Origin: an uncultured bacterium
GTDB taxonomy: Bacteria > Zhuqueibacterota > QNDG01 > DTFT01
DNA length: 45,388 bases
Direction of reading: 5' to 3'
Assembly (NCBI GenBank): GCA_964577095.1
Contig: CAZNXX010000003.1
Span: forward strand, 1 to 45,388
Shown: in pieces, positions 1-45,388 of the stretch
Layout: every line of letters begins with the position of its first letter
How positions within the stretch are numbered: position 1 is the stretch's first letter
The notes under the pieces: generated by a model
Told to the model about the DNA's origin: nothing
The model's input: the letters and a program-made list of their open reading frames with translations, nothing else
Databases searched by the model: none
Program-made: the position numbers and the translations under genes

Positions 1-416
1 CGGAGCATCTGGATTTCGTCGCGGTGCACACCTACCCGATGTGGGGCGGATCGGATATCGACAGCGCCATGATCCACACTGTCCGCCACGTGGAAAGCGT
101 CCAAAAGGCGCTTCCGGGAAAGACGCTCGTCATCGGCGAGGCGGGCTGGGCCACCTACACCGTCGGCCCCGCGCACGCGCCGAAAGCCGGGGACGAAGAC
201 AAGCAGGAGCGGTATTTCAGGGAACTGCACGCATGGGCGAAGGCGAACGGGATCAACGTGTTCTATTTCGAGGCGTTCGACGAGCCCTGGAAGGGCGCGG
301 GCACCGAGGGGCACTGGGGCCTGTTTTCGGAGGGACGGAAGGCCAAGAAGGCGATGCGGGGGTGGTATCCGGAGAGGGTCACGGACGAGCCGACGTCGCC
401 ATGCTATGAAATGTAG
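1..416 (+). CDS. Glycoside hydrolase family 17-like protein, C-terminal fragment (5' end outside window)
   Basis: The frame of ORF 24..416 stays open to the window edge (..EHLDFVAVHTYPMWGG..). Motifs VIGEAGWAT and FYFEAFDEPWKG..EGHWGLF resemble the GH17 nucleophile and C-terminal signatures. TAG stop at 414-416. Confidence 0.6.
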   Translation, partial: EHLDFVAVHTYPMWGGSDIDSAMIHTVRHVESVQKALPGKTLVIGEAGWATYTVGPAHAPKAGDEDKQERYFRELHAWAKANGINVFYFEAFDEPWKGAGTEGHWGLFSEGRKAKKAMRGWYPERVTDEPTSPCYEM

Positions 417-456
417 GTCCGAAATGCCGAGCCCCGCAGGGGCGAGGCTTTCGGAC
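413..456 (+). repeat. REP unit, type A (GTAGGTCCGAAATGCCGAGCCCCGCAGGGGCGAGGCTTTCGGAC)
   Basis: 5' GTAG tail plus an imperfect palindrome GTCCGAAA..TTTCGGAC. It overlaps the stop codon of the upstream gene and is near-identical to 15791-15838. Confidence 0.8.
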
Positions 457-473
457 ATATCCCGGTAATAAAT

Positions 474-511
474 GTCCGATAGCCTCGCTCCGCTCGGCAT
501 ATCGGACCTAC
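474..511 (-). repeat. REP unit, type B, inverted orientation (reverse complement starts GTAGGTCCGATATGCCGAGCG..)
   Basis: GTCCGATA..TATCGGACCTAC palindrome. It forms a head-to-head pair with 413-456 (REPIN-like) and is near-identical to 1138-1175. Confidence 0.8.
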
Positions 512-543
512 AAAGAGGATCATTTTATAAAAAGTAGGATTTT

Positions 544-586
544 GTAGGTCCGAAATAGCCCGCGCTTTCCAGCGGGCCTTTCGGGC
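544..586 (+). repeat. REP unit, degenerate type A
   Basis: GTAGGTCCGAAATAGCCCGCGCTTTCCAGCGGGCCTTTCGGGC. Same GTAGGTCCGAAAT head with a different inner hairpin. Confidence 0.65.
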
Positions 587-622
587 GAACGGGACGAGGT
601 TTCCGGACAACTCAAAAACGTT

Positions 623-1132
623 ATGGATATCCGCCGTTACCATATGCCTGGGGCGGTCTATTTCACAACATGCGTCAACTTCGAGCGACGACCGATATTC
701 TCAAATACAGACAGCGCATCCCTCCTGATGGATACGCTGTCCCAGGTGCGGCAAATTCACCCTCACAGACTTCATGCCTACATCATTCTTCCGGACCATT
801 TTCACTTCCTCTTAGAGCCGTTGGATTGCACGATATCAAAAATCATCCAATCTCTGCGCAGAAATTTCACGCTCAGCTACAAACGTCATCATCGAATTCG
901 AGACAACCTGACACTCGCCCAGCATCGTTTCTTCGACCATGTGATCCGAAATCAAGAAGACATGAACAGACATCTGGATTACATACATTTCAACCCGGTC
1001 AAACACGGATTGACAGACAAACCTGAGCGATGGCCCCATTCCAGTTACATGGATTTCGTGAAGCAAGGCCATTACCAGATCGGATGGGGTTGGAAGGAAA
1101 TCCCCGGCATACGCGGAATGAATCCTGAATAA
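623..1132 (+). CDS. REP-associated tyrosine transposase (RAYT, IS200/IS605 Y1 TnpA-like)
   Basis: 169 aa. HUH motif in LPDHFHFLLEP and catalytic Tyr context LDYIHFNPVKHGL..WPHSSY. Flanked by REPs. The start could instead be the ATG at 644. Confidence 0.85.
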   Translation: MDIRRYHMPGAVYFTTCVNFERRPIFSNTDSASLLMDTLSQVRQIHPHRLHAYIILPDHFHFLLEPLDCTISKIIQSLRRNFTLSYKRHHRIRDNLTLAQHRFFDHVIRNQEDMNRHLDYIHFNPVKHGLTDKPERWPHSSYMDFVKQGHYQIGWGWKEIPGIRGMNPE

Positions 1133-1137
1133 CTGAT

Positions 1138-1175
1138 GTCCGATAGCCTCGCTTCGCTCGGCATATCGGACCTAC
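1138..1175 (-). repeat. REP unit, type B, inverted orientation
   Basis: GTCCGATAGCCTCGCTTCGCTCGGCATATCGGACCTAC, differing from 474-511 by one base in the loop. It sits 6 nt after the RAYT stop. Confidence 0.8.
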
Positions 1176-1188
1176 AAAAGGATTATTT

Positions 1189-4100
1189 ATGATTAATGAA
1201 CAATCTGCTCGAAAAAAACATCCGCTGGTCCGGGGACAAAAACAATCCGTCACCGGCGGGTTCGTCACGATCGACGGCGAATCCTGGTACCGCATTTCGA
1301 ACGTCTACCGCATGCCCCCCTTTCTCGTGAGCCTGGTCAGCGGATCGGACCACTGGATGTTCATTTCGAGCAGCGGCGGCCTGACCGCGGGCCGCCGGGA
1401 TCCGGACCACGCCCTGTTCCCCTATGTGACGGACGACAAGATCCACGATTCCGCGGAAATCACCGGTTCGAAAACCATCGTCCGTGTGACATCCGAATCC
1501 CGGACCCGGGTGTGGGAGCCCTTTTCCGTGCGGACCGCAGCCGTGTTCCGGACGCAACGGAACCTGTACAAGAACGCGGCCGGCAACAAGCTGATGTTCG
1601 AGGAAATCAACCGCGATCTCGGGCTCGTGTTCCGCACCGCCTGGATGACGGGCGAACGGTTCGGCTTCATCAAGCGCTCGATCCTGGTCAATACCGGCCG
1701 GCGCGAAGCCCGCGTGGAAATCCTGGACGGCATGCGGAACCTGCTGCCGGACGGCATCCAGCGCCGGTTTCAGCTCGAATACAGCACGCTTGCCGACGGA
1801 TACAAAAAGAACGAACTGCTGGACGACACCGGGCTCGGGCTTTTCACCCTGAGCTCGGTTCCCACGGACAGGGCCGAACCGAGCGAAGCCCTTCGCGCGA
1901 CCGCGGTCTGGTGCGCGGGCCTGGTCCGGCCGAAACGCCTCCTCTCATCCCTGCAACTGGATGCCTTCAGGAACGGCCGTCCTCCGCGGACGGAAAAGGA
2001 CATCCGGGGCGTGCGGGGCGCATACTTCGCGGTGACCGGCTTTCCGCTCAAGCCGTCCATGGGACGGGAATGGTTTTTCGCTGCCGATGTCGGCCTGGAT
2101 TCGGCCGCGGTGGCGGACCTCTCCCGGACGCTCATGCGTCCCGCGGGTCTGGCCGGGGCCATACTGGAGGATGTCGCCGCCGGCACGGCCGGCCTCGAGG
2201 CCGTGGTCGCGGCCGCGGACGGCCGGCAGGCTACGGCCGACCGGCTCAGCGCGTCCAGGCACTTCTCGAACGTGCTGTTCAATGTCATGCGCGGCGGCAT
2301 CCCGGACAACGGATGCGTGATTACCGCGTCCGACTTTTGCGCATTCGTTGAGAAAGCGAACCGGCCCCTTGCCGTGGAGCACGCGGCCTGGCTCGGTTCC
2401 CTTCCGGAAACGATTCCGCACGGGGAGCTCCTCTCCCGGGCCGCGTCCGCCGGGGACGCCGATCTCGAGCGCCTGGCCTTCGAGTATCTTCCGCTCACCT
2501 TCAGCCGCAGGCACGGCGATCCCAGCAGGCCGTGGAACCTGTTTTCCATCGGCATCAAGGACCGGTTCGGCCGCAAGGTGCTGAATTACCAGGGCAACTG
2601 GCGCGACCTGTTCCAGAACTGGGAAGCGCTGGCCCGGAGTTTCCCCGGTTACGTCGAGAGCATGATCGCCAAATTCGTCGACGCCTCGACGGCCGATGGA
2701 TACAACCCCTACCGCGTCACCCGCGACGGATTCGACTGGGAGGTTCTCGACCCGGCCGACCCCTGGTCCTACATCGGGTACTGGGGCGACCACCAGATCG
2801 TCTACCTGCTCCGGCTCCTGGAATGGTCGGACCGGTATCATCCGGGTGCGCTGTCCGGCCTGCTCCGCCGCGAGTTCTTCACCTACGCGGACGTGCCCTA
2901 CCGGATCCGGCCCTACGCGGACCTGATCCGCGATCCGGCCGACACCATCCGGTTCGACGCGGAATGGGACAGGATGGTCCGGGAGCGGGTCCGGGCGGTC
3001 GGAGAGGACGGGAAGTTCCTGACGCGGCCTGACGGAACCCGGATCCGGGCCGGACTGGCCGAAAAAATGCTGGTTCCGCTTCTCGCCAAGCTGGCGAATT
3101 TCATACCCGAAGCCGGCGTCTGGATGAACACCCAGCGGCCCGAATGGAATGACGCCAACAACGCCCTGGTCGGATCGGGCGTGTCGGTGGTCACGCTGTG
3201 CCACATGCGCCGGTACCTGTCCTTTTTCCGGGACCTGCTCGACCGTTCCGGTTCGGAACCGGTTCCGCTCGCGGCCGAGGTCTCGGACTGGCTCGACGCG
3301 ACGCGGTCCGCGTTCGAATCGCTCCTATCCGGGCCGGAGGGACCGATCCCAGACGGACGGAGGCGGAAGGCGCTGGACCGATTCGGAGAAGCGGCGGGCG
3401 CATTCCGTTCGAGGCTGTACGCGGATGGCCTGTCCGGGGAAAAACGGCAGGCAAGCCCCGCGGACCTGTCCTCTTTCTGCGGCCTCGCGCTGGCCGCTGC
3501 GGACAGAACCCTCAGGGCCAACCGGAGGCCGGACGGCCTTTACCACGCCTACAACCTGATGACCGTGACGCCGGACGGCGGGATCTCGATCCGGCGGCTG
3601 TACGAGATGCTGGAGGGCCAGGTCGCGGTTCTGAGCTCCGGACTGCTCAACGCGGGGGAATGCGCGGACGTGCTGGACGCGCTCCGGTCGAGCCGCCTCT
3701 ACCGCGGGGACCAGAACAGCTACCTCCTGTATCCGGACCGCAGGCTCCCGCGTTTCACGGAAAAGAACGTCATCCCGGCGGAAGCGGTCCGGGAATCGCC
3801 GTTCCTCAGGAAATGCGCCTCGGAGAACGACCGCCGCATCGTGACGGCCGACTCAGGGGGCGTTCTGCACTTCAACGCCGATTTCCGGAACGCCGGACTC
3901 CTGCGGGACGCTCTCGAGAACCTCGAAGGACCGGGATGGCGCGAAGCGGCCGTGAATGAAACGCCCTTCCTGCTGGATCTGTATGAACGGATGTTCGACC
4001 ACAAGTCCTTCACCGGCCGTTCCGGGACGTTCTACAAATACGAGGGACTCGGCTGCATTTACTGGCACATGGTGTCCAAGCTCTGCCTGGCCGGACAGGA

Positions 4101-4656
4101 AGCGGCTCTCGAAGCCATTCGTTCCGGCGCCGATCCGGCCGTCATCCGGCGGCTGAAGAAGCGCTTCCGTGAAATACGCGAAGGCATCGGCGTGCACAAG
4201 CCGCCCGACCGGTACGGCGCTTTCCCGACGGATCCCTATTCCCACACGCCGGGATTCGCTGGCGTTCAGCAGCCCGGCATGACAGGCCAGGTGAAGGAGG
4301 ACATCCTCATCCGCCTCGCTGAACTGGGGATACGGGTCGCGGGCGGGCGTCTCGCTTTCGGAGGGGAACTGCTGGACCTCGCCGAATTCCTGAAAGCGCC
4401 GGAAGTCTTCGAATGCTTCGGAGCGGACGGGGGCGCCGAAGAGATCGAGTTGGATGCCGGAACCCTGGCTTTCACGTTCTGCCAGGTGCCGGTGATTCTG
4501 CACCGGTCGGCTGCGGAAAAAATCCGGATCAGGACGAAGGACGATCGGGAAATCGAAATCTCCGGCCTGGTTCTGGACCGGGAATGGAGCGAGGCTGTTT
4601 TCGGAAGGACAGGCGGGATCAGGAGATTGGACGTGTATTTGAAGGCTGGGACCTGA
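1189..4656 (+). CDS. Large (1155 aa) conserved protein; possible GH94-clan (GH149/GH161-like) glycoside phosphorylase
   Basis: Uninterrupted 3.47-kb ORF with an ATG start 6 nt after AAGGA. Motifs HGDPSRPWN, NYQGNWRDLFQNWEAL, WSYIGYWGDHQIVYLLRLLE and RPEWNDANNALVG (W-N-D at 3145-3153). The last recalls, from memory, the DWND general-acid motif of GH94 phosphorylases. Its neighbour is GH17-like. Confidence 0.45.
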   Translation: MINEQSARKKHPLVRGQKQSVTGGFVTIDGESWYRISNVYRMPPFLVSLVSGSDHWMFISSSGGLTAGRRDPDHALFPYVTDDKIHDSAEITGSKTIVRVTSESRTRVWEPFSVRTAAVFRTQRNLYKNAAGNKLMFEEINRDLGLVFRTAWMTGERFGFIKRSILVNTGRREARVEILDGMRNLLPDGIQRRFQLEYSTLADGYKKNELLDDTGLGLFTLSSVPTDRAEPSEALRATAVWCAGLVRPKRLLSSLQLDAFRNGRPPRTEKDIRGVRGAYFAVTGFPLKPSMGREWFFAADVGLDSAAVADLSRTLMRPAGLAGAILEDVAAGTAGLEAVVAAADGRQATADRLSASRHFSNVLFNVMRGGIPDNGCVITASDFCAFVEKANRPLAVEHAAWLGSLPETIPHGELLSRAASAGDADLERLAFEYLPLTFSRRHGDPSRPWNLFSIGIKDRFGRKVLNYQGNWRDLFQNWEALARSFPGYVESMIAKFVDASTADGYNPYRVTRDGFDWEVLDPADPWSYIGYWGDHQIVYLLRLLEWSDRYHPGALSGLLRREFFTYADVPYRIRPYADLIRDPADTIRFDAEWDRMVRERVRAVGEDGKFLTRPDGTRIRAGLAEKMLVPLLAKLANFIPEAGVWMNTQRPEWNDANNALVGSGVSVVTLCHMRRYLSFFRDLLDRSGSEPVPLAAEVSDWLDATRSAFESLLSGPEGPIPDGRRRKALDRFGEAAGAFRSRLYADGLSGEKRQASPADLSSFCGLALAAADRTLRANRRPDGLYHAYNLMTVTPDGGISIRRLYEMLEGQVAVLSSGLLNAGECADVLDALRSSRLYRGDQNSYLLYPDRRLPRFTEKNVIPAEAVRESPFLRKCASENDRRIVTADSGGVLHFNADFRNAGLLRDALENLEGPGWREAAVNETPFLLDLYERMFDHKSFTGRSGTFYKYEGLGCIYWHMVSKLCLAGQEAALEAIRSGADPAVIRRLKKRFREIREGIGVHKPPDRYGAFPTDPYSHTPGFAGVQQPGMTGQVKEDILIRLAELGIRVAGGRLAFGGELLDLAEFLKAPEVFECFGADGGAEEIELDAGTLAFTFCQVPVILHRSAAEKIRIRTKDDREIEISGLVLDREWSEAVFGRTGGIRRLDVYLKAGT

Positions 4657-4785
4657 TCTGACCCGAGTCGGCCGGATTGATTCTGCCGGATAAAGGGAAG
4701 AAGGACGGGAGCGAATTCCCATCCTTATTTAAATGCTTGTTATAATTAATCTTGGGGTTGAATCCACGGCAATTGCGGATAAGTC

Positions 4786-4830
4786 CATAAAAAAGAAAAC
4801 GGTAGGGAGACATACAGAATCGCCCTACCG
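4786..4830 (-). terminator. Rho-independent terminator-like hairpin (minus strand)
   Basis: The minus strand reads CGGTAGGG-15 nt-CCCTACCG followed by TTTTCTTTTTTA. It lies about 290 nt downstream of the deacetylase stop. Confidence 0.5.
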
Positions 4831-4915
4831 TAAAGGCTGACGGATCGGAGCGTAATTAAGCGAAATGAAAGCCGAATGTCAAGTCAAAAGGGCCTGTAAA
4901 AATAAAATTATTTTG

Positions 4916-4943
4916 TTGACATATCATATAACCGATATATAAT
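4916..4943 (+). promoter_or_regulatory. Consensus sigma70-like promoter TTGACA-N16-TATAAT
   Basis: TTGACA at 4916-4921 and TATAAT at 4938-4943 inside an AT-rich island. It points at the 3' end of the minus-strand deacetylase gene, and no plus-strand ORF follows. Confidence 0.35.
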
Positions 4944-5120
4944 CTCTACAAAAAAATCCTCCTCCTTGATCCTATGACATTTTTGTAGGTAAAATCTTCC
5001 ACATTATCGATTATTGATTGATCGGCTCGTTCCGCCTCCCCTCTCCGACCGTCTGTTCCCCGGTTCCGGATCCGCTTTCCGCGCCGCTTCAACCGCATCC
5101 CTGGCCCGAACAGCGCCGTG

Positions 5121-6212
5121 TCATTGCGTCGCGGTCACCGTGCAGGTCGATGGAACGGGCATGTCGAGCAGAATACGGGACGGGTCCGGCTCATGAACCG
5201 GAATCCTGCGGCCGTCTCCTTCGATTTCCGCGATGATCCCGCGGCCGATCCACTCCGCAGGCCGGTTCAAGGAAACACAGAGCGGAACCGGAAGGCCGAG
5301 ATCCGGTATTTTCCCTTCCAGGCGCACCTCGATGCGGTCTCCGTGCTTCACCGCCGCGGACACGACCGCATTTTGTCTCATGAGGAGATAGCTGGCCGCC
5401 TGGCCCTGGGTCGCGACCCAGAGTTCCGCTTTGCGGTCACGGACGAAGGACAGGTGCCGCCTGAACAACCCGAGGGGTATGGTCGTCGGCCCGCTCCGGT
5501 TCCGGTCCGATATGGAATGGAAATAGACGATGATCCAGCCGCGGGATGCGACCGCCTCCGTCACGGAAGCGTTCAACCGGTCGATGTCATAGGGGGGATA
5601 AACGCCGATGGCTTTCAGCGCCTGCAAATCGGTTTGTTCCGCGTCTCCCGTTTCGATGCCCTCAGTCCCGGATCGGGCCGAGAGATGGTAACGTGAGACA
5701 ACGGCCCTGCTGGTTTCATCGAGAAGCCCGAAGGGATAGCAAAAACTCGGGACCTTGCGGACGGCCGGGAGATGATTTCGGATATCCTCGATTGCGCGTT
5801 CAATCTCGCGGCTCAGGTTGTTTTCCGCCAGGTCACTGCACCGCGGGTGCGACCAGGTATGGGACGCGATCTCGTGTCCCTCTTCGGCCATCCGCCTGAG
5901 GCTGTTCCACCGTGTCACGGATCGGGTGTTGACGTAAAAGGTGCCCTTGATTCCGGCCCGGTTCAGCTCGGGCCGTGCCACGTCGAAATGGCTGTCGCGG
6001 AAGTCGTCGAATCCGACGGTATAGGCCGCGGCTTTGTCCATCGGCCACCGGCAGACGGTCACGGCAGGAGGGCCGCCGCTCAGTGGAACAGACCGGATTT
6101 GGGACGGACCGGACGGGGATTCGTCCGGACCGCAGCGGGTCAGCTGAAGAAGCAGTGCCGCGGCTGTGGAAAACCGTGTCCATGGGCGGAACGCGGCCGG
6201 CCGCCTCCTCAT
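5121..6212 (-). CDS. Polysaccharide deacetylase (NodB homology / CE4), lipoprotein
   Basis: 363 aa. Signal peptide with lipobox LTRC. NodB motifs FDDFRDSH and ASHTWSHP. About 110 aa of extra C-terminal domain. Confidence 0.8.
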   Translation of the reverse strand: MRRRPAAFRPWTRFSTAAALLLQLTRCGPDESPSGPSQIRSVPLSGGPPAVTVCRWPMDKAAAYTVGFDDFRDSHFDVARPELNRAGIKGTFYVNTRSVTRWNSLRRMAEEGHEIASHTWSHPRCSDLAENNLSREIERAIEDIRNHLPAVRKVPSFCYPFGLLDETSRAVVSRYHLSARSGTEGIETGDAEQTDLQALKAIGVYPPYDIDRLNASVTEAVASRGWIIVYFHSISDRNRSGPTTIPLGLFRRHLSFVRDRKAELWVATQGQAASYLLMRQNAVVSAAVKHGDRIEVRLEGKIPDLGLPVPLCVSLNRPAEWIGRGIIAEIEGDGRRIPVHEPDPSRILLDMPVPSTCTVTATQ

Positions 6213-6255
6213 TTCATTCCTCCCCGATCCGCCGTGTGTTCCGCGACCGGCGGAC

Positions 6256-7458
6256 TCAGCGGCGGAGGGTTTCCTTGAAGCGACGGGTCAGCTCCGGAAC
6301 GATTTCGAACAGGTCGCCGACCAGTCCGTAGGTCGCCACGTTGAAGATTGGCGCGTCCGGATTCTTGTTGATGGCGACGATGATGTCCGAGGACGACATG
6401 CCGACCAGATGCTGGATCGCGCCTGAAATGCCGCAGGCGAAGTAGATTTTGGGCTTGACCGTCTTGCCCGTCTGTCCGACCTGATGCGAATAGGGCACCC
6501 ATCCGGCGTCCACGGCCGCGCGCGACGCGCCCACCGCGCCGCCCAGCGCCTTGGCCAGTTCGCCGAGCATGGCGAAGTGCTCCGGCCCCTTCAGCCCCCG
6601 CCCCCCCGCCACGATGACGTCCGCCTCGACGATGTTCACCGTTTCCTCGAGTTCCTTGACCGTTTCCAGCACGGTCGTGCGGGCCGCAAGGTCCGCGTCC
6701 GCGACGGGCACCCGGACCAGCGTGCCGGCCGGCCGGTCCGGATCCTCGGGCGCCTCCTCCATGACCTTGTGCCGCACCGTGGCCATCTGGGGCCGATGAT
6801 GCTCGCATTTGATGGTGGCCATGATATTGCCGCCGAAAGCGGGCCGCGTCTGCAGGAGGAGCCCGGTGGATGGGTCGATTTCAAGGCCCGTGCAGTCGGC
6901 CGTGAGCCCGGTCGGCACCTGGACGGCTGTCCGCGGGATCAGCGATCGGCCGATCGAAGTGGCGCCGGTGAGCACGATTTCCGGCTTGTATTCCCGGATC
7001 ATCCGCGTCAGGAGGCGGGCGTACGGTTCATCCCGGTAGTCGCGGAGCCCGGGGTGGTCCGCCAGGTAGACCTTGTCCGCGCCGCGCCGGAACAGAAGCC
7101 CGGCCTGCTCCTCCACGCCGGAACCGATCAGCACGGCCGCGAGCTCGCATCCTCGGGCGGCCGCCAGCCCGCGGCCCGCGCCCAGGAGCTCGAACACCAC
7201 GGACTGTATCTCGCCGCCGCGCTGTTCCGCGAACACCCAGACGCCGTTGCTGTCACCGGCAGCCCCGGCAGGCCGTCCGCCGCGGTCCAGGACAATGGCC
7301 TCGACCGGGCAGGGCTCCACGCACGCGCCGCACAGGGTGCATTTGGAAAGATCGATCACGGCCAGCTTGCCCCGCATTTCAATGGCGCCGAAGGGACAGA
7401 CTTTGACGCATTTTTTACAGCCGATGCACTTGTCCTCGATCACCTGAATGGGTGCCAC
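6256..7458 (-). CDS. etfA: Electron transfer flavoprotein alpha subunit with N-terminal 2x[4Fe-4S] ferredoxin domain
   Basis: 400 aa. [12 protein letters not shown] and [12 protein letters not shown] clusters precede the EtfA fold (..[15 protein letters not shown]..). GTG start at 7458 with AGGAGA 7 nt upstream. Confidence 0.9.
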
Positions 7459-7566
7459 GGATGCTTCTCCTAGAATGAATAGTTTTCAGTCTTCAGGGAT
7501 GGAATCATACCGGAAGACGCCCCGGCGTCTTCCTTCTCAGTGCCATGCGGTTCCGGCCTTCGCGCC

Positions 7567-8358
7567 TCAGGGCCCGAACAGCTGGTCCTCGGCCGCGGCC
7601 TTCACGAAAGCCTCGACGACCTGGGCGGTTTCGCCCTCGAATTTCCGGCCGCCGGTCCGGGCCGGGGGCGTGAATATTTTGTGGACATAGGTCGGCGAGC
7701 CCTTGAGCCCGATGCGTTCGGGGTCCGAGCCCGTTTCCTGAACGGTCCAGGTGGGGATGACGGCTTTCTTCGAGGTCATGACGCCCCGAAGGGAGGGCAG
7801 GCGGGGTTCGTTGATGCCCTTGACCACGGAGATCAGGCAGGGCAGGGACGATTCCACCACGTCGAACCCGTCTTCGGTCATCCGCTCCGCGACGATTTTT
7901 TCTGCGGAAAGCTCGCGTATCGCGCGCACGAAAATGATCTGGGGAATGTCGAGCAGGGCCGCGATGCCCGGCCCCACCTGGGCAGTGTCCCCGTCCACGG
8001 CCTGCTTGCCGCACAGGATCAGGTCAAAGGCGCCGACTTTGCGGATGGCCTGGGCCAGGGTGTTCGATGTCGCGAGCGTGTCGGCCCCGGCGAAAGCGCG
8101 GTCGGACAGCAGAATGCCCTCGTCCGCGCCCACCGCGATCGCGTCGCGGAGCACTTGGACGGCCTGGGGCGGCCCCATGGTGAGCGCCGTCACCTTGCCG
8201 CCGCGCTTTTCCTTGATTCGGACCGCCTCTTCGACCGCATACGCGTCGAATGGATTGAGAACGGCCGCGACGCCCTGGCGCACCAGGGTGTTGGTCGCCG
8301 GGTCGATTTTCACGTCCGTGGTGTCCGGGACCTGCTTGACGCAGACGATGAGATTCAT
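7567..8358 (-). CDS. etfB: Electron transfer flavoprotein beta subunit
   Basis: 263 aa, MNLIVCVKQVPDTTDVKIDP.., typical EtfB. ATG preceded by GAGG. Confidence 0.9.
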   Translation of the reverse strand: MNLIVCVKQVPDTTDVKIDPATNTLVRQGVAAVLNPFDAYAVEEAVRIKEKRGGKVTALTMGPPQAVQVLRDAIAVGADEGILLSDRAFAGADTLATSNTLAQAIRKVGAFDLILCGKQAVDGDTAQVGPGIAALLDIPQIIFVRAIRELSAEKIVAERMTEDGFDVVESSLPCLISVVKGINEPRLPSLRGVMTSKKAVIPTWTVQETGSDPERIGLKGSPTYVHKIFTPPARTGGRKFEGETAQVVEAFVKAAAEDQLFGP

Positions 8359-8368
8359 GGAGACCTCA

Positions 8369-8417
8369 GTTCATAGTTCATAGTTCATGGTTCATGGTTC
8401 ATGGTTCATGGTTCATG
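8369..8417. repeat. Tandem heptamer array, 7 x GTTCAT(A/G)
   Basis: Read directly: 2 x GTTCATA then 5 x GTTCATG, head to tail, ending 10 nt from the etfB start codon. Confidence 0.95.
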
Positions 8418-8456
8418 GTCGAAAGAGAAAAGATGGTACCGTTTTCATCTGCTTTC

Positions 8457-8481
8457 AACTATGAACTATGAACCATGAACA
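8457..8481. repeat. Tandem heptamer array, about 3.5 x ATGAAC(T/C/A); inverted partner of 8369-8417
   Basis: AACT ATGAACT ATGAACC ATGAACA is the complement of GTTCATR units, 39 nt from the left arm. Confidence 0.95.
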
Positions 8482-8515
8482 TCCGATCGATCGGCCATCA
8501 TCAATCGAATAGGGA

Positions 8516-10138
8516 TTACTTTTTCATGTACCGGACGCTGAATGCGGGGATCAGCGGCTCTTTCGGCGCCGAAGCCTCGGCTGGCCCGCTGCCCACCTGT
8601 ATGTCCGCCGCGGACGTCTCGTACCGCATGCTCGGCCACCACGACACTTCGATCCGCACCGTGTAACGCCCGGACGGGACACGTTTCCCGCGGCGGTCCA
8701 GCAGATCCCAGGAATACGAATGCTTCCCCCAATCGATGCTCGCGCCGGTGACGCCGTCTGTGTCCTCGAATTTCGTGCGTTCCGCGAACTCCGGAAGATC
8801 GACCTGTTTCTCCTTCGCGAAACCGGAAAAACCGGAGACATACAGCGTCCGGACGTGCCGGCCCGAGGCGTCCTCCACCCAGACCGCGGTCTGGGGCTCG
8901 AGTTCGTCCTGAAAACCGAGATGGAAGGAAACCGCGACCCGTTCGCCCGAGGCCGCGGGCTTTGGATTCTCACGCAATCCGAATTCCCGGTATACGGAAG
9001 CGACCTGGGGCGCATCCGGACTGTTTTTCGCGAGCCCGGCCCAGACGCCCCTCCCCTTCTTCCGGTATCCGAAACCCAGCTGATACGCGGCTTCGGCCTG
9101 CAGGGAATCGGGCAGGTTCGGGTTCTTCGTCAGTTTTTCGAGAATGGCCAGCCCCTCGTCGATCCTGCCGACAAAAAACGGCATACCGACGCACACACTC
9201 GCGTACGCAAGCTGTATGGCCGGATCATCCGGGACGCGCCGGGCTGCGGTTTCCAGCACGCGGGCAACCTCGAAAGCCAGGTTGGTCCGCCAGTTCTGGT
9301 CCGCGTAAATCCGCTGATCATACCCGAAATCCGCCTCCGCTCCGAGCGCTCGGGCGAGCAGGAGTATGGATTCCACATCCGTCGTGTCCAGGCGCACGGC
9401 CCGGCGCAGCAGATCTGCGGCTTCGGCCCATCGACCCGCCGCAACCGCCGCCCTCCCTTTGGCCTTCAGGGACGCGGCGTTTTCCGCTTCCGCCGGAACA
9501 GGCTTCGCGGCCGGAACGGCAGGCGCCGCTTTCAGGCCGGCCAGTCCTTTTTTCGCGGCCGCCGCGTTCTCGCCATCGGGTTCGAGTGACAGGGTCTTTT
9601 CCCAGGCGGCCCGCGCCTCTTCCGACCGTCCGGCTGCCAGGTAGGCCTGTCCGAGAAAACGGTGCAGCACGGCCGTCTGGGCCGGGGGATGGGATCCGGG
9701 ATTCCGTTCGGCCAGCGATTTCGCGGTTTCCAGGTGAAGGAGACCGGCCTCCTGCTTTCCGAACAAAGGAGGTACGCTGACCGCGAACGCGCCGTAATAG
9801 AGATGTGCGTCGAAGTGGCCCGGATCCAGCTTCGTCGCGCGGTCCAGTTCCGCGAATGCCTCGATGACGTTCGCCATGGCGCCGGAAAAATCCCCGGCTT
9901 CCGCTTGTTTTCCCGAGAACTCCCCCAGGGATTCGGCCAGCCGGTAATGGGCGTCCGCGTTTTCCGGCAGGGCATCCGCTGCCTGCCGGAGGACGAACAC
10001 CGCCTCCTTGAACTTGCCCTGGGCTTTCAATCCCGCCGATTCTGTCAAGGCATTCTCAAGCACGGCCTGGCCGCCGATCGCGGTTCCCGCCAGAAAAAGC
10101 GCGGCCGCGCCACAGATCCGAATCAATGCTTTTTTCAT
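8516..10138 (-). CDS. Secreted TPR-repeat protein with C-terminal Ig-like (FlgD-Ig/DUF2271-like) domain
   Basis: 540 aa. Signal peptide MKKALIRICGAAALFLAGTAIGG. Ala/Leu-rich TPR-like repeats. C-terminal ..YSWDLLDRRGKRVPSGRYTVRIEV.. beta-sandwich-like segment. GGGAGGA RBS. Confidence 0.6.
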   Translation of the reverse strand: MKKALIRICGAAALFLAGTAIGGQAVLENALTESAGLKAQGKFKEAVFVLRQAADALPENADAHYRLAESLGEFSGKQAEAGDFSGAMANVIEAFAELDRATKLDPGHFDAHLYYGAFAVSVPPLFGKQEAGLLHLETAKSLAERNPGSHPPAQTAVLHRFLGQAYLAAGRSEEARAAWEKTLSLEPDGENAAAAKKGLAGLKAAPAVPAAKPVPAEAENAASLKAKGRAAVAAGRWAEAADLLRRAVRLDTTDVESILLLARALGAEADFGYDQRIYADQNWRTNLAFEVARVLETAARRVPDDPAIQLAYASVCVGMPFFVGRIDEGLAILEKLTKNPNLPDSLQAEAAYQLGFGYRKKGRGVWAGLAKNSPDAPQVASVYREFGLRENPKPAASGERVAVSFHLGFQDELEPQTAVWVEDASGRHVRTLYVSGFSGFAKEKQVDLPEFAERTKFEDTDGVTGASIDWGKHSYSWDLLDRRGKRVPSGRYTVRIEVSWWPSMRYETSAADIQVGSGPAEASAPKEPLIPAFSVRYMKK

Positions 10139-10149
10139 GATTCCTCCCT

Positions 10150-10947
10150 TCAGGGACCCGGCGCCGCTCCGGCGGCGGGCCCGGTGATGCGGAAAAACAG
10201 GCGCAGTCCGGCGTAGGTCAGTATCAGCCCCGCGATAAAGCAGACGGGCGACACATGGTCACGATACACGTACCATTGGAGTTTGGACTCGTCGAGGTTG
10301 ATGAAGAGCATGGAGACCGCGTTGTTCAGGCCGTGAATGACCACGCCGGGCCATATACTCCGGCCGCGCCAGGCCAGAATGCCCAGCACGACACCGAGCG
10401 CGAAAATCTGGAAGGTCCACCAGGGGTTGAAATGCAGAAAGGCGAACACGGCCGCGGTCACGCCGATGGCCTTGCCCGGCGGGCCGCTGCGCTCCAGCGA
10501 CGTCTGCAGGAAACCGCGGAACAGCATTTCCTCGACCACGCCGGCGACGATCACGGTCATCAGGACGACGAGCGCGGCCTCGCCAAGACTGTCGACCGTC
10601 ATGAACTCCTTCAGCGCGCGGAGGATGTGCTCGGGCATCGGGACCACGGACTGCACCATGCGGTCGAGCTCGTCCCCGAGTATGCCCACGCCCAGGCCGA
10701 GCGGCACGGAAGCGGCGAGCAGGCCGGGTTTCGCGGGAGAGAGCCGGAACGCCGAACGGAGCGGGTAGCGCCCCAGGACGATGAACAGAAGGGCCGGCGC
10801 GATCAGGCTGAGTTCCATGAGGAGAATCATCGGCTTGCTCTCCGATCCGCCGAACGCCAGCGTGAACCCGACGTAGAGCACGAAAGTCGCCGTGACCACG
10901 GCGAAAACGTCCCGGCTCCGCGGAAACCGTTCCGGTCCGGGGATCAT
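10150..10947 (-). CDS. CPBP family intramembrane glutamic endopeptidase (CAAX protease/Abi)
   Basis: 265 aa from the ATG at 10947 (MIPGPERF..). Motifs VVEEMLFRGFL, FAFLHF and VIHGLNN. The ATGA overlap with the hisS stop suggests translational coupling. The upstream part of ORF 10150..11640 lies out of frame inside hisS and is rejected. Confidence 0.85.
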   Translation of the reverse strand: MIPGPERFPRSRDVFAVVTATFVLYVGFTLAFGGSESKPMILLMELSLIAPALLFIVLGRYPLRSAFRLSPAKPGLLAASVPLGLGVGILGDELDRMVQSVVPMPEHILRALKEFMTVDSLGEAALVVLMTVIVAGVVEEMLFRGFLQTSLERSGPPGKAIGVTAAVFAFLHFNPWWTFQIFALGVVLGILAWRGRSIWPGVVIHGLNNAVSMLFINLDESKLQWYVYRDHVSPVCFIAGLILTYAGLRLFFRITGPAAGAAPGP

Positions 10948-12218
10948 GCGCCGGCCTCCTTCGCCTTCAGCGTCGCGGTCAACTCCACCCACGGCACCGC
11001 GGACTGGCCGCCGTCCGACATGGATTTCAGCTGCACGACGCGGCCCGCGATTTCCGATTCGCCGATCACAGCCACCCGGGCCGCGCCGCGGTTGTTCGCC
11101 TCGCGCATCTGGGCCTTGAGGCTCCGTTCGCCGAATCCCATGACCGCCTCGATTCCGGCGGCGCGGCACTCGGCGAGCAGGGTCACGGCCTGCCGCGCCG
11201 CGTCCGCGCCCAGGTGGGCGAAGTAAACGGCCGGCTTCGGCCTCGACGGCGCCGTTTCGGCGGCGGCCTGCTGTTTCAGCGTGAGAACGATCCGCTCGAT
11301 GCCCGAGGCGAACCCGACGCCGGGCGTCGCCGGCCCGCCCACGGCCTCGGCCAGTCCGTCGTAACGGCCGCCGCCGCACACCGCGTTCTGCGATCCGATG
11401 CCCTCGGCCCAAACCTCGAAGACCGTCTTGGTGTAGTAATCCAGACCCCGGACCAGCCTGTGGTTGAGCGTGACCGGCCGCTTGCGGTCGTCCAGAAAGG
11501 CGCGGAGCGCCCTGAAATGGGCTTCGCATTCGCCGCACAGGGAATCGGATATGGCCGGGGCGGCCGCGATCCCGGCCTGACAGCCGGGATTCTTGCAGTC
11601 CAGAAGACGGAGCGGATTCCGGACGAGCCGCTGGCGGCAATCTGTGCAGAGACCGTCTTCACGGGATCGGTAGTACGCGGAAAGCTTTTCCAGATAGGCC
11701 GGCCTGCATTTCGGGCATCCGATGCTGTTGATCTGAAACGAAAGGTTCCGGAACCCCAGTTCCTCGTACAGGTGAAAGGCCACGGACATGATCTCGAAAT
11801 CGAGGGCCGGGTCGGACTCCCCGATGGCCTCGACGTTGAACTGGGTGTGCTGGCGGAACCGGCCGGCCTGGGGCCTTTCGTAGCGGAAAACCGGGCCGAT
11901 CGACCAGACCTTGACGGGCTTCGGCCAGCTGGCGAGGCCGTTCTCGAGATAGGCCCGCATGACGCCCGCAGTGAATTCGGGCCGGAGCGTGATGGACGAG
12001 CCGCCCTTGTCCTCGAACGTGTACATTTCCTTTTCCACGATGTCCGTGCCCGCGCCCACGCCCCGCTTGTACAGGCCGGTGTCCTCGAAAACCGGTAGGT
12101 CGATCCGTTCGTACCCGTACAGCCGGGCGATGCGGCGGGCGGCCGTCTCGACCCTTTCCCAGTACGGCTGTTCGTCCGGAAGAACGTCCTTGGTGCCCTT
12201 GGGAGACTGAAAACTCAT
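10944..12218 (-). CDS. hisS: Histidine--tRNA ligase
   Basis: 424 aa. MSFQSPKGTKDVLPDE.. and class II aaRS motifs (..FRYERPQAGRFRQHTQ.., ..GGGRYDGL..). Confidence 0.95.
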   Translation of the reverse strand: MSFQSPKGTKDVLPDEQPYWERVETAARRIARLYGYERIDLPVFEDTGLYKRGVGAGTDIVEKEMYTFEDKGGSSITLRPEFTAGVMRAYLENGLASWPKPVKVWSIGPVFRYERPQAGRFRQHTQFNVEAIGESDPALDFEIMSVAFHLYEELGFRNLSFQINSIGCPKCRPAYLEKLSAYYRSREDGLCTDCRQRLVRNPLRLLDCKNPGCQAGIAAAPAISDSLCGECEAHFRALRAFLDDRKRPVTLNHRLVRGLDYYTKTVFEVWAEGIGSQNAVCGGGRYDGLAEAVGGPATPGVGFASGIERIVLTLKQQAAAETAPSRPKPAVYFAHLGADAARQAVTLLAECRAAGIEAVMGFGERSLKAQMREANNRGAARVAVIGESEIAGRVVQLKSMSDGGQSAVPWVELTATLKAKEAGA

Positions 12219-12512
12219 GGCGCTTCCTTTATGCTCAGGCCGGAAATCGGAAACCGCATCCGCAAATCAGCCCGATGTTCTGAGTCCTATCAACCGGATT
12301 TTATGATTTCAGGGAATCGAAAGAACTTTAATTTAAGTAATGAACCGCCAAAAGCCAACTCTTTTTTCTCTTTTACGGTTGATATTGAAAATTGTTTTCC
12401 TTAAATTTACACCGATTTCCGCGCCGACTGATCCGCTTCCGGACCGGTTGACTGGCCATAGAGGCCGGATGTTCCGCTTCCGGCTCTCCTCACCTTCCAA
12501 GCAGGAGATTCC

Positions 12513-13628
12513 ATGTCTGAACCCGTAACCCTGGTGCCTTTCGATTTGCTCGAACGGTTCATGACCGATGCTTTCCGCAGGCTCGGAATGTCCGACGCGG
12601 ATGCCGCGGTCTCGGCCGACGTGCTCATCACGGCGGACAAGCAGGGCATTGACACGCACGGCGTCAGCCGATTCAAATCCATCTATGTGGACCGCATCGC
12701 CGCGGGACAGGTGAATCCGCGGGCTGTACCGGAATTCGTCCGCCGCGGTCCGTCGACCGCGGTCATCGACGGCCGCAACGGGATGGGCCAGGTGATTTCA
12801 AAAACGGCCATGTCCGCGGCCATGGAAATGGCCCGCGACACGGGCATGGGCATGGCTGTGGTGAAAAACTCGAATCATTACGGCATCGCGGGTTACTATG
12901 TTTCCATGGCCGCTTCCGGGGGGCTCATCGGCATCACCGGCACCAACGCCAGGCCCTCCGTTGCGCCGACATTCGGATCCGAACCCATTCTGGGCACGAA
13001 TCCGCTCGCCTTTGGGATCCCGACGGACGAGGACTTCCCCTTTATTCTGGACTGCGCGACTTCCGCATCGCAAAGGGGCAAAATCGAGGTGGCCGCGAGA
13101 ACCGGCCGGCCGGTTCCGGACGGCTGGGCCATGGACAGCCGGGGAAATGACGTTCACGACGCGGCGGCTCTGCTGAAGGGCCTGAGCGCGGGGACCGCCT
13201 CTCTCCTGCCGCTGGGCGGACAGGGCGAAACCACGGGCGGACACAAAGGGTACGGGTACGCAACGGTTGTGGAAATTCTCTCCTCGGCGCTGGCGGGAGG
13301 CGCGTTTCTGGCCGGGCTCGCGGGTTCGGCGGAGAACGGAAAGCCGTCGCCCCTGGGGCTCGGCCATTTCTTCATCGCCGTCGACGTCGCGGCATTCAGG
13401 GATCCGGCGTCGTTCCGCAGGCACGCGGGAAACATCCTGCGGGAATTGCGCGCCTCCGCCAGAGCCCAGGGCCGGGACCGCATCTTTACGGCCGGAGAAA
13501 AGGAATACATCGCCTGGCTGGAGAGAAAAGAAAAGGGCGTGTCCATGGACACGCCCCTGTGCGGGGAATTCCTGAAAGTGCGGGATGAACTGAGGATGAC
13601 GGAGTACCGTTTCCCCTTCGAGCCGTGA
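12513..13628 (+). CDS. Ldh_2 family (malate/L-lactate/sulfolactate-type) NAD(P)H-dependent oxidoreductase
   Basis: 371 aa. ..ADKQGIDTHGVSRF.., ..NSNHYGIAGYY.. and ..GTNPLAFGIP.. are typical of the type-2 Mdh/Ldh family. AGGAGA RBS. Confidence 0.8.
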   Translation: MSEPVTLVPFDLLERFMTDAFRRLGMSDADAAVSADVLITADKQGIDTHGVSRFKSIYVDRIAAGQVNPRAVPEFVRRGPSTAVIDGRNGMGQVISKTAMSAAMEMARDTGMGMAVVKNSNHYGIAGYYVSMAASGGLIGITGTNARPSVAPTFGSEPILGTNPLAFGIPTDEDFPFILDCATSASQRGKIEVAARTGRPVPDGWAMDSRGNDVHDAAALLKGLSAGTASLLPLGGQGETTGGHKGYGYATVVEILSSALAGGAFLAGLAGSAENGKPSPLGLGHFFIAVDVAAFRDPASFRRHAGNILRELRASARAQGRDRIFTAGEKEYIAWLERKEKGVSMDTPLCGEFLKVRDELRMTEYRFPFEP

Positions 13629-13633
13629 TCCGT

Positions 13634-13975
13634 TCAGGTGCTGTGTCCGGCCTCGCCGCAGGTGACGGTTCCATCCGCCGGGTCATAGCCGTACTGACCG
13701 ACGACCGGGCACTCCGGTTCAGCGTCAAAGTAACGCGGCACCAGGTCCCCGACCTGCGAGGGAGGCTGACCGGGATTCGGGTTCGCGTCGTCGATGATGT
13801 ACATGGTGCAGGCGCTCCGGATCGCGCACTGATTTCGCCTGCAGGCCGCCGCTTCCGCGCTCTCGTCCAGTCCAATGAACCTGGGCACGGCGATACCCGC
13901 CATCACGCCGATCATGGCAATGACAACGGCCAATTCGAGCAGGGTGAAGCCCCGCTCGGATTCCGAGCGTTTCAT
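13634..13975 (-). CDS. Prepilin-type N-terminal cleavage/methylation domain protein (small pilin/pseudopilin-like)
   Basis: 113 aa from the ATG at 13975 (AAAGGA RBS). Leader MKRSESERG followed by FTLLELAVVIAMIGVMAGIAVP. Cys-containing C-terminal region. The longer ORF start at 14089 is rejected. Confidence 0.8.
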   Translation of the reverse strand: MKRSESERGFTLLELAVVIAMIGVMAGIAVPRFIGLDESAEAAACRRNQCAIRSACTMYIIDDANPNPGQPPSQVGDLVPRYFDAEPECPVVGQYGYDPADGTVTCGEAGHST

Positions 13976-14168
13976 GGTGAATTCCTTTCCTTTTCCCCGG
14001 TACTGCGGAACGGGTAGCCAGCCCGATCCGGTATGATAGTGATAAAAATAACACCCATCGAATAAAAAGTCAATGCGCTGCAGCGTCATTTTACATGCAT
14101 GACGAAATCGTCATAATTCGCGGCCGTCTCCGTCCATCAGGCTGGGTCTCCGCAAATTCAATATTCAT

Positions 14169-14197
14169 TTGACCTTTCATCGCGCTTTCTATATATT
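14169..14197 (+). promoter_or_regulatory. Sigma70-like promoter TTGACC-N17-TATATT upstream of the helicase gene
   Basis: Hexamers at 14169-14174 and 14192-14197. This would give a leader of about 70 nt before the TTG start at 14275. Confidence 0.4.
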
Positions 14198-14274
14198 GTC
14201 CTGACAACCCCGGCGCTGTCGGCCCCCTTGAACCCCGGCAGACCGGACCCGATACAATCACAGGAGAGGATTCA

Positions 14275-15756
14275 TTGAACGAAACGACCCAGACAACAGG
14301 CATGGAACCGGCAGAATCCCTGCCCGAATTGACGGTTGAAACCCTTCCCGGACGCCTCCGGGAAGCGGTAAGCCGGGCGGGATGGACCGCGCTCATGCCC
14401 GTGCAGGCGCGCGGCATCCCCTACCTTCTGGCCAAAAAAGACATGATGATACAGGCGCGCACCGGAAGCGGCAAGACCGGCGCTTTTCTGCTGCCCATGC
14501 TCGAGCGGCTCGACGCGTCGAAGGACCGCTGCCAGGCGCTGATCCTCGTTCCCACGCGCGAGCTCGCTGTTCAGGTGTTCCGGGAAACCGAAACGCTGTG
14601 CGTGCCCGCGGGACTCCGCTCCGTGGCCGTGTACGGCGGGGTCGGTTACGGCAGTCAGACGGACGCCCTGAAGAAAGGCGCGCACATCGTGGTCGGAACC
14701 CCCGGCCGGGTGCTCGACCACCTGCTCCGGCGGACTTTCTCCCTGGACCGCCTGGAAATCCTGATCTTCGACGAAGCCGACCGCATGCTGTCCATGGGTT
14801 TCTACCCGGACATGCGGAAGGTGCAGAGCTACCTGCCGAAACGGCCCGTGCACACCTGCATGTTCTCGGCCACCTTCCCTTCGGATGTGATGCACACCGC
14901 GGCCGACTTCATGCACCAGCCCGAGTTCCTCAGCCTGAGCCGCGACCACGTCCACGTGACGGACACCGAGCACGTCATATACACGGTTCCGCCGATGGAC
15001 AAGGAGCGCAGTCTGGTCCGGTTCATCGAGATCGAGAACCCCGCGTCCGCCATCGTCTTCTGCAACACCAAGACCCGCGTCCATTTCGTGGCCGTGGTGC
15101 TCCAGCGGTACGGCTACGACGCGGACGAACTGAGCGCCGACCTCTCGCAGAACGACCGGGAGCGCGTTCTGGACCGCGTGCGTGGCGGGACGCTCCGCTT
15201 CCTGGTGGCCACGGACGTGGCCGCACGGGGCCTCGACATCCCGGATCTCTCGCATGTCATTCATTACGAGCCGCCGGAGGATCCGGAGGGATACATCCAC
15301 CGTTCGGGAAGAACCGGACGGGCCGGCGCGACCGGCACGGCCGTTTCCTTCGTCACGACCCTCGAGCGCTTCGACCTCGACCGGATCGCGAAACGGTACG
15401 GCATCGACATGACCGAGCGCCCGCTTCCGACGGACGCGGACGTGGAGAACATCGTGGCCGAGCGGCTGACGGCTCTGCTCGAGGCGCGGCTTCGCGAGCG
15501 GGACAAACTGCAGGCGGAACGCAGCCTGCGTTTCGTCCCGCTCGCGCGCAGTCTGGCCGAGAACGAGGAGGAATCGGCCGTGGTCGCCATGCTGCTCGAC
15601 GATTATTACCAGCAACTGCTCCACGCGCCCGTTCCTCGACCGTCGGATAAGCCGGTCGAGGAAAAGTCGTACCAGACGGATGAAAGACCGGCCGGCCGGA
15701 GACCCCGCAGGGACGGCCGCGACGGCAGGCGCGACGGCCGCAGCAGACGGCGCTGA
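14275..15756 (+). CDS. DEAD-box ATP-dependent RNA helicase with Arg/Gly/Asp-rich C-terminal tail
   Basis: 493 aa. Motifs ARTGSGKT, PTRELA, FDEADRML, SAT and HRSGRTGRAG. TTG start 5 nt after AGGAGAGGA (alternative ATG at 14302). Confidence 0.9.
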   Translation: MNETTQTTGMEPAESLPELTVETLPGRLREAVSRAGWTALMPVQARGIPYLLAKKDMMIQARTGSGKTGAFLLPMLERLDASKDRCQALILVPTRELAVQVFRETETLCVPAGLRSVAVYGGVGYGSQTDALKKGAHIVVGTPGRVLDHLLRRTFSLDRLEILIFDEADRMLSMGFYPDMRKVQSYLPKRPVHTCMFSATFPSDVMHTAADFMHQPEFLSLSRDHVHVTDTEHVIYTVPPMDKERSLVRFIEIENPASAIVFCNTKTRVHFVAVVLQRYGYDADELSADLSQNDRERVLDRVRGGTLRFLVATDVAARGLDIPDLSHVIHYEPPEDPEGYIHRSGRTGRAGATGTAVSFVTTLERFDLDRIAKRYGIDMTERPLPTDADVENIVAERLTALLEARLRERDKLQAERSLRFVPLARSLAENEEESAVVAMLLDDYYQQLLHAPVPRPSDKPVEEKSYQTDERPAGRRPRRDGRDGRRDGRSRRR

Positions 15757-15790
15757 GACCGGACACGTTCGGTTCAAATTTCAGAGAAAT

Positions 15791-15838
15791 GTAGGTCCGA
15801 AATGCCTCGCCCCGCTTTGCGGGGCGAGGCTTTCGGAC
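15791..15838 (+). repeat. Solitary REP unit, type A
   Basis: GTAGGTCCGAAATGCCTCGCCCCGCTTTGCGGGGCGAGGCTTTCGGAC. Same head and outer stem as 413-456. It lies between the helicase stop and the next gene. Confidence 0.8.
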
Positions 15839-15886
15839 GGCGCACCGGCAGGAATCCCCCCGCCTCTCCGGATGGAGGATCTTTCG

Positions 15887-16237
15887 ATGTCCCTTCCCCT
15901 GTTCAAAACGCTCGTGTCCATCCCCTGGCCGACACTGCTCAAGCGCGCGCCCCTGCTGGTCCAGATGGCGGAGGCCCTTCTCCTGGGCACCACGCACAGC
16001 CGGAAAGACGGGGCGGCCGCAGACGAATCCGCCTCGCTCCGGGAACGGATTTCGGCGCTCGAGGCGCATGACCGAAGGGACGCTGAACTGGTCAAACAGC
16101 TCGCGGAACAGGTGGAGGCCCTCACGTTGACGGTCCGCATCATGGCGGCGCGTCAGAAGGCCATATTCTGGATGGCCGGCCTGGGATTCGGCCTGCTCTT
16201 CGCGGCACTGGTCGCGGGCCTTCTGCTCAGACCCTGA
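15887..16237 (+). CDS. Hypothetical coiled-coil protein with C-terminal transmembrane anchor
   Basis: 116 aa from the ATG at 15887 (GGAGGA 7 nt upstream). Heptad-like ..LRERISALEAHDRRDAELVKQLAEQVEALTL.. then the hydrophobic IFWMAGLGFGLLFAALVAGLLL. The 5' part of ORF 15680.. runs through the REP and is rejected. Confidence 0.55.
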   Translation: MSLPLFKTLVSIPWPTLLKRAPLLVQMAEALLLGTTHSRKDGAAADESASLRERISALEAHDRRDAELVKQLAEQVEALTLTVRIMAARQKAIFWMAGLGFGLLFAALVAGLLLRP

Positions 16238-16268
16238 CGCTTTCGATCATGAGAGGATTCGCAGATTA

Positions 16269-16739
16269 ATGGACGGCGTGCTGAAAACAGCGGACGAACT
16301 GGAGGAACTGGCCGGTCATTGGCGGCCGGTTCTTCTCGGCTGGCCCGACAGCGGCGTATCCGCGAAGGAAAGCGAGGAGCGGTGGTCGATCCAGGAAATC
16401 ATCGGCCACCTCGTGGATTCCGCAGGAAACAACATCCAGCGCTTCGTGCGCCTGCAATGCGCGAAGGAACTGGCCTTCCCGGATTACACTTCGGACAATG
16501 AAGCATGGGTTGCGATCCAGGGATACCGGGACGAGGACTGGACCCGCCTCGTGGACCTGTGGGCCGGATTGAACCTGCACATCGTCCATCTGCTCCGGCG
16601 GGTGAGGCCGGACACGCTCAATCACGTATGGAACGAGGGCCCGGAATCGCCCGTGACGCTCCGGGAGCTGATCTCCGCGTACGTGTCGCATCAGAAAATG
16701 CATCTGGAGCAGGCCGCGGAGAGGATGGCGGGGAGATAA
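16269..16739 (+). CDS. DinB-family (DinB_2-like) metal-dependent protein
   Basis: 156 aa. ..WSIQEIIGHLVDSAGNNIQRF.. and the C-terminal ..YVSHQKMHLEQ.. His residues are typical of the four-helix DinB fold. Confidence 0.7.
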   Translation: MDGVLKTADELEELAGHWRPVLLGWPDSGVSAKESEERWSIQEIIGHLVDSAGNNIQRFVRLQCAKELAFPDYTSDNEAWVAIQGYRDEDWTRLVDLWAGLNLHIVHLLRRVRPDTLNHVWNEGPESPVTLRELISAYVSHQKMHLEQAAERMAGR

Positions 16740-16744
16740 GAGAA

Positions 16745-16800
16745 GTTCCGAGTTCCGAGTTCCGAGTTCCGAGTTCCGAGTTCCAGAATTCGAGTTTTAG
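16745..16800. repeat. Tandem heptamer array, 5 x GTTCCGA plus 3 degenerate units
   Basis: GTTCCGA x5 (16745-16779), then GTTCCAG, AATTCGA and GTTTTAG. It starts 6 nt after the DinB stop. Confidence 0.95.
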
Positions 16801-16973
16801 TTGTTGGGCCGATACACATAGTCCATTTTCACCAAGGGAATCGCATACTGGGCTCCTCATGGAATAGCTCCGACGATTCCCCCGAATTTTCCAACTCAGC
16901 ATGACCATCCGACGATCAACTATGCGTCGCCATCGCATGTGCGGGATCATCGTGGTTCTCCGTCTTCGTATGC

Positions 16974-17017
16974 AAATAAAAACGCTCCGGAAGGTTTCTA
17001 TCCTCCTGGAGCGTTTT
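16974..17017. terminator. Bidirectional rho-independent terminator between convergent genes
   Basis: AAAACGCTCC (16979-16988) pairs with GGAGCGTTTT (17008-17017). An A-run lies upstream and a T-run downstream, so it reads as hairpin plus U-tract on both strands. Confidence 0.65.
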
Positions 17018-17058
17018 ACATTGAATCCTGTTTAACGACGGACTAACTCTCTCCACCC

Positions 17059-17093
17059 GGAACTCGGAACCCGGAACCCGGAACCCTGAACCG
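17059..17093. repeat. Tandem heptamer array, 5 x CGGAAC(C/T)-type; inverted partner of 16745-16800
   Basis: CGGAACT CGGAACC CGGAACC CGGAACC CTGAACC is the complement of GTTCCGR units. It ends 3 nt from the stop of the minus-strand NDK-like gene. Confidence 0.95.
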
Positions 17094-17095
17094 CT

Positions 17096-17830
17096 CTATT
17101 CCCTCGTCTCATTGATGAGGTATTTGGCGGCCACGGCCTGCAGGGTGCAGTGCGCCTCTTTGCCCTCCGTAATCTCGTGCAGGGCTTCCAGGTCCGTGGT
17201 CCAGACCGCGTCACCGGGAGCGAGCAGGCAGACGGATCCCGGTTCGTGCTTCCGGTAGAGCCGTCCGTCCCTGAAATAGAAATGTTCCTCGCACTGCACG
17301 GACTTGTATTCACGCATGGACGGCGGGATGTCGTTCGGCTTGAACCAGAGCTTGATCTCCCGCTCGGCCTCGGGCGCCGTGGCCGATGCGTGGATCAGGT
17401 TGTCCATGCGCTCACCGATGGTCTGGCCGTCCGGGGACTTGAGGACGACCAGGGTGCCCAGCGCCCGGACGCAACCGGGCTTCTTCTCGCGCGCCACGTG
17501 CGGATTGGTAGGACCCGCGAGATCGCGTATTTTCTGTATGGCGCCCGGCCCCTGGTACACGAAGGCGACGACTCGCCGGAGGGTCGGCGCATCCGGGTAA
17601 TGAACGCACCCTGTGATGTATTCGAGGAGCGCGGGGAAGAACAGCTTGCCGCGGTGCTCGGCGTAATGCTCCTCCGCGAGCATTTTACTGACCTGCACGA
17701 TTTTCGCGCCGGCGAAACGCAGGCCGGTGTGGAATTCGGATAACTGCGAAAGCACGTATCCCGTCAAAGAATTCTTCAACGCGTCCGGCTTGATGAGTAC
17801 GAGTGTCTGCTCCAGGTCTTTCTCCTGCAT
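17096..17830 (-). CDS. Nucleoside-diphosphate kinase-like protein with insertions and an approximately 85-aa C-terminal extension
   Basis: 244 aa. The NDK core is recognisable (TLVLIKPDALKN.., ..AEEHYAEHRGKLFFPALLEYI.., ..NLIHASA..AEREIKLWF), but HGSD is replaced by HASA and about 85 extra residues follow. Confidence 0.6.
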   Translation of the reverse strand: MQEKDLEQTLVLIKPDALKNSLTGYVLSQLSEFHTGLRFAGAKIVQVSKMLAEEHYAEHRGKLFFPALLEYITGCVHYPDAPTLRRVVAFVYQGPGAIQKIRDLAGPTNPHVAREKKPGCVRALGTLVVLKSPDGQTIGERMDNLIHASATAPEAEREIKLWFKPNDIPPSMREYKSVQCEEHFYFRDGRLYRKHEPGSVCLLAPGDAVWTTDLEALHEITEGKEAHCTLQAVAAKYLINETRE

Positions 17831-17991
17831 TCCAATATCCTTTCTCGGTTCCTGATGATGACAAAATCAACGGCCACAATGTACGAAGGAATCGAGGCCG
17901 ACTCAAGGGGATTTTTGATGCCCGGTAAAAGTGCCAGACACCTTGGAGTTGCCTGGTACTCCGACGCACTTTCAAGGTGCGTCGCACGTGA

Positions 17992-18765
17992 TCATGACCG
18001 GTTCAGAGGGCCGTCGATCTCCATTTTAATTCTCTCAATGCCCTCCCGCACCGCGTCTCCGGTCAGAACCTCGCCGTGACCGGGAACCAGCACCTCCGCA
18101 TGGAGCGCGGACAGAAGGTCCAGCGATTCCAGCCAGGCATGCCGGTCCATGCCGGGGTCGTCCAGGTTCGGGGCATAGCCCGCGGTCACGCAGTCGCCGG
18201 TGAACAGGACGCCGTCCTCCGGGCAGAACACGGACAGATTCGAGCCCGTGTGCCCGGGTGTGGGAATGAGCCGCGCCGCGCACGCGCCGAGATCCAGAAC
18301 CGTTTCCGATTCGACGGGCCGGTTCGGATTCTCGACTGTCGTCCCCTTGAAGAACACGGCCGCCTCACCCCTTTCCCTGCGGAAGGGCTGGGGGATACAG
18401 CGGTTCAATTCCTCGATTTCCGCGGTGAGGTCCTCCGCGGTCCGGCGTATCGAAGGATGGCCGTAAATCTCGATCCCGTTCGCGCGAAAAACACCGTTGC
18501 CGAGCATATGATCCGTATGGCGTTCCGTATTGACCGCGAGGAGCGTGTTCGATGGACGCACCGCCCTGGCGTATCCCAGGATGGTCCGGGCCGCGTGGCT
18601 GGAGGGCCCTGTGTCCACGACCAGGGTCCGTTCCGCTCCCACGATGAATCCTGCGTTCACCGACCAGGGAGGAATGAAGCCCAAACCGGTCACGGCGTGG
18701 GTGTGGGGTGCAATCCGCATCGAGGGGCAGTTCCTACATCGTAGTCCGGCAACCGTACACGGCAC
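17992..18765 (-). CDS. MBL-fold metallo-hydrolase
   Basis: 257 aa (GTG at 18765; alternative ATG at 18720). Motifs ..NTERHTDHMLGN.., ..TPGHTGSN.. and ..VPGHGEV... The first His of HxHxDH appears to be replaced by Glu. Confidence 0.75.
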   Translation of the reverse strand: MPCTVAGLRCRNCPSMRIAPHTHAVTGLGFIPPWSVNAGFIVGAERTLVVDTGPSSHAARTILGYARAVRPSNTLLAVNTERHTDHMLGNGVFRANGIEIYGHPSIRRTAEDLTAEIEELNRCIPQPFRRERGEAAVFFKGTTVENPNRPVESETVLDLGACAARLIPTPGHTGSNLSVFCPEDGVLFTGDCVTAGYAPNLDDPGMDRHAWLESLDLLSALHAEVLVPGHGEVLTGDAVREGIERIKMEIDGPLNRS

Positions 18766-18789
18766 GGCTTCCGCGGAATGGACCCGCGG

Positions 18790-20352
18790 TCACCAGTTCC
18801 AGGCCGCCTGCAGGATCCACTCGTCCCAGGAGGCGTCGGAACCCTCCGCAAGACCGCGGTTCCGGACTCCGACCCTGCCGGCCTCGATCCTGAACACCAT
18901 ATCGCGCACCGGCTCCAACTCCATGTGTACGGATGCCGCGGCTTTGCGCTCCACCGTCCCCTTCAGAAACCGTTTCACTTCCCCGTCCTCTTCAGTGTGC
19001 GAGGTGCGCCGGTCGCCCTGCCCGTGCCGCTCGATCCGGCCGGACACGCCTCCCCGCAGGCGGAGGCCGAACCAGTGCTCCCATCGGAGACGCAGACGGT
19101 CCGAATTCGGCTGGAGATCCGATCCCAGCCCGGAGTCGTAATTCTCGAACACATTGGACGGAAAACGGTGGGTGTAGACGAAGGGATCGATGCGCGTATA
19201 TTCGAGCCGGATCTGGCTGTCACGGACGACGGCCGGATTCGTCCACAAAGCGCCAGCCGTGAACGCGATCTTGTTCGACCAGGCATCTGAAAACAGGCCC
19301 CACGGCGAGGTGAAATCATCCACGAGCATTTCGCCGTACAATTTCAGGTTCCGGATGCGGGTGCAGGCCGCGTCCAGGCCGAAAACCACATTGTCCCGGT
19401 CGCCCAGGGAATGCTGGGAAAACACGAAGGGCATGACCGGATTGAGATAAGCGGGTTCGAGCCCGCGGTTCGCGTACACCACGGCGTCGTGAATGCCGAA
19501 TGCCGCTCCTCGGAAGGGCGAGAATTCGACGCGGTGGCCGGACACCCATTTGCGGTCCAGCTTTCCGCGCACCTGGCCGTGGAACCACGCGAGGAACACC
19601 GGGCCCGCGTCGGTTGTAAGCCGGAGCATGTCCATGGCCGGCGCGAGGCCCGAGAACATCAGGCCGCCGTCCGGGCAGGGGCCCCAGGCGGTGTTGTCCC
19701 TTCCATATTCGAATCCGATACCCCGGATCCCGAAGGTGAAATAGCTCTCCGATTTGTCCCAGGTCGCTCGGCTCGAATCCGCTTCCGCGTTCCTGGGGTA
19801 CCCGAGCGAAGCGTCGTAATTCTGAACGTACGTGCCGCTCCCCCATTCTGCGAAGATGCGGTTGTCGGAATAGAACGCGACGCCCCCGATCCGTCCCCTG
19901 GCCGCAGCGCCGTAATACGGCTGATAGACCCGCCGCTCGGCCTCTGCCGCACCGTCGGACCGGAGCCATGCGCCGCCGCCGGCCAGGGCGTCGAGGTGGA
20001 GCCGGGAATCGGACCATTGCCATGAGGCCAGATGCGGCTCCCGCTTGGAAGCGTCGATCCGGACGCCGGTCCCTGATAGTTCGTCCGCCAGTTCGCCCTT
20101 CATCCGTTCCAGGTAGGCCTCTTCCGTGGGAGACAACAGGCCCGGATCCGCGGCCGCGGCCCTGTCGATTTCGATGGCGATCGCAGTGGCCCGGTCGCGG
20201 CTGTAGGGCCGGGTTCCGGCGTGAAAACCGGACACCAGGCCCCTGGCCTCCATGCGCTCGATGAATCCGTACGCCCAGTGGCCCAACGGGAGGTTCGCGG
20301 TCTGTCCGGAGAGGAGGACGGGAAACAGGATCAGGATCAGTGGTTTCTTCAA
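18790..20352 (-). CDS. Outer-membrane beta-barrel protein, capsule-assembly Wzi-like (putative)
   Basis: 520 aa. Signal peptide MKKPLILILFPVLLSG. N-terminal ..LPLGHWAYGFIERMEARGLVSG..TRPYSRDRA.. resembles the Wzi helical bundle. The C-terminus ends ..AAWNW (aromatic OMP terminus). TTG start. Confidence 0.5.
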   Translation of the reverse strand: MKKPLILILFPVLLSGQTANLPLGHWAYGFIERMEARGLVSGFHAGTRPYSRDRATAIAIEIDRAAAADPGLLSPTEEAYLERMKGELADELSGTGVRIDASKREPHLASWQWSDSRLHLDALAGGGAWLRSDGAAEAERRVYQPYYGAAARGRIGGVAFYSDNRIFAEWGSGTYVQNYDASLGYPRNAEADSSRATWDKSESYFTFGIRGIGFEYGRDNTAWGPCPDGGLMFSGLAPAMDMLRLTTDAGPVFLAWFHGQVRGKLDRKWVSGHRVEFSPFRGAAFGIHDAVVYANRGLEPAYLNPVMPFVFSQHSLGDRDNVVFGLDAACTRIRNLKLYGEMLVDDFTSPWGLFSDAWSNKIAFTAGALWTNPAVVRDSQIRLEYTRIDPFVYTHRFPSNVFENYDSGLGSDLQPNSDRLRLRWEHWFGLRLRGGVSGRIERHGQGDRRTSHTEEDGEVKRFLKGTVERKAAASVHMELEPVRDMVFRIEAGRVGVRNRGLAEGSDASWDEWILQAAWNW

Positions 20353-20480
20353 GGGATCATTCCGAAAAGAACCTTATTCAAGGAGGAACTGGAGAAGCCG
20401 TTCAATTGACAATATAATGAATGAATGGCATTTAAAACAATAAAAAACGAGTCTCATGAATGGGATGATTGTGCCCGCTC

Positions 20481-20680
20481 GTGACAAAAAGGGGGTGTCC
20501 ATAAAGTCCATGATACACGCGCCCTGAGCCCCTCGATCAAGTCGAGGGGTCAACTCCGTCGAAGGGCGCTAAGTGACGGATATACAGCTCGCCTCAACGG
20601 AGTTAATCCTTCGCCTTGCGAAGGGCTCGGTGAGCGTATTGTCACTAAAATCGACTTTTGGGACTCCCCCTTGAAACAGG
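20481..20680. other. Highly structured palindromic element (candidate ncRNA or foldback repeat)
   Basis: Outer stem 20488-20508/20653-20672 encloses two stem domains: 20519-20525/20563-20569 with hairpin 20529-20549, and 20573-20593/20629-20645 with hairpin 20608-20624. Their loops carry an 8-nt complementarity (AACTCCGT at 20552-20559, ACGGAGTT at 20597-20604). Confidence 0.4.
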
Positions 20681-20765
20681 GGCAGCGAAGGCATCCGGAA
20701 TTAACTGCCGTCCGGTACCATGGACCGGACCCTGCCGGTAACCGCGCCGGAGACCGCATCCGCAC

Positions 20766-20806
20766 GAAATAAAACGTCCGACGCACCTGATAGGTGCGTC
20801 GGACGT
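20766..20806 (-). terminator. Rho-independent terminator of the acyl-CoA dehydrogenase gene
   Basis: The minus strand reads ACGTCCGACGCACC-loop-GGTGCGTCGGACGT followed by TTTTATTTC. It lies 32 nt after the stop at 20838. Confidence 0.8.
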
Positions 20807-20837
20807 GGTTCCCGAGACTCCGGCAAAGGCCGGTTGA

Positions 20838-21995
<1,158 letters not shown>

Positions 21996-22083
21996 TCAAA
22001 CGCCTCCTGTGTTGTGTTCGGATGCCCGTCTTCCCTCGGGCGCGAGCGCGCGGGAGGGGTCTTTCGCGGCGGAAGCTGCGGGC

Positions 22084-22899
22084 CTACATCAGACCCATGC
22101 GCTCCAGCGCGTTTTTCGCGGCGGCCTGTTCCGCCTTCTTCTTGCTGTTCCCGTTTCCGGACCCCACCACCTGCGACCGCACGACCACCTCGATCGTGAA
22201 GACCTTCGCATGGTCGGGCCCGGACTCGGACGCCACCCGGTACAGCGGCGCCCGGCCGCCTTCGCTCTGGACATGCTCGAGCAGCCAGCTCTTGTAGTTC
22301 TGCTGCTGCTTGTAGTCCACGAACTTGCCGATGCGCTTGAAAAGCCCGCCCGACGTGAATCGCCGCGCGGCCTCGATGCCGCCGTCCAGATAGATGGCGC
22401 CCAGCAGGGCCTCGTACCCGTCCGCGAGAATCGAATGCCGCCTGCGTCCTCCGGACTGCTCCTCGCCCGGGCCGAGAATGAGGGCGTCGCCGAGCCCGAT
22501 GCGCAGCGCTTCCTCGGCGAGCCGCTCACGGCTCACGACGTGCGATTTCACCCGCGTCAGGGTGCCCTCGGTCCCGTCCGGGAACCGGCGGTACAGCTCC
22601 TCGCTCATGAGCAGGCCGAGCACCGCGTCCCCGAGAAACTCGAGCCGCTCGTTCGAAGCGGAGGTGTGGCGGTTCTTGGCGAGGCAGGACCGGTGCGACA
22701 GCGCGCGCTCCAGGTGGGAGGGGTCGCGGAACCGGTACTCCAGGCGCGCCGCCAATCCGGACGCGGACAGGGGGCCGCGTCTCTGCGGCACGGCCGGCGC
22801 ATTCGGTTTCCGTCCCCGGTCCGGGGCGCGGTCCGGAGGCGGCGGGCCGGCCGGCTTCTTCCGGAACGCGGCCCATAGACGTCGGATCAGGGGGATCAA
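22084..22899 (-). CDS. rnc: Ribonuclease III
   Basis: RNase III signature ..NERLEFLGDAVLG.. and a C-terminal dsRBD (..GPDHAKVFTIEV..GSGNGNSKKKAEQAAA..). The longest ORF starts at TTG 22899. An alternative GTG at 22791 would remove a Pro/Arg-rich leader. Confidence 0.85.
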   Translation of the reverse strand: MIPLIRRLWAAFRKKPAGPPPPDRAPDRGRKPNAPAVPQRRGPLSASGLAARLEYRFRDPSHLERALSHRSCLAKNRHTSASNERLEFLGDAVLGLLMSEELYRRFPDGTEGTLTRVKSHVVSRERLAEEALRIGLGDALILGPGEEQSGGRRRHSILADGYEALLGAIYLDGGIEAARRFTSGGLFKRIGKFVDYKQQQNYKSWLLEHVQSEGGRAPLYRVASESGPDHAKVFTIEVVVRSQVVGSGNGNSKKKAEQAAAKNALERMGLM

Positions 22900-22930
22900 A
22901 TCAAAACCGATGCGATTAGGGAATGACGGT

Positions 22931-24175
22931 TTACCCGTTCCAGGCCTTCAGGCAGAGACACGCGTTGTGCCCGCCGAAGCCGAACGAGTTGGAAACGGCC
23001 GCGGCAACCTTGCGTTCGCGCGCCGTGTTGGGAACATAATCCAGATCCAGTTCCGGGTCGGGGACCGAATAATTGATCGTCGGCGGCACGATGCCGTGCA
23101 CGAGCGTCATCACCGTGGCCACGGCCTCGACCGCTCCGGATGCGCCGAGCAGATGCCCGATCATGGATTTGTTGGACGAAATCCAGAGCTTCTTCGCGTG
23201 GCCGCCGAATACGTTCTTCACGGCCAGTGTCTCCGTCCGGTCATTCAGCGGCGTCGAAGTGCCGTGGGCGTTGACGTAGTCGATGTCCTCCGGGTTCAGC
23301 TCCGCGCTCCGGAGGGCCGCCTGCATGACTTCCGTGGCGCCGGTGCCCTTTTCATCGGGCGCGGTGATGTGATAGGCGTCGGCCGTGAATCCGACGCCGG
23401 CGAGTTCCGCGTAAATGCGCGCGCCGCGCCTGCGGGCGTGCTCGAGCTCCTCCAGGACGAGAACGCCCGCGCCCTCGCCCATGACGAATCCGTCCCGCTC
23501 CCGGTCGAAGGGACGGCTGGCGTGCAGGGGGTCGTCGTTCCGCACGGACAGGGCCTTCATGTTGTTGAATCCGGCCACGGCCATGGGCGTGAGCACGCCT
23601 TCGTTGCCTCCGGCGACCATCACGTCCGCGTCCCCGCGCTCGATGTGCATCATCGCGGCCCCGATGCCGTGGGCGCCCGAGGCGCACGCGGAGACCGTGG
23701 CGTAATTCGGCCCGCGGAACCCGAACCGGATGGACAGGTGGCCGGTAACGATGTCCCCGATGAGCATGGTGATGAAGAAGGGGCTTACCCTTCCGGGCCC
23801 CTTCTCAATCAGCTTCCGGTGCTCGGTGTCGTAGGTGCACATGCCCCCGATGCCCGAGCTGACGATCACCCCGGCGCGCGTGGGATCCATCTTCGCGGGG
23901 TCCAGTCCCGAATCGGCCACGGCCTGGCATCCGGCGGCAAACCCGTACTGGGCGAAGATATCCATCCGCCGCGCCTCCTTCGCGTCCAGCCAGCCGGACA
24001 CGTCGAATCCCTTGACTTCGCACGCGAATTTGGTGTCGTGGGCCTCGACGTTGAACCGCGTCAGCGGGCCCGCGCCGTTGGCGCCGGTGGTAAGTCCTCT
24101 CCAGAAATCATCGACCGTGTTTCCGATCGGGGTAACGGCCCCCAGACCGGTGACCACGACCCGGCGTTGTCGCAT
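22931..24175 (-). CDS. fabF: 3-oxoacyl-ACP synthase II
   Basis: 414 aa. MRQRRVVVTGLGAVTPIGN.., active-site ..ATVSACASGAH.. and ..NAHGTSTPLND..NSFGFGGHN... Confidence 0.95.
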   Translation of the reverse strand: MRQRRVVVTGLGAVTPIGNTVDDFWRGLTTGANGAGPLTRFNVEAHDTKFACEVKGFDVSGWLDAKEARRMDIFAQYGFAAGCQAVADSGLDPAKMDPTRAGVIVSSGIGGMCTYDTEHRKLIEKGPGRVSPFFITMLIGDIVTGHLSIRFGFRGPNYATVSACASGAHGIGAAMMHIERGDADVMVAGGNEGVLTPMAVAGFNNMKALSVRNDDPLHASRPFDRERDGFVMGEGAGVLVLEELEHARRRGARIYAELAGVGFTADAYHITAPDEKGTGATEVMQAALRSAELNPEDIDYVNAHGTSTPLNDRTETLAVKNVFGGHAKKLWISSNKSMIGHLLGASGAVEAVATVMTLVHGIVPPTINYSVPDPELDLDYVPNTARERKVAAAVSNSFGFGGHNACLCLKAWNG

Positions 24176-24320
24176 AGAGAAATCCTCCGATTGTTCGGGG
24201 CCGTCCGGAAAGGCCTCATCCCCCGCTGAACCGTAGAACGGCGGCGGAGGCGCGGCTGAAGACCCTTCGGACGGCCCCTGTCATCGCTTCAAATGGGAAA
24301 AACGGACGAACAACCGCGGA

Positions 24321-24563
24321 TTATTTCTTCTCCGCCATCCGCTTTTCCAGGTATTCCATGGCCTTGCCCACGGACGTGAGCTTCTCGGCGTCCTCATCGG
24401 GAATTTCGAGGTCGAATTCCTCCTCGAACGCCATGACGAGTTCCACGGTATCGAGGGAATCGGCGCCCAGGTCGTCGACGAAAGAGGCCTGCGGGGTGAT
24501 CTCGTTCGGATCCACACCCAGCCGATCCACGATGATCTCCTTGAACTTTTCCTTGTCCAGCAT
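24321..24563 (-). CDS. acpP: Acyl carrier protein
   Basis: 80 aa from the ATG at 24563 (AAGGAGGTG RBS). The phosphopantetheine site is [13 protein letters not shown]. The longer ORF start at 24614 is rejected. Confidence 0.95.
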
Positions 24564-24661
24564 GACGATTGCACCTCCTTGTTTTGTGCTCGATTTGCCT
24601 GATTTCCTCTTCATCCAGACGACGGTTCCCGGATCGGGCCCCGCCGCCGTCCATCTGTTGC

Positions 24662-25408
24662 TTAAGCCATCACCATCCCGCCGTCCACCGGGATCACCTG
24701 GCCGGTGACATAATCCGAAGCCGGGGACGCCAGGAAGGCGACGACCCGGGCCACGTCCTGCGGCGATCCCGGACGCTTCATGGGGATCTGAGATAGAAAT
24801 GCCTCTTTGGCCTCGGCCGGCAGGTGGCCGGTCATTTCGGTTTCGATGAAGCCCGGCGCCACCGCATTGGCCTGCACGTTGCGCGAAGCCAGCTCCCGGG
24901 CCACGCTTTTCGTCAGCCCGATGAGACCCGCCTTGGAGGCGGCGTAATTGGCCTGGCCCGCGTTGCCCATGAGCCCGACCACGGATGCGATGTTGACGAT
25001 TTTGCCCCCGCGCTGCTTCATCATGGGGCGGCTCGCGGCTTTCGTGCAGAGAAAAGCGCCCTTGAGATTGACCTGCAGGACAAAGTCCCAGTCTTTCTCG
25101 TCCATGCGCATCAGCAGGTTGTCCCGCGTCACGCCGGCATTATTCACCAGAATGTCGATGCGGCCCAGGGCCTTGATCGTCGCCTGGACCATGGTTTCGG
25201 CGTCCTCCGCCCGGGAAACGTCCGCCTTGACCGAAGCCGTGCGGACGCCGAGCGCGGCCGCCTCGGCCGCGGTCTTTTCCGCGATTTCCGCGTCGATGTC
25301 CGAAACCATCACATCCGCGCCCTGCGAAGCCAGCTCGAGAACGATGGCCTTTCCGATTCCCCGGCCCCCGCCGGTCACCAGAGCGATTTTCCCCGTCAGA
25401 TTTCCCAT
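24662..25408 (-). CDS. fabG: 3-oxoacyl-ACP reductase
   Basis: 248 aa [15 protein letters not shown] and YAASKAG motifs, in fab operon context. Confidence 0.95.
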
Positions 25409-25495
25409 ATTCCTGAATCCGTCTCCTGGTTTGGATGCGCCCGGCGGAAGCCCGCCGGCATGCCGCCCCCGGACCGGGGACGGAAACCGGGCCGC

Positions 25496-26419
25496 TCAGA
25501 CCCGCACAGCCTCGATGTCCGCGAGCGAGCCGCAGGCGATCACTTCCGCGTCCCGTTCGATGCGCCTCACCAGACCGGCCAGAACCTTGCCCGGTCCCAC
25601 CTCGAAAAATGTCGTGATCCCGTCCCGGACCATGGATTGGATGGTCTCGACCCAGCGGACCGGATGGGTCATCTGCCGGGTCAGCATGCCGCGTATCGCC
25701 TCCGGGTCCAGGACAGCCGCGGCCGCCACGTTGGTGTACACCGGCACGGACGGCAGGCCGAATGGCGCGCGGGCGACAGCCGGCGCGAACTCGGCCGCGG
25801 TCTGCTCCATGAGGGGCGAATGAAAAGCGCCTGAAACCGACAGTTCCAGCACCCGTTTGGCGCCCTTCGCCTTCGCCGCTTCAGCCGCGGCCCGAACGCC
25901 CTCCCGGGTTCCCGAAATCACGGTCTGTTCCGGCGAGTTGAAATTGGCCGGCTGAACGACGCCCGCGCCGGAGGATTCGCGGCAGAGATCCGCGACGTCC
26001 GCGGGCGAAAGCCCGATCACCGCGGCCATGGCGCCCGGCCGCTTCGAACCGGCCTCCGACATGAGGCGCGAACGCTCGCGCACCAGGACAAGCGCGTCGA
26101 CGAATGACAGGACGCCCGCTGAAACCAATGCCGAATACTCGCCCAGGCTGTGACCCGCCACCGCGTCCGGAACCACGCCGCGTTCGCGCAGCAGACGGTC
26201 CGCGATCGCGCTGTGCACGACGAGGCCGGGCTGGGTGTAGCGCGTCTGCCGCAGTGTTTCCTCCGGCCCCTCGAAGCAGACTGCCGCGAGGTCAAAACCC
26301 AGCAATTCGGCGGCATGACCGTACATTCCGGCCGCCCACTCGATGGATTCGACGAAATCCCGGCCCATGCCGACGGCCTGGGAGCCCTGCCCCGGGAATA
26401 AAAATCCGATCTTCGGCAT
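25496..26419 (-). CDS. fabD: Malonyl CoA-ACP transacylase
   Basis: 307 aa from the ATG at 26419 (GGAAGGA RBS). MPKIGFLFPGQGSQAVGMG.. and active-site GHSLGEYSAL. The upstream part of ORF 25496..27193 overlaps fabH out of frame and is rejected. Confidence 0.95.
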   Translation of the reverse strand: MPKIGFLFPGQGSQAVGMGRDFVESIEWAAGMYGHAAELLGFDLAAVCFEGPEETLRQTRYTQPGLVVHSAIADRLLRERGVVPDAVAGHSLGEYSALVSAGVLSFVDALVLVRERSRLMSEAGSKRPGAMAAVIGLSPADVADLCRESSGAGVVQPANFNSPEQTVISGTREGVRAAAEAAKAKGAKRVLELSVSGAFHSPLMEQTAAEFAPAVARAPFGLPSVPVYTNVAAAAVLDPEAIRGMLTRQMTHPVRWVETIQSMVRDGITTFFEVGPGKVLAGLVRRIERDAEVIACGSLADIEAVRV

Positions 26420-26436
26420 CCGGATTCCTTCCGATC

Positions 26437-27432
26437 CTAGAGAACGACCACGGAGGAGGCCCAGGTGAAGCCGCCGCCGAACGCGACGAGCAGGCACTTG
26501 TGCCCGGGCTGGATCCGGCCGTCCCGCCTCGCCTCGTCCATGGCGAGCGGGATGGAGGCCGAAGACGTGTTTCCGTATTCCTGCAGATTGACGACGATGC
26601 GCTCGCGCGGGATATGCACGCGCTCGGCGATCGCCTCGATGATGCGGATATTGGCCTGGTGGGGAATCAGCCAGTCGATGTCGGTGAATTCCAGGCCGGC
26701 GAGCTTGACCGCCTTTTTCGCCGCGTCGGTCATGGTTCGCACCGCGTGCTTGAAAACCTCGCGGCCCTCCATCTGGATGTAGTGGAGGCGCTGGTCCACG
26801 GTCTCGCGGGAGGCCGGCCGGGCGGTGCCGCCCGCCGGAATCCAGAGCAGCCTGGCGAGACGGCCGTCGCTCTTCGCGTAGGTCGAAAGAATGCCGCGTT
26901 TCCCGTCCGAGGGGACGAGAACCGCCGCTCCCGCGCCGTCTCCGAAGAGCACGCAGGTGGAGCGGTTCTGCCAGTCCGTGACCCGAGACAGCGCCTCGGA
27001 CCCGATGACGAGCACGTTTTTGTATGCGGCCGAACGGATCATGCTGTCCCCGATCTGTAGCGCGTACAGAAACCCGGAACAGGCGGCAGACAGGTCGAAC
27101 GCGGCGGCGTGCGTCGCGCCGAGCTTGGCCTGAACGAGACAGGCCGTGGCCGGAAAGGGGTGCTCCTGCGTGATGGTCGCGAGCACGATGCATTCGACAT
27201 CCTCCGGCCTGAGGCCGGCTTCGTCGAGCGCGCGCTTCGCCGCGGCCGCCGCAAGATCGGAATTGTTTTCATCCGCGCCGAGAATGTGGCGTCTTTCGAT
27301 CCCGGAACGTTCCCGGATCCACTGGTCGGAAGTCTCGACCATTTTCTCGAGGTCGAAGTTCGTCAGGACCCTGTCCGGAACCGCGGTTCCGAGCCCTGCG
27401 ATCATCGACCCCGGCTGAACGGAAGAATGCAT
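26437..27432 (-). CDS. fabH: 3-oxoacyl-ACP synthase III
   Basis: 331 aa. ..SDQWIRERSGIERR.., ..AACSGFLYAL.., ..HQANIRII.. and ..GNTSSASIP... Confidence 0.95.
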   Translation of the reverse strand: MHSSVQPGSMIAGLGTAVPDRVLTNFDLEKMVETSDQWIRERSGIERRHILGADENNSDLAAAAAKRALDEAGLRPEDVECIVLATITQEHPFPATACLVQAKLGATHAAAFDLSAACSGFLYALQIGDSMIRSAAYKNVLVIGSEALSRVTDWQNRSTCVLFGDGAGAAVLVPSDGKRGILSTYAKSDGRLARLLWIPAGGTARPASRETVDQRLHYIQMEGREVFKHAVRTMTDAAKKAVKLAGLEFTDIDWLIPHQANIRIIEAIAERVHIPRERIVVNLQEYGNTSSASIPLAMDEARRDGRIQPGHKCLLVAFGGGFTWASSVVVL

Positions 27433-27433
27433 T

Positions 27434-28444
27434 CTATCCTTTCAACTGCTTGATTTGCGCCTCGATGCGCCGGGGTATGTCCTTCTGCGCGAGCTTATGG
27501 GCCTCCTCGATGGCGTTGCGAATGGCATAGGGGGTGGAGCTTCCGTGGGAGATGATGACCGTTCCCTTCACGCCCAGCAGCGGCGCCCCCCCGTATTCCT
27601 GGGAGTCGAACACCTTGATGAATTTGCGGAACTTGTGCCGCATGAGAAAGGCCCCGGCCCGTCCCGCGATATTGCCCCCGATTTTCTGCTTCAGCGTCGA
27701 GGACAGCACTCGGGCGAGGCCCCCGGCGAATTTGACGAGCACGTTCCCCGTGAATCCGTCGCACACCACCACGTCGGCCTTGTCCCGGAGCACGTCGCGG
27801 CCCTCGACATTGCCGATGAAACGGATGGGAGCCGCGGCCAGAAGGCCGTGCGCCTCGACCACCGTGTCGTTCCCCTTGGCCGGCTCCTCGCCCACGCTCA
27901 GCAGGCCGACTTTCGGCTCTTCGATGTCGAAGAGCAGGTTCATCAGTATCGAGCCCATGATGCCGAACTGGAGCAGGTGCACGGGCTTGCAGTCGACATT
28001 GGCTCCGCTGTCGATGAGCAGAGTGACGTCGCCCCGGCCGCGCGGCAGAAAAGCGCCGATCGCCGGCCGCATGATCCCCTCGACGGTTCTGAGCGTGAAC
28101 AGGCTGGCCGCCAGCATGGCGCCCGTGTTCCCCGCGCTGACGACGCCGCTGACCAGGCCCTCCTTGTGCAGTTTCATCATCACGGCGATGGAGGAATCGG
28201 GCTTCTGACGCAGGGCCTGGGCCGGAGCCTCGTCCATGTCCACGGACTGGCTCGCGTGCACCACTGAAATCGGGAGGTCGCGGATGAACCGGTGTTTGTC
28301 CAGCTCCGCCCGTACGGTCTTCTCATCCCCGACCAGAACGACCTCGTATCTGCCTTTGGATGAACGGGCAGCCAGGACCCCGCCGGACACGATGTCGTGC
28401 GGCGCGCGGTCCCCTCCCATGGCATCCAAAGCGATTTTCATCAT
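27434..28444 (-). CDS. plsX: Phosphate acyltransferase PlsX
   Basis: 336 aa. MMKIALDAMGGDRAP.. and ..SAGNTGA... It sits between rpmF and fabH. Confidence 0.95.
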   Translation of the reverse strand: MMKIALDAMGGDRAPHDIVSGGVLAARSSKGRYEVVLVGDEKTVRAELDKHRFIRDLPISVVHASQSVDMDEAPAQALRQKPDSSIAVMMKLHKEGLVSGVVSAGNTGAMLAASLFTLRTVEGIMRPAIGAFLPRGRGDVTLLIDSGANVDCKPVHLLQFGIMGSILMNLLFDIEEPKVGLLSVGEEPAKGNDTVVEAHGLLAAAPIRFIGNVEGRDVLRDKADVVVCDGFTGNVLVKFAGGLARVLSSTLKQKIGGNIAGRAGAFLMRHKFRKFIKVFDSQEYGGAPLLGVKGTVIISHGSSTPYAIRNAIEEAHKLAQKDIPRRIEAQIKQLKG

Positions 28445-28475
28445 GTGTGTCGGGGCTCCTCAGGCTCGGGCGGGA

Positions 28476-28658
28476 TCAGACTTCCCTTGGGACGGCGACC
28501 AATTTGCCGTTGTAATACCCGCAGTTCGGGCAGGCGCGATGGGTCAGCTTGGGGTGATGACAGTGCGAGCACGTGCCGACGCCGGGCGCGGCTATTTTCT
28601 GGTGCGTGCGCCGCTTGTCCCTGCGTTGCTTCGAATGCTTGTGCTTTGGTAGGGGCAC
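28476..28658 (-). CDS. rpmF: 50S ribosomal protein L32
   Basis: 60 aa. MPLPKHKHSKQRRDKRRTH.. with a CxxC..CxxC zinc ribbon. GTG start. Confidence 0.95.
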   Translation of the reverse strand: MPLPKHKHSKQRRDKRRTHQKIAAPGVGTCSHCHHPKLTHRACPNCGYYNGKLVAVPREV

Positions 28659-28683
28659 AAAAAACTCCTTTCATGAACCGTTT

Positions 28684-29214
28684 TTACTTGTCAAAATTCA
28701 GATTTTTCAGTACATCCCAGCGGCCGTCCCCGCTCTCCCGGCTGCATGCGCACGGCCCCTCGTTCAGATTTTTCCCGCACGAAGGGCAGAGGCCCAGGCA
28801 TGATTCGCGGCACAGAATTTTTACCGGAACCGCCAATTGCAGGGCGTCCACCGCGTCCTGGAAAACGTCGATCGTCTGGTTTTCCTGGGTGACGAAGCGA
28901 ACCTCGTCCGAAATCTCGGACCCCTCGGCCGGCGAGCCGCTGATGAACAGGGTTTTTACCTGTCCCTGAAGCTCCTGATGCACGGGTTCGCCGCATCGGT
29001 CACAGATGAAATCGCCTGTGCCCGTTGCCGACACATCAACGAGATAATCATCGCCCATCGGAGTCACATGGACATGGATGCCGACTTCGCGGGACTTCTC
29101 TCCGCTGATCCCGGCCTGAAACTCGGGACGGCCGGATTTGAACTCGAAATCCTGGATTCCCCTGCGGATATCGGAAAGGGAAATCCGTAATTCTCCAATT
29201 TCAAGTGAACGCAA
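28684..29214 (-). CDS. yceD: YceD/DUF177 family protein (23S rRNA accumulation protein)
   Basis: 176 aa. Conserved position upstream of rpmF. C-terminal Cys cluster ..CRESCLGLCPSCGKNLNEGPCAC... TTG start. Confidence 0.8.
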   Translation of the reverse strand: MRSLEIGELRISLSDIRRGIQDFEFKSGRPEFQAGISGEKSREVGIHVHVTPMGDDYLVDVSATGTGDFICDRCGEPVHQELQGQVKTLFISGSPAEGSEISDEVRFVTQENQTIDVFQDAVDALQLAVPVKILCRESCLGLCPSCGKNLNEGPCACSRESGDGRWDVLKNLNFDK

Positions 29215-29279
29215 AGTTAGTCATTTCTCCGTTTTATGTCAAGTCTAAAATCGACCGGGACCGACTTCAATGTCATTTT

Positions 29280-30719
29280 TTATGACTTATCTTCCATTAA
29301 ATACTTGTGGATAGACACTGCCGCCTTCTTGCCTGCACCCATGGCCAGAATCACAGTGGCAGCTCCCGTGACAATGTCTCCGCCGGCGAAAACGCCCTTT
29401 TTGGAAGTTGCGCCTGTCGCCTCATCCGCAACGATATAGCCCCACTTGTTCAATTCCAGGCCCGGCGTGGTCAGAGTCAAGAGAGGATTCGGGCCCTGGC
29501 CTATGGCCATGATCACGGTATCCGCCTCCAGAATGTGGTTGGAACCGGCGACCGGCACGGGTTTCCGCCTGCCGGACGCGTCCGGCTCGCCCAGTTCCAT
29601 CCGGATGCATTCCAGGCCCTTTACCCAGCCGTTCTCATCGCCCATAATCTCGACTGGCACGGTCAGAAAAACAGGCCTGACGCCCTCCTCGAAAGCGTTC
29701 TCAATCTCCTCCTCCCGGGCGGGGAGCTGTTCCCTGCTCCGCCGGTACACCAGGTGTACGGTTTCCGCTCCGAGTCTGAGACAGGATCGGGCCGCGTCCA
29801 TGGCCACATTCCCCCCGCCGATCACGGCTATGGTTTTTCCCACATGAACCGGCGTGTCATACTCAGGGAAACGGTACGCTTTCATGAGGTTGACCCGGGT
29901 TAAGAACTCGTTCGAGGAATAAACCCCGTTCAAATTTTCACCCGGAATATTCATGAAATAGGGCAGCCCGGCTCCGGTTCCCACAAAAACCGCGTCATAT
30001 CCCGTACTGAGCAGTTCGTCCACGGTTCCGGACCGGCCGATGACGAAATTGCAGCGGATCTCCACTCCCAGGCTCCGGATGAAATCGCATTCCTGCTCGA
30101 CAATGGATTTGGGCAGGCGGAACTCCGGGATGCCATAGACGAGCACGCCGCCGGGTTTGTGCAAAGCTTCAAAAATAGTCACGCGGTGGCCGAGCTTGGC
30201 CAGTTCGCCGGCCGCGGCCAGGCCCGCGGGCCCGGCGCCGATGACGGCAACGCTTTTGCCAGTCGGCGGAGCCACGGACGGCCTGGAAACGGCCGGCCGC
30301 GATTCTGACGGATCGATCCTGTTATCCTTCAAAGCCGCGGTTTCCCGGTCCGCGGCATAGCGCTCGAGCCTGCCGATGGCCACAGACTGCCCCTTTTTCC
30401 CCAGGATGCAGAGCTTTTCGCACTGCTCCTCCTGGGGGCACACCCGGCCGCACACGGCGGGCAGGCTGTTTTTCAGCTTGAGCGTGGCCGCCGCGGCCGC
30501 GTCCCCGCCTTCCCGGATATGGAGGATGAAACGCGGGATGTCGATGTCCACTGGACAACCCTGAACGCAGAGCGGCTTTTTGCACTGAATGCACCGGCCC
30601 GCTTCGCGCCGGGCCTCCTCCTGCGAGTAGCCCAGCGCCACCTCTTCGAAGTTGCGGATGCGCTCCTCTGCCGGCTGTCTGGGCATTTCGACCCGGTCGC
30701 CTTTTCCTGGGCCGCTCAT
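29280..30719 (-). CDS. nfnB: NADPH-dependent glutamate synthase beta chain-like oxidoreductase (NfnB/SudA type)
   Basis: 479 aa from the ATG at 30719 (ATGA overlap with the upstream stop). N-terminal Fe-S Cys motifs CIQCKKPLCVQGCP and ..CGRVCPQEEQCEKLC... Two Rossmann GxGxxG motifs (VIGAGPAGLAAA, VIGGGNVAMDAA). Confidence 0.85.
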   Translation of the reverse strand: MSGPGKGDRVEMPRQPAEERIRNFEEVALGYSQEEARREAGRCIQCKKPLCVQGCPVDIDIPRFILHIREGGDAAAAATLKLKNSLPAVCGRVCPQEEQCEKLCILGKKGQSVAIGRLERYAADRETAALKDNRIDPSESRPAVSRPSVAPPTGKSVAVIGAGPAGLAAAGELAKLGHRVTIFEALHKPGGVLVYGIPEFRLPKSIVEQECDFIRSLGVEIRCNFVIGRSGTVDELLSTGYDAVFVGTGAGLPYFMNIPGENLNGVYSSNEFLTRVNLMKAYRFPEYDTPVHVGKTIAVIGGGNVAMDAARSCLRLGAETVHLVYRRSREQLPAREEEIENAFEEGVRPVFLTVPVEIMGDENGWVKGLECIRMELGEPDASGRRKPVPVAGSNHILEADTVIMAIGQGPNPLLTLTTPGLELNKWGYIVADEATGATSKKGVFAGGDIVTGAATVILAMGAGKKAAVSIHKYLMEDKS

Positions 30720-31564
30720 TGTTTCAGCCCCAGCCTGCAGGCATGGTCGCGGTTCGCCCGGGATTCCCGGTCCGCGTACATCCGCGAGCGCTTCAGGAGT
30801 TCGCCGAACTCCACCTGATGGCCGTCGAATTCCGGGCCGTCGACACAGACGAATTTCACCTTGCCGCCGACCGTAATGCGGCATCCGCCGCACATGCCGG
30901 TTCCGTCCACCATCAGCGTGTTCAGGCTGACCACGGTGGGGATTCCGGCGGGCCGCGTGACGTCGCTCACGGCTTTCATCATGGCGCCCGGACCGATGGC
31001 CCAGACGCGGTCTATTTTCCCGCCGGTGGTGATGAGTTCCGTGAGTCTGCCCGACACGAATCCCCTGGTTCCGGATGAGCCGTCGTCCGTGCAGACGTGC
31101 AATTCGTCGCTGACCCGCCGGGTCTCTTCCTCGAGTATGAGCAGGTCCTTCGAGCGCGCCCCGAGAATGGAGTGCACTCGGTTCCCGGCCGCTTTCAGCG
31201 CCTTGGTGATGGGGTACATGGGCGCGGCTCCAACGCCGCCGCCGATGCAGACCACGGTTCCGTAATTTTCAATCTCGGACGGCTGCCCCAGGGGACCCAG
31301 AACGTCCGTGACGCGCTCCCCCTGCTCCAGGCCGCAGAGCTTCTTCGTGGACAGGCCGGCTTCCTGAATGATGAGGATGATGGTTCCCGCGGCCGCGTCG
31401 AAATCCGCGATGGTCAGGGGAATGCGTTCCGCGACTTCGTCCCTGCGGACGACGACAAACTGGCCGGGTCTCGCGTGCGACGCGATGTCCGGGCAGTGCA
31501 GGTCGAACCGGACGATGCCGGGAGCGAGAACGGTTTTCCGGAGAATTTCATTCAGTAGGGGCAT
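30716..31564 (-). CDS. nfnA: Ferredoxin-NADP+ reductase-like subunit (NfnA/SudB, PyrK-like)
   Basis: 282 aa from the ATG at 31564 (MPLLNEILRKTV..). FAD/NAD binding fold and the C-terminal [2Fe-2S] motif ..DGTGMCGGCRITVGGKVKFVCVDGPEF... The longest-ORF start at 31621 lies inside the heptamer array and is rejected. Confidence 0.85.
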   Translation of the reverse strand: MPLLNEILRKTVLAPGIVRFDLHCPDIASHARPGQFVVVRRDEVAERIPLTIADFDAAAGTIILIIQEAGLSTKKLCGLEQGERVTDVLGPLGQPSEIENYGTVVCIGGGVGAAPMYPITKALKAAGNRVHSILGARSKDLLILEEETRRVSDELHVCTDDGSSGTRGFVSGRLTELITTGGKIDRVWAIGPGAMMKAVSDVTRPAGIPTVVSLNTLMVDGTGMCGGCRITVGGKVKFVCVDGPEFDGHQVEFGELLKRSRMYADRESRANRDHACRLGLKQ

Positions 31565-31603
31565 TTTATTTTTTCCGGTAGCCGCAGCCTTCAGGCTGCG
31601 CTC

Positions 31604-31698
31604 GTTCAGTTTATAGTTCAAGGTTCAAAGTTCAAAGAAAAAAAGTTCATGGTTCAAGGTAAAAGAAGTTCCGGGTTCCGGGCTCCGAGTTCCGGGTT
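31604..31698. repeat. Compound tandem heptamer array (GTTCAAR, GTTCATG, GTTCCGG variants)
   Basis: GTTCAGT..GTTCAAG GTTCAAA GTTCAAA G(A)7 GTTCATG GTTCAAG..GTTCCGG GTTCCGG GCTCCGA GTTCCGG GTTAATA. Confidence 0.9.
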
Positions 31699-31735
31699 AA
31701 TAAGAAATCGACATCGTCAATCGACTGTCGTACAT

Positions 31736-32014
31736 CATGAGTGTCCGGTTAAAATGGAGACAGTCTATTTTATACTTCAGTGTCCATTCGATTTAACATC
31801 TGAATAATCAGAAACGACTAAGAATCATGATCCATTATAAGATTGTCCGGGTAGACAATGGGTGTCTTCGCGAGGGACTCCGCGATGCGGAGTCCCGAAG
31901 CGATCTCGGCTGTTTTTTTTTGAGATTGCCACGCCCCGCTGCGCGGGGCTCGCAATGACACACTCCTTTTCATGACTGGTACAAAATTACTATTCATTTA
32001 ACCGGGCACTCATG
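31736..32014. mobile_element. Foldback / MITE-like element with 18-bp terminal inverted repeats
   Basis: CATGAGTGTCCGGTTAAA (31736-31753) matches the reverse complement of TTTAACCGGGCACTCATG (31997-32014) at 17/18. The AT-rich interior has two GC hairpins (31874-31896 GGGACTCCGC-GAT-GCGGAGTCCC; 31932-31948 GCCCCGC-TGC-GCGGGGC) and a T9 run (31913-31921). No ORF. Confidence 0.5.
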
Positions 32015-32084
32015 GTAGTACATCGTCGGTGAATGACCGTATCGTGAGGACGGGGATTCCCATAGGCCGGGATGAAGCTCAACA

Positions 32085-32142
32085 CGGAAACCGGAACTCC
32101 CAACATTCTCAACCCGGAACCCGGAACTCGGAACCCTGAACT
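32085..32142. repeat. Tandem heptamer array, CGGAAC(C/T)-type; inverted partner of 31668-31695
   Basis: CGGAAAC CGGAACT ... CGGAACC CGGAACT CGGAACC CTGAACT. It overlaps the last codons and the stop (32109-32111) of the fumarate hydratase beta gene. Confidence 0.9.
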
Positions 32143-32693
32143 CTGTACTTCTCCACCCCTTCCCGGTACAGGTCCCCCCCGTGGCAGTCGTTGACGACGA
32201 CCAGCGGCATGTCCTCCACCTCGAGCCTGTACACGGCCTCCGGGCCGAGGTCCTCATACGCGATCAGCACGGACCGCTTCACGGTTCCGGCGTAGAGCGC
32301 GGCCGCGCCGCCTGTCGCGGCGAAATACACTGCGCCGCAGCGTGTCATCGCCTCTGTGATTTCCGGGGACCGGTTGCCTTTTCCGATCATGCCTTTCAGC
32401 CCGCGCTCGAGCAGGGGCAACGTGTACGGGTCCATGCGGTAGCTCGAAGTGGGGCCGATGGGCCCGATGACCCGGCCCGGGGCCGCGGGCACGGGGCCCG
32501 CGTAGAAGAGCACCTGCCCGGCCAGTCCGAACGGCAGGGGTTCGTCCTGCCGTATCCTTTCGGCCATGCGCTGATGCGCGGCGTCGCGCGCCGTGTACAC
32601 CGTGCCCGAGAGCAGGACGAGATCCCCGCTCCGCAGGCTCGCGGTTTCGGACTCTCCCAGCGGAGTGCGGATCCGTTTGGCCGGGCCGCTCAC
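32109..32693 (-). CDS. Class I (Fe-S) fumarate hydratase / tartrate dehydratase-type hydrolyase, beta subunit
   Basis: 194 aa from the GTG at 32693 (GTGA overlap with the alpha stop). ..SGTVYTARDAAHQRM.., ..GPIGPTSSYRMDPY.. and ..MIGKGNRS... The C-terminal tail ..SEFRVPG is encoded by the heptamer array. Confidence 0.85.
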   Translation of the reverse strand: MSGPAKRIRTPLGESETASLRSGDLVLLSGTVYTARDAAHQRMAERIRQDEPLPFGLAGQVLFYAGPVPAAPGRVIGPIGPTSSYRMDPYTLPLLERGLKGMIGKGNRSPEITEAMTRCGAVYFAATGGAAALYAGTVKRSVLIAYEDLGPEAVYRLEVEDMPLVVVNDCHGGDLYREGVEKYRVQGSEFRVPG

Positions 32694-33538
32694 AGCACGG
32701 CCTCCTTGTGCCGGGCCGCGTGGCACTGGATGTTCACGGCCACAGGCAGGCTGGCGATGTGACACGGATGCGCCTCGATATGCACGGCCAGGGCCGTGCA
32801 GCGTCCCCCGTATCCCATGGGACCGATTCCGAGGGCGTTGACGCGCGCCAGCAGTTCCGATTCCATCTCCGCGTAATAGGGATCCGGATTCGATTCTCCG
32901 AGCGTCCGGAGCAGGGACTTCTTGGCGAGAAACGCGCATTTCTCGAATGTCCCGCCCAGTCCCACGCCCACAATCACGGGCGGGCACGGGTTCGGGCCGG
33001 ACCGCCTCACCCGGTCCGTGACGAAATCCAGGACACCGTCCCTGCCCGCGGACGGAGGCAGCATTTTCACTTCACTCATATTCTCACTGCCGCCGCCTTT
33101 CGGCGCCACGATCAGGCGGACACGGTCGCCCGGGACAATCTCCGTGTGCACAATCGCGGGTGTGTTGTCCCCGGTATTGACCCTGCGCAGAGGGTCGCGG
33201 ACCACGGATTTGCGGAGCGGACCATTTTGGTAGCCCTGTCGCACGCCTTCCTGAACCGCTTCCATGAGTCCGCCGCCCGTGAAATGAACATCCTGGCCGA
33301 TCTCGAGGAACAGGACAGTGTAACCGGTGTCCTGACACATGGCCACTTTATTCTCACAGGCAACAGCCGCATTCCTGAGAACCTGCTCCAATACACTTTT
33401 ACCCAGGGGGGATGCCTCCTGTTCCAGGCATTCCCTGAGTTTCGCGAGTACATCCTCGCTGAGATAAAAATTGGCTTCCATGCACAGCCGTGCCACAGTG
33501 TCGGTCACGGTCTGGACGGATAGTTCTCGAATATTCAT
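32690..33538 (-). CDS. Class I (Fe-S) fumarate hydratase-type hydrolyase, alpha subunit
   Basis: 282 aa. ..MCQDTGYTVLFLEIG.., ..GGGSENMS.. and ..PNPCPPVIVGVGLGGT.. are typical of the Fe-S hydro-lyase alpha domain. Confidence 0.9.
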   Translation of the reverse strand: MNIRELSVQTVTDTVARLCMEANFYLSEDVLAKLRECLEQEASPLGKSVLEQVLRNAAVACENKVAMCQDTGYTVLFLEIGQDVHFTGGGLMEAVQEGVRQGYQNGPLRKSVVRDPLRRVNTGDNTPAIVHTEIVPGDRVRLIVAPKGGGSENMSEVKMLPPSAGRDGVLDFVTDRVRRSGPNPCPPVIVGVGLGGTFEKCAFLAKKSLLRTLGESNPDPYYAEMESELLARVNALGIGPMGYGGRCTALAVHIEAHPCHIASLPVAVNIQCHAARHKEAVL

Positions 33539-33803
33539 TCAATTCCCATAAAACAAAGATTGCATGTTATGAAAAATAATGATAAAAATCAAGCAGGAAC
33601 CACATTCAATCTATAAATTTCAAGAACTTAGGTGCATATAAAAATCGCCATTTTCTTCAAACGACCAAGGCGACCCCGGTGTCCGTCCTGTTGCAGGTCA
33701 GGAAAAAATCACCGCTGAGAATCACGAAAAAACACGGATAAGGATAATGGTTAATCGAATATCAGTCCTTTTCATTCCGTGTCATTCCGCGGTGTTCTTC
33801 TCT

Positions 33804-34238
33804 TTATATTTTGTTTTCACCGGATTCGGGATGGACGACGAACAGTTTTGCCTGTGCCCGGGCGACAATCACGCCGGCCCCGTCCTCCAGCGTGCCTTCG
33901 GTCCGGATGAGACGGCCCTTGTTCTCAGTGACCCTGCCCCTGGCCGTGTAGCGGACGCCCGTGGAAACGGGTTTGAGGTACCGGATGGTCATCTCGCCTG
34001 TCACGGCCGCCGTACCTGCGGCGAATCGGGCGGACCAGACCATGATTTCGTCCAGCACCGTGGCGGTCAGACCGCCGTGCGTCACGCCGTGGTATCCTTC
34101 GAGCGTGGCGTCCGGAATGAAAACCGCGACCGCTTCGCCGTTCTCATCCCGAGGCTCCAGATGGATCCCCCGCGGATTGTCGCTCCCGCAGGCGAAACAG
34201 CCTCGGTATTCGGGTTCGGGATTGTCGGTTCCGTTCAT
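33804..34238 (-). CDS. PaaI-family hotdog-fold thioesterase
   Basis: 144 aa. ..GYHGVTHGGLTATVLDEIM.. is typical of the 4HBT/PaaI class. Confidence 0.8.
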   Translation of the reverse strand: MNGTDNPEPEYRGCFACGSDNPRGIHLEPRDENGEAVAVFIPDATLEGYHGVTHGGLTATVLDEIMVWSARFAAGTAAVTGEMTIRYLKPVSTGVRYTARGRVTENKGRLIRTEGTLEDGAGVIVARAQAKLFVVHPESGENKI

Positions 34239-34333
34239 ATCCGCCTTTCGTCAGGGTTCACGATGGAACATGCGGCCAGGAAGGATCAACCGGACTTTCG
34301 ATGATCCGGAAGGACCGGACAGGACCGGTCCGG

Positions 34334-35218
34334 TCAGCTCCGCTTCATCCCGGTAAGCGAAACCCGCGCTATCTCGCCGATGGCCGCGGGCGAATCGATC
34401 ATGGTCGCGCCCGCGTCCGCCAGGGCCTTCATCTTGGATCGGGCGTCTCCCCTGTCCCGGTCTATGAACGCGCCGGCATGGCCCATGCGCCTGCCGGGGG
34501 GCGCTGAGGCGCCTGCCACGAAAGCAAGAACCGGCTTGGGGAAGCCGGAACGGATCAGGTCCGCCGCCTGTTCCTCCTGGGACCCGCCGATTTCCCCGAT
34601 CAGCAGGACCGCTTCGGTGTCCGGATCATTTGCGAAAAGAGCGAGCCCTTCCGCGAGCCGCGTCCCCGGCATCGGATCCCCGCCCAGCCCGATGCAGGCC
34701 GATTGTCCAACGCCCGCGGCCTTCATCTGGTCCACGGCCTCGTACAGCAAAGTACCGCTCCTGGACAGTACGCCGACCGGCCCAGGAGAACCGATGCCTG
34801 CCGGAATAATGCCCGCGGTGCAGACGGATGGAACGTGAATGCCAGGGCTGTTCGGTCCGATGAGGCGGACGTTCAGGCCGGCGAGCGCCTCCCGGACTTT
34901 CAGCATGTCGTGCAGGGGAACCCCTTCGGTGACGCAGATCACGAGACGGAGGCCCGCCTCGGCGGCCTCGACGATCGCGGCGCCGGCCGCTGCGGGCGGC
35001 ACGAATACCACGGAAACATCCGCGCCCGTCTCTGTCACCGCATCCCGGACCGATGTGAATACGGGAACACCTTCCGGACCGGCAGCGTCGGGCCGGGGGC
35101 TGGTGCCCGCGACCACGGCCGTGCCGCACGCGGCCATCCTGCGGCTGTGAAAGGAACCCTGTTTGCCGGTGATACCCTGAACCATCACCCTGGCGCCGGG
35201 CCCGATCAGGACGGACAT
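34334..35218 (-). CDS. sucD: Succinyl-CoA synthetase alpha subunit-like CoA-binding protein (no adjacent beta subunit)
   Basis: 294 aa. ..VMVQGITGKQG.., ..SRSGTLLYE.., ..GIGGDP.. and the phosphohistidine loop ..RMGHAGAFI... Confidence 0.8.
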   Translation of the reverse strand: MSVLIGPGARVMVQGITGKQGSFHSRRMAACGTAVVAGTSPRPDAAGPEGVPVFTSVRDAVTETGADVSVVFVPPAAAGAAIVEAAEAGLRLVICVTEGVPLHDMLKVREALAGLNVRLIGPNSPGIHVPSVCTAGIIPAGIGSPGPVGVLSRSGTLLYEAVDQMKAAGVGQSACIGLGGDPMPGTRLAEGLALFANDPDTEAVLLIGEIGGSQEEQAADLIRSGFPKPVLAFVAGASAPPGRRMGHAGAFIDRDRGDARSKMKALADAGATMIDSPAAIGEIARVSLTGMKRS

Positions 35219-35272
35219 GCGTCTCCGTATGACCTGCGGCGCAGGACGGATGCGGCATGTAACGCGCCGGTG

Positions 35273-36481
35273 TCAGAACGCACGGGTCAGTATCTCCGTG
35301 ATCGCATCCGGCCCGAGGAGTACGGGATTCCCCTTCATGCTGTTCGCGCGTCCGGCTTTTTCCGCCAGAACCGGAAAATCGGAGGGTTTCAGGCCCCATG
35401 CCGACAGGCGCGGGATGCGGAACGATTCCACCAGGCTCCGCGCCCATTGAATTCCCGCCTCGGGTTCAGCGGATGGATCTCCTGTCAGGATGCGGGCGAC
35501 TTCCTCGTACCGGTTCAGGGATCCGGCCGGATCCGGGCCTTTCCGGAGCAGACGGATGTTCACGGTCATGACCTCCGGAAGCAGTCTGGCGCATGCCGCG
35601 CCGTGCGGAGCGGACCTGAGCCCGCCAAGCGGAGCGGCAATGCCGTGCACTGCCCCGAGTCTGGCATTGGCCAGGGCCATGCCTGAAAACAGGGCGGCCA
35701 GGGACATGTCCTGCCGGGCCGTGATGTCGTTCCCGTCCTCGACCGCCCGGCCGAGCGAAACCGCGGCGCGCCGCATGCCCTCGCGGCAGAGGCCGTCGAC
35801 CAGCGCGTGCGGCCTGAAGCAGGTGAAAGGTTCGATGAGCTGGGTGAGCGCGTCCATCCCGGACGCGGCTGTCAAGGCCGGAGAGCAGGTCAATGTCAGG
35901 GCCGGGTCCACGATCGCGATACGCGGCATCATCATCGGGCTTCTGAGACTGACCTTCACCCTATGCTCCGGGGATGATAGAACCGCGTTGAATGTGGCCT
36001 CCGCCCCGGTTCCGGCCGTGGTCGGCACGGCAATGACCGGCAGGCCGGGCCTCTCCAGGGGTTTTCCGCGGCCTACAACCTCCAGGTAATCGAGCGGGTC
36101 CGACGGATGCGCTGCCAGCGCGGCCGCTGCCTTGGCGCAGTCCATGGCGCTGCCGCCTCCCATGCCGACAGCCGTGTCGCAGTCCGATTCCTTCGCCAGC
36201 CTCACCGCTTCCATCACCGCCGGGACGGACGGCTCCGCGGAAACCCGGAAAACGAATACCCGCAGTCCTGAACGGGTCAGGCTTTCGACTGCCGCGGACT
36301 CGGCGGATTCCGGCGCCCCGGACACGAGCAGGACGGACCTGCCGAGCCTGAACGCCTCCGGACCCAGTTCAGCGAACCGGCCGATTCCGAAGCGTACGGC
36401 TCCGGGCGCGATGAAATCGAAGGATTCGGATCGAGATCCGGGCTCGGTACCCGGTCGCGATAGAGGGGAGCGGCCATTCAT
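35273..36481 (-). CDS. Iron-containing (group III) alcohol dehydrogenase
   Basis: 402 aa from the ATG at 36481 (MNGRSPLS..). ..AVGMGGGSAMDCAKA.., ..VIAVPTTAGTGAE.. and ..HGAACA... The longer ORF start at 36565 is rejected. Confidence 0.85.
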   Translation of the reverse strand: MNGRSPLSRPGTEPGSRSESFDFIAPGAVRFGIGRFAELGPEAFRLGRSVLLVSGAPESAESAAVESLTRSGLRVFVFRVSAEPSVPAVMEAVRLAKESDCDTAVGMGGGSAMDCAKAAAALAAHPSDPLDYLEVVGRGKPLERPGLPVIAVPTTAGTGAEATFNAVLSSPEHRVKVSLRSPMMMPRIAIVDPALTLTCSPALTAASGMDALTQLIEPFTCFRPHALVDGLCREGMRRAAVSLGRAVEDGNDITARQDMSLAALFSGMALANARLGAVHGIAAPLGGLRSAPHGAACARLLPEVMTVNIRLLRKGPDPAGSLNRYEEVARILTGDPSAEPEAGIQWARSLVESFRIPRLSAWGLKPSDFPVLAEKAGRANSMKGNPVLLGPDAITEILTRAF

Positions 36482-36516
36482 TTGAACTTCTTGAAAGAAA
36501 TTTTCAATCCTTCTGT

Positions 36517-36553
36517 TTCCGTGTTCTTCCGTGCCCTTCCGTGTGTCTCCGTG
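36517..36553 (-). repeat. Four helically phased 10-bp repeats (mRNA strand CACGGAR-NNN)
   Basis: The plus strand has TTCCGTG at 36517, 36527 and 36537, and CTCCGTG at 36547, exactly 10 bp apart. They lie between the ABM stop (36562) and the ADH start (36481). Confidence 0.9.
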
Positions 36554-36561
36554 GTGAGAAC

Positions 36562-36876
36562 TCACGCCCGGAGCCAGACGGGCTCATCCGGGAACACGGG
36601 ATCGTAGTGCACGGCCCTGCGCGGCTCGGCCATCCAGTCCGCGACCGCGTCGCGCCAGGCCCTGTAATGAGCGGTTTCCTTGTGCCGGGCCGGATCCTCG
36701 ACGGTCCGGTATATCTCCACCAGGACGAATCGCGTCGGATCGCCCTTCTCCTGGAACACGTCGAACCGGATCACGCCCGGCTCCCGGCTGCTGTTCGACG
36801 CGTTCTCAAGGCTCGCGCGCCTGAAATCTTCGACGCGGTCCGGCTTCACGGCCGCGTGCACGAGAGTGATCACCAT
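36562..36876 (-). CDS. Antibiotic biosynthesis monooxygenase (ABM) superfamily protein
   Basis: 104 aa. The ferredoxin-like ABM pattern ..VHAAVKPDRVEDFRRA..EPGVIRFDVFQ..FVLVEIY...H..T.HY..W... Confidence 0.75.
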   Translation of the reverse strand: MVITLVHAAVKPDRVEDFRRASLENASNSSREPGVIRFDVFQEKGDPTRFVLVEIYRTVEDPARHKETAHYRAWRDAVADWMAEPRRAVHYDPVFPDEPVWLRA

Positions 36877-36922
36877 GCCTGCGCCTCCGTCCGCGGGAAG
36901 CGGCGCCCCGGAAAGGGCCGCC

Positions 36923-37717
36923 TCACCGCTTCTGGTTCATGTCGTTGATGATGTCCTCCGCGAAATCCGGAAAATGCTTCCGGATGCAGTCCGGGCATAT
37001 GCCGTGAGAGAAGGTTGCGGGAATCCGCGTTTCCACGTACGCCTCCACCTTCTCCCAGTATCCCCGGTCGTTCCGCACATTCTTGCAGTAGGAACACATG
37101 GGAACGAGGTCCCGGAGCTCCCGCACCTCCGATAGGGCGGCAGCCAGGTCCCGGTGCACGTTCCAGTGCCGCTCGATGATTTCCGCGATGAGGTCGAGGG
37201 ATGGATCCTTCACGCCGAGCTTTCTCGCTTCGCGGATGAGGCCGTCCAGGTGGCGGGTGTAGGCTTCCTCCTGCGATGTGTCCTTCGTCTTCCGGACGTG
37301 GAGGAGGAAGAAGGCGGGAAAGGCCGGATGCAGCAGAAGCCATTCAACCTGGTAGGCGAGAAGAAAGACGGCAGTGGCATCTGAAGGCAGGCCCTGTTTC
37401 AGCCTGGACTCCAGCTTCCGGTTCAGGTCCTCCAGCTCGCGGATGACGGATTCCGGCTTGTCGAAGAGGCCCGGGAGGCCGCCCTCTTCCTGCGATTCGA
37501 GGAGCTTCTCCCACATCCGGACGTGGGTCCGTTCCTGTTCCGCCATGTCCAGCCAGAACGGCTTCAGCCCGTCGGCCGGAGCCTGTTCCGCCAGCCGGAC
37601 GTAGAACGCCACGGCCGTGTGTTCCAGGCGGATGCAGCGCTCCAGTACGCCGGTTTGGCCGGTTCCGTTCATGATCACCCCCGTTTGTGGACTGATGGAC
37701 GGGGATAATTTAGGCAA
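36923..37717 (-). CDS. Ferritin-like four-helix domain protein with Cys-rich C-terminal module (CxxC..HGICPxC)
   Basis: 264 aa. N-terminal ..LEHTAVAFYVRLAE..FWLDMAEQERTHVRMWEKLL.. is rubrerythrin/ferritin-like. C-terminal ..MCSYCKNVRNDRGYWEKVEAYVETRIPATFSHGICPDCIRKHFP... Confidence 0.55.
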   Translation of the reverse strand: MPKLSPSISPQTGVIMNGTGQTGVLERCIRLEHTAVAFYVRLAEQAPADGLKPFWLDMAEQERTHVRMWEKLLESQEEGGLPGLFDKPESVIRELEDLNRKLESRLKQGLPSDATAVFLLAYQVEWLLLHPAFPAFFLLHVRKTKDTSQEEAYTRHLDGLIREARKLGVKDPSLDLIAEIIERHWNVHRDLAAALSEVRELRDLVPMCSYCKNVRNDRGYWEKVEAYVETRIPATFSHGICPDCIRKHFPDFAEDIINDMNQKR

Positions 37718-37741
37718 CCTTTTTCAGAATGCAAAGGGAAT

Positions 37742-38263
37742 TCAGGGCCGGGTTTCACCGCTGGAGAAGGCGACGCGGCACGATTCGCCCTGTTCGTCGA
37801 TCGCGAAGACCTCGTCGATGGTCAGGGCCGTGACCATGCCCTGGCCGTCCGCGAACGGGGAGTACTCGTTCATGGGGATTTGAAAGCGGTAAAATAAATA
37901 GGCGGTTCCAGTGTCGATGGACGCGAAGACCTCGAAAGGAAAGCCCGCCTGCGGGACCACTGGGTCCAGGCGGTCGGTGCGGAAGCGGAAAGCGTGCGCC
38001 TTGGTTTCCGGAGGACCGGAAAGCGCCGCTTTCCCGCGGAACTCCAGGGCGGCGGTCTTCAGGTTCTCGGCGCGAACCCGGAATTCAAGGATATTGACCT
38101 TGCGCGCCACCAGACTCTCGGACAGGGGATCGATCGGAACATACCGGGTGCTCAGGTGGTCGATACGGACGAGACGCAGATCCGGCTTGAGCTCGGGATT
38201 GCTCGGATAATGCTCGCACGCCGCCAGGCTCAGAACCGTGCAAAACAGTGTCAGGTGACGCAA
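37742..38263 (-). CDS. Hypothetical lipoprotein
   Basis: 173 aa. TTG start 6 nt after AAGGAGGA. Lipobox LSLAAC. No recognisable family. Confidence 0.6.
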   Translation of the reverse strand: MRHLTLFCTVLSLAACEHYPSNPELKPDLRLVRIDHLSTRYVPIDPLSESLVARKVNILEFRVRAENLKTAALEFRGKAALSGPPETKAHAFRFRTDRLDPVVPQAGFPFEVFASIDTGTAYLFYRFQIPMNEYSPFADGQGMVTALTIDEVFAIDEQGESCRVAFSSGETRP

Positions 38264-38438
38264 GGTTTTCCTCCTTCGGCCCGGAAAGGGGAAACAATTT
38301 CCCCTTTCAACGGAAAATCAGCCGGATTCCGGGAAATTTTGGCTAATCCTTATCCTAATATTTTCAATTTGTTATATCAAATGATACAATCCGGATCCAA
38401 TACTCCCGTCCGGAATACAGGCAAACCGGGGGCCAGAT

Positions 38439-38486
38439 ACGTTAACACGTTAGCACGTTAGCACGTTTGAACGTTATAACGTGTCA
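38439..38486. repeat. Six tandem 8-bp repeats ACGTTNNN
   Basis: ACGTTAAC ACGTTAGC ACGTTAGC ACGTTTGA ACGTTATA ACGTGTCA. The array overlaps the stop codon of the protease gene. Confidence 0.9.
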
Positions 38487-38978
38487 ACAGGAGGGGGCTG
38501 CGGAAAAACCGGGAAGTGTTTCGATGGCCTTGATCAGCGTTTCGGAGAACGCGTCGAGCGCTGCGGCAACAGGCGCAGAAACCTCATGGAACAGCCCGAG
38601 CGTCATAGGCTGCAGGCCGATAATGAGAATCCTGCACGGCATTTCCCGCTCGATGTAATCCGTCAGCACGAAAAGCGGCAGTCGGTGCGTGGAGAAAGAG
38701 ATGCCGGTGATCTCGACCGGGTCCGCGGCCACCACGGTGCCGGGCTCGCGTCCGAAATCAACGCTGTCGACGATGACGAGGTGGGATGGCGCAAATCGCC
38801 GGATTTCTCCGGTGAGGTTCTCAGGCGCGGTTTCGCCCATGAAGGCACGGAACCGGGACGGATCCGGAAGGGACGCAAAACGCGCCTCAAGCCTGCGGCA
38901 CAGGATCAGGCCCGCGGCATCGTCTCCGCGCAGGTCGGACCCCACGCCCAGAATGCCGAGCGACCGGACGTCCTTCAG
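38484..38978 (-). CDS. [NiFe] hydrogenase maturation endopeptidase (HycI/HyaD family); start codon unresolved
   Basis: ..SLGILGVGSDLRGDDAAGL.., ..VIVDSVDFG.. and ..STHRLPL.. match the hydrogenase protease family. There is no ATG/GTG/TTG upstream of the first beta strand, only CTG (38978 or 39002). The frame is +1 relative to the preceding gene. Confidence 0.7.
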   Translation of the reverse strand: MKDVRSLGILGVGSDLRGDDAAGLILCRRLEARFASLPDPSRFRAFMGETAPENLTGEIRRFAPSHLVIVDSVDFGREPGTVVAADPVEITGISFSTHRLPLFVLTDYIEREMPCRILIIGLQPMTLGLFHEVSAPVAAALDAFSETLIKAIETLPGFSAAPSC

Positions 38979-38991
38979 AAAAGGGGGAAGC

Positions 38992-39420
38992 TTATTTTTC
39001 AGCGACTGGGGCAGGGGCGGGTTCCGTCGGGGACGGCTCCGCCTGCGGGGCGGCCGGAGCGTCCGGAGATACCGGTGGAGCGGGCGCGGCCTCGAAGAAC
39101 GCCTTGAGCTGGCCCTGGTTGTATCCCGCGAGCTCGTAGCGGTCGGTCGCCTCGAGGGCGCTCTTGGGGCAGGAGTCCACGCACTGGGCGCAGTAGATGC
39201 AGCGGCCGAGGTCGAAATGCGCCTCGAAGCGCTTCTCCCCCACCTTGCGGATCTCGATCGCGTCCGCGGGGCAGTCGCGCATGCACATGCGGCAGCCGAT
39301 GCAGTTTTTGGCGATGAATCGGATCTGGCCGCGGAAATGCGCGGGCATCTCGAACCGGACGGCCGGGTACCGATGGGTGGCCGGCTTCCGGAAAACGGAG
39401 GCGATGAGCGTGCTGAACAT
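38992..39420 (-). CDS. Group 4 hydrogenase 2x[4Fe-4S] subunit (MbhN/EchF/NuoI-like) with Pro/Ala-rich C-terminal tail
   Basis: 142 aa from the ATG at 39420. CIGCRMCMRDCP and CIYCAQCVDSCP. The last ~35 aa are APAPPVSPDAPAAPQAEPSPTEPAPAPVAEK. Confidence 0.85.
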   Translation of the reverse strand: MFSTLIASVFRKPATHRYPAVRFEMPAHFRGQIRFIAKNCIGCRMCMRDCPADAIEIRKVGEKRFEAHFDLGRCIYCAQCVDSCPKSALEATDRYELAGYNQGQLKAFFEAAPAPPVSPDAPAAPQAEPSPTEPAPAPVAEK

Positions 39421-39434
39421 GGCACCGGGTCTGA

Positions 39435-40376
39435 TCATGAAAAGAAAATCCCTTTCAGCACCAGGTTCACGATCACCTGCAGGAAGGCGATCGGCGCGAG
39501 CACCTTCCAGCAGAAGCCGATCATCTGGTCGATGCGCAGTCTCGCCACGAGCGAGCGGATCAGGGCGATCAGCGCGATGAGGAACAGTATCTTCACAAGA
39601 AACAGGACGAAACCTGCGGCGGCCGGCAGGTCGAGACCGAAGGGCAGGAAGACCGCGGCCAGCAGGGACGCGCCCGTGATCATCTCGATGTCGAAGGACA
39701 GCCGGAACCACGCGAGAAAGCGGCCGCTGTACTCGGTGAAGGCCCCGCCCACGATCTCCGTCTCGGCTTCCGGGATGTCGAAGGGAACCTTTTCCAGCTT
39801 GCCGAGCAGGGCGATCAGCGCGATGACGAATCCCGCGGCGTTCGCGGCCAGGGCCCATGGCCTCGCCTGGAAGAAAACCGTCAGCTCCGACAGGGACCAC
39901 GTGCCCGCGAGCAGGCAGGGTCCGAGCACGGCCAGAAAAAGCGGCACTTCATAGGCATAGAGCTGGGTCAGGGTGCGGGCCGACCCGAGCAGGGCGTACA
40001 CGGACTTCGACGTGTACCCGCCGAGAAAGTAGGTGAAGGTCGGAATGGTCAGCAGGTACAGAACGACGATCGCGTCCCCGCTGAACGAATACAGCGATGC
40101 TGAATTCCACAGGGGGATGTAGAAGAACGCGGTCACCACCGCGGTCAGCGCGAACACCGGCATGAGCCTGAAGAGGCTGCGGTCCACGCCGTCCGGCACG
40201 AGCTCCTCCTTGGACAGGAGCTTGATGAAATCGGCCAGGGGCTGGAACCATGGCGGCCCCATCCGGTTCTGGAACCGGGCGTACAGCCTCCGGTCGATGA
40301 ACTCTCCGGCCAGGCCCGCGACGGCGAGAAACAGGAGGCCCGGAAAAACGAGAATCTGGATCAGCGCAGTGCCCAT
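39435..40376 (-). CDS. Group 4 hydrogenase membrane subunit (MbhM/EchB/HycD, NuoH-like)
   Basis: 313 aa polytopic. ..RRLYARFQNRMGPPWFQPLADFIKLL.. is the NuoH-family N-terminal signature. Confidence 0.85.
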   Translation of the reverse strand: MGTALIQILVFPGLLFLAVAGLAGEFIDRRLYARFQNRMGPPWFQPLADFIKLLSKEELVPDGVDRSLFRLMPVFALTAVVTAFFYIPLWNSASLYSFSGDAIVVLYLLTIPTFTYFLGGYTSKSVYALLGSARTLTQLYAYEVPLFLAVLGPCLLAGTWSLSELTVFFQARPWALAANAAGFVIALIALLGKLEKVPFDIPEAETEIVGGAFTEYSGRFLAWFRLSFDIEMITGASLLAAVFLPFGLDLPAAAGFVLFLVKILFLIALIALIRSLVARLRIDQMIGFCWKVLAPIAFLQVIVNLVLKGIFFS

Positions 40377-41615
40377 TTAAAGCTTCTTCATCCTTCGGGT
40401 GAGTGACCGGTTCAGTTCCGTGAAATCAACGCCCCGGTTCCGGTAGAAATCGATGCTGTGCTTCCTCAGGCGGCCCCAGTCCATGCGGTCCCGCGGCCCC
40501 GCCTCCGCCCGGTCGATCTCGACGGCCCGGTCGGTGCAGGAAAAGCAGGGGTCGATGGCCGCGATGACGATGGGCATGTCGGCCAAGTTGTTGTCCCTCA
40601 GCATGTGCGAAACGGCCTGGAGGTTCGCCAGCGTGGGCGCGCGCACTTTCACGCGTTCGGGTTTTTCGGTTCCGTTCGCCTTCACGTAGTGCACGTCCTC
40701 GCCGCGGGGCGCCTCGTACCGGCTGAGGGCCTCCCCGGCCGGAACCTTGCGCGGCGCCTTGACCGTGATCGGGCCGTCGGGCATGTTCTTCACGATCTGG
40801 CGGATCATCGAATAGCTCTCCATCAGCTCGCCGAGGCGGACGAGGGTCCGTCCGTACACGTCGCAGTGGTCGTTCGTCACGACTTTGAAGTCCAGCTCAT
40901 CGTACGCGAGATAGGGATCGTCCTTCCGGATGTCGCGGGCCACGCCCGACGCGCGGCCGGTCGGGCCGACCACCAGGAGCCGGAGCGCGTCCTCGTGCGT
41001 CACCACACCGACGCCGGAAAGGCGCTTGATCACCGTGGTCTCCTCGGAGCAGACCTGGATGTAGTACTTCGTCTGCTCCTCGAGGCGGTCGACGCCCTTG
41101 AGAATGGTTTCGGACAGTGCCGCGTCCACGTCGCGCCGCACGCCGCCCACGGTATTCATGCTGTAATGCACCCGGTTGCCGGTGACCGCGGCCAGCAGGT
41201 CCATGACCACCTCGCGGTCGCGCCAGGAGTACATGAGCAAAGTGTCGAACCCGATCTCGTGCCCGGCCACGCCGAGCCAGAGCAGGTGGCTGTGCACGCG
41301 CTCCAGCTCGCCGACGAGCATGCGGATGTACTGGGCGCGGCGGGGCACCTGGAGCCCGGCTATTTCCTCCACGGCCTGGATAAACGCGGTGCCGTGGGAA
41401 TGCGAGCAGATGCCGCAGATGCGCTCGACGAGGTAGATGTCCTGGGTGTAGGTGCGGCTTTCCGCGCCCTTCTCCACGCCCCGGTGGTTGTATCCCATGC
41501 GCACGCTCGCGGCCGTGATCTTCTCGCCGCGCAGGGTGATGAGAAAGCTCTCGGGTTCCTTCAGGGCCGGATGCTGGGGCCCGACCGGTATCTGAACGGT
41601 TCCGAAATCAGGCAT
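40377..41615 (-). CDS. Group 4 [NiFe] hydrogenase large subunit (MbhL/EchE/HycE, NuoD-like)
   Basis: 412 aa. N-terminal Ni-Fe ligands RICGICSHSH, C-terminal DPCFSCTDR, followed by a 49-aa extension. Confidence 0.9.
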   Translation of the reverse strand: MPDFGTVQIPVGPQHPALKEPESFLITLRGEKITAASVRMGYNHRGVEKGAESRTYTQDIYLVERICGICSHSHGTAFIQAVEEIAGLQVPRRAQYIRMLVGELERVHSHLLWLGVAGHEIGFDTLLMYSWRDREVVMDLLAAVTGNRVHYSMNTVGGVRRDVDAALSETILKGVDRLEEQTKYYIQVCSEETTVIKRLSGVGVVTHEDALRLLVVGPTGRASGVARDIRKDDPYLAYDELDFKVVTNDHCDVYGRTLVRLGELMESYSMIRQIVKNMPDGPITVKAPRKVPAGEALSRYEAPRGEDVHYVKANGTEKPERVKVRAPTLANLQAVSHMLRDNNLADMPIVIAAIDPCFSCTDRAVEIDRAEAGPRDRMDWGRLRKHSIDFYRNRGVDFTELNRSLTRRMKKL

Positions 41616-42099
41616 GGGTCTCTCCTTCCTCCGGAGCCGGCTCGGCGTCCGCGGGCTTCCAGTCCTTGCGGAGCGGGTACTGCCCCTCGGGCCAGCTGTC
41701 CGGGAGCGGGTACCGCGAGCCTTCCGGCAGTCCGGTCACGACGATGCCGAGCAGGTCGACCAGCTCGCGCTCGTACGCCTCGGCGGACGGGAACCGGTCC
41801 GTGATGCTCCGCATGACCGGCTTGTCCTTCGGCAGATGGATGCGGAGGTTGACCACAACGCCGTCGGGACGGGCCATGTGGTACAGGACGCCGAACGTCC
41901 CGGATTCGGCCTCGTCCAGGCCGGTCAGGATGAGCAGAATGGTGACGCCGAGCGATTCCGTGCAGAAGTCGAAGACCTCGCGGAACCGTCCGGCCGGCAC
42001 GTCGACCCAGATCCGGCGCGCCCGCTGGAGGACGATTTTGTCCGCCAGTTCGGGAAAACGCGCTGACAGGTCGTCTCGGAATTTCTCTTCGAGTGTCAT
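41608..42099 (-). CDS. Group 4 hydrogenase NuoC-like subunit (MbhK/EchD)
   Basis: 163 aa from the ATG at 42099 (alternative GTG at 42132). The NuoC-fold pattern ..LLILTGLDE..FGVLYHM.. and ..AEAYERELVDLLGI... 8-nt overlap with the large subunit start. Confidence 0.75.
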   Translation of the reverse strand: MTLEEKFRDDLSARFPELADKIVLQRARRIWVDVPAGRFREVFDFCTESLGVTILLILTGLDEAESGTFGVLYHMARPDGVVVNLRIHLPKDKPVMRSITDRFPSAEAYERELVDLLGIVVTGLPEGSRYPLPDSWPEGQYPLRKDWKPADAEPAPEEGETHA

Positions 42100-42316
42100 A
42101 TTTGATGTCCAGTCTTCAATTGACCGCAACACATGGAAACCACCCGCTGACGGAAAAGTTCCGTTTTATTGATTCCGGCCGCTGGGGCGCGCGGCTCCAG
42201 GCGGCCGGCTTCAGACGAGCCGATTCCGGCTCGCGACTCTTCAAAAGCGGCTCCAGGAGGCCGGCTCCCGGCGGTCCCGTGCCCGGTGGAAGGCCCCGCG
42301 CCCGCGGTCCCGGCCC

Positions 42317-42772
42317 TCAGCCGGCCGAGGTCTTTTTCGGCGGGCTCTCCAGGGTGGCCAGCAGTTTGACCACGCCGTCGATGATGGCGTTCGGGGTCAC
42401 GGGACACCCGGGGATATAGGCTGAAACCGGCAGGATGCGGTCGATGCCGCCTCGGACGTTGTAGCACCCGCGGAACACGCCTCCCGTGCACGCGCAGGTG
42501 CCGACGGCCACCACGAACTTCGGTTCGGCCATCTGCTCGTAGATTCGAAGCAGGCGGTCCTCGATCTGCCGCGTCACGGGTCCGGAGGCCAGCAGGACGT
42601 CCGCGTGCCGCGGGGTGCCCTTGAGCAGGACGCCGAAGCGTTCCAGGTCATACCGCGGCGTCAGGGACGCGACGATTTCGATGTCGCACCCGTTGCACGC
42701 GCCGGAATTGAAATGGATCACCCAGGGCGACTTGATGCGCGACCACTGGACGATCCTCTGAATCGCTCCCAA
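42317..42772 (-). CDS. Group 4 hydrogenase small subunit (MbhJ/EchC/HycG, NuoB-like)
   Basis: 151 aa. TTG start with a GAGGAGG RBS. [4Fe-4S] ligands in ..SGACNGCDIE.., ..GTCACTGG.. and ..IPGCP... Confidence 0.9.
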   Translation of the reverse strand: MGAIQRIVQWSRIKSPWVIHFNSGACNGCDIEIVASLTPRYDLERFGVLLKGTPRHADVLLASGPVTRQIEDRLLRIYEQMAEPKFVVAVGTCACTGGVFRGCYNVRGGIDRILPVSAYIPGCPVTPNAIIDGVVKLLATLESPPKKTSAG

Positions 42773-42778
42773 CGGGGA

Positions 42779-43117
42779 TTACCTCCTCTGCAGAACGGAC
42801 AGGCCGATCACCGCGCCCGCGCAGTACACCGCGGCGATGGCGAAGATGCCGGCGTTCACGGCCGGAACCGAGGCGACGGCCAGGGCCACCACGTGAAGAA
42901 TCGTGAAGAAAAACGCGAACGGGAAGAACGAGCTGTAATCCGGCTGGGCGCCGTGGCCCTTGAAATCCTCACCGCAGGCGTATCCCTTCCCCGACCCGGA
43001 CGGTTTCGGGCCCTTCCGCCTGAACGCGAGCCTGCCGCCGAGCAGGGAGAGCAGGGCCGTGACGGCAAGCAGGATGCCGAACGCGACCGGGGGCGAGAGC
43101 CAGATGCTGGAGTTCAT
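42779..43117 (-). CDS. Small membrane subunit (MbhI/NuoA-like)
   Basis: 112 aa with three hydrophobic segments. ..GYACGEDF.. recalls the NuoA YECGF loop. It sits directly upstream of the NuoB-like gene. Confidence 0.55.
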   Translation of the reverse strand: MNSSIWLSPPVAFGILLAVTALLSLLGGRLAFRRKGPKPSGSGKGYACGEDFKGHGAQPDYSSFFPFAFFFTILHVVALAVASVPAVNAGIFAIAAVYCAGAVIGLSVLQRR

Positions 43118-43124
43118 GGGCGCT

Positions 43125-43445
43125 TCAGCCTTTCAGGTTCCGGATCTGCCGCGAGCCCACGGAACGGGTGTTCCGGAAGACGCCGAGCACCAGCCCGCCC
43201 GCGACGACCATGATGACGACCTCGATGATGATGAGGGTGATGACCAGGGCCTGCGCCAGGTCCTGCCGGCCCGTGACCCGGCCCGCGAGGATCAGGAAGA
43301 GCGTGACGCCCTTGATCATCAGCTCCAGGGCGATCATCGCCCGGATCAGGTTCGAGGTGACAAGAAGATAGTAGAGTCCGACCGCCAGGAGAAGCGCCCC
43401 GGCAATGCCGTAAGCGTCGAAGAGCGGGATTCCGGCAACGTTCAT
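43125..43445 (-). CDS. MrpC/MnhC/NuoK-like membrane subunit (MbhG-like)
   Basis: 106 aa from the ATG at 43445 (ATGA overlap). ..LLVTSNLIRAMIALELMIKGVTLFLI.. is typical of the NuoK/MnhC family. Confidence 0.75.
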   Translation of the reverse strand: MNVAGIPLFDAYGIAGALLLAVGLYYLLVTSNLIRAMIALELMIKGVTLFLILAGRVTGRQDLAQALVITLIIIEVVIMVVAGGLVLGVFRNTRSVGSRQIRNLKG

Positions 43446-43924
43446 TTGGTTTTTTCCTTGAATAGCACCACGACGCCGAATGCCCCGGCCAGCAGCACCA
43501 CGATCTGTCCGATCAGGTCGAGGTGACGGCCGCCCCACAGCAGGGTCCGCACGTCCCCGCCCGGATCCGGCGGGGGCTCGAGGCCCGGGCTCTTCAGCCG
43601 GACGATCAGGAGAATCGCGAGCCCGGCCAGGAGAAACGGCAGCCAGACCGTCTTGCGCAGTCTTTCCTTCCGGTGCGTCCGGAGATCCTCGGCCGTGAGC
43701 CGTTTGGTGAAGCTGATGGCCACGAAGAAGATCACGGAGATGAGGCCGGCGCACACGGACAGCTCGAACATCGCGGCGTACGGCGCGTCCAGCCGGAACA
43801 TCAGAAGCGACACGGCCACGCTGACGGCCGCGAGCCCGATGACCGACATCATGAGGCGGACGCTCAGCACGGCCCACAGGGCCGCCAGCACGAGAAGTCC
43901 GAGAAGGATCAGATCCACGGTCAT
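43442..43924 (-). CDS. MrpB/MnhB-type membrane subunit (MbhD/E-like)
   Basis: 160 aa with four hydrophobic segments. ..RLDAPYAAMFELSVCAGL.. and the C-terminal ..HLDLIGQIVVLLAGAFGVVVL.. resemble the DUF4040/MnhB modules of Mrp-type complexes. Confidence 0.6.
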   Translation of the reverse strand: MTVDLILLGLLVLAALWAVLSVRLMMSVIGLAAVSVAVSLLMFRLDAPYAAMFELSVCAGLISVIFFVAISFTKRLTAEDLRTHRKERLRKTVWLPFLLAGLAILLIVRLKSPGLEPPPDPGGDVRTLLWGGRHLDLIGQIVVLLAGAFGVVVLFKEKTK

Positions 43925-43928
43925 TCGA

Positions 43929-45362
43929 TCACCACAGCAGTTGTTGAATGGGCGTCAGTAAAAACCGGTACACGAACGGAAAGCCGATGCCGATGGCCGC
44001 GGTCAGTCCGGCCAGGGCCAGCTGGGGCGCCAGGTACGCAGCCCGCGCTTCGGTTACGGCCGTCCCGGTCTCCGGACCTTTGGCGAAGAACACGCGTCTC
44101 TGCATGGAGAGGAAATACGCAAGGGTCAGCAGGCTGGCAACCAGGGCCAGAACGGCCGCGGCATGGAACCCCGCCTGCCAGAGCGCCAGCAGGATGATGA
44201 CCTTGCTCCAGAACCCGCCCAGCGGCGGGATTCCGGCCGTGGACAGCAGGCCGATCACGGCCGACAGGCTGGACCAGGGCATCTGCGCCTGCAGGCCGCC
44301 CATGCGGTTCATGTCATTGTGCCCGAGCCGCGATTCGACGGCGGCCGCGTTCGAGAAGAGCAGGCTCTTGAACACGGCGTGGTTCAGCAGGTGGAACACC
44401 GCACCGGCCAGGGCCAGCGGCGTGCGGCAGCCGAGGGCCAGGACAATGTACCCGACCTGGCTGATGCTGGAATACGCGAGCATGCGCTTGTAGTCCGACT
44501 GGCCGATGGCGGCCAGGGCGCCGGCGTAGATGGAGACGATCCCCAGCGTCATGAGCAGGGTCTGCACTTCCGGCGCCGCCGGGAGCACAAACCCGGTGAG
44601 CCGGATGAGCCCGTACACGCCCGTGGCCTTGGTCACGATGCCGGCCAGCAGGACGGACACGGGTCCGGGCGCCGTGCCGTACGCGTCGGGCAGCCACCCG
44701 TGGAAGGGCACCACGCCGCCCTTGATGAAGAGGCCCGCCATGAAGGCCAGGCCGCCGACGCGGGCGAACTCCGGATGCGCGGACTGGAGGCAGGCGGCCC
44801 GGACTTCGGCGAAGGAGGTGCCGGCTCCCGCGAGCATGAAGAATCCGACGCCGGCGAGCATGAGCACCGTGGCCACGGTGGACATCACCAGGTACTTGAA
44901 GGCGCCCTCCAGTCCGGCCATGCCGCGGCGGAAGGCGATGAGAATGAAGGACGCCACCGAGGCGGCCTCGAAGAAGACGTACAGGGTGAACAGGTCGCCT
45001 GAAAGCGCGGCTCCGTTCATGCCGATCACGGACACGAAGAGCAGGTTCGCGAAGTAGAACCGGTCCTTTTCATCGGTAAAAGCGGCGCGGCTCACGGCCA
45101 GGCTGGAGGCCGCGACCACCGCGATCGTGAGCAGCATGACCCAGGTCAGGCCGTCGGCCGACGTCTTGAAAACGAGGAACCCGGCCAGCGGGTCCGCGAA
45201 CGGCTCTCCGCCCGACAGCATGGCCCACAGGGCGGCCGCGGCCTGGGCGGCCAGAAAGGCCAGACCCGCGCCGAAAGACACGGCCTGGCCGACGCCCCGC
45301 TTCCACGGCAGGTTGAAGAGCATCAGGCAGACGAGGGGCACCAGTATCAGAAGGGACTGCAA
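43929..45362 (-). CDS. Antiporter-like subunit (MrpA/D, NuoL/M/N family; MbhH-like)
   Basis: 477 aa, polytopic. ..FIKGGVVPFHGWLPDAY.. and ..FHLLNHAVFKSLLF.. are family signatures. TTG start 8 nt after CAGGAG. Confidence 0.85.
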   Translation of the reverse strand: MQSLLILVPLVCLMLFNLPWKRGVGQAVSFGAGLAFLAAQAAAALWAMLSGGEPFADPLAGFLVFKTSADGLTWVMLLTIAVVAASSLAVSRAAFTDEKDRFYFANLLFVSVIGMNGAALSGDLFTLYVFFEAASVASFILIAFRRGMAGLEGAFKYLVMSTVATVLMLAGVGFFMLAGAGTSFAEVRAACLQSAHPEFARVGGLAFMAGLFIKGGVVPFHGWLPDAYGTAPGPVSVLLAGIVTKATGVYGLIRLTGFVLPAAPEVQTLLMTLGIVSIYAGALAAIGQSDYKRMLAYSSISQVGYIVLALGCRTPLALAGAVFHLLNHAVFKSLLFSNAAAVESRLGHNDMNRMGGLQAQMPWSSLSAVIGLLSTAGIPPLGGFWSKVIILLALWQAGFHAAAVLALVASLLTLAYFLSMQRRVFFAKGPETGTAVTEARAAYLAPQLALAGLTAAIGIGFPFVYRFLLTPIQQLLW

Positions 45363-45388
45363 GGACGCGACTCCTGTTTTTCTGAAGA

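Follow-up and report, generated by a model that had tools for sequence, protein, structure and literature searches.

Directly upstream of the ribosome-binding site of etfB, in a 45,388-nucleotide stretch of DNA from an uncultured bacterium (the whole stretch that was analysed, hereafter the 'window'), a run of tandem heptamers faces its own inverted copy across a short interval. The question raised by this placement is whether the resulting foldback serves etfB, as a leader device of the kind proposed in a first-pass annotation, or whether it is one instance of something more general that has come to lie there. The parts of the locus, in window coordinates, are as follows.

6256-7458: etfA, fused to a ferredoxin domain, following etfB.
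7567-8358, minus strand: etfB, the beta subunit of electron-transfer flavoprotein (Pfam ETF, E 1e-49).
8356-8367, minus strand: the etfB start codon (8356-8358) and Shine-Dalgarno sequence GAGG (8364-8367; CCTC on the plus strand).
8369-8419, plus strand: left arm, (GTTCATA)2(GTTCATG)5 and a partial unit; in the minus-strand etfB mRNA this is the 3' arm, (YAUGAAC)7.
8420-8456, no strand assigned: loop or spacer of unique sequence, both ends of which (GTCGAAAG / CTTTCAAC) extend the stem in the fold.
8457-8481, minus strand: right arm, with 3.4 copies of GTTCATR when read on the minus strand; the 5' arm in the mRNA.
8482-8515, minus strand: spacer that separates the TPR stop codon from the 5' arm, with a small predicted 11-base-pair hairpin.
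8516-10138, minus strand: the upstream gene, for a protein with TPR and DUF2271 domains (stop codon TAA at 8516-8518).

The foldback itself is real. Tandem Repeats Finder returns a period of 7 for both arms, with 7.3 copies, 97% matches and the consensus GTTCATG at 8369-8419, and 3.4 copies of the reverse-complementary unit, with 94% matches, at 8457-8480; the spacer between them measures 37-39 nt, depending on how the partial units are cut. Read in the sense of the mRNA (minus strand), the 157-nt interval between the TPR gene and etfB runs from the TPR stop codon through 35 nt to (GUUCAUR)3.4, the loop, (YAUGAAC)7, a single U, GAGG and the etfB AUG, such that the 5' arm begins approximately 35 nt past the stop codon. 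The distance of 10 nt between array and ATG that had been given originally is correct (the array starts at 8369, the ATG occupies 8356-8358); that to the Shine-Dalgarno sequence had been put at 4 nt and is in fact 1 nt (GAGG at 8364-8367). The etfB start is backed by orthologues of 95-97% identity, aligned over residues 1-263, and the four species of the genus all keep the motif CUGAGGnnUCCAUG at this start.

Searches aimed at the locus itself returned little. All families fell below threshold in an Rfam scan of the whole window, a promoter and terminator consensus scan over 7400-10400 placed none in the TPR-etfB spacer, and the loop, when compared by BLAST with the whole genome, matched only itself. 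There is no contig on record that encodes an identical EtfB protein, and two metagenome scans, which used the loop and the conserved flank at the etfB start as queries, gave no matches. A MITE at the etfB locus was considered and rejected, as the loop is single-copy and the junctions show no visible direct duplications.

Folded as RNA, the region 8355-8520 of the minus strand reaches -54.7 kcal/mol (z -5.9), with 0 of 200 shuffles as stable; the plus strand reaches -59.6 kcal/mol (z -5.7), the antisense strand thus being more stable than the mRNA sense. No more than 2% of the ensemble is in the minimum-energy structure, and the centroid lies in another register, from which we conclude that the slipped registers of the stem are real. 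A strong stem with several such registers had been anticipated, and this very fold suggested as a check; the outcome supports it, in that z is about -5.8, far below the shuffles, and alternative registers are present.

The wider setting is provided by the window's own genome (G000), a 3.54-Mb draft of 413 contigs with 61% G+C and an estimated completeness of 96.7%. Taking an array to be at least three phased GTTCNNN units, we find 219 of them, where fewer than one would be expected in the whole 3.54 Mb. The commonest units are GTTCCGG/GTTCCGA, followed by GTTCATA/GTTCATG and then GTTCAAA/GTTCAAG. Four units is the modal length (97 of the 219 arrays) and three units account for another 76, such that the seven-unit left arm at etfB falls within the longest 5% of the genome's arrays and is a length outlier in its family. 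The majority of the arrays (189/219) lie mainly outside predicted genes. The assembly is fragmented, with contigs broken at repeats, and 19 arrays have a contig end within 150 nt. Two further members of the family are present in the window.

16744-17092, no strand assigned: (AGTTCCG)7.6 and (YCGGAAC)5, with an interior of 258-276 nt; the first array begins 5 nt past one stop codon and the second stops 4 nt short of the stop codon of the convergent gene.
31604-32148, no strand assigned: a compound array of GTTCAAR, then GTTCATG, then GTTCCGG units, opposite which lies an inverted arm of the GTTCCGG type; an unrelated repeated element occupies the interior.

Beyond this genome, a four-unit pattern gave 130-185 matches in each of the three other species of the genus (G001, G002 and G003) and 24 in the sister genus (G004), these being related genomes and not independent samples; among 36 more distant relatives, 32 had none or one and four had 7 to 21. 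The next-nearest relatives of EtfB, at 63-70% identity, include Victivallales, Verrucomicrobiota, Kiritimatiellia, Planctomycetia and Omnitrophota genomes, and the host is an uncultured lineage, apparently near the PVC group.

The arrays are arranged with a fixed polarity. There are 48-49 close pairs of the form (GTTCNNN)n...(NNNGAAC)n in G000, their arms about 9-80 nt or 130-480 nt apart; pairs in the reverse order are all separated by at least 547 nt. As each order is its own reverse complement, this polarity is a true asymmetry, and since the reverse order would fold equally well, it is not explained by stem stability alone. The two arms share a unit type in 41 of 48 pairs, as against 24.6 expected, a figure reached in 0 of 10,000 shuffles. 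Short loops, that of etfB included, are single-copy sequence; long 'loops' contain other repeat families. For about half of the arrays that seem solitary, a decayed partner is present. About a quarter of all arrays have no recognisable partner arm and still keep the rule of orientation and stop codon described below, with 11 3' ends of genes on the near side and 0 on the far side.

The position of the arrays relative to genes was assessed with a crude gene caller of our own, the rough calls of which amount to 2868 genes and a coding fraction of 88%. With arrays oriented as GTTCNNN, a gene end lies within 15 nt on the upstream side in 69 cases, and in 63 of these it is a stop codon; on the downstream side there are almost no gene ends at this distance. 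The usual junction is a stop codon, an A-rich spacer of 0-8 nt, (GTTCNNN)n and then GTT[AG]AAA. Sense-orientation arrays within 15 nt after a stop codon number 53, as against 7.5 expected from random intergenic placement (at most 18 in 1000 trials), whereas arrays at the 5' ends of genes are not enriched over such placement (6 observed, 7.5 expected). Arrays are twice as numerous as expected in convergent gaps, and in divergent gaps they number 15 as against 27 expected. A 400-kb sample of G003, a better-assembled genome, with 45 arrays in the sample, behaves in the same manner: it has 12 pairs in the usual order and no close pair in the reverse order, and gene ends on the upstream side of arrays (13 3', or stop, ends and four 5', or start, ends) with none on the downstream side. 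Approximately ten other members of the family fill co-directional gaps in the way that the etfB foldback does, and several of them abut the Shine-Dalgarno sequences of unrelated genes. The etfB foldback is therefore better read as an ordinary post-stop-codon element in a co-directional gap, the unusually long far arm of which touches the etfB Shine-Dalgarno sequence.

Comparison between species separates the history of the array from that of the hairpin. At the etfB site an array starts directly after the conserved CAT-GGAnnCCTC-A in four of four species of the genus; the site in the sister genus has no array.

G000: (GTTCATA)2(GTTCATG)5, with an inverted arm.
G001: (GTTCAAA)3, then one GTTCCGG.
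G002: GTTCAAR units, then (GTTCCGN)4, then (GTTCAAR)3.
G003: decayed GTTCATG units, then (GTTCCGN)4.

Folded as mRNA, the TPR-etfB spacer of G000 has a z of -5.0, and those of the three sister species have z values of -0.6, 0.0 and +1.0. With arrays in all four species and a significant fold in G000 alone, the array is old at this site and the hairpin is not conserved. The proposal that the array varies in copy number holds as a difference between sister species, where the type of unit differs as well as the number.

The same turnover is seen across the genome. At 17 syntenic array loci of G003, the flanking genes of which are 82-96% identical, 14 also have an array in G000, and the unit has mostly been switched on both arms, from GTTCATR in G003 to GTTCCGR in G000. 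Counts of patterns three units long, both strands summed, are as follows.

G000: GTTCCGN 215, GTTCATN 90, GTTCAAN 18.
G001: GTTCCGN 48, GTTCATN 21, GTTCAAN 169.
G002: GTTCCGN 67, GTTCATN 4, GTTCAAN 135.
G003: GTTCCGN 51, GTTCATN 243, GTTCAAN 12.
G004: GTTCCGN 1, GTTCATN 0, GTTCAAN 0.

The dominant unit is thus GTTCCGN in G000, GTTCAAN in G001 and G002, and GTTCATN in G003. A dominant unit that is specific to each species requires replacement or conversion among the dispersed copies, and could not be produced by independent point mutation; the swapped units on both arms at orthologous loci show concerted evolution on the scale of the whole genome.

A protein-coding gene is embedded in some of these elements. 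Three matches to PF05635 (23S_rRNA_IVP, or S23p), a four-helix-bundle family, were found in G000, one of which (G000:C320:2363-2530) starts 27 nt past a GTTCCGG array that itself follows a stop codon; the contig ends within the gene. At the same locus in G003 (G003:C5:127814-128337; L119 1407-1930) a homologue of 136 residues lies in a co-directional gap between (GTTCATR)4 and (YATGAAC)4, and is 46% identical to the G000 protein over the 41 residues assembled there. In the orthologous place in G002 (G002:C202; L120, about 1328-1875) a gene 95% identical to the G000 fragment sits inside (GTTCCGR)4 arms. At the G003 locus, the stop codon of the upstream gene is provided by the array itself. The sister genus has PF05635 genes that are enclosed or preceded by arrays of a different unit, the GATTNNAA 8-mer, a family that is dispersed in G004 (61 pattern matches) and missing from all four species of the window's genus; among the ten PF05635 matches of G004, GATTNNAA arrays enclose at least one (G004:C306:4769-5452, L122) and precede another. 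The best match of the four-helix-bundle protein among solved structures is 2GSC, XCC0516 of Xanthomonas campestris. The tie between PF05635 genes and arrays is an association only, observed across two genera and two repeat units, and does not amount to evidence of mechanism. The 37-nt etfB loop (8420-8456) has no open reading frame, and hence no PF05635 gene within the arms, such that the etfB copy would be, at most, a gene-less form of an S23p cassette.

The two other PF05635 genes of G000 have repeats of different kinds around them. The second (G000:C68:11167-11900, with orthologues in L121, L123 and L124) has an N-terminal region made from about ten 12-nt tandem repeats, and is followed by a tandem array of the ACGTTNNN 8-mer, a family that also occurs at 38439-38486 of the window. 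The third (G000:C127:100-720, gene at 267-551 on the minus strand) lies inside inverted heptamer repeats of GATTNNN type, with the end sequence GATCTCAGATCAACGATTG mirrored on the opposite side of the gene.

Several known systems bear comparison with this family. REP/BIME elements are species-specific and form hairpins, with hundreds of extragenic copies that lie within operons and at the 3' ends of genes; each REP unit consists of one imperfect palindrome 20-40 nt long, and a RAYT (Y1 transposase) gene is found among the repeats. The GTTCNNN family resembles them in that one protein gene, here that of the four-helix bundle, is embedded among the repeats, but differs in that its arms are tandem heptamers around unique loops of 9-480 nt, with no RAYT near the arrays: of nine PF01797 (Y1 transposase) matches in the genome, none has a GTTCNNN array within 3 kb. 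One Y1-transposase (RAYT-like) gene of G000 (C1:54123-54452, in G000:C1:53861-54833) has palindromes of the GTGCCGGGCAC type on both sides and appears to belong to a REP/RAYT system of its own; the window, too, has a weak Y1_Tnp match (25 bits), at 677-931.

The closest architectural parallel is that of Xanthomonas, where about 186-200 convergent arrays of GGGAATC per genome have a four-unit mode and include 70-75 convergent pairs, with a counterpart in Nostoc built from GGGGAYT, and where the four-unit preference has been put down to G-quadruplex formation (Rehm et al. 2015, PMC4692102). On the coding strand those arrays follow closely upon stop codons, and on the non-coding strand they precede genes; few occur between divergent genes, and their conservation between related species is poor (PMC4692102). 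The 219 arrays described here share with the Xanthomonas and Nostoc arrays the dispersal of 7-mers in non-coding DNA, the four-unit mode, the convergent pairs, the post-stop placement and the scarcity in divergent gaps. They differ in having a unit, GTTCNNN, without G-tracts, and so represent the same architecture outside the quadruplex-forming subclass; they differ also in combining three unit subfamilies, often with AT-rich units outside and GTTCCGR inside, the dominant subfamily depending on the species. As none of GTTCATR, GTTCCGR and GTTCAAR can form a quadruplex, this explanation is ruled out here and the shared architecture needs another; by the same token, its occurrence with such a unit argues against the quadruplex as a general explanation of heptamer arrays.

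In Geobacter metallireducens, classes 1-3 of 'global regulator binding sites' are paired on opposite strands (Aklujkar et al. 2009, PMC2700814). They too are intergenic, each with 3-5 tandem 7-8-mers and at variable distance from its partner, but are built from other units, have fewer copies (8-24 pairs) and come with no reported stop-codon rule; their reading as IHF/HU sites is a hypothesis (PMC2700814). The intervening sequences of 23S rRNA that carry S23p ORFs, in Coxiella and Leptospira, offer a different likeness: that of Coxiella has a 28-bp stem around the ORF, is cut by RNase III and has heptamer repeats beside the ORF (PMC4990558). The gene-bearing copies of G003 and G002 share this layout of a stem around an ORF; unlike the intervening sequences, the GTTCNNN elements lie between protein-coding genes rather than in rRNA, and the etfB copy has no ORF. 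The TAACTGA repeats of marine Beggiatoaceae, cyanobacteria and Bacteroidetes are likewise abundant intergenic tandem heptamers near gene boundaries (MacGregor 2015, PMC4679880), but nearly all of them are direct (one inverted pair in 170 sets) and are found immediately before start codons (PMC4679880), whereas most GTTCNNN arrays are paired and come after stop codons. The etfB element thus belongs to a known, yet unexplained, kind of repeat, of which the lineage and the unit are new.

Other candidates for the unit or its origin were tried and set aside. The alphaproteobacterial LexA box, GTTC-N7-GTTC, has the wrong spacing between its GTTC cores; the tRNA T-loop, GTTCRANYC, is matched by GTTCAAR units alone. 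Templating of the arrays by a reverse transcriptase, whether telomerase-like or of the kind seen in diversity-generating retroelements, is not supported by the genome, which, at 96.7% completeness, has no RVT_1 match. A resemblance in sequence of the four-helix-bundle protein to Avd of diversity-generating retroelements was considered, but a PDB search gave no Avd match even at E = 10, and we therefore do not claim this link.

Synthesising these findings, we favour, with moderate confidence, the reading that the etfB foldback is a gene-less copy of a genus-wide family of convergent tandem heptamers, one that spreads at the level of DNA, has a generic effect on transcripts and has no dedicated role at etfB. 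The arrays settle in intergenic DNA right after stop codons, with fixed polarity, complementary arms and fast turnover, and those of each species are homogenised toward its own dominant unit. We infer that they are made and renewed as DNA, by slippage together with recombination or conversion between dispersed copies, and an S23p-family four-helix-bundle protein, the gene for which lies inside one such foldback, may join in this renewal. If the TPR-etfB spacer is transcribed, pairing of the arms would give a stem, about 20-28 bp long, able to shift register; a stem of this length might be open to generic cleavage by RNase III and might block 3' exonucleases, and its cleavage would part the upstream TPR message from that of etfBA. 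REP hairpins and rRNA intervening sequences separate messages in a like manner, and by this analogy, effects on processing, stability or insulation of the transcript are plausible as generic consequences of the element. The window carries an RNase III gene at 22336-22722 (minus strand), the sole match to the catalytic domain in the genome (PF14622, 116 bits). An intrinsic (Rho-independent) terminator at etfB was rejected: because the 3' arm is followed by UGAGGUCUCCAUG, and not by a U-tract, the stem cannot be read as one, and the spacer has no terminator-like site; across the family, a U-rich tail is present in only about 5 of 17 co-directional members.

Two features count against this reading. 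Partner-less arrays are still placed after stop codons, which a pure hairpin function does not explain, and the 17 co-directional elements give no sign of selection on one strand of RNA, the sense strand being the more stable in only 6 of them and a comparison of G-U with A-C pairs showing no asymmetry (44 as against 50). Nor does the family model that we infer account for the very tight spacing of 0-8 nt between stop codon and array.

We have also entertained the more specific, and doubtful, notion that an S23p-family protein is a trans-acting partner that binds or renews arrays of 7-8-mers, in the way that RAYT does, with its gene sitting inside one 'master' foldback per genome and the etfB foldback being a gene-less dependant. 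Were this to be so, it would explain the homogenisation of units across a species, the fixed polarity and the abundance of heptamer repeats between bacterial genes; found as it is in two genera and with two different repeat units, the embedded four-helix-bundle gene is in any case a testable candidate factor.

Among the alternatives to a DNA-spread family with generic effects, the one that fares best, which we nonetheless consider unlikely, holds that the arrays are double-stranded DNA sites for a lineage-specific protein, of the S23p family or of IHF/HU type, such that the array and not the hairpin is the working unit; this could serve as a roadblock that halts RNA polymerase in one direction at the ends of genes, or as a marker for the organisation of the chromosome. 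It is kept alive by the negative outcome of the one-strand RNA comparison together with the partner-less arrays after stop codons, which keep their orientation and placement (11 3' ends as against 0), and it is favoured further by a pair polarity that is beyond the reach of stem stability alone, by the four-helix-bundle genes embedded in arrays of two genera and by the similar interpretation given to the paired tandem 7-8-mers of Geobacter (PMC2700814). Against it, three unit types coexist in one genome with arms that match in 41 of 48 pairs, which favours base pairing or a templated origin over a single recognition sequence. The wholesale switches of unit between species are a further difficulty, in that any binding protein would have to follow them, and binding has been demonstrated for no protein of the S23p family.

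We think it quite improbable that the arrays are a functionless by-product of replication or repair (slippage, and template switching at hairpins) accumulating in unselected intergenic space, with no RNA effect that is relevant to the cell. Fast turnover, the loss of the hairpin in sister species, neighbouring genes of all kinds and co-directional gaps that are filled from the stop codon nearly to the next start would all be in keeping with such an origin; a mere filling of space, however, predicts neither the seven-fold excess at stop codons without an excess at start codons, nor the strict polarity, nor a four-unit mode that is common to Xanthomonas with its unrelated unit, nor homogenisation of the arrays throughout the genome of a species. 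A dedicated etfB leader or contingency (phase-variable) locus, in which slippage of the seven-unit arm would tune the context of the ribosome-binding site and hence the expression of EtfBA, as first proposed, is very unlikely and its etfB-specific regulatory reading weak: only 1 nt separates the arm from the Shine-Dalgarno sequence, its length is exceptional within the family and its position is kept in four species, but it lies upstream of that sequence, so that gain or loss of units leaves the spacing to the AUG unchanged, which is not the behaviour of a phase-variable locus, and it is one of 219 arrays, has no significant fold in the spacers of three sister species and belongs to a family that is not enriched at 5' ends and has other members abutting the Shine-Dalgarno sequences of unrelated genes.

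For annotation, foldbacks such as that of etfB, lying beside a ribosome-binding site, should not be taken as gene-specific regulators. Few features of bacterial intergenic DNA that lack an explanation are as common as tandem heptamer repeats, and the lineage with GTTCNNN arrays offers a clean natural experiment, with the architecture of the Xanthomonas repeats and a unit that cannot form a quadruplex. The swaps of unit across sister species call for a mechanism.

The intergenic regions of G000 are, more broadly, mosaics of repeats. The interior of the third locus in the window (31736-32014) is an AT-rich repeated element with partial copies, 72-93% identical, on contigs C9, C66, C13, C136 and others, in agreement with the MITE-like character that had been ascribed to it. 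Small repeat families are often found just inside heptamer arrays (GGTAGCCGCAGCCTTCAGGCTGCG, TGTAGGTCCGAAATGCCGAG..., GGTGTCATTCCCGAA...TCGGGAATCCAGGG and CCCCGGATCAAGTCCGGGGCA), for instance at 31577-31600 of the window and at C8:8597, C105:3300, C135:4530 and other sites in G000. Where an arm is made of two types, the AT-rich unit (GTTCATR or GTTCAAR) is nearly always the outer one, on the side of the gene, and GTTCCGR the inner, an order that could reflect nested insertion or successive waves; examples in G000 are C8:31954-32031, C34:68-110, C160:254-320, C193:1732-1800 and 31604-31698 of the window, and a counter-example is C18:5450-5530.

What the first reader, a model, noticed from the sequence alone, without database searches (positions are those of the whole stretch)
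31604..32142. Third heptamer-bracketed locus: compound array upstream of nfnA, with a partner array that encodes the C-terminus and stop of the fumarase beta subunit
The left array (31604-31698) mixes GTTCAAR, GTTCATG and GTTCCGG units and is interrupted by an A7 run. The right array (32085-32142) carries the complement of the GTTCCGG block only. The fumarate hydratase beta ORF reads into the array, so its last residues (..VQGSEFRVPG*) and its stop codon are repeat-derived. This means the array inserted or expanded at the 3' end of a conserved gene and replaced its native terminus. The arms enclose about 390 bp holding a separate foldback element.
Basis: seen in the sequence. Interest (0 to 1): 0.6.

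Follow-up and report, generated by a model that had tools for sequence, protein, structure and literature searches.

The report
Heptamer-armed hairpin between fumarase and nfnA
The two mirror-image runs of 7-base repeats between the fumarase and nfnA genes are one copy of a hairpin-forming repeat found about 170 times in this uncultured bacterium; it supplies the last ten amino acids and the stop codon of the fumarase beta subunit, and it shares its arms with cassettes that carry a small "23S rRNA intervening-sequence protein" gene.

Summary
The left compound array (31604-31702) and the right array (32107-32148) are real. The fumarase beta gene ends VQGSEFRVPG-TGA inside the right array.

The locus is not special. 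The genome holds 292 GTTC-phased arrays (2 in a shuffled genome) at 171 loci. Neighbouring arrays lie 5'-(GTTCNNR)n..loop..(YNNGAAC)n-3' in 78 cases and the reverse way in 1. The modal arm is four units plus a GTTRA cap. Eighteen genes end in such an array.

Three congeners carry an array at the same codon of fumB but with other heptamer flavours (tails VQSL*, VHSS*). More distant orthologues have no array and end 2-5 residues later.

The enclosed "foldback" is a 279-bp MITE with a 9-bp target duplication. It is absent in a congener.

The same arm types flank PF05635 (S23p) genes in this genus and in other phyla. Each of this genome's three S23p genes has flanking arrays of a type that also occurs as a dispersed array family.

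My best reading is a gene-less, IVS-like hairpin cassette that forms a roughly 35-bp RNA stem and is probably cut by RNase III. That function is untested.

This scan found the same class earlier on other DNA. Heptamer-array pairs are already described in Geobacter, Xanthomonas and cyanobacteria.

The parts
32109..32693 (-). fumarate hydratase class I beta subunit gene (194 codons, GTG start overlapping the alpha stop). Residues 185-194 and the stop are array-encoded.
   Evidence: PF05683 E 2.4e-53; PDB 2isb/7xky alignments end at residues 177-182; ORF list
32107..32148 (-). 5' arm of the hairpin on the gene-sense strand: GTACAGA GTTCAGG GTTCCGA GTTCCGG GTTCCGG + cap GTTGAGA. TGA at 32111-32109 lies in the cap.
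   Evidence: pairs with 31668-31702 in the MFE fold, arm duplex -56.9 kcal/mol
32084..32106 (-). degenerate second short GTTCCGG/TTTCCGT block with its own GTTGAG cap (remnant of a nested arm)
   Evidence: read directly
31736..32014 (.). 279-bp MITE nested in the loop. TIRs CATGAGTGTCCGGTTAAAAT (31736-31755) and ATTTAACCGGGCACTCATG (31996-32014). 9-bp target duplication gtcgtacat (31727-31735) / gtagtacat (32015-32023), 8 of 9 identical.
   Evidence: 4 other copies (C9, C66, C13, C136); the C13 copy has a perfect 9-bp duplication cctttacgt; absent from the orthologous spacer of congener G002
31668..31702 (-). 3' arm partner of the CCGR pair; on the sense strand TATTAAC CCGGAAC TCGGAGC CCGGAAC CCGGAAC
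31604..31667 (-). outer, now orphan 3' arm of an older nested hairpin (sense strand: ttcttttac CTTGAAC CATGAAC T7C TTTGAAC TTTGAAC CTTGAAC TATAAAC TGAAC). Its GTTCAAR 5' partner survives in congener G002.
   Evidence: alignment of own (MITE removed) with G002 and G003
31577..31601 (.). copy of a small palindromic repeat, GGTAGCCGCAGCCTTCAGGCTGCGC, just upstream of nfnA
   Evidence: 14 copies in the genome, 10 within 150 bp of a heptamer array; conserved at the same place in G002
30716..31564 (-). nfnA-like gene (ferredoxin-NADP reductase-type small subunit), ATG at 31564-31562
   Evidence: PF10418 + PF00175

Best explanation
This is one gene-less copy of a genus-specific family of heptamer-armed hairpin cassettes. 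Shown: each cassette is 5'-(GTTCNNR)~4-GTTRA cap - unique loop - cap' - (YNNGAAC)~4-3'. The family sits mostly between genes, preferentially at gene 3' ends. Here the 5' arm abuts codon 184 of fumB. GTTCCGR repeats contain no stop codon in any of the six frames (direct reading of the unit), so the gene reads through four units and stops at the TGA of the cap. The locus is a palimpsest: an older outer GTTCAAR pair has lost its 5' arm, an inner GTTCCGR pair is intact, and a MITE has landed in the loop. Arms at orthologous junctions are rewritten between species, and each species has its own dominant flavour. The same arm types bracket PF05635 (S23p) genes. Inferred: on the fumAB-nfnAB transcript the arms form a roughly 35-bp double-stranded RNA stem. 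By analogy with S23p-bearing 23S rRNA intervening sequences, this stem is cut by RNase III or acts as a 3'-end stabiliser, so it uncouples the fumarase and nfn messages. More speculative: the gene-less hairpins are non-autonomous relatives of the S23p cassettes.
For: Family and polarity: 292 arrays against 2 in a shuffled genome; neighbouring arrays +- 78 against -+ 1; modal 4 units, caps GTTGA 50, GTTAA 37 and GTTGG 20. Position: 224/292 arrays fall outside my gene calls, which cover 84% of the genome; loci lie in 31 of 198 convergent, 88 of 1864 co-directional and 9 of 200 divergent spacers. 18 arrays overlap a gene's 3' end, always on the gene's own strand. Congeners: tails VQSL* (GTTCAAA array) and VHSS* (GTTCATA array) at the same codon. 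Flavour counts CCGR/ATR/AAR: G000 157/56/17, G001 34/13/158, G002 38/0/113, G003 33/182/11. Arms pair in the MFE fold. S23p link: a GTTCCGR array lies 31 nt upstream of the S23p ORF at own C320, where the contig end cuts the ORF and only the 5' side is visible; complete cassettes at the gpsA|asnS site of G002 (GTTCCGR arms) and G003 (GTTCATR arms); 47 of 71 relatives of this S23p in other phyla have significant inverted arms, 44 of them period-7, mostly GTTNNNN-type; arms follow the protein clade within one Aequorivita genome; own genome's 3 S23p genes match 3 dispersed array families. Precedent: the Coxiella IVS has a 28-bp stem and tandem heptamers and is cut by RNase III (PMC4990558).
Against: G.U versus A.C mismatches show no sense-strand bias (75 vs 62), so RNA-level selection is not demonstrated. 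A DNA-level role (protein binding, cruciform) fits the data equally well. No heptamer-armed IVS sits in the 23S genes of the two congeners that have one assembled. G001 and G002 are dominated by GTTCAAR hairpins, but no S23p with GTTCAAR arms was found. The S23p-arm correlation is partly confounded by shared descent.
Confidence: 0.55

Rival explanations
1. DNA-level sites: the paired arrays are binding sites for a nucleoid or architectural protein (IHF/HU-like), or they extrude as cruciforms. This was proposed for the paired tandem-repeat sites of Geobacter metallireducens. No RNA role is needed.
For: The architecture matches the Geobacter class 1-3 sites: 3-5 tandem 7-9-nt units, in pairs on opposite strands, at variable distance (PMC2700814). 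The strict sequence polarity of 78:1 suggests sequence-specific recognition rather than a mere stem. There is no G.U strand bias.
Against: The family is enriched at gene 3' ends and depleted between divergent genes, which suits transcripts better than promoters. The only experimentally studied relative, the Coxiella IVS, acts as RNA.
Confidence: 0.2
2. Neutral selfish or slippage DNA: heptamer simple-sequence repeats arise by polymerase slippage and recombination among GTTC units and are tolerated only where they do no harm. The inverted pairing is a by-product of palindrome-driven duplication.
For: Heptamers are the commonest long SSR class in prokaryotes (Mrazek 2007, as cited in PMC4679880). 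Copy number differs between congeners and cluster mates. The hybrid first unit GTTCAGG looks like a recombinant of GTTCAAG and GTTCCGG. An orphan arm decays once its partner is lost.
Against: Slippage alone does not explain the 78:1 polarity, the 4-unit mode with a defined cap, the identical architecture in many phyla, or the tie to S23p genes.
Confidence: 0.15
3. Bidirectional intrinsic terminator or attenuator between fumB and nfnA.
For: Across the family, flanks are A-rich 5' of the hairpin and T-rich 3' of it. A T4 run lies within 12 nt downstream in 16 of 75 pairs, against 6% background. The family is enriched between convergent genes.
Against: The consensus terminator scan found none at this locus. 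Stems of about 35 bp with 20-400-nt loops are unlike intrinsic terminators. Nearly 80% of pairs lack a T-run.
Confidence: 0.07
4. Contingency (phase-variable) locus that tunes the fumarase C-terminus.
For: Tail length and sequence vary among close relatives: 3, 4 and 10 residues.
Against: The tail lies beyond the conserved domain. The same arrays are mostly intergenic genome-wide. Changing the unit number changes the frame, but in this frame it only moves the stop codon to the cap.
Confidence: 0.03

Closest known systems
Paired tandem-repeat 'global regulator binding sites' (classes 1-3) and four-heptamer elements of Geobacter metallireducens (Aklujkar et al. 2009, PMC2700814)
   Same: 3-5 tandem 7-9-nt units, occurring as pairs on opposite strands at variable distance, tens of copies, intergenic, function unknown
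   Different: Other unit sequences (GTTGCTYN, TCTCCGTS, MTYCTGA, GGACCGG). No link to S23p genes or to gene termini was reported. IHF/HU binding was only conjectured there.
GGGNATC heptamer repeats of Xanthomonas and Nostoc (Rehm et al. 2015, PMC4692102) and cyanobacterial STRR heptamers
   Same: [quoted passage not shown]
   Different: Those were explained by G-quadruplex formation. GTTCNNR has no G-tracts yet shows the same four-unit mode, so G4 cannot be the general reason.
S23p-bearing 23S rRNA intervening sequences (Coxiella burnetii, Leptospira; Warrier et al. 2016, PMC4990558)
   Same: A 28-bp stem built from terminal inverted repeats that contain tandem heptamers of variable copy number. 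RNase III cuts in the stem. In cassettes of this genus with the same arm types, the loop carries a PF05635 gene.
   Different: This copy lies in an mRNA spacer, not in 23S rRNA, and its loop has no S23p gene. The 23S genes of two congeners have no such insert.
TAACTGA direct repeats of marine Beggiatoaceae, cyanobacteria and Bacteroidetes (MacGregor 2015, PMC4679880)
   Same: Heptamer arrays of 2-6 units, intergenic, patchy cross-phylum distribution with no known transfer mechanism
   Different: Those are almost all direct repeats lying just upstream of start codons, not inverted pairs.
REP / REPIN elements mobilised by RAYT transposases
   Same: Dispersed intergenic doublets that form hairpins, enriched at gene 3' ends
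   Different: REP units are themselves short palindromes, and REPs flank the RAYT gene. Here the arms are tandem heptamers, and none of the nine PF01797 genes has arrays within 1.2 kb.

Membership tests
Inverted pairs of tandem heptamer arrays (heptamer-armed intergenic hairpins) | Tandem units of 7 nt, three or more copies, far above chance | tested here: met
   292 arrays against 2 in a shuffled genome; window 31 matches against 4.9 expected
Inverted pairs of tandem heptamer arrays (heptamer-armed intergenic hairpins) | Two arrays on opposite strands with a variable spacer and one fixed polarity | tested here: met
   +- 78 against -+ 1, spacers 7-418 nt; this locus 411 nt
Inverted pairs of tandem heptamer arrays (heptamer-armed intergenic hairpins) | Preference for about four units | tested here: met
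   mode 4 (118/275), then 5 (77) and 3 (49); this locus 4 + cap on both arms
Inverted pairs of tandem heptamer arrays (heptamer-armed intergenic hairpins) | Intergenic, favouring gene 3' ends and avoiding divergent spacers | tested here: met
   based on my own crude gene calls
S23p / PF05635 IVS-type cassette | Stem of about 28 bp made of tandem heptamer inverted repeats | tested here: met
   Coxiella description in PMC4990558
S23p / PF05635 IVS-type cassette | PF05635 ORF in the loop | tested here: not met
   The loop holds only a MITE and no ORF over 59 aa. Met elsewhere: G002 L157 and G003 L153 (complete cassettes), own C320 (5' side only, ORF cut by the contig end).
S23p / PF05635 IVS-type cassette | Inserted in 23S rRNA helix 25 or 45 | tested here: not met
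   The locus lies between fumB and nfnA; the 23S genes of G002 and G003 carry no heptamer arrays
S23p / PF05635 IVS-type cassette | Excision by RNase III | not testable with these tools
REP/REPIN-RAYT | Repeats flank a PF01797 (RAYT) gene | tested here: not met
   9 PF01797 matches, none with arrays within 1.2 kb
MITE (interior element 31736-32014) | Terminal inverted repeats, target-site duplication, several copies, no transposase ORF | tested here: met
   TIRs of 20 and 19 nt, 9-bp TSD (8/9 here, 9/9 at C13), 5 copies, empty site in G002
G-quadruplex-forming heptamer repeats (Rehm et al.) | Four consecutive G-tracts | tested here: not met
   GTTCCGR and its complement have no run of three or more G
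Rfam RNA families | Match at the gathering score | tested here: not met
   0 matches in the whole window

The most novel reading that the evidence does not exclude
The hundreds of gene-less heptamer hairpins are non-autonomous partners of S23p cassettes. The pentameric S23p four-helix-bundle protein would recognise the five-unit arm (four heptamers plus cap) of its own cassette type, and would drive or protect the spread and rewriting of matching hairpins. RNase III cleavage of the stems would punctuate operons. This would give a function to PF05635 proteins and explain the bacterial heptamer repeats (STRR, Xanthomonas, Geobacter) that have been unexplained for decades.
Probability: 0.3. Interest if true: 0.8.

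Novelty: new member of a known kind. Interest (0 to 1): 0.5.

Why it matters
Heptamer arrays are the commonest long simple repeats in bacteria, and no function is established for them. This genus offers a clean natural experiment. There are three related flavours sharing a GTTC core, each species has a different dominant flavour, arms are rewritten at orthologous junctions, and three S23p genes in one genome are matched by three dispersed array families. The four-unit preference without any G-tracts argues against the G-quadruplex explanation given for Xanthomonas. For annotation, the practical point is that such arrays are open in all frames, so they extend or fuse ORFs and supply repeat-derived C-termini and stop codons (18 genes here).

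Tried and rejected
- Rfam at gathering thresholds: no match in the window.
- RAYT/REP model: nine PF01797 genes, none flanked by arrays.
- RNA strand test: G.U versus A.C mismatches relative to the sense strand were 75 vs 62, not significant.
- 23S IVS: the 23S genes of G002 and G003 have no heptamer arrays. G000 and G001 have no 23S assembled.
- Promoter and terminator consensus scan of 31450-32250: one weak promoter-like hit on the + strand inside the MITE, no terminator.
I used cluster mates of the protein instead.
- Gene calling: my first two home-made gene callers mis-called this very region. The third is still crude, with 2672 genes, so the context counts are approximate.
- 'Dominant flavour rules every locus': rejected. 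At the 8369-8480 locus the flavours are own ATR, G001 AAR, G002 CCGR+AAR and G003 CCGR.
- Literature search for GTTCCGG/CCGGAAC as words found nothing relevant.

Full report
OBSERVATION.
- The left array is compound. On the + strand it reads GTTCAAG GTTCAAA GTTCAAA (31616-31636), G plus A7 (31637-31644), GTTCATG GTTCAAG (31645-31658), a 9-nt spacer, then GTTCCGG GTTCCGG GCTCCGA GTTCCGG (31668-31695) and GTTAATA (31696-31702).
- The right array, read on the - strand from 32148, is GTACAGA GTTCAGG GTTCCGA GTTCCGG GTTCCGG GTTGAGA (to 32107). A short degenerate second block follows, down to 32084.
- TRF reports both arrays.
- The two-unit pattern occurs 31 times in the window against 4.9 +/- 2.3 in shuffles.
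- The - strand ORF 32693..32109 is the class I fumarate hydratase beta subunit (PF05683, E 2.4e-53). It follows the alpha subunit (PF05681). Downstream come an nfnA-like gene (start 31564) and an nfnB-like gene.
- The beta ORF ends ...EGVEKYR VQGSEFRVPG. These last ten codons are GTT CAG GGT TCC GAG TTC CGG GTT CCG GGT, followed by TGA. The stop (32111-32109) lies in the cap unit GTTGAGA.

IT IS A GENOME-WIDE FAMILY. The window is the first 45,388 bases of contig C3 (49,161 bases) of a 3.54-Mb, 413-contig assembly with 61% G+C.
- A phase-aware scan finds 292 arrays with at least three in-phase GTTC units, against 2 in a mononucleotide-shuffled genome. They group into 171 loci.
- There are three flavours: GTTCCGR, GTTCATR and GTTCAAR.
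- Neighbouring arrays within 600 bp are '+ then -' 78 times and '- then +' once. The element is therefore 5'-(GTTCNNR)n..loop..(YNNGAAC)n-3' on both strands and essentially never the reverse.
- The modal arm has four units (118 of 275). It ends towards the loop in a cap: GTTGA 50, GTTAA 37, GTTGG 20.
- Loops are unique sequences of 7-418 nt.

GENE CONTEXT. These counts rest on my own crude gene calls (third attempt).
- 224 of 292 arrays are intergenic, although 84% of the genome is called coding.
- Loci occupy 31 of 198 convergent spacers, 88 of 1864 co-directional spacers and 9 of 200 divergent spacers.
- Eighteen arrays overlap a gene's 3' end or are followed by its stop within 12 nt. In every case the array is on the gene's own strand.
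- The fumB case is therefore one of many. GTTCCGR repeats have no stop codon in any of the six frames (direct reading of the unit). A gene that abuts the 5' arm reads on until the cap's TGA or TAA, or runs into the loop.

THE GENE TERMINUS.
- Homology to solved fumarase beta chains ends at residues 177-182 of 194. The Pfam match ends at residue 178.
- Orthologues elsewhere in the order end ...EGMxxY plus 2-5 residues, with no array after them. This includes the other genus of the same family.
- In the two congeners that have the gene, an array begins at exactly the same codon but differs in flavour. G002 reads EGVERYR|VQSL* with GTTCAAA GTTTATA GTTCAAA GTTCAAA. G003 reads EGVEKYK|VHSS* with GTTCATA GTTCATA GTTCATG GTTCATA.
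- Two more members of the 90%-identity protein cluster, from other public assemblies, end VPGSGFRVPC* and VPG*. Those tails are what four CCGR units plus a GTTGA cap, and one unit plus a cap, would encode.
- The array therefore took over the last few codons before the genus diversified. It has since changed in flavour and length. This also rules out an assembly artefact.

HISTORY OF THIS SPACER. I aligned the own spacer (MITE removed) with those of G002 and G003.
- The nfnA-proximal part, ACTTCTTTTACCTTGAACCATGAACTTTTTTTC(TTTGAAC)n...GCAGCCTGAAGGCTGC, is orthologous and nearly identical in own and G002. The TTTGAAC copy number differs.
- In G002 the outer GTTCAAR pair is intact and the inner CCGR 3' arm has decayed to TCGCAAT CCGGAAT CCGAAAT CCGGGAC.
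- In the own genome the inner CCGR pair is intact and the outer 3' arm is orphaned and decaying (CTTGAAC TATAAAC).
- The first own unit, GTTCAGG, looks like a GTTCAAG/GTTCCGG hybrid.
- My reading (inference): the ancestor had nested hairpins. Recombination or slippage among GTTC units then removed one 5' arm in each lineage while keeping the junction with the gene.

THE 'FOLDBACK' IS A MITE.
- The element spans 31736-32014. Its terminal inverted repeats are CATGAGTGTCCGGTTAAAAT and ATTTAACCGGGCACTCATG.
- It is flanked by a 9-bp duplication, gtcgtacat / gtagtacat.
- Four other copies exist. The C13 copy has a perfect 9-bp duplication.
- The orthologous G002 spacer lacks it.
- It carries two hairpin modules that also occur separately elsewhere in the genome.

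FOLDING. As RNA in the gene sense, the minimum-free-energy fold pairs 32145-32108 with 31705-31660 and beyond. The two-arm duplex is -56.9 kcal/mol, and the MITE folds on itself inside the loop.

DISTRIBUTION AND TURNOVER.
- Four-unit GTTCNNR arrays number 179, 125, 87 and 124 in the four genomes of the genus, and 18 in the sister genus. In the 36 other genomes of the order and phylum searched there are none, apart from 1 and 4 matches in two genomes of the order.
- Flavour counts (CCGR/ATR/AAR) are 157/56/17 in G000, 34/13/158 in G001, 38/0/113 in G002 and 33/182/11 in G003. Each species has its own dominant flavour.
- At fumB the arm matches the species' dominant flavour. At the 8369-8480 locus it does not. 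Turnover is therefore locus by locus.
- The exact motif (GTTCCGR)4GTTRA also occurs in MAGs of Planctomycetota, Acidobacteriota, Verrucomicrobiota, Bacteroidota, Chloroflexota, Gemmatimonadota, Burkholderiales and others. The polarity is the same there: 52 '+-' against 3 '-+'.

LINK TO S23p (PF05635). Earlier notes of this scan suggested this link. I tested it here.
- The own genome has three PF05635 genes. All three are flanked by short-unit tandem arrays.
  - C320 has GTTCCGG GTTCCGG GTTCCGA 31 nt upstream of the ORF. The ORF is cut by the contig end, so only the 5' side is seen.
  - C127 lies between inverted GATYNNN heptamer arrays.
  - C68 is followed by ACGTTNNN octamers.
- Each of those three array types is also a dispersed family in this genome: GTTCNNR about 290 arrays, GATYNNN 41 and ACGTTNNN 39, each with 0 in shuffles.
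- At the orthologous gpsA|asnS spacer, G002 has a complete cassette with GTTCCGR arms and G003 has one with GTTCATR arms.
- The G002 and own proteins are 39/41 identical. The G003 protein is 56% identical, yet it is their sister in the tree. Protein and arms have diverged together.
- Of 29 PF05635 loci sampled across the order, about 16 have inverted 7-8-nt arrays.
- Of 71 relatives of the GTTCCGR-cassette protein in other phyla, 47 have significant inverted arms. Of these 47, 44 have period 7, and the arms are mostly GTTNNNN-type. The units are GTT[CT]CGA in Chloracidobacterium, Blastocatellia and Verrucomicrobiae, GTTTATW in Flavobacterium, GTTRCAR in Aequorivita and GTTTTTA in Chitinophagaceae.
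- In Aequorivita todarodis two paralogues from different protein clades carry the arms of their clade, not of their host.
- The protein matches the pentameric Xanthomonas XCC0516 structure, 2gsc (E 6e-17).
- The Coxiella 23S intervening sequence is the one experimentally studied case. It has a 28-bp stem, tandem heptamers of variable copy number upstream of S23p, and RNase III cleavage in the stem (PMC4990558).

MECHANISM.
- Shown: the architecture, polarity, position, turnover, gene-tail capture, MITE nesting and association with S23p cassettes.
- Inferred: the arms form a long dsRNA stem in the fumAB-nfnAB transcript and serve as an RNase III site or a 3'-end protector.
- Speculative: S23p recognises its cognate five-unit arm and is involved in spreading or maintaining the hairpins.
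- Against over-reading:
  - No sense-strand G.U bias was found (75 vs 62).
  - The 23S genes of the congeners carry no such insert.
  - No S23p with GTTCAAR arms was found in the AAR-rich genomes.
  - Part of the protein-arm correlation reflects shared descent.
- A DNA-level role remains a live rival. An intrinsic-terminator role fits only the roughly 21% of pairs that have a T-run, and does not fit this locus.

COMPARISON AND NOVELTY.
- The architecture equals the paired tandem-repeat sites of Geobacter metallireducens (PMC2700814).
- It shares the four-unit preference and gene-end position of the Xanthomonas/Nostoc GGGNATC repeats (PMC4692102).
- It is therefore a new member of a known but unexplained kind.
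- Because GTTCNNR has no G-tracts, the four-unit mode cannot be due to G-quadruplexes.
- This scan has reported the same class, and the S23p link, on other genomes before. My searches found no paper that states that link.

LIMITS.

Noticed in passing
window 38439-38478: Array of five ACGTTNNN octamers. It belongs to a second dispersed family (39 arrays in the genome, 0 in shuffles), the same type that follows the PF05635 gene at C68:11398-11706.
   Followed up: partly
G000 C127:124-707 and 40 other sites: Third dispersed family of GATYNNN heptamer arrays (GATCTCA GATCAAC GATTGCA GATTGAA...), mostly '+-' pairs. One pair encloses a PF05635 gene (C127:267-551).
   Followed up: partly
window 31577-31601: Small palindromic repeat GGTAGCCGCAGCCTKMAGGCTGCGC. 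14 copies in the genome, 10 within 150 bp of a heptamer array; three tandem copies at C166:6109-6270.
   Followed up: partly
G000 C76:7247-7936: GTTCCGR arms enclosing a 121-aa ORF (7451-7816) with no Pfam match. Possibly a second kind of cargo in the same cassette type.
   Followed up: partly
G000 C53:7820-11092, C246:2331-3917, C170:2113-5544, C21:5884-7047: Long called ORFs that read straight through several heptamer arrays. These are likely artificial gene fusions or extensions, because CCGR arrays are open in all six frames.
   Followed up: no
window 677-931: Weak PF01797 (Y1 transposase, IS200/RAYT-like) match, one of nine in the genome. None of the nine has heptamer arrays nearby.
   Followed up: yes
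window 31914-31961 (inside the MITE): The hairpin module GAGATTGCCACGCCCCGC..GCGGGGCTCGCAATGAC also occurs on its own at several other contigs (C93, C83, C59, C19). In two MITE copies it has an extra insert of about 20-45 nt in its loop.
   Followed up: no
window 8369-8480 and its orthologues (L174-L176): At this other heptamer locus all four congeners have an array abutting the same gene start region, but with different flavours (own ATR, G001 AAR, G002 CCGR+AAR, G003 CCGR).
   Followed up: yes
L004-L018 (relatives outside the genus): Downstream of fumB the other genera carry a gene starting ...LGLGNTILSDDGVG (hydrogenase maturation protease-like) instead of nfnA, so the fumB-nfnA adjacency is specific to this genus.
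   Followed up: no

Follow-up and report, generated by a model that had tools for sequence, protein, structure and literature searches.

The closest described counterpart of the protease gene analyzed here is HycI, the hydrogenase 3 maturation endopeptidase (E. coli, structures 2I8L and 2E85; Thermococcus kodakarensis, 5ZBY; MEROPS A31). Bacteria use some weak non-canonical start codons, such as AUU in infC and pcnB of E. coli, and CUG is among the starts of translation table 11. Most described cellular gene pairs with coupled translation overlap by 1 or 4 nt, and the downstream gene starts with AUG or GUG. CUG initiates at 1-2% of the level of AUG in E. coli (10.1101/063800). Coupling with a start 38-50 nt upstream of the stop codon is described for the coat and lysis genes of phage fr (PMC12548453).

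The locus in the window (the whole 45,388-nucleotide stretch of DNA that was analyzed) resembles each of these systems in part. Like HycI, its protease has the GDD, IVD and STH metal-ligand motifs and a similar predicted fold, and it is encoded by the last gene in an operon for a group-4 membrane-bound [NiFe]-hydrogenase, the large subunit of which ends in DPCxSCTDR plus an extension. Unlike HycI, it has an extra N-terminal amphipathic helix of ~13 residues that is shared with its own subfamily, and its gene, which has no canonical start, is nested in that of the upstream Fe-S subunit. As in infC, pcnB and similar genes, a near-cognate candidate start is conserved in orthologues, presumably keeping expression low. 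In contrast to infC, no autoregulatory logic is evident and the candidate CTG lies inside the coding region of another gene. The two genes are co-directional and the downstream start would precede the upstream stop, as in the coat-lysis pairs of phages fr and MS2 (PMC12548453, PMC6728339). However, the overlap is longer (23 nt) than in most cellular coupled pairs, the start would be CUG, and we read the coupling from sequence. The other junctions in the operon are ATGA or abutting. Finally, the junction shares with prfB (RF2) a +1 frame relation at a stop codon, but it lacks a conserved slippery codon and a Shine-Dalgarno (SD) stimulator 3 nt upstream, and there are no orthologues in which the genes are fused.

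Two overlapping genes at the end of a hydrogenase operon

Profile searches identify the downstream gene as a [NiFe]-hydrogenase maturation protease (Table 1), with scores of 50.5 for PF01750 (cut-off 23) and 88.2 bits for TIGR00072 (cut-off 47.45). Its score against the equivalog profile TIGR00142 (100.6) is under the cut-off of 119.1, and we therefore regard the protein as a HycI-like superfamily member and not as a strict equivalog. By sequence it matches 5ZBY in the PDB (E = 1e-23). The AlphaFold model (pLDDT 91, pTM 0.88) has as its top Foldseek matches 5ZBY (E = 3e-15, TM 0.76/0.85), 2I8L, 2E85 and 1CFZ, and thus the predicted fold is the alpha/beta fold of HycI and HybD. In a 74-sequence family alignment, G23, G25, S26, D31 and D32 are invariant, and the segment GVGSDLRGDD aligns with the GDD motif in the HycI proteins of E. 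coli and T. kodakarensis. The putative metal ligands, D31/D32 (GDD), D83 (IVDS) and H110 (STH), are likewise invariant in the 74 sequences and align to the HycI motifs; we take them to correspond to Asp/Glu16, Asp62 and His90 in E. coli HycI/HybD numbering. The N-terminal helix is confidently predicted, its residues L9 and L13 are nearly invariant in the same alignment, and its codons straddle the Fe-S stop, part lying before it and part after. Across 150 codons the protease has a pN/pS of 0.16 (three genomes, pS 0.37). At the level of sequence, these data establish both the identity of the gene and purifying selection on it. The presumed substrate is the large subunit encoded at 40377-41615 (minus strand), which matches PF00346 and PF00374 and carries DPCFSCTDR at residues 355-363, followed by 49 further residues.

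Table 1. Features of the Fe-S/protease junction and the presumed substrate (window coordinates)
Feature	Position	Strand	Remarks
NuoI/HycF-like 2x[4Fe-4S] subunit gene	38992..39438	(-)	ATG 39438, TAA 38994-38992; 148 aa plus TAA
Low-complexity Pro/Ala/Glu-rich C-terminal tail of Fe-S subunit	38995..39087	(-)	31 aa, APAPPVSPDAPAAPQAEPSPTEPAPAPVAEK
HycI-type [NiFe]-hydrogenase maturation endopeptidase gene, as re-delimited	38484..39014	(-)	176 aa plus TGA
Weak SD-like GGA, beginning 11 nt upstream of CTG 39014	39023..39025	(-)	AAGGA in G002
Candidate initiation codon CTG, 22 codons before G of GVGS	39012..39014	(-)	conserved in clade
Second in-frame CTG (-18 codons)	39000..39002	(-)	not conserved; CCG (Pro) in L187 and L181
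Third in-frame CTG (-10 codons)	38976..38978	(-)	TTA in G003 and L181, TTC in L188 and L182
Overlap of proposed protease start with Fe-S stop	38992..39014	(-)	23 nt; presumed translational-coupling zone
N-terminal amphipathic helix of protease, residues 5-12, LKNKLPPF	38979..39002	(-)	AlphaFold model
GVGSDLRGDD, end of strand beta-1 and metal-binding acidic pair	38919..38948	(-)	family alignment
49-aa C-terminal extension of [NiFe] large subunit, after DPCFSCTDR(363)	40380..40526	(-)	presumed protease substrate

The upstream gene encodes an Fe-S subunit (Fer4_7, 45.5 bits; also PRK08348 and NuoI profiles), and its ATG overlaps the stop codon of a NuoH-like gene as ATGA. Its own frame has a pN/pS of 0.10, and the other frames have values of 2-3. 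The C-terminal tail is poorly conserved and varies across the clade from 22 to 63 aa, with a tail of ~80 aa in P0004; in the window it is somewhat shorter than the 35 aa given in the initial annotation. Re-reading of the minus strand bears out the junction described there, GCT GAA AAA TAA GCT (A5 run at 38999-38995), with the protease frame +1 to the Fe-S frame. The linker-like look of the Pro/Ala tail had been taken to imply a fusion. This argument fails because relatives with tails of the Pro/Ala type (Kiritimatiellia, Myxococcales MAGs and L065) end them at a stop codon and have a separate protease ATG.

We compared ~145 related loci. The protease is read +1 relative to the Fe-S gene in 120/134, and none of the 134 has an in-frame fusion. 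The orthologous clusters thus consist of separate genes, and the relatives' proteases start with ATG or GTG at 21 codons (GTG 40, ATG 36) or 22 codons before GxGS. The start overlaps the Fe-S gene by a median of 38 nt (range -13 to 47). An SD-like motif is present in 69/95 loci; the family SD, AAGGTGG, lies in the K-L-K-V-V codons of the Fe-S gene. As judged from these sequences, the +1 offset and the overlap are ancestral.

A conserved CTG as candidate start, and no canonical one

The protease frame of the window stays open as far back as GTG 39425, and between that codon and the first beta strand, SLGILGVGS, it contains no ATG, GTG or TTG. The absence of a canonical start claimed in the initial annotation is therefore confirmed. 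That annotation had listed two in-frame CTGs (39002 and 38978) and overlooked another at 39014. ATT 38954 and GTG 38945 fall within the first beta strand. Canonical starts are also absent in 6/9 clade lineages. By comparison, 133/138 related loci have an ATG, GTG or TTG 12-40 codons ahead of GxGS, and the missing start is unusual for the family. We rejected two upstream candidates. GTG 39425, which would give a 313-aa ORF, is followed just downstream by an in-frame stop in G003, and alternative frames of the Fe-S core have a pN/pS of 2-3. At the ancestral start, which falls in the ..VVF(H/S)A.. region, the window has AGG; this cannot be used because the CAT G of relatives has become GAG G.

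The comparison that bears most directly on the start uses 10 sequences that form a single clade (support 100/100), with a path of 0.74 substitutions per site from the window to L181. Besides the window, the assemblies are G003, G002, L185/186, L187, L190, L181, L188, L189 and L182-184, drawn from GTDB genomes, JGI, Logan and ENA, with differing samples and assemblers. With the protease as query, scans of metagenomes and GTDB gave no match above 52% identity, and the intermediate sequences come from the protein database and its contigs. The codon 22 positions before the G of GVGS (-22; CTG 39014 in the window) is CTG in 10/10 sequences, and -22 is the sole offset from -30 to +3 with a table-11 start codon in all ten. 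There are no indels from this CTG to GxGS, and the tails upstream of it differ in length. The Fe-S-frame proline codon that lies over the CTG is CCT in 9/9 sequences, whereas CCT accounts for 8/107 (7.5%) of the other tail proline codons. In L153, the nearest outgroup, the codon at exactly -22 is ATG, and the peptide encoded after it is similar (MAQGIKLQLKNRL vs LPQSLKNKLPPFL). The CTG is thus invariant throughout the clade as sampled by these sequences.

Selection also indicates that translation begins upstream of the first beta strand. The 15 codons that separate the Fe-S stop from GVGS have a pN/pS of 0.16 when read as protease, compared with 0.70 and 5.07 in the other frames (small counts). 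The same low value in these codons and in the core of the gene argues that the gene is functional and is translated from upstream of the ATT and GTG codons. Upstream of the CTG, frame-specific pN/pS is uninformative, both frames being relaxed.

Some observations temper the case for CTG 39014. Its invariance could instead mean that the codon specifies a conserved Leu in a protein begun further upstream; L181, L187 and L190 carry a TTG at the ancestral site (-44, -44 and -40, respectively) that could serve as a start in those three. Such strict invariance counts against a start role, because a need only for a start predicts occasional drift to ATG, GTG or TTG. Because the clade has a single origin, its ten sequences are not phylogenetically independent. 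The SD-like GGA is missing in L181, L188, L190 and L182 and is not conserved clade-wide. Confident ATG starts of this genome (ORFs chosen with GC3/GC2 filters) are preceded by a GGAG/GGA peak at -12 to -9, and the GGA at -11 falls within it.

Weighing other explanations for the junction

Loss of one A from the A5 run would merge the two frames, and the initial annotation had suggested that a homopolymer error might hide a genuine fusion gene. We reject this explanation and regard the chance that it is right as vanishingly small. Ten assemblies, from different samples and assemblers, keep the +1 offset, the junction is common to the window, G003 and G002, and the sister genomes read GGAAAATAA (A4), which differs from the A5 of the window by a G/A substitution and not by an indel. 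An A5 run that arose by a G-to-A substitution, with the offset kept in ten assemblies, excludes a sequencing error. A second proposal was +1 recoding at the stop codon as in prfB. In this prfB- or antizyme-like reading, a programmed +1 frameshift at AAA-TAA-G would yield an Fe-S-linker-protease fusion of ~35 kDa with the junction peptide ...PAPVAEKKLPPFLK and the protease tethered to the complex. The sequence 'A AAA TAA' is common to 7/10 clade sequences, including L181 with 56% protease identity, all clade members have the +1 difference between the frames, and the tail is disordered, variable in length and linker-like. However, the stop context is GTT TGA C in L188 and L189 and CGA TGA A in L182, and by the established rules of +1 re-pairing none of the P-site codons in these contexts re-pairs in +1. 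At the junction there is no SD-like stimulator upstream of AAA, the predicted folding of the RNA is not more stable than that of shuffled sequence (z = +0.9), and an Rfam search for recoding elements gave no match. A search of 5.8 billion proteins found none with both Fer4 and HycI domains, and the top coverage of a fused query was 56%. The ancestral overlap, where the protease starts at an ATG or GTG of its own, accounts for the offset, and a +1-shift fusion would skip the conserved CTG and the first four protease residues. Recoding of this kind is thus not supported, and we consider it quite improbable. There is an equally slim chance that at least part of the protease is produced by +1 recoding, fused to the C-terminus of the Fe-S subunit, with the variable tails acting as true linkers. 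If so, the endopeptidase would be tethered through a disordered Pro/Ala linker to the very complex whose large subunit it processes. Transcriptional slippage was also discarded, since the A-runs (A5 here, A4 in sister genomes, A7 in L188 and L189) are too short and inconsistent.

The remaining alternatives concern where, or whether, a separate protease is begun. Initiation at CTG 39002 or 38978 (alone or together with 39014), or reinitiation after the TAA with relaxed start-codon choice, is in our view unlikely, although it deserves more weight than the other alternatives. CTG 39002 is kept in 8/10 clade sequences and lies 8 nt before the end of the stop, the codon at 38978 is TTG in L187, and model confidence dips slightly over the first ten residues (mean pLDDT 85). 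But both codons are replaced in the relatives listed in Table 1, only 1/134 family members begins as late as -18, and L9 and L13 of the helix, as described above, hardly vary. We give little credence to a truncated protease that starts at ATT 38954 or GTG 38945, as public callers annotate the orthologues. NCBI and JGI calls use these codons, and there is a GTG at +1 in 9/10 clade sequences and a GTG or ATT at -2 in 7/10; yet L187 has GTT at +1, and at -2 there is GTA in L181 and L187 and GTC in L188. Codons -17 to -1 show conservation of the coding type, with synonymous changes (TTT/TTC, TCG/TCC, CTG/TTA/TTG) and a pN/pS of 0.16, and such a start would remove strand beta-1 (model residues 19-24), a strand that every solved HycI or HybD structure contains. 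That the gene is a decaying, untranslated remnant is scarcely credible. Such a reading would account for the absent canonical start and for the GAG G at the ancestral ATG site, but the frame is intact with a pN/pS of 0.16 over 150 codons, the metal ligands do not vary within a clade whose members have diverged to ~52% identity, and the large subunit keeps a 49-aa extension that needs removal.

Proposed initiation at the CTG and its implications

We consider it reasonably likely that the protease is made from a separate gene by weak initiation at CTG 39014-39012, coupled to translation of the Fe-S gene. CTG initiation was among the explanations offered initially. It is supported, but not at the codons then named: CTG 39002 and CTG 38978 are not conserved, whereas CTG 39014 is.

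We propose a protease gene that is nested in the 3' part of the Fe-S gene, with its start 23 nt ahead of where the Fe-S stop codon ends, giving a 176-aa HycI-type endopeptidase with the N-terminus (f)Met-Pro-Gln-Ser-Leu-Lys-Asn-Lys. The overlap and the +1 frame are inherited, since the proteases of relatives start with ATG or GTG at the same place behind AAGGTGG. In this clade, growth of the low-complexity tail has probably moved that SD and the start apart, and CTG would now serve as the start codon. Initiation would be weak and probably dependent on ribosomes that translate or terminate the Fe-S gene, either through unfolding of the mRNA or through back-scanning of ~20 nt from the TAA. The outcome may be a sub-stoichiometric amount of protease, which is needed only catalytically for removal of the 49-aa large-subunit extension. 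From the comparisons above we infer that translation initiates at the CTG, how it is coupled and that expression is low.

Initiation at CTG 39014 would also bear on how these genes are annotated. Every one of more than 17 cluster representatives (56-87% identity) has an N-terminally truncated gene call, indicating that gene callers find no canonical start. The public calls seen for the clade, including the 118-aa call in the window and a 153-aa NCBI entry, all begin in or after the first beta strand; the P0089 call begins MGSDLRGDD, and many others begin VLGVGS (NCBI, JGI). The re-delimited gene corrects this annotation, as models or constructs built from the public calls would miss a core strand and the N-terminal helix. 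The CTG of the protease does not reveal a new mechanism. We suggest that it provides a comparative example of a CUG start kept over long evolutionary time inside another gene, and that this example would be useful for training start-site predictors, which normally ignore CTG.

Operon and junction

The Fe-S and protease genes, with the junction between them, close a group-4 (Mbh/Hyc-like) [NiFe]-hydrogenase operon on the minus strand; the gene order is antiporter-like, NuoK-like, NuoC-like, large subunit, NuoH-like, NuoI/HycF-like and HycI-type protease. The Fe-S gene ATG overlaps the stop of the NuoH-like gene (ATGA). The large subunit carries RICGIC at residue 65 and DPCFSCTDR at 355-363, and since 49 further residues follow, a maturation endopeptidase is needed. 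In E. coli HycE a shorter stretch, 32 aa, is removed. A second, distant protease-like gene in the same genome (G000:C81:6148-6534; 30% identity, E = 4e-6) presumably serves another hydrogenase. More distant HycI-like matches, G037:C8:31940-32371 (L006) and G003:C17:19988-20416, each contain one in-frame TGA.

Coordinates of the hydrogenase features in the window
Feature	Position	Strand	Remark
[NiFe] large subunit	40377-41615	-	
Large-subunit C-terminal extension	40380-40526	-	49 aa after DPCFSCTDR
NuoH-like subunit	39435-40376	-	
NuoI/HycF-like 2x[4Fe-4S] subunit	ATG 39438 to TAA 38994-38992	-	148 aa
Fe-S subunit tail	38995-39087	-	low-complexity
HycI-type protease (proposed)	38484-39014, TGA 38486-38484	-	176-aa product

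The Fe-S subunit ends in ...FFEAAPAPPVSPDAPAAPQAEPSPTEPAPAPVAEK*, the junction reads GCT GAA AAA TAA GCT, and the protease frame is +1 to the Fe-S frame. As the initial annotation observed, ATG, GTG and TTG are all absent from the protease frame between 39425 and the first beta strand, SLGILGVGS. It overlooked one of the three in-frame CTGs upstream of that strand, listing 39002 and 38978 and missing 39014. A 313-aa open reading frame begins at GTG 39425; in G003, a genome of the same genus, a stop lies just past the matching GTG. Because pN/pS in the Fe-S core is 0.10 in its own frame versus 2-3 in the others, we regard this long open reading frame as a high-GC artefact.

Frame offset, fusion and recoding

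The same arrangement is found in two genomes of the genus, G003 and G002 (protease identity 91% and 88%). Their junctions read GGA AAA TAA, and thus the A5 run of the window arises by a G/A substitution and not an indel. Scanning GTDB genomes and JGI metagenomes yielded 160 further loci, every one at <=52% identity, with Omnitrophota, Planctomycetota, Kiritimatiellia and Elusimicrobiota among the sources. The relative frame is shared by 120 of the 134 loci whose upstream sequence is long enough to judge. On this comparison the +1 offset is ancestral and not a defect, and the proposal that a sequencing error hides a genuine fusion is not supported. Nor is an in-frame fusion: none of the 134 loci is fused, and a joined window query against 5.8 billion proteins returned Fer4-only or HycI-only matches (coverage <=56%), with no Fer4+HycI protein. 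Programmed +1 recoding at the Fe-S stop, suggested by analogy with prfB, would also yield a fusion and is likewise not supported. Among the ten clade sequences described below, the stop context is inconsistent (AAA TAA in seven, GTT TGA in L188 and L189, CGA TGA in L182), and by established pairing rules AAA, GTT and CGA in the P site all re-pair poorly in the +1 frame. An SD-like stimulator is absent, the predicted folding of the junction RNA is no more stable than that of shuffled sequence (z = +0.9), and an Rfam search of the junction found nothing. Transcriptional slippage was rejected, the A-runs (A4-A7) being too short.

In the relatives, a separate protease gene starts with GTG or ATG, at codon -21 in 66 of the 134 loci and at -22 in another 11 (counted back from the G of GxGS). 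The Fe-S gene ends past this start, giving a median overlap of 38 nt. In 69/95 loci the Fe-S K-L-K-V-V codons spell an SD-like AAGGTGG ahead of the start; across L021-L180 it lies ~10 nt upstream, inside these conserved codons in most. Constraint may therefore run both ways between the peptide motif and the ribosome-binding site. No gaps are needed to align the window's SLKNKLPPFLKDVRSLGILGVGS with the N-terminal pattern of the family, M-x-x-LKxxLxxxLxxAxRVAVLGVGS.

Some of these relatives also have Pro/Ala-rich Fe-S tails: Kiritimatiellia (L031, L034, L042), a Myxococcales MAG (L054) and L065. In each the tail is closed by a stop and the protease has its own ATG. Judged from these sequences, such tails are natural C-termini, contrary to the earlier view of the window's tail as an interdomain linker. 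Clade tails (window, L181-L190 and database proteins P0003-P0006, P0008, P0012 and P0015) are low-complexity Pro/Ala/Gln/Ser stretches of 22 to ~80 aa; in the ten-sequence clade, 22 to 63 aa lie upstream of the CTG. Comparable tails arose separately in Kiritimatiellia and Myxococcales MAGs, where the other frame of the tail DNA encodes an Arg/Pro-rich N-terminal protease extension.

Selection and the CTG at codon -22

Across the three genomes of the genus, pN/pS in the protease core is 0.16 (pS 0.37). In the 15 codons from the Fe-S stop to GVGS it is 0.16 in the protease frame versus 0.70 and 5.07 in the others. By these substitution patterns the protease gene is alive and translated upstream of the beta strand. 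The lack of a canonical start extends across a clade. The protein database contains more than 17 cluster representatives 56-87% identical to the window protease, and gene callers cut the N-terminus short in every one, either beginning at VLGVGS... or MGSDLRGDD... or giving 134-162 aa. In the window the called protein begins at an internal ATG (MGETAPENL...) and is 118 aa long. Public calls for the clade (P0087-P0104, P0089, P0092) are truncated throughout, most JGI calls begin VLGVGS, and the NCBI entry for G002 (153 aa) begins at the GTG of GVGS. AlphaFold models the 176-aa product (pLDDT 91) with a helix at residues 5-12 and strand beta-1 at 19-24, and the modelled fold resembles that of T. 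kodakarensis HycI, the top PDB match (5ZBY, TM 0.76/0.85). No variation occurs in the metal-ligand motifs GDD, IVD and STH.

Clade DNA was obtained for six further lineages (L185/186, L187, L190, L181, L188, L189, L182-184). In a maximum-likelihood tree these, the window, G003 and G002 form one clade of ten sequences (100/100) with two sub-clades and a window-to-L181 path of 0.74 substitutions per site. Codon -22 (39014-39012) is CTG in all ten, which are of single origin and not independent; codons -23 and -21 to -19 vary. From -30 to +3, only -22 has a table-11 start codon in every sequence. Other positions were rejected as conserved starts: at -18 (39002) L187 and L181 have CCG, at -10 (38978) four sequences have TTA or TTC, at -2 three have GTA or GTC, and at +1 L187 has GTT. 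Indels between the CTG and GxGS are absent from every clade lineage. The T of the CTG is the four-fold degenerate third position of a Fe-S-frame codon, which is CCT in all nine sequences with Pro and ACT in the tenth; CCT makes up 8/107 of the remaining tail Pro codons. In L153, the nearest outgroup, codon -22 itself is ATG (N-terminus MAQGIKLQLKNRL; window, LPQSLKNKLPPFL).

Start function alone does not account for a first C that never varies, as ATG, GTG and TTG would all be better starts. The C may have been kept by selection for weak initiation, or may belong to a Leu codon of a protein starting further upstream. In L181, L187 and L190, from one sub-clade, a TTG occupies the ancestral start site (codons -44, -44 and -40, respectively, inside ..VVFDA..) and, if used, would add an Arg/Ser/Pro-rich extension of 18-22 aa.

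Initiation of the protease gene

The closest named rpoB relatives of the organism are candidate division KSB1 MAGs (75-77%). SD sequences precede ~55% of confident genes in this genome, with a GGAG peak at -12 to -9. At CTG 39014 a GGA at -11 is the sole SD-like signal, and some clade members have none. With such weak or absent signals, initiation at CUG 39014 would probably rely on ribosomes translating the Fe-S gene or terminating on it 20 nt downstream. In phage fr, coupling is documented for starts that precede the stop by 38-50 nt (PMC12548453); there too, as we propose for the protease, the downstream start precedes the upstream gene's stop.

Of the explanations offered initially, a non-canonical CTG start is the most likely, at the conserved 39014 and not at the variable 39002 or 38978. 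We favor, with somewhat better than even confidence, a CTG-initiated, overlapping and coupled protease gene, which is an instance of a known phenomenon and not a new kind. CUG initiation in E. coli is 1-2% of that at AUG (10.1101/063800), and such low output would be in keeping with a protein required only at catalytic levels.
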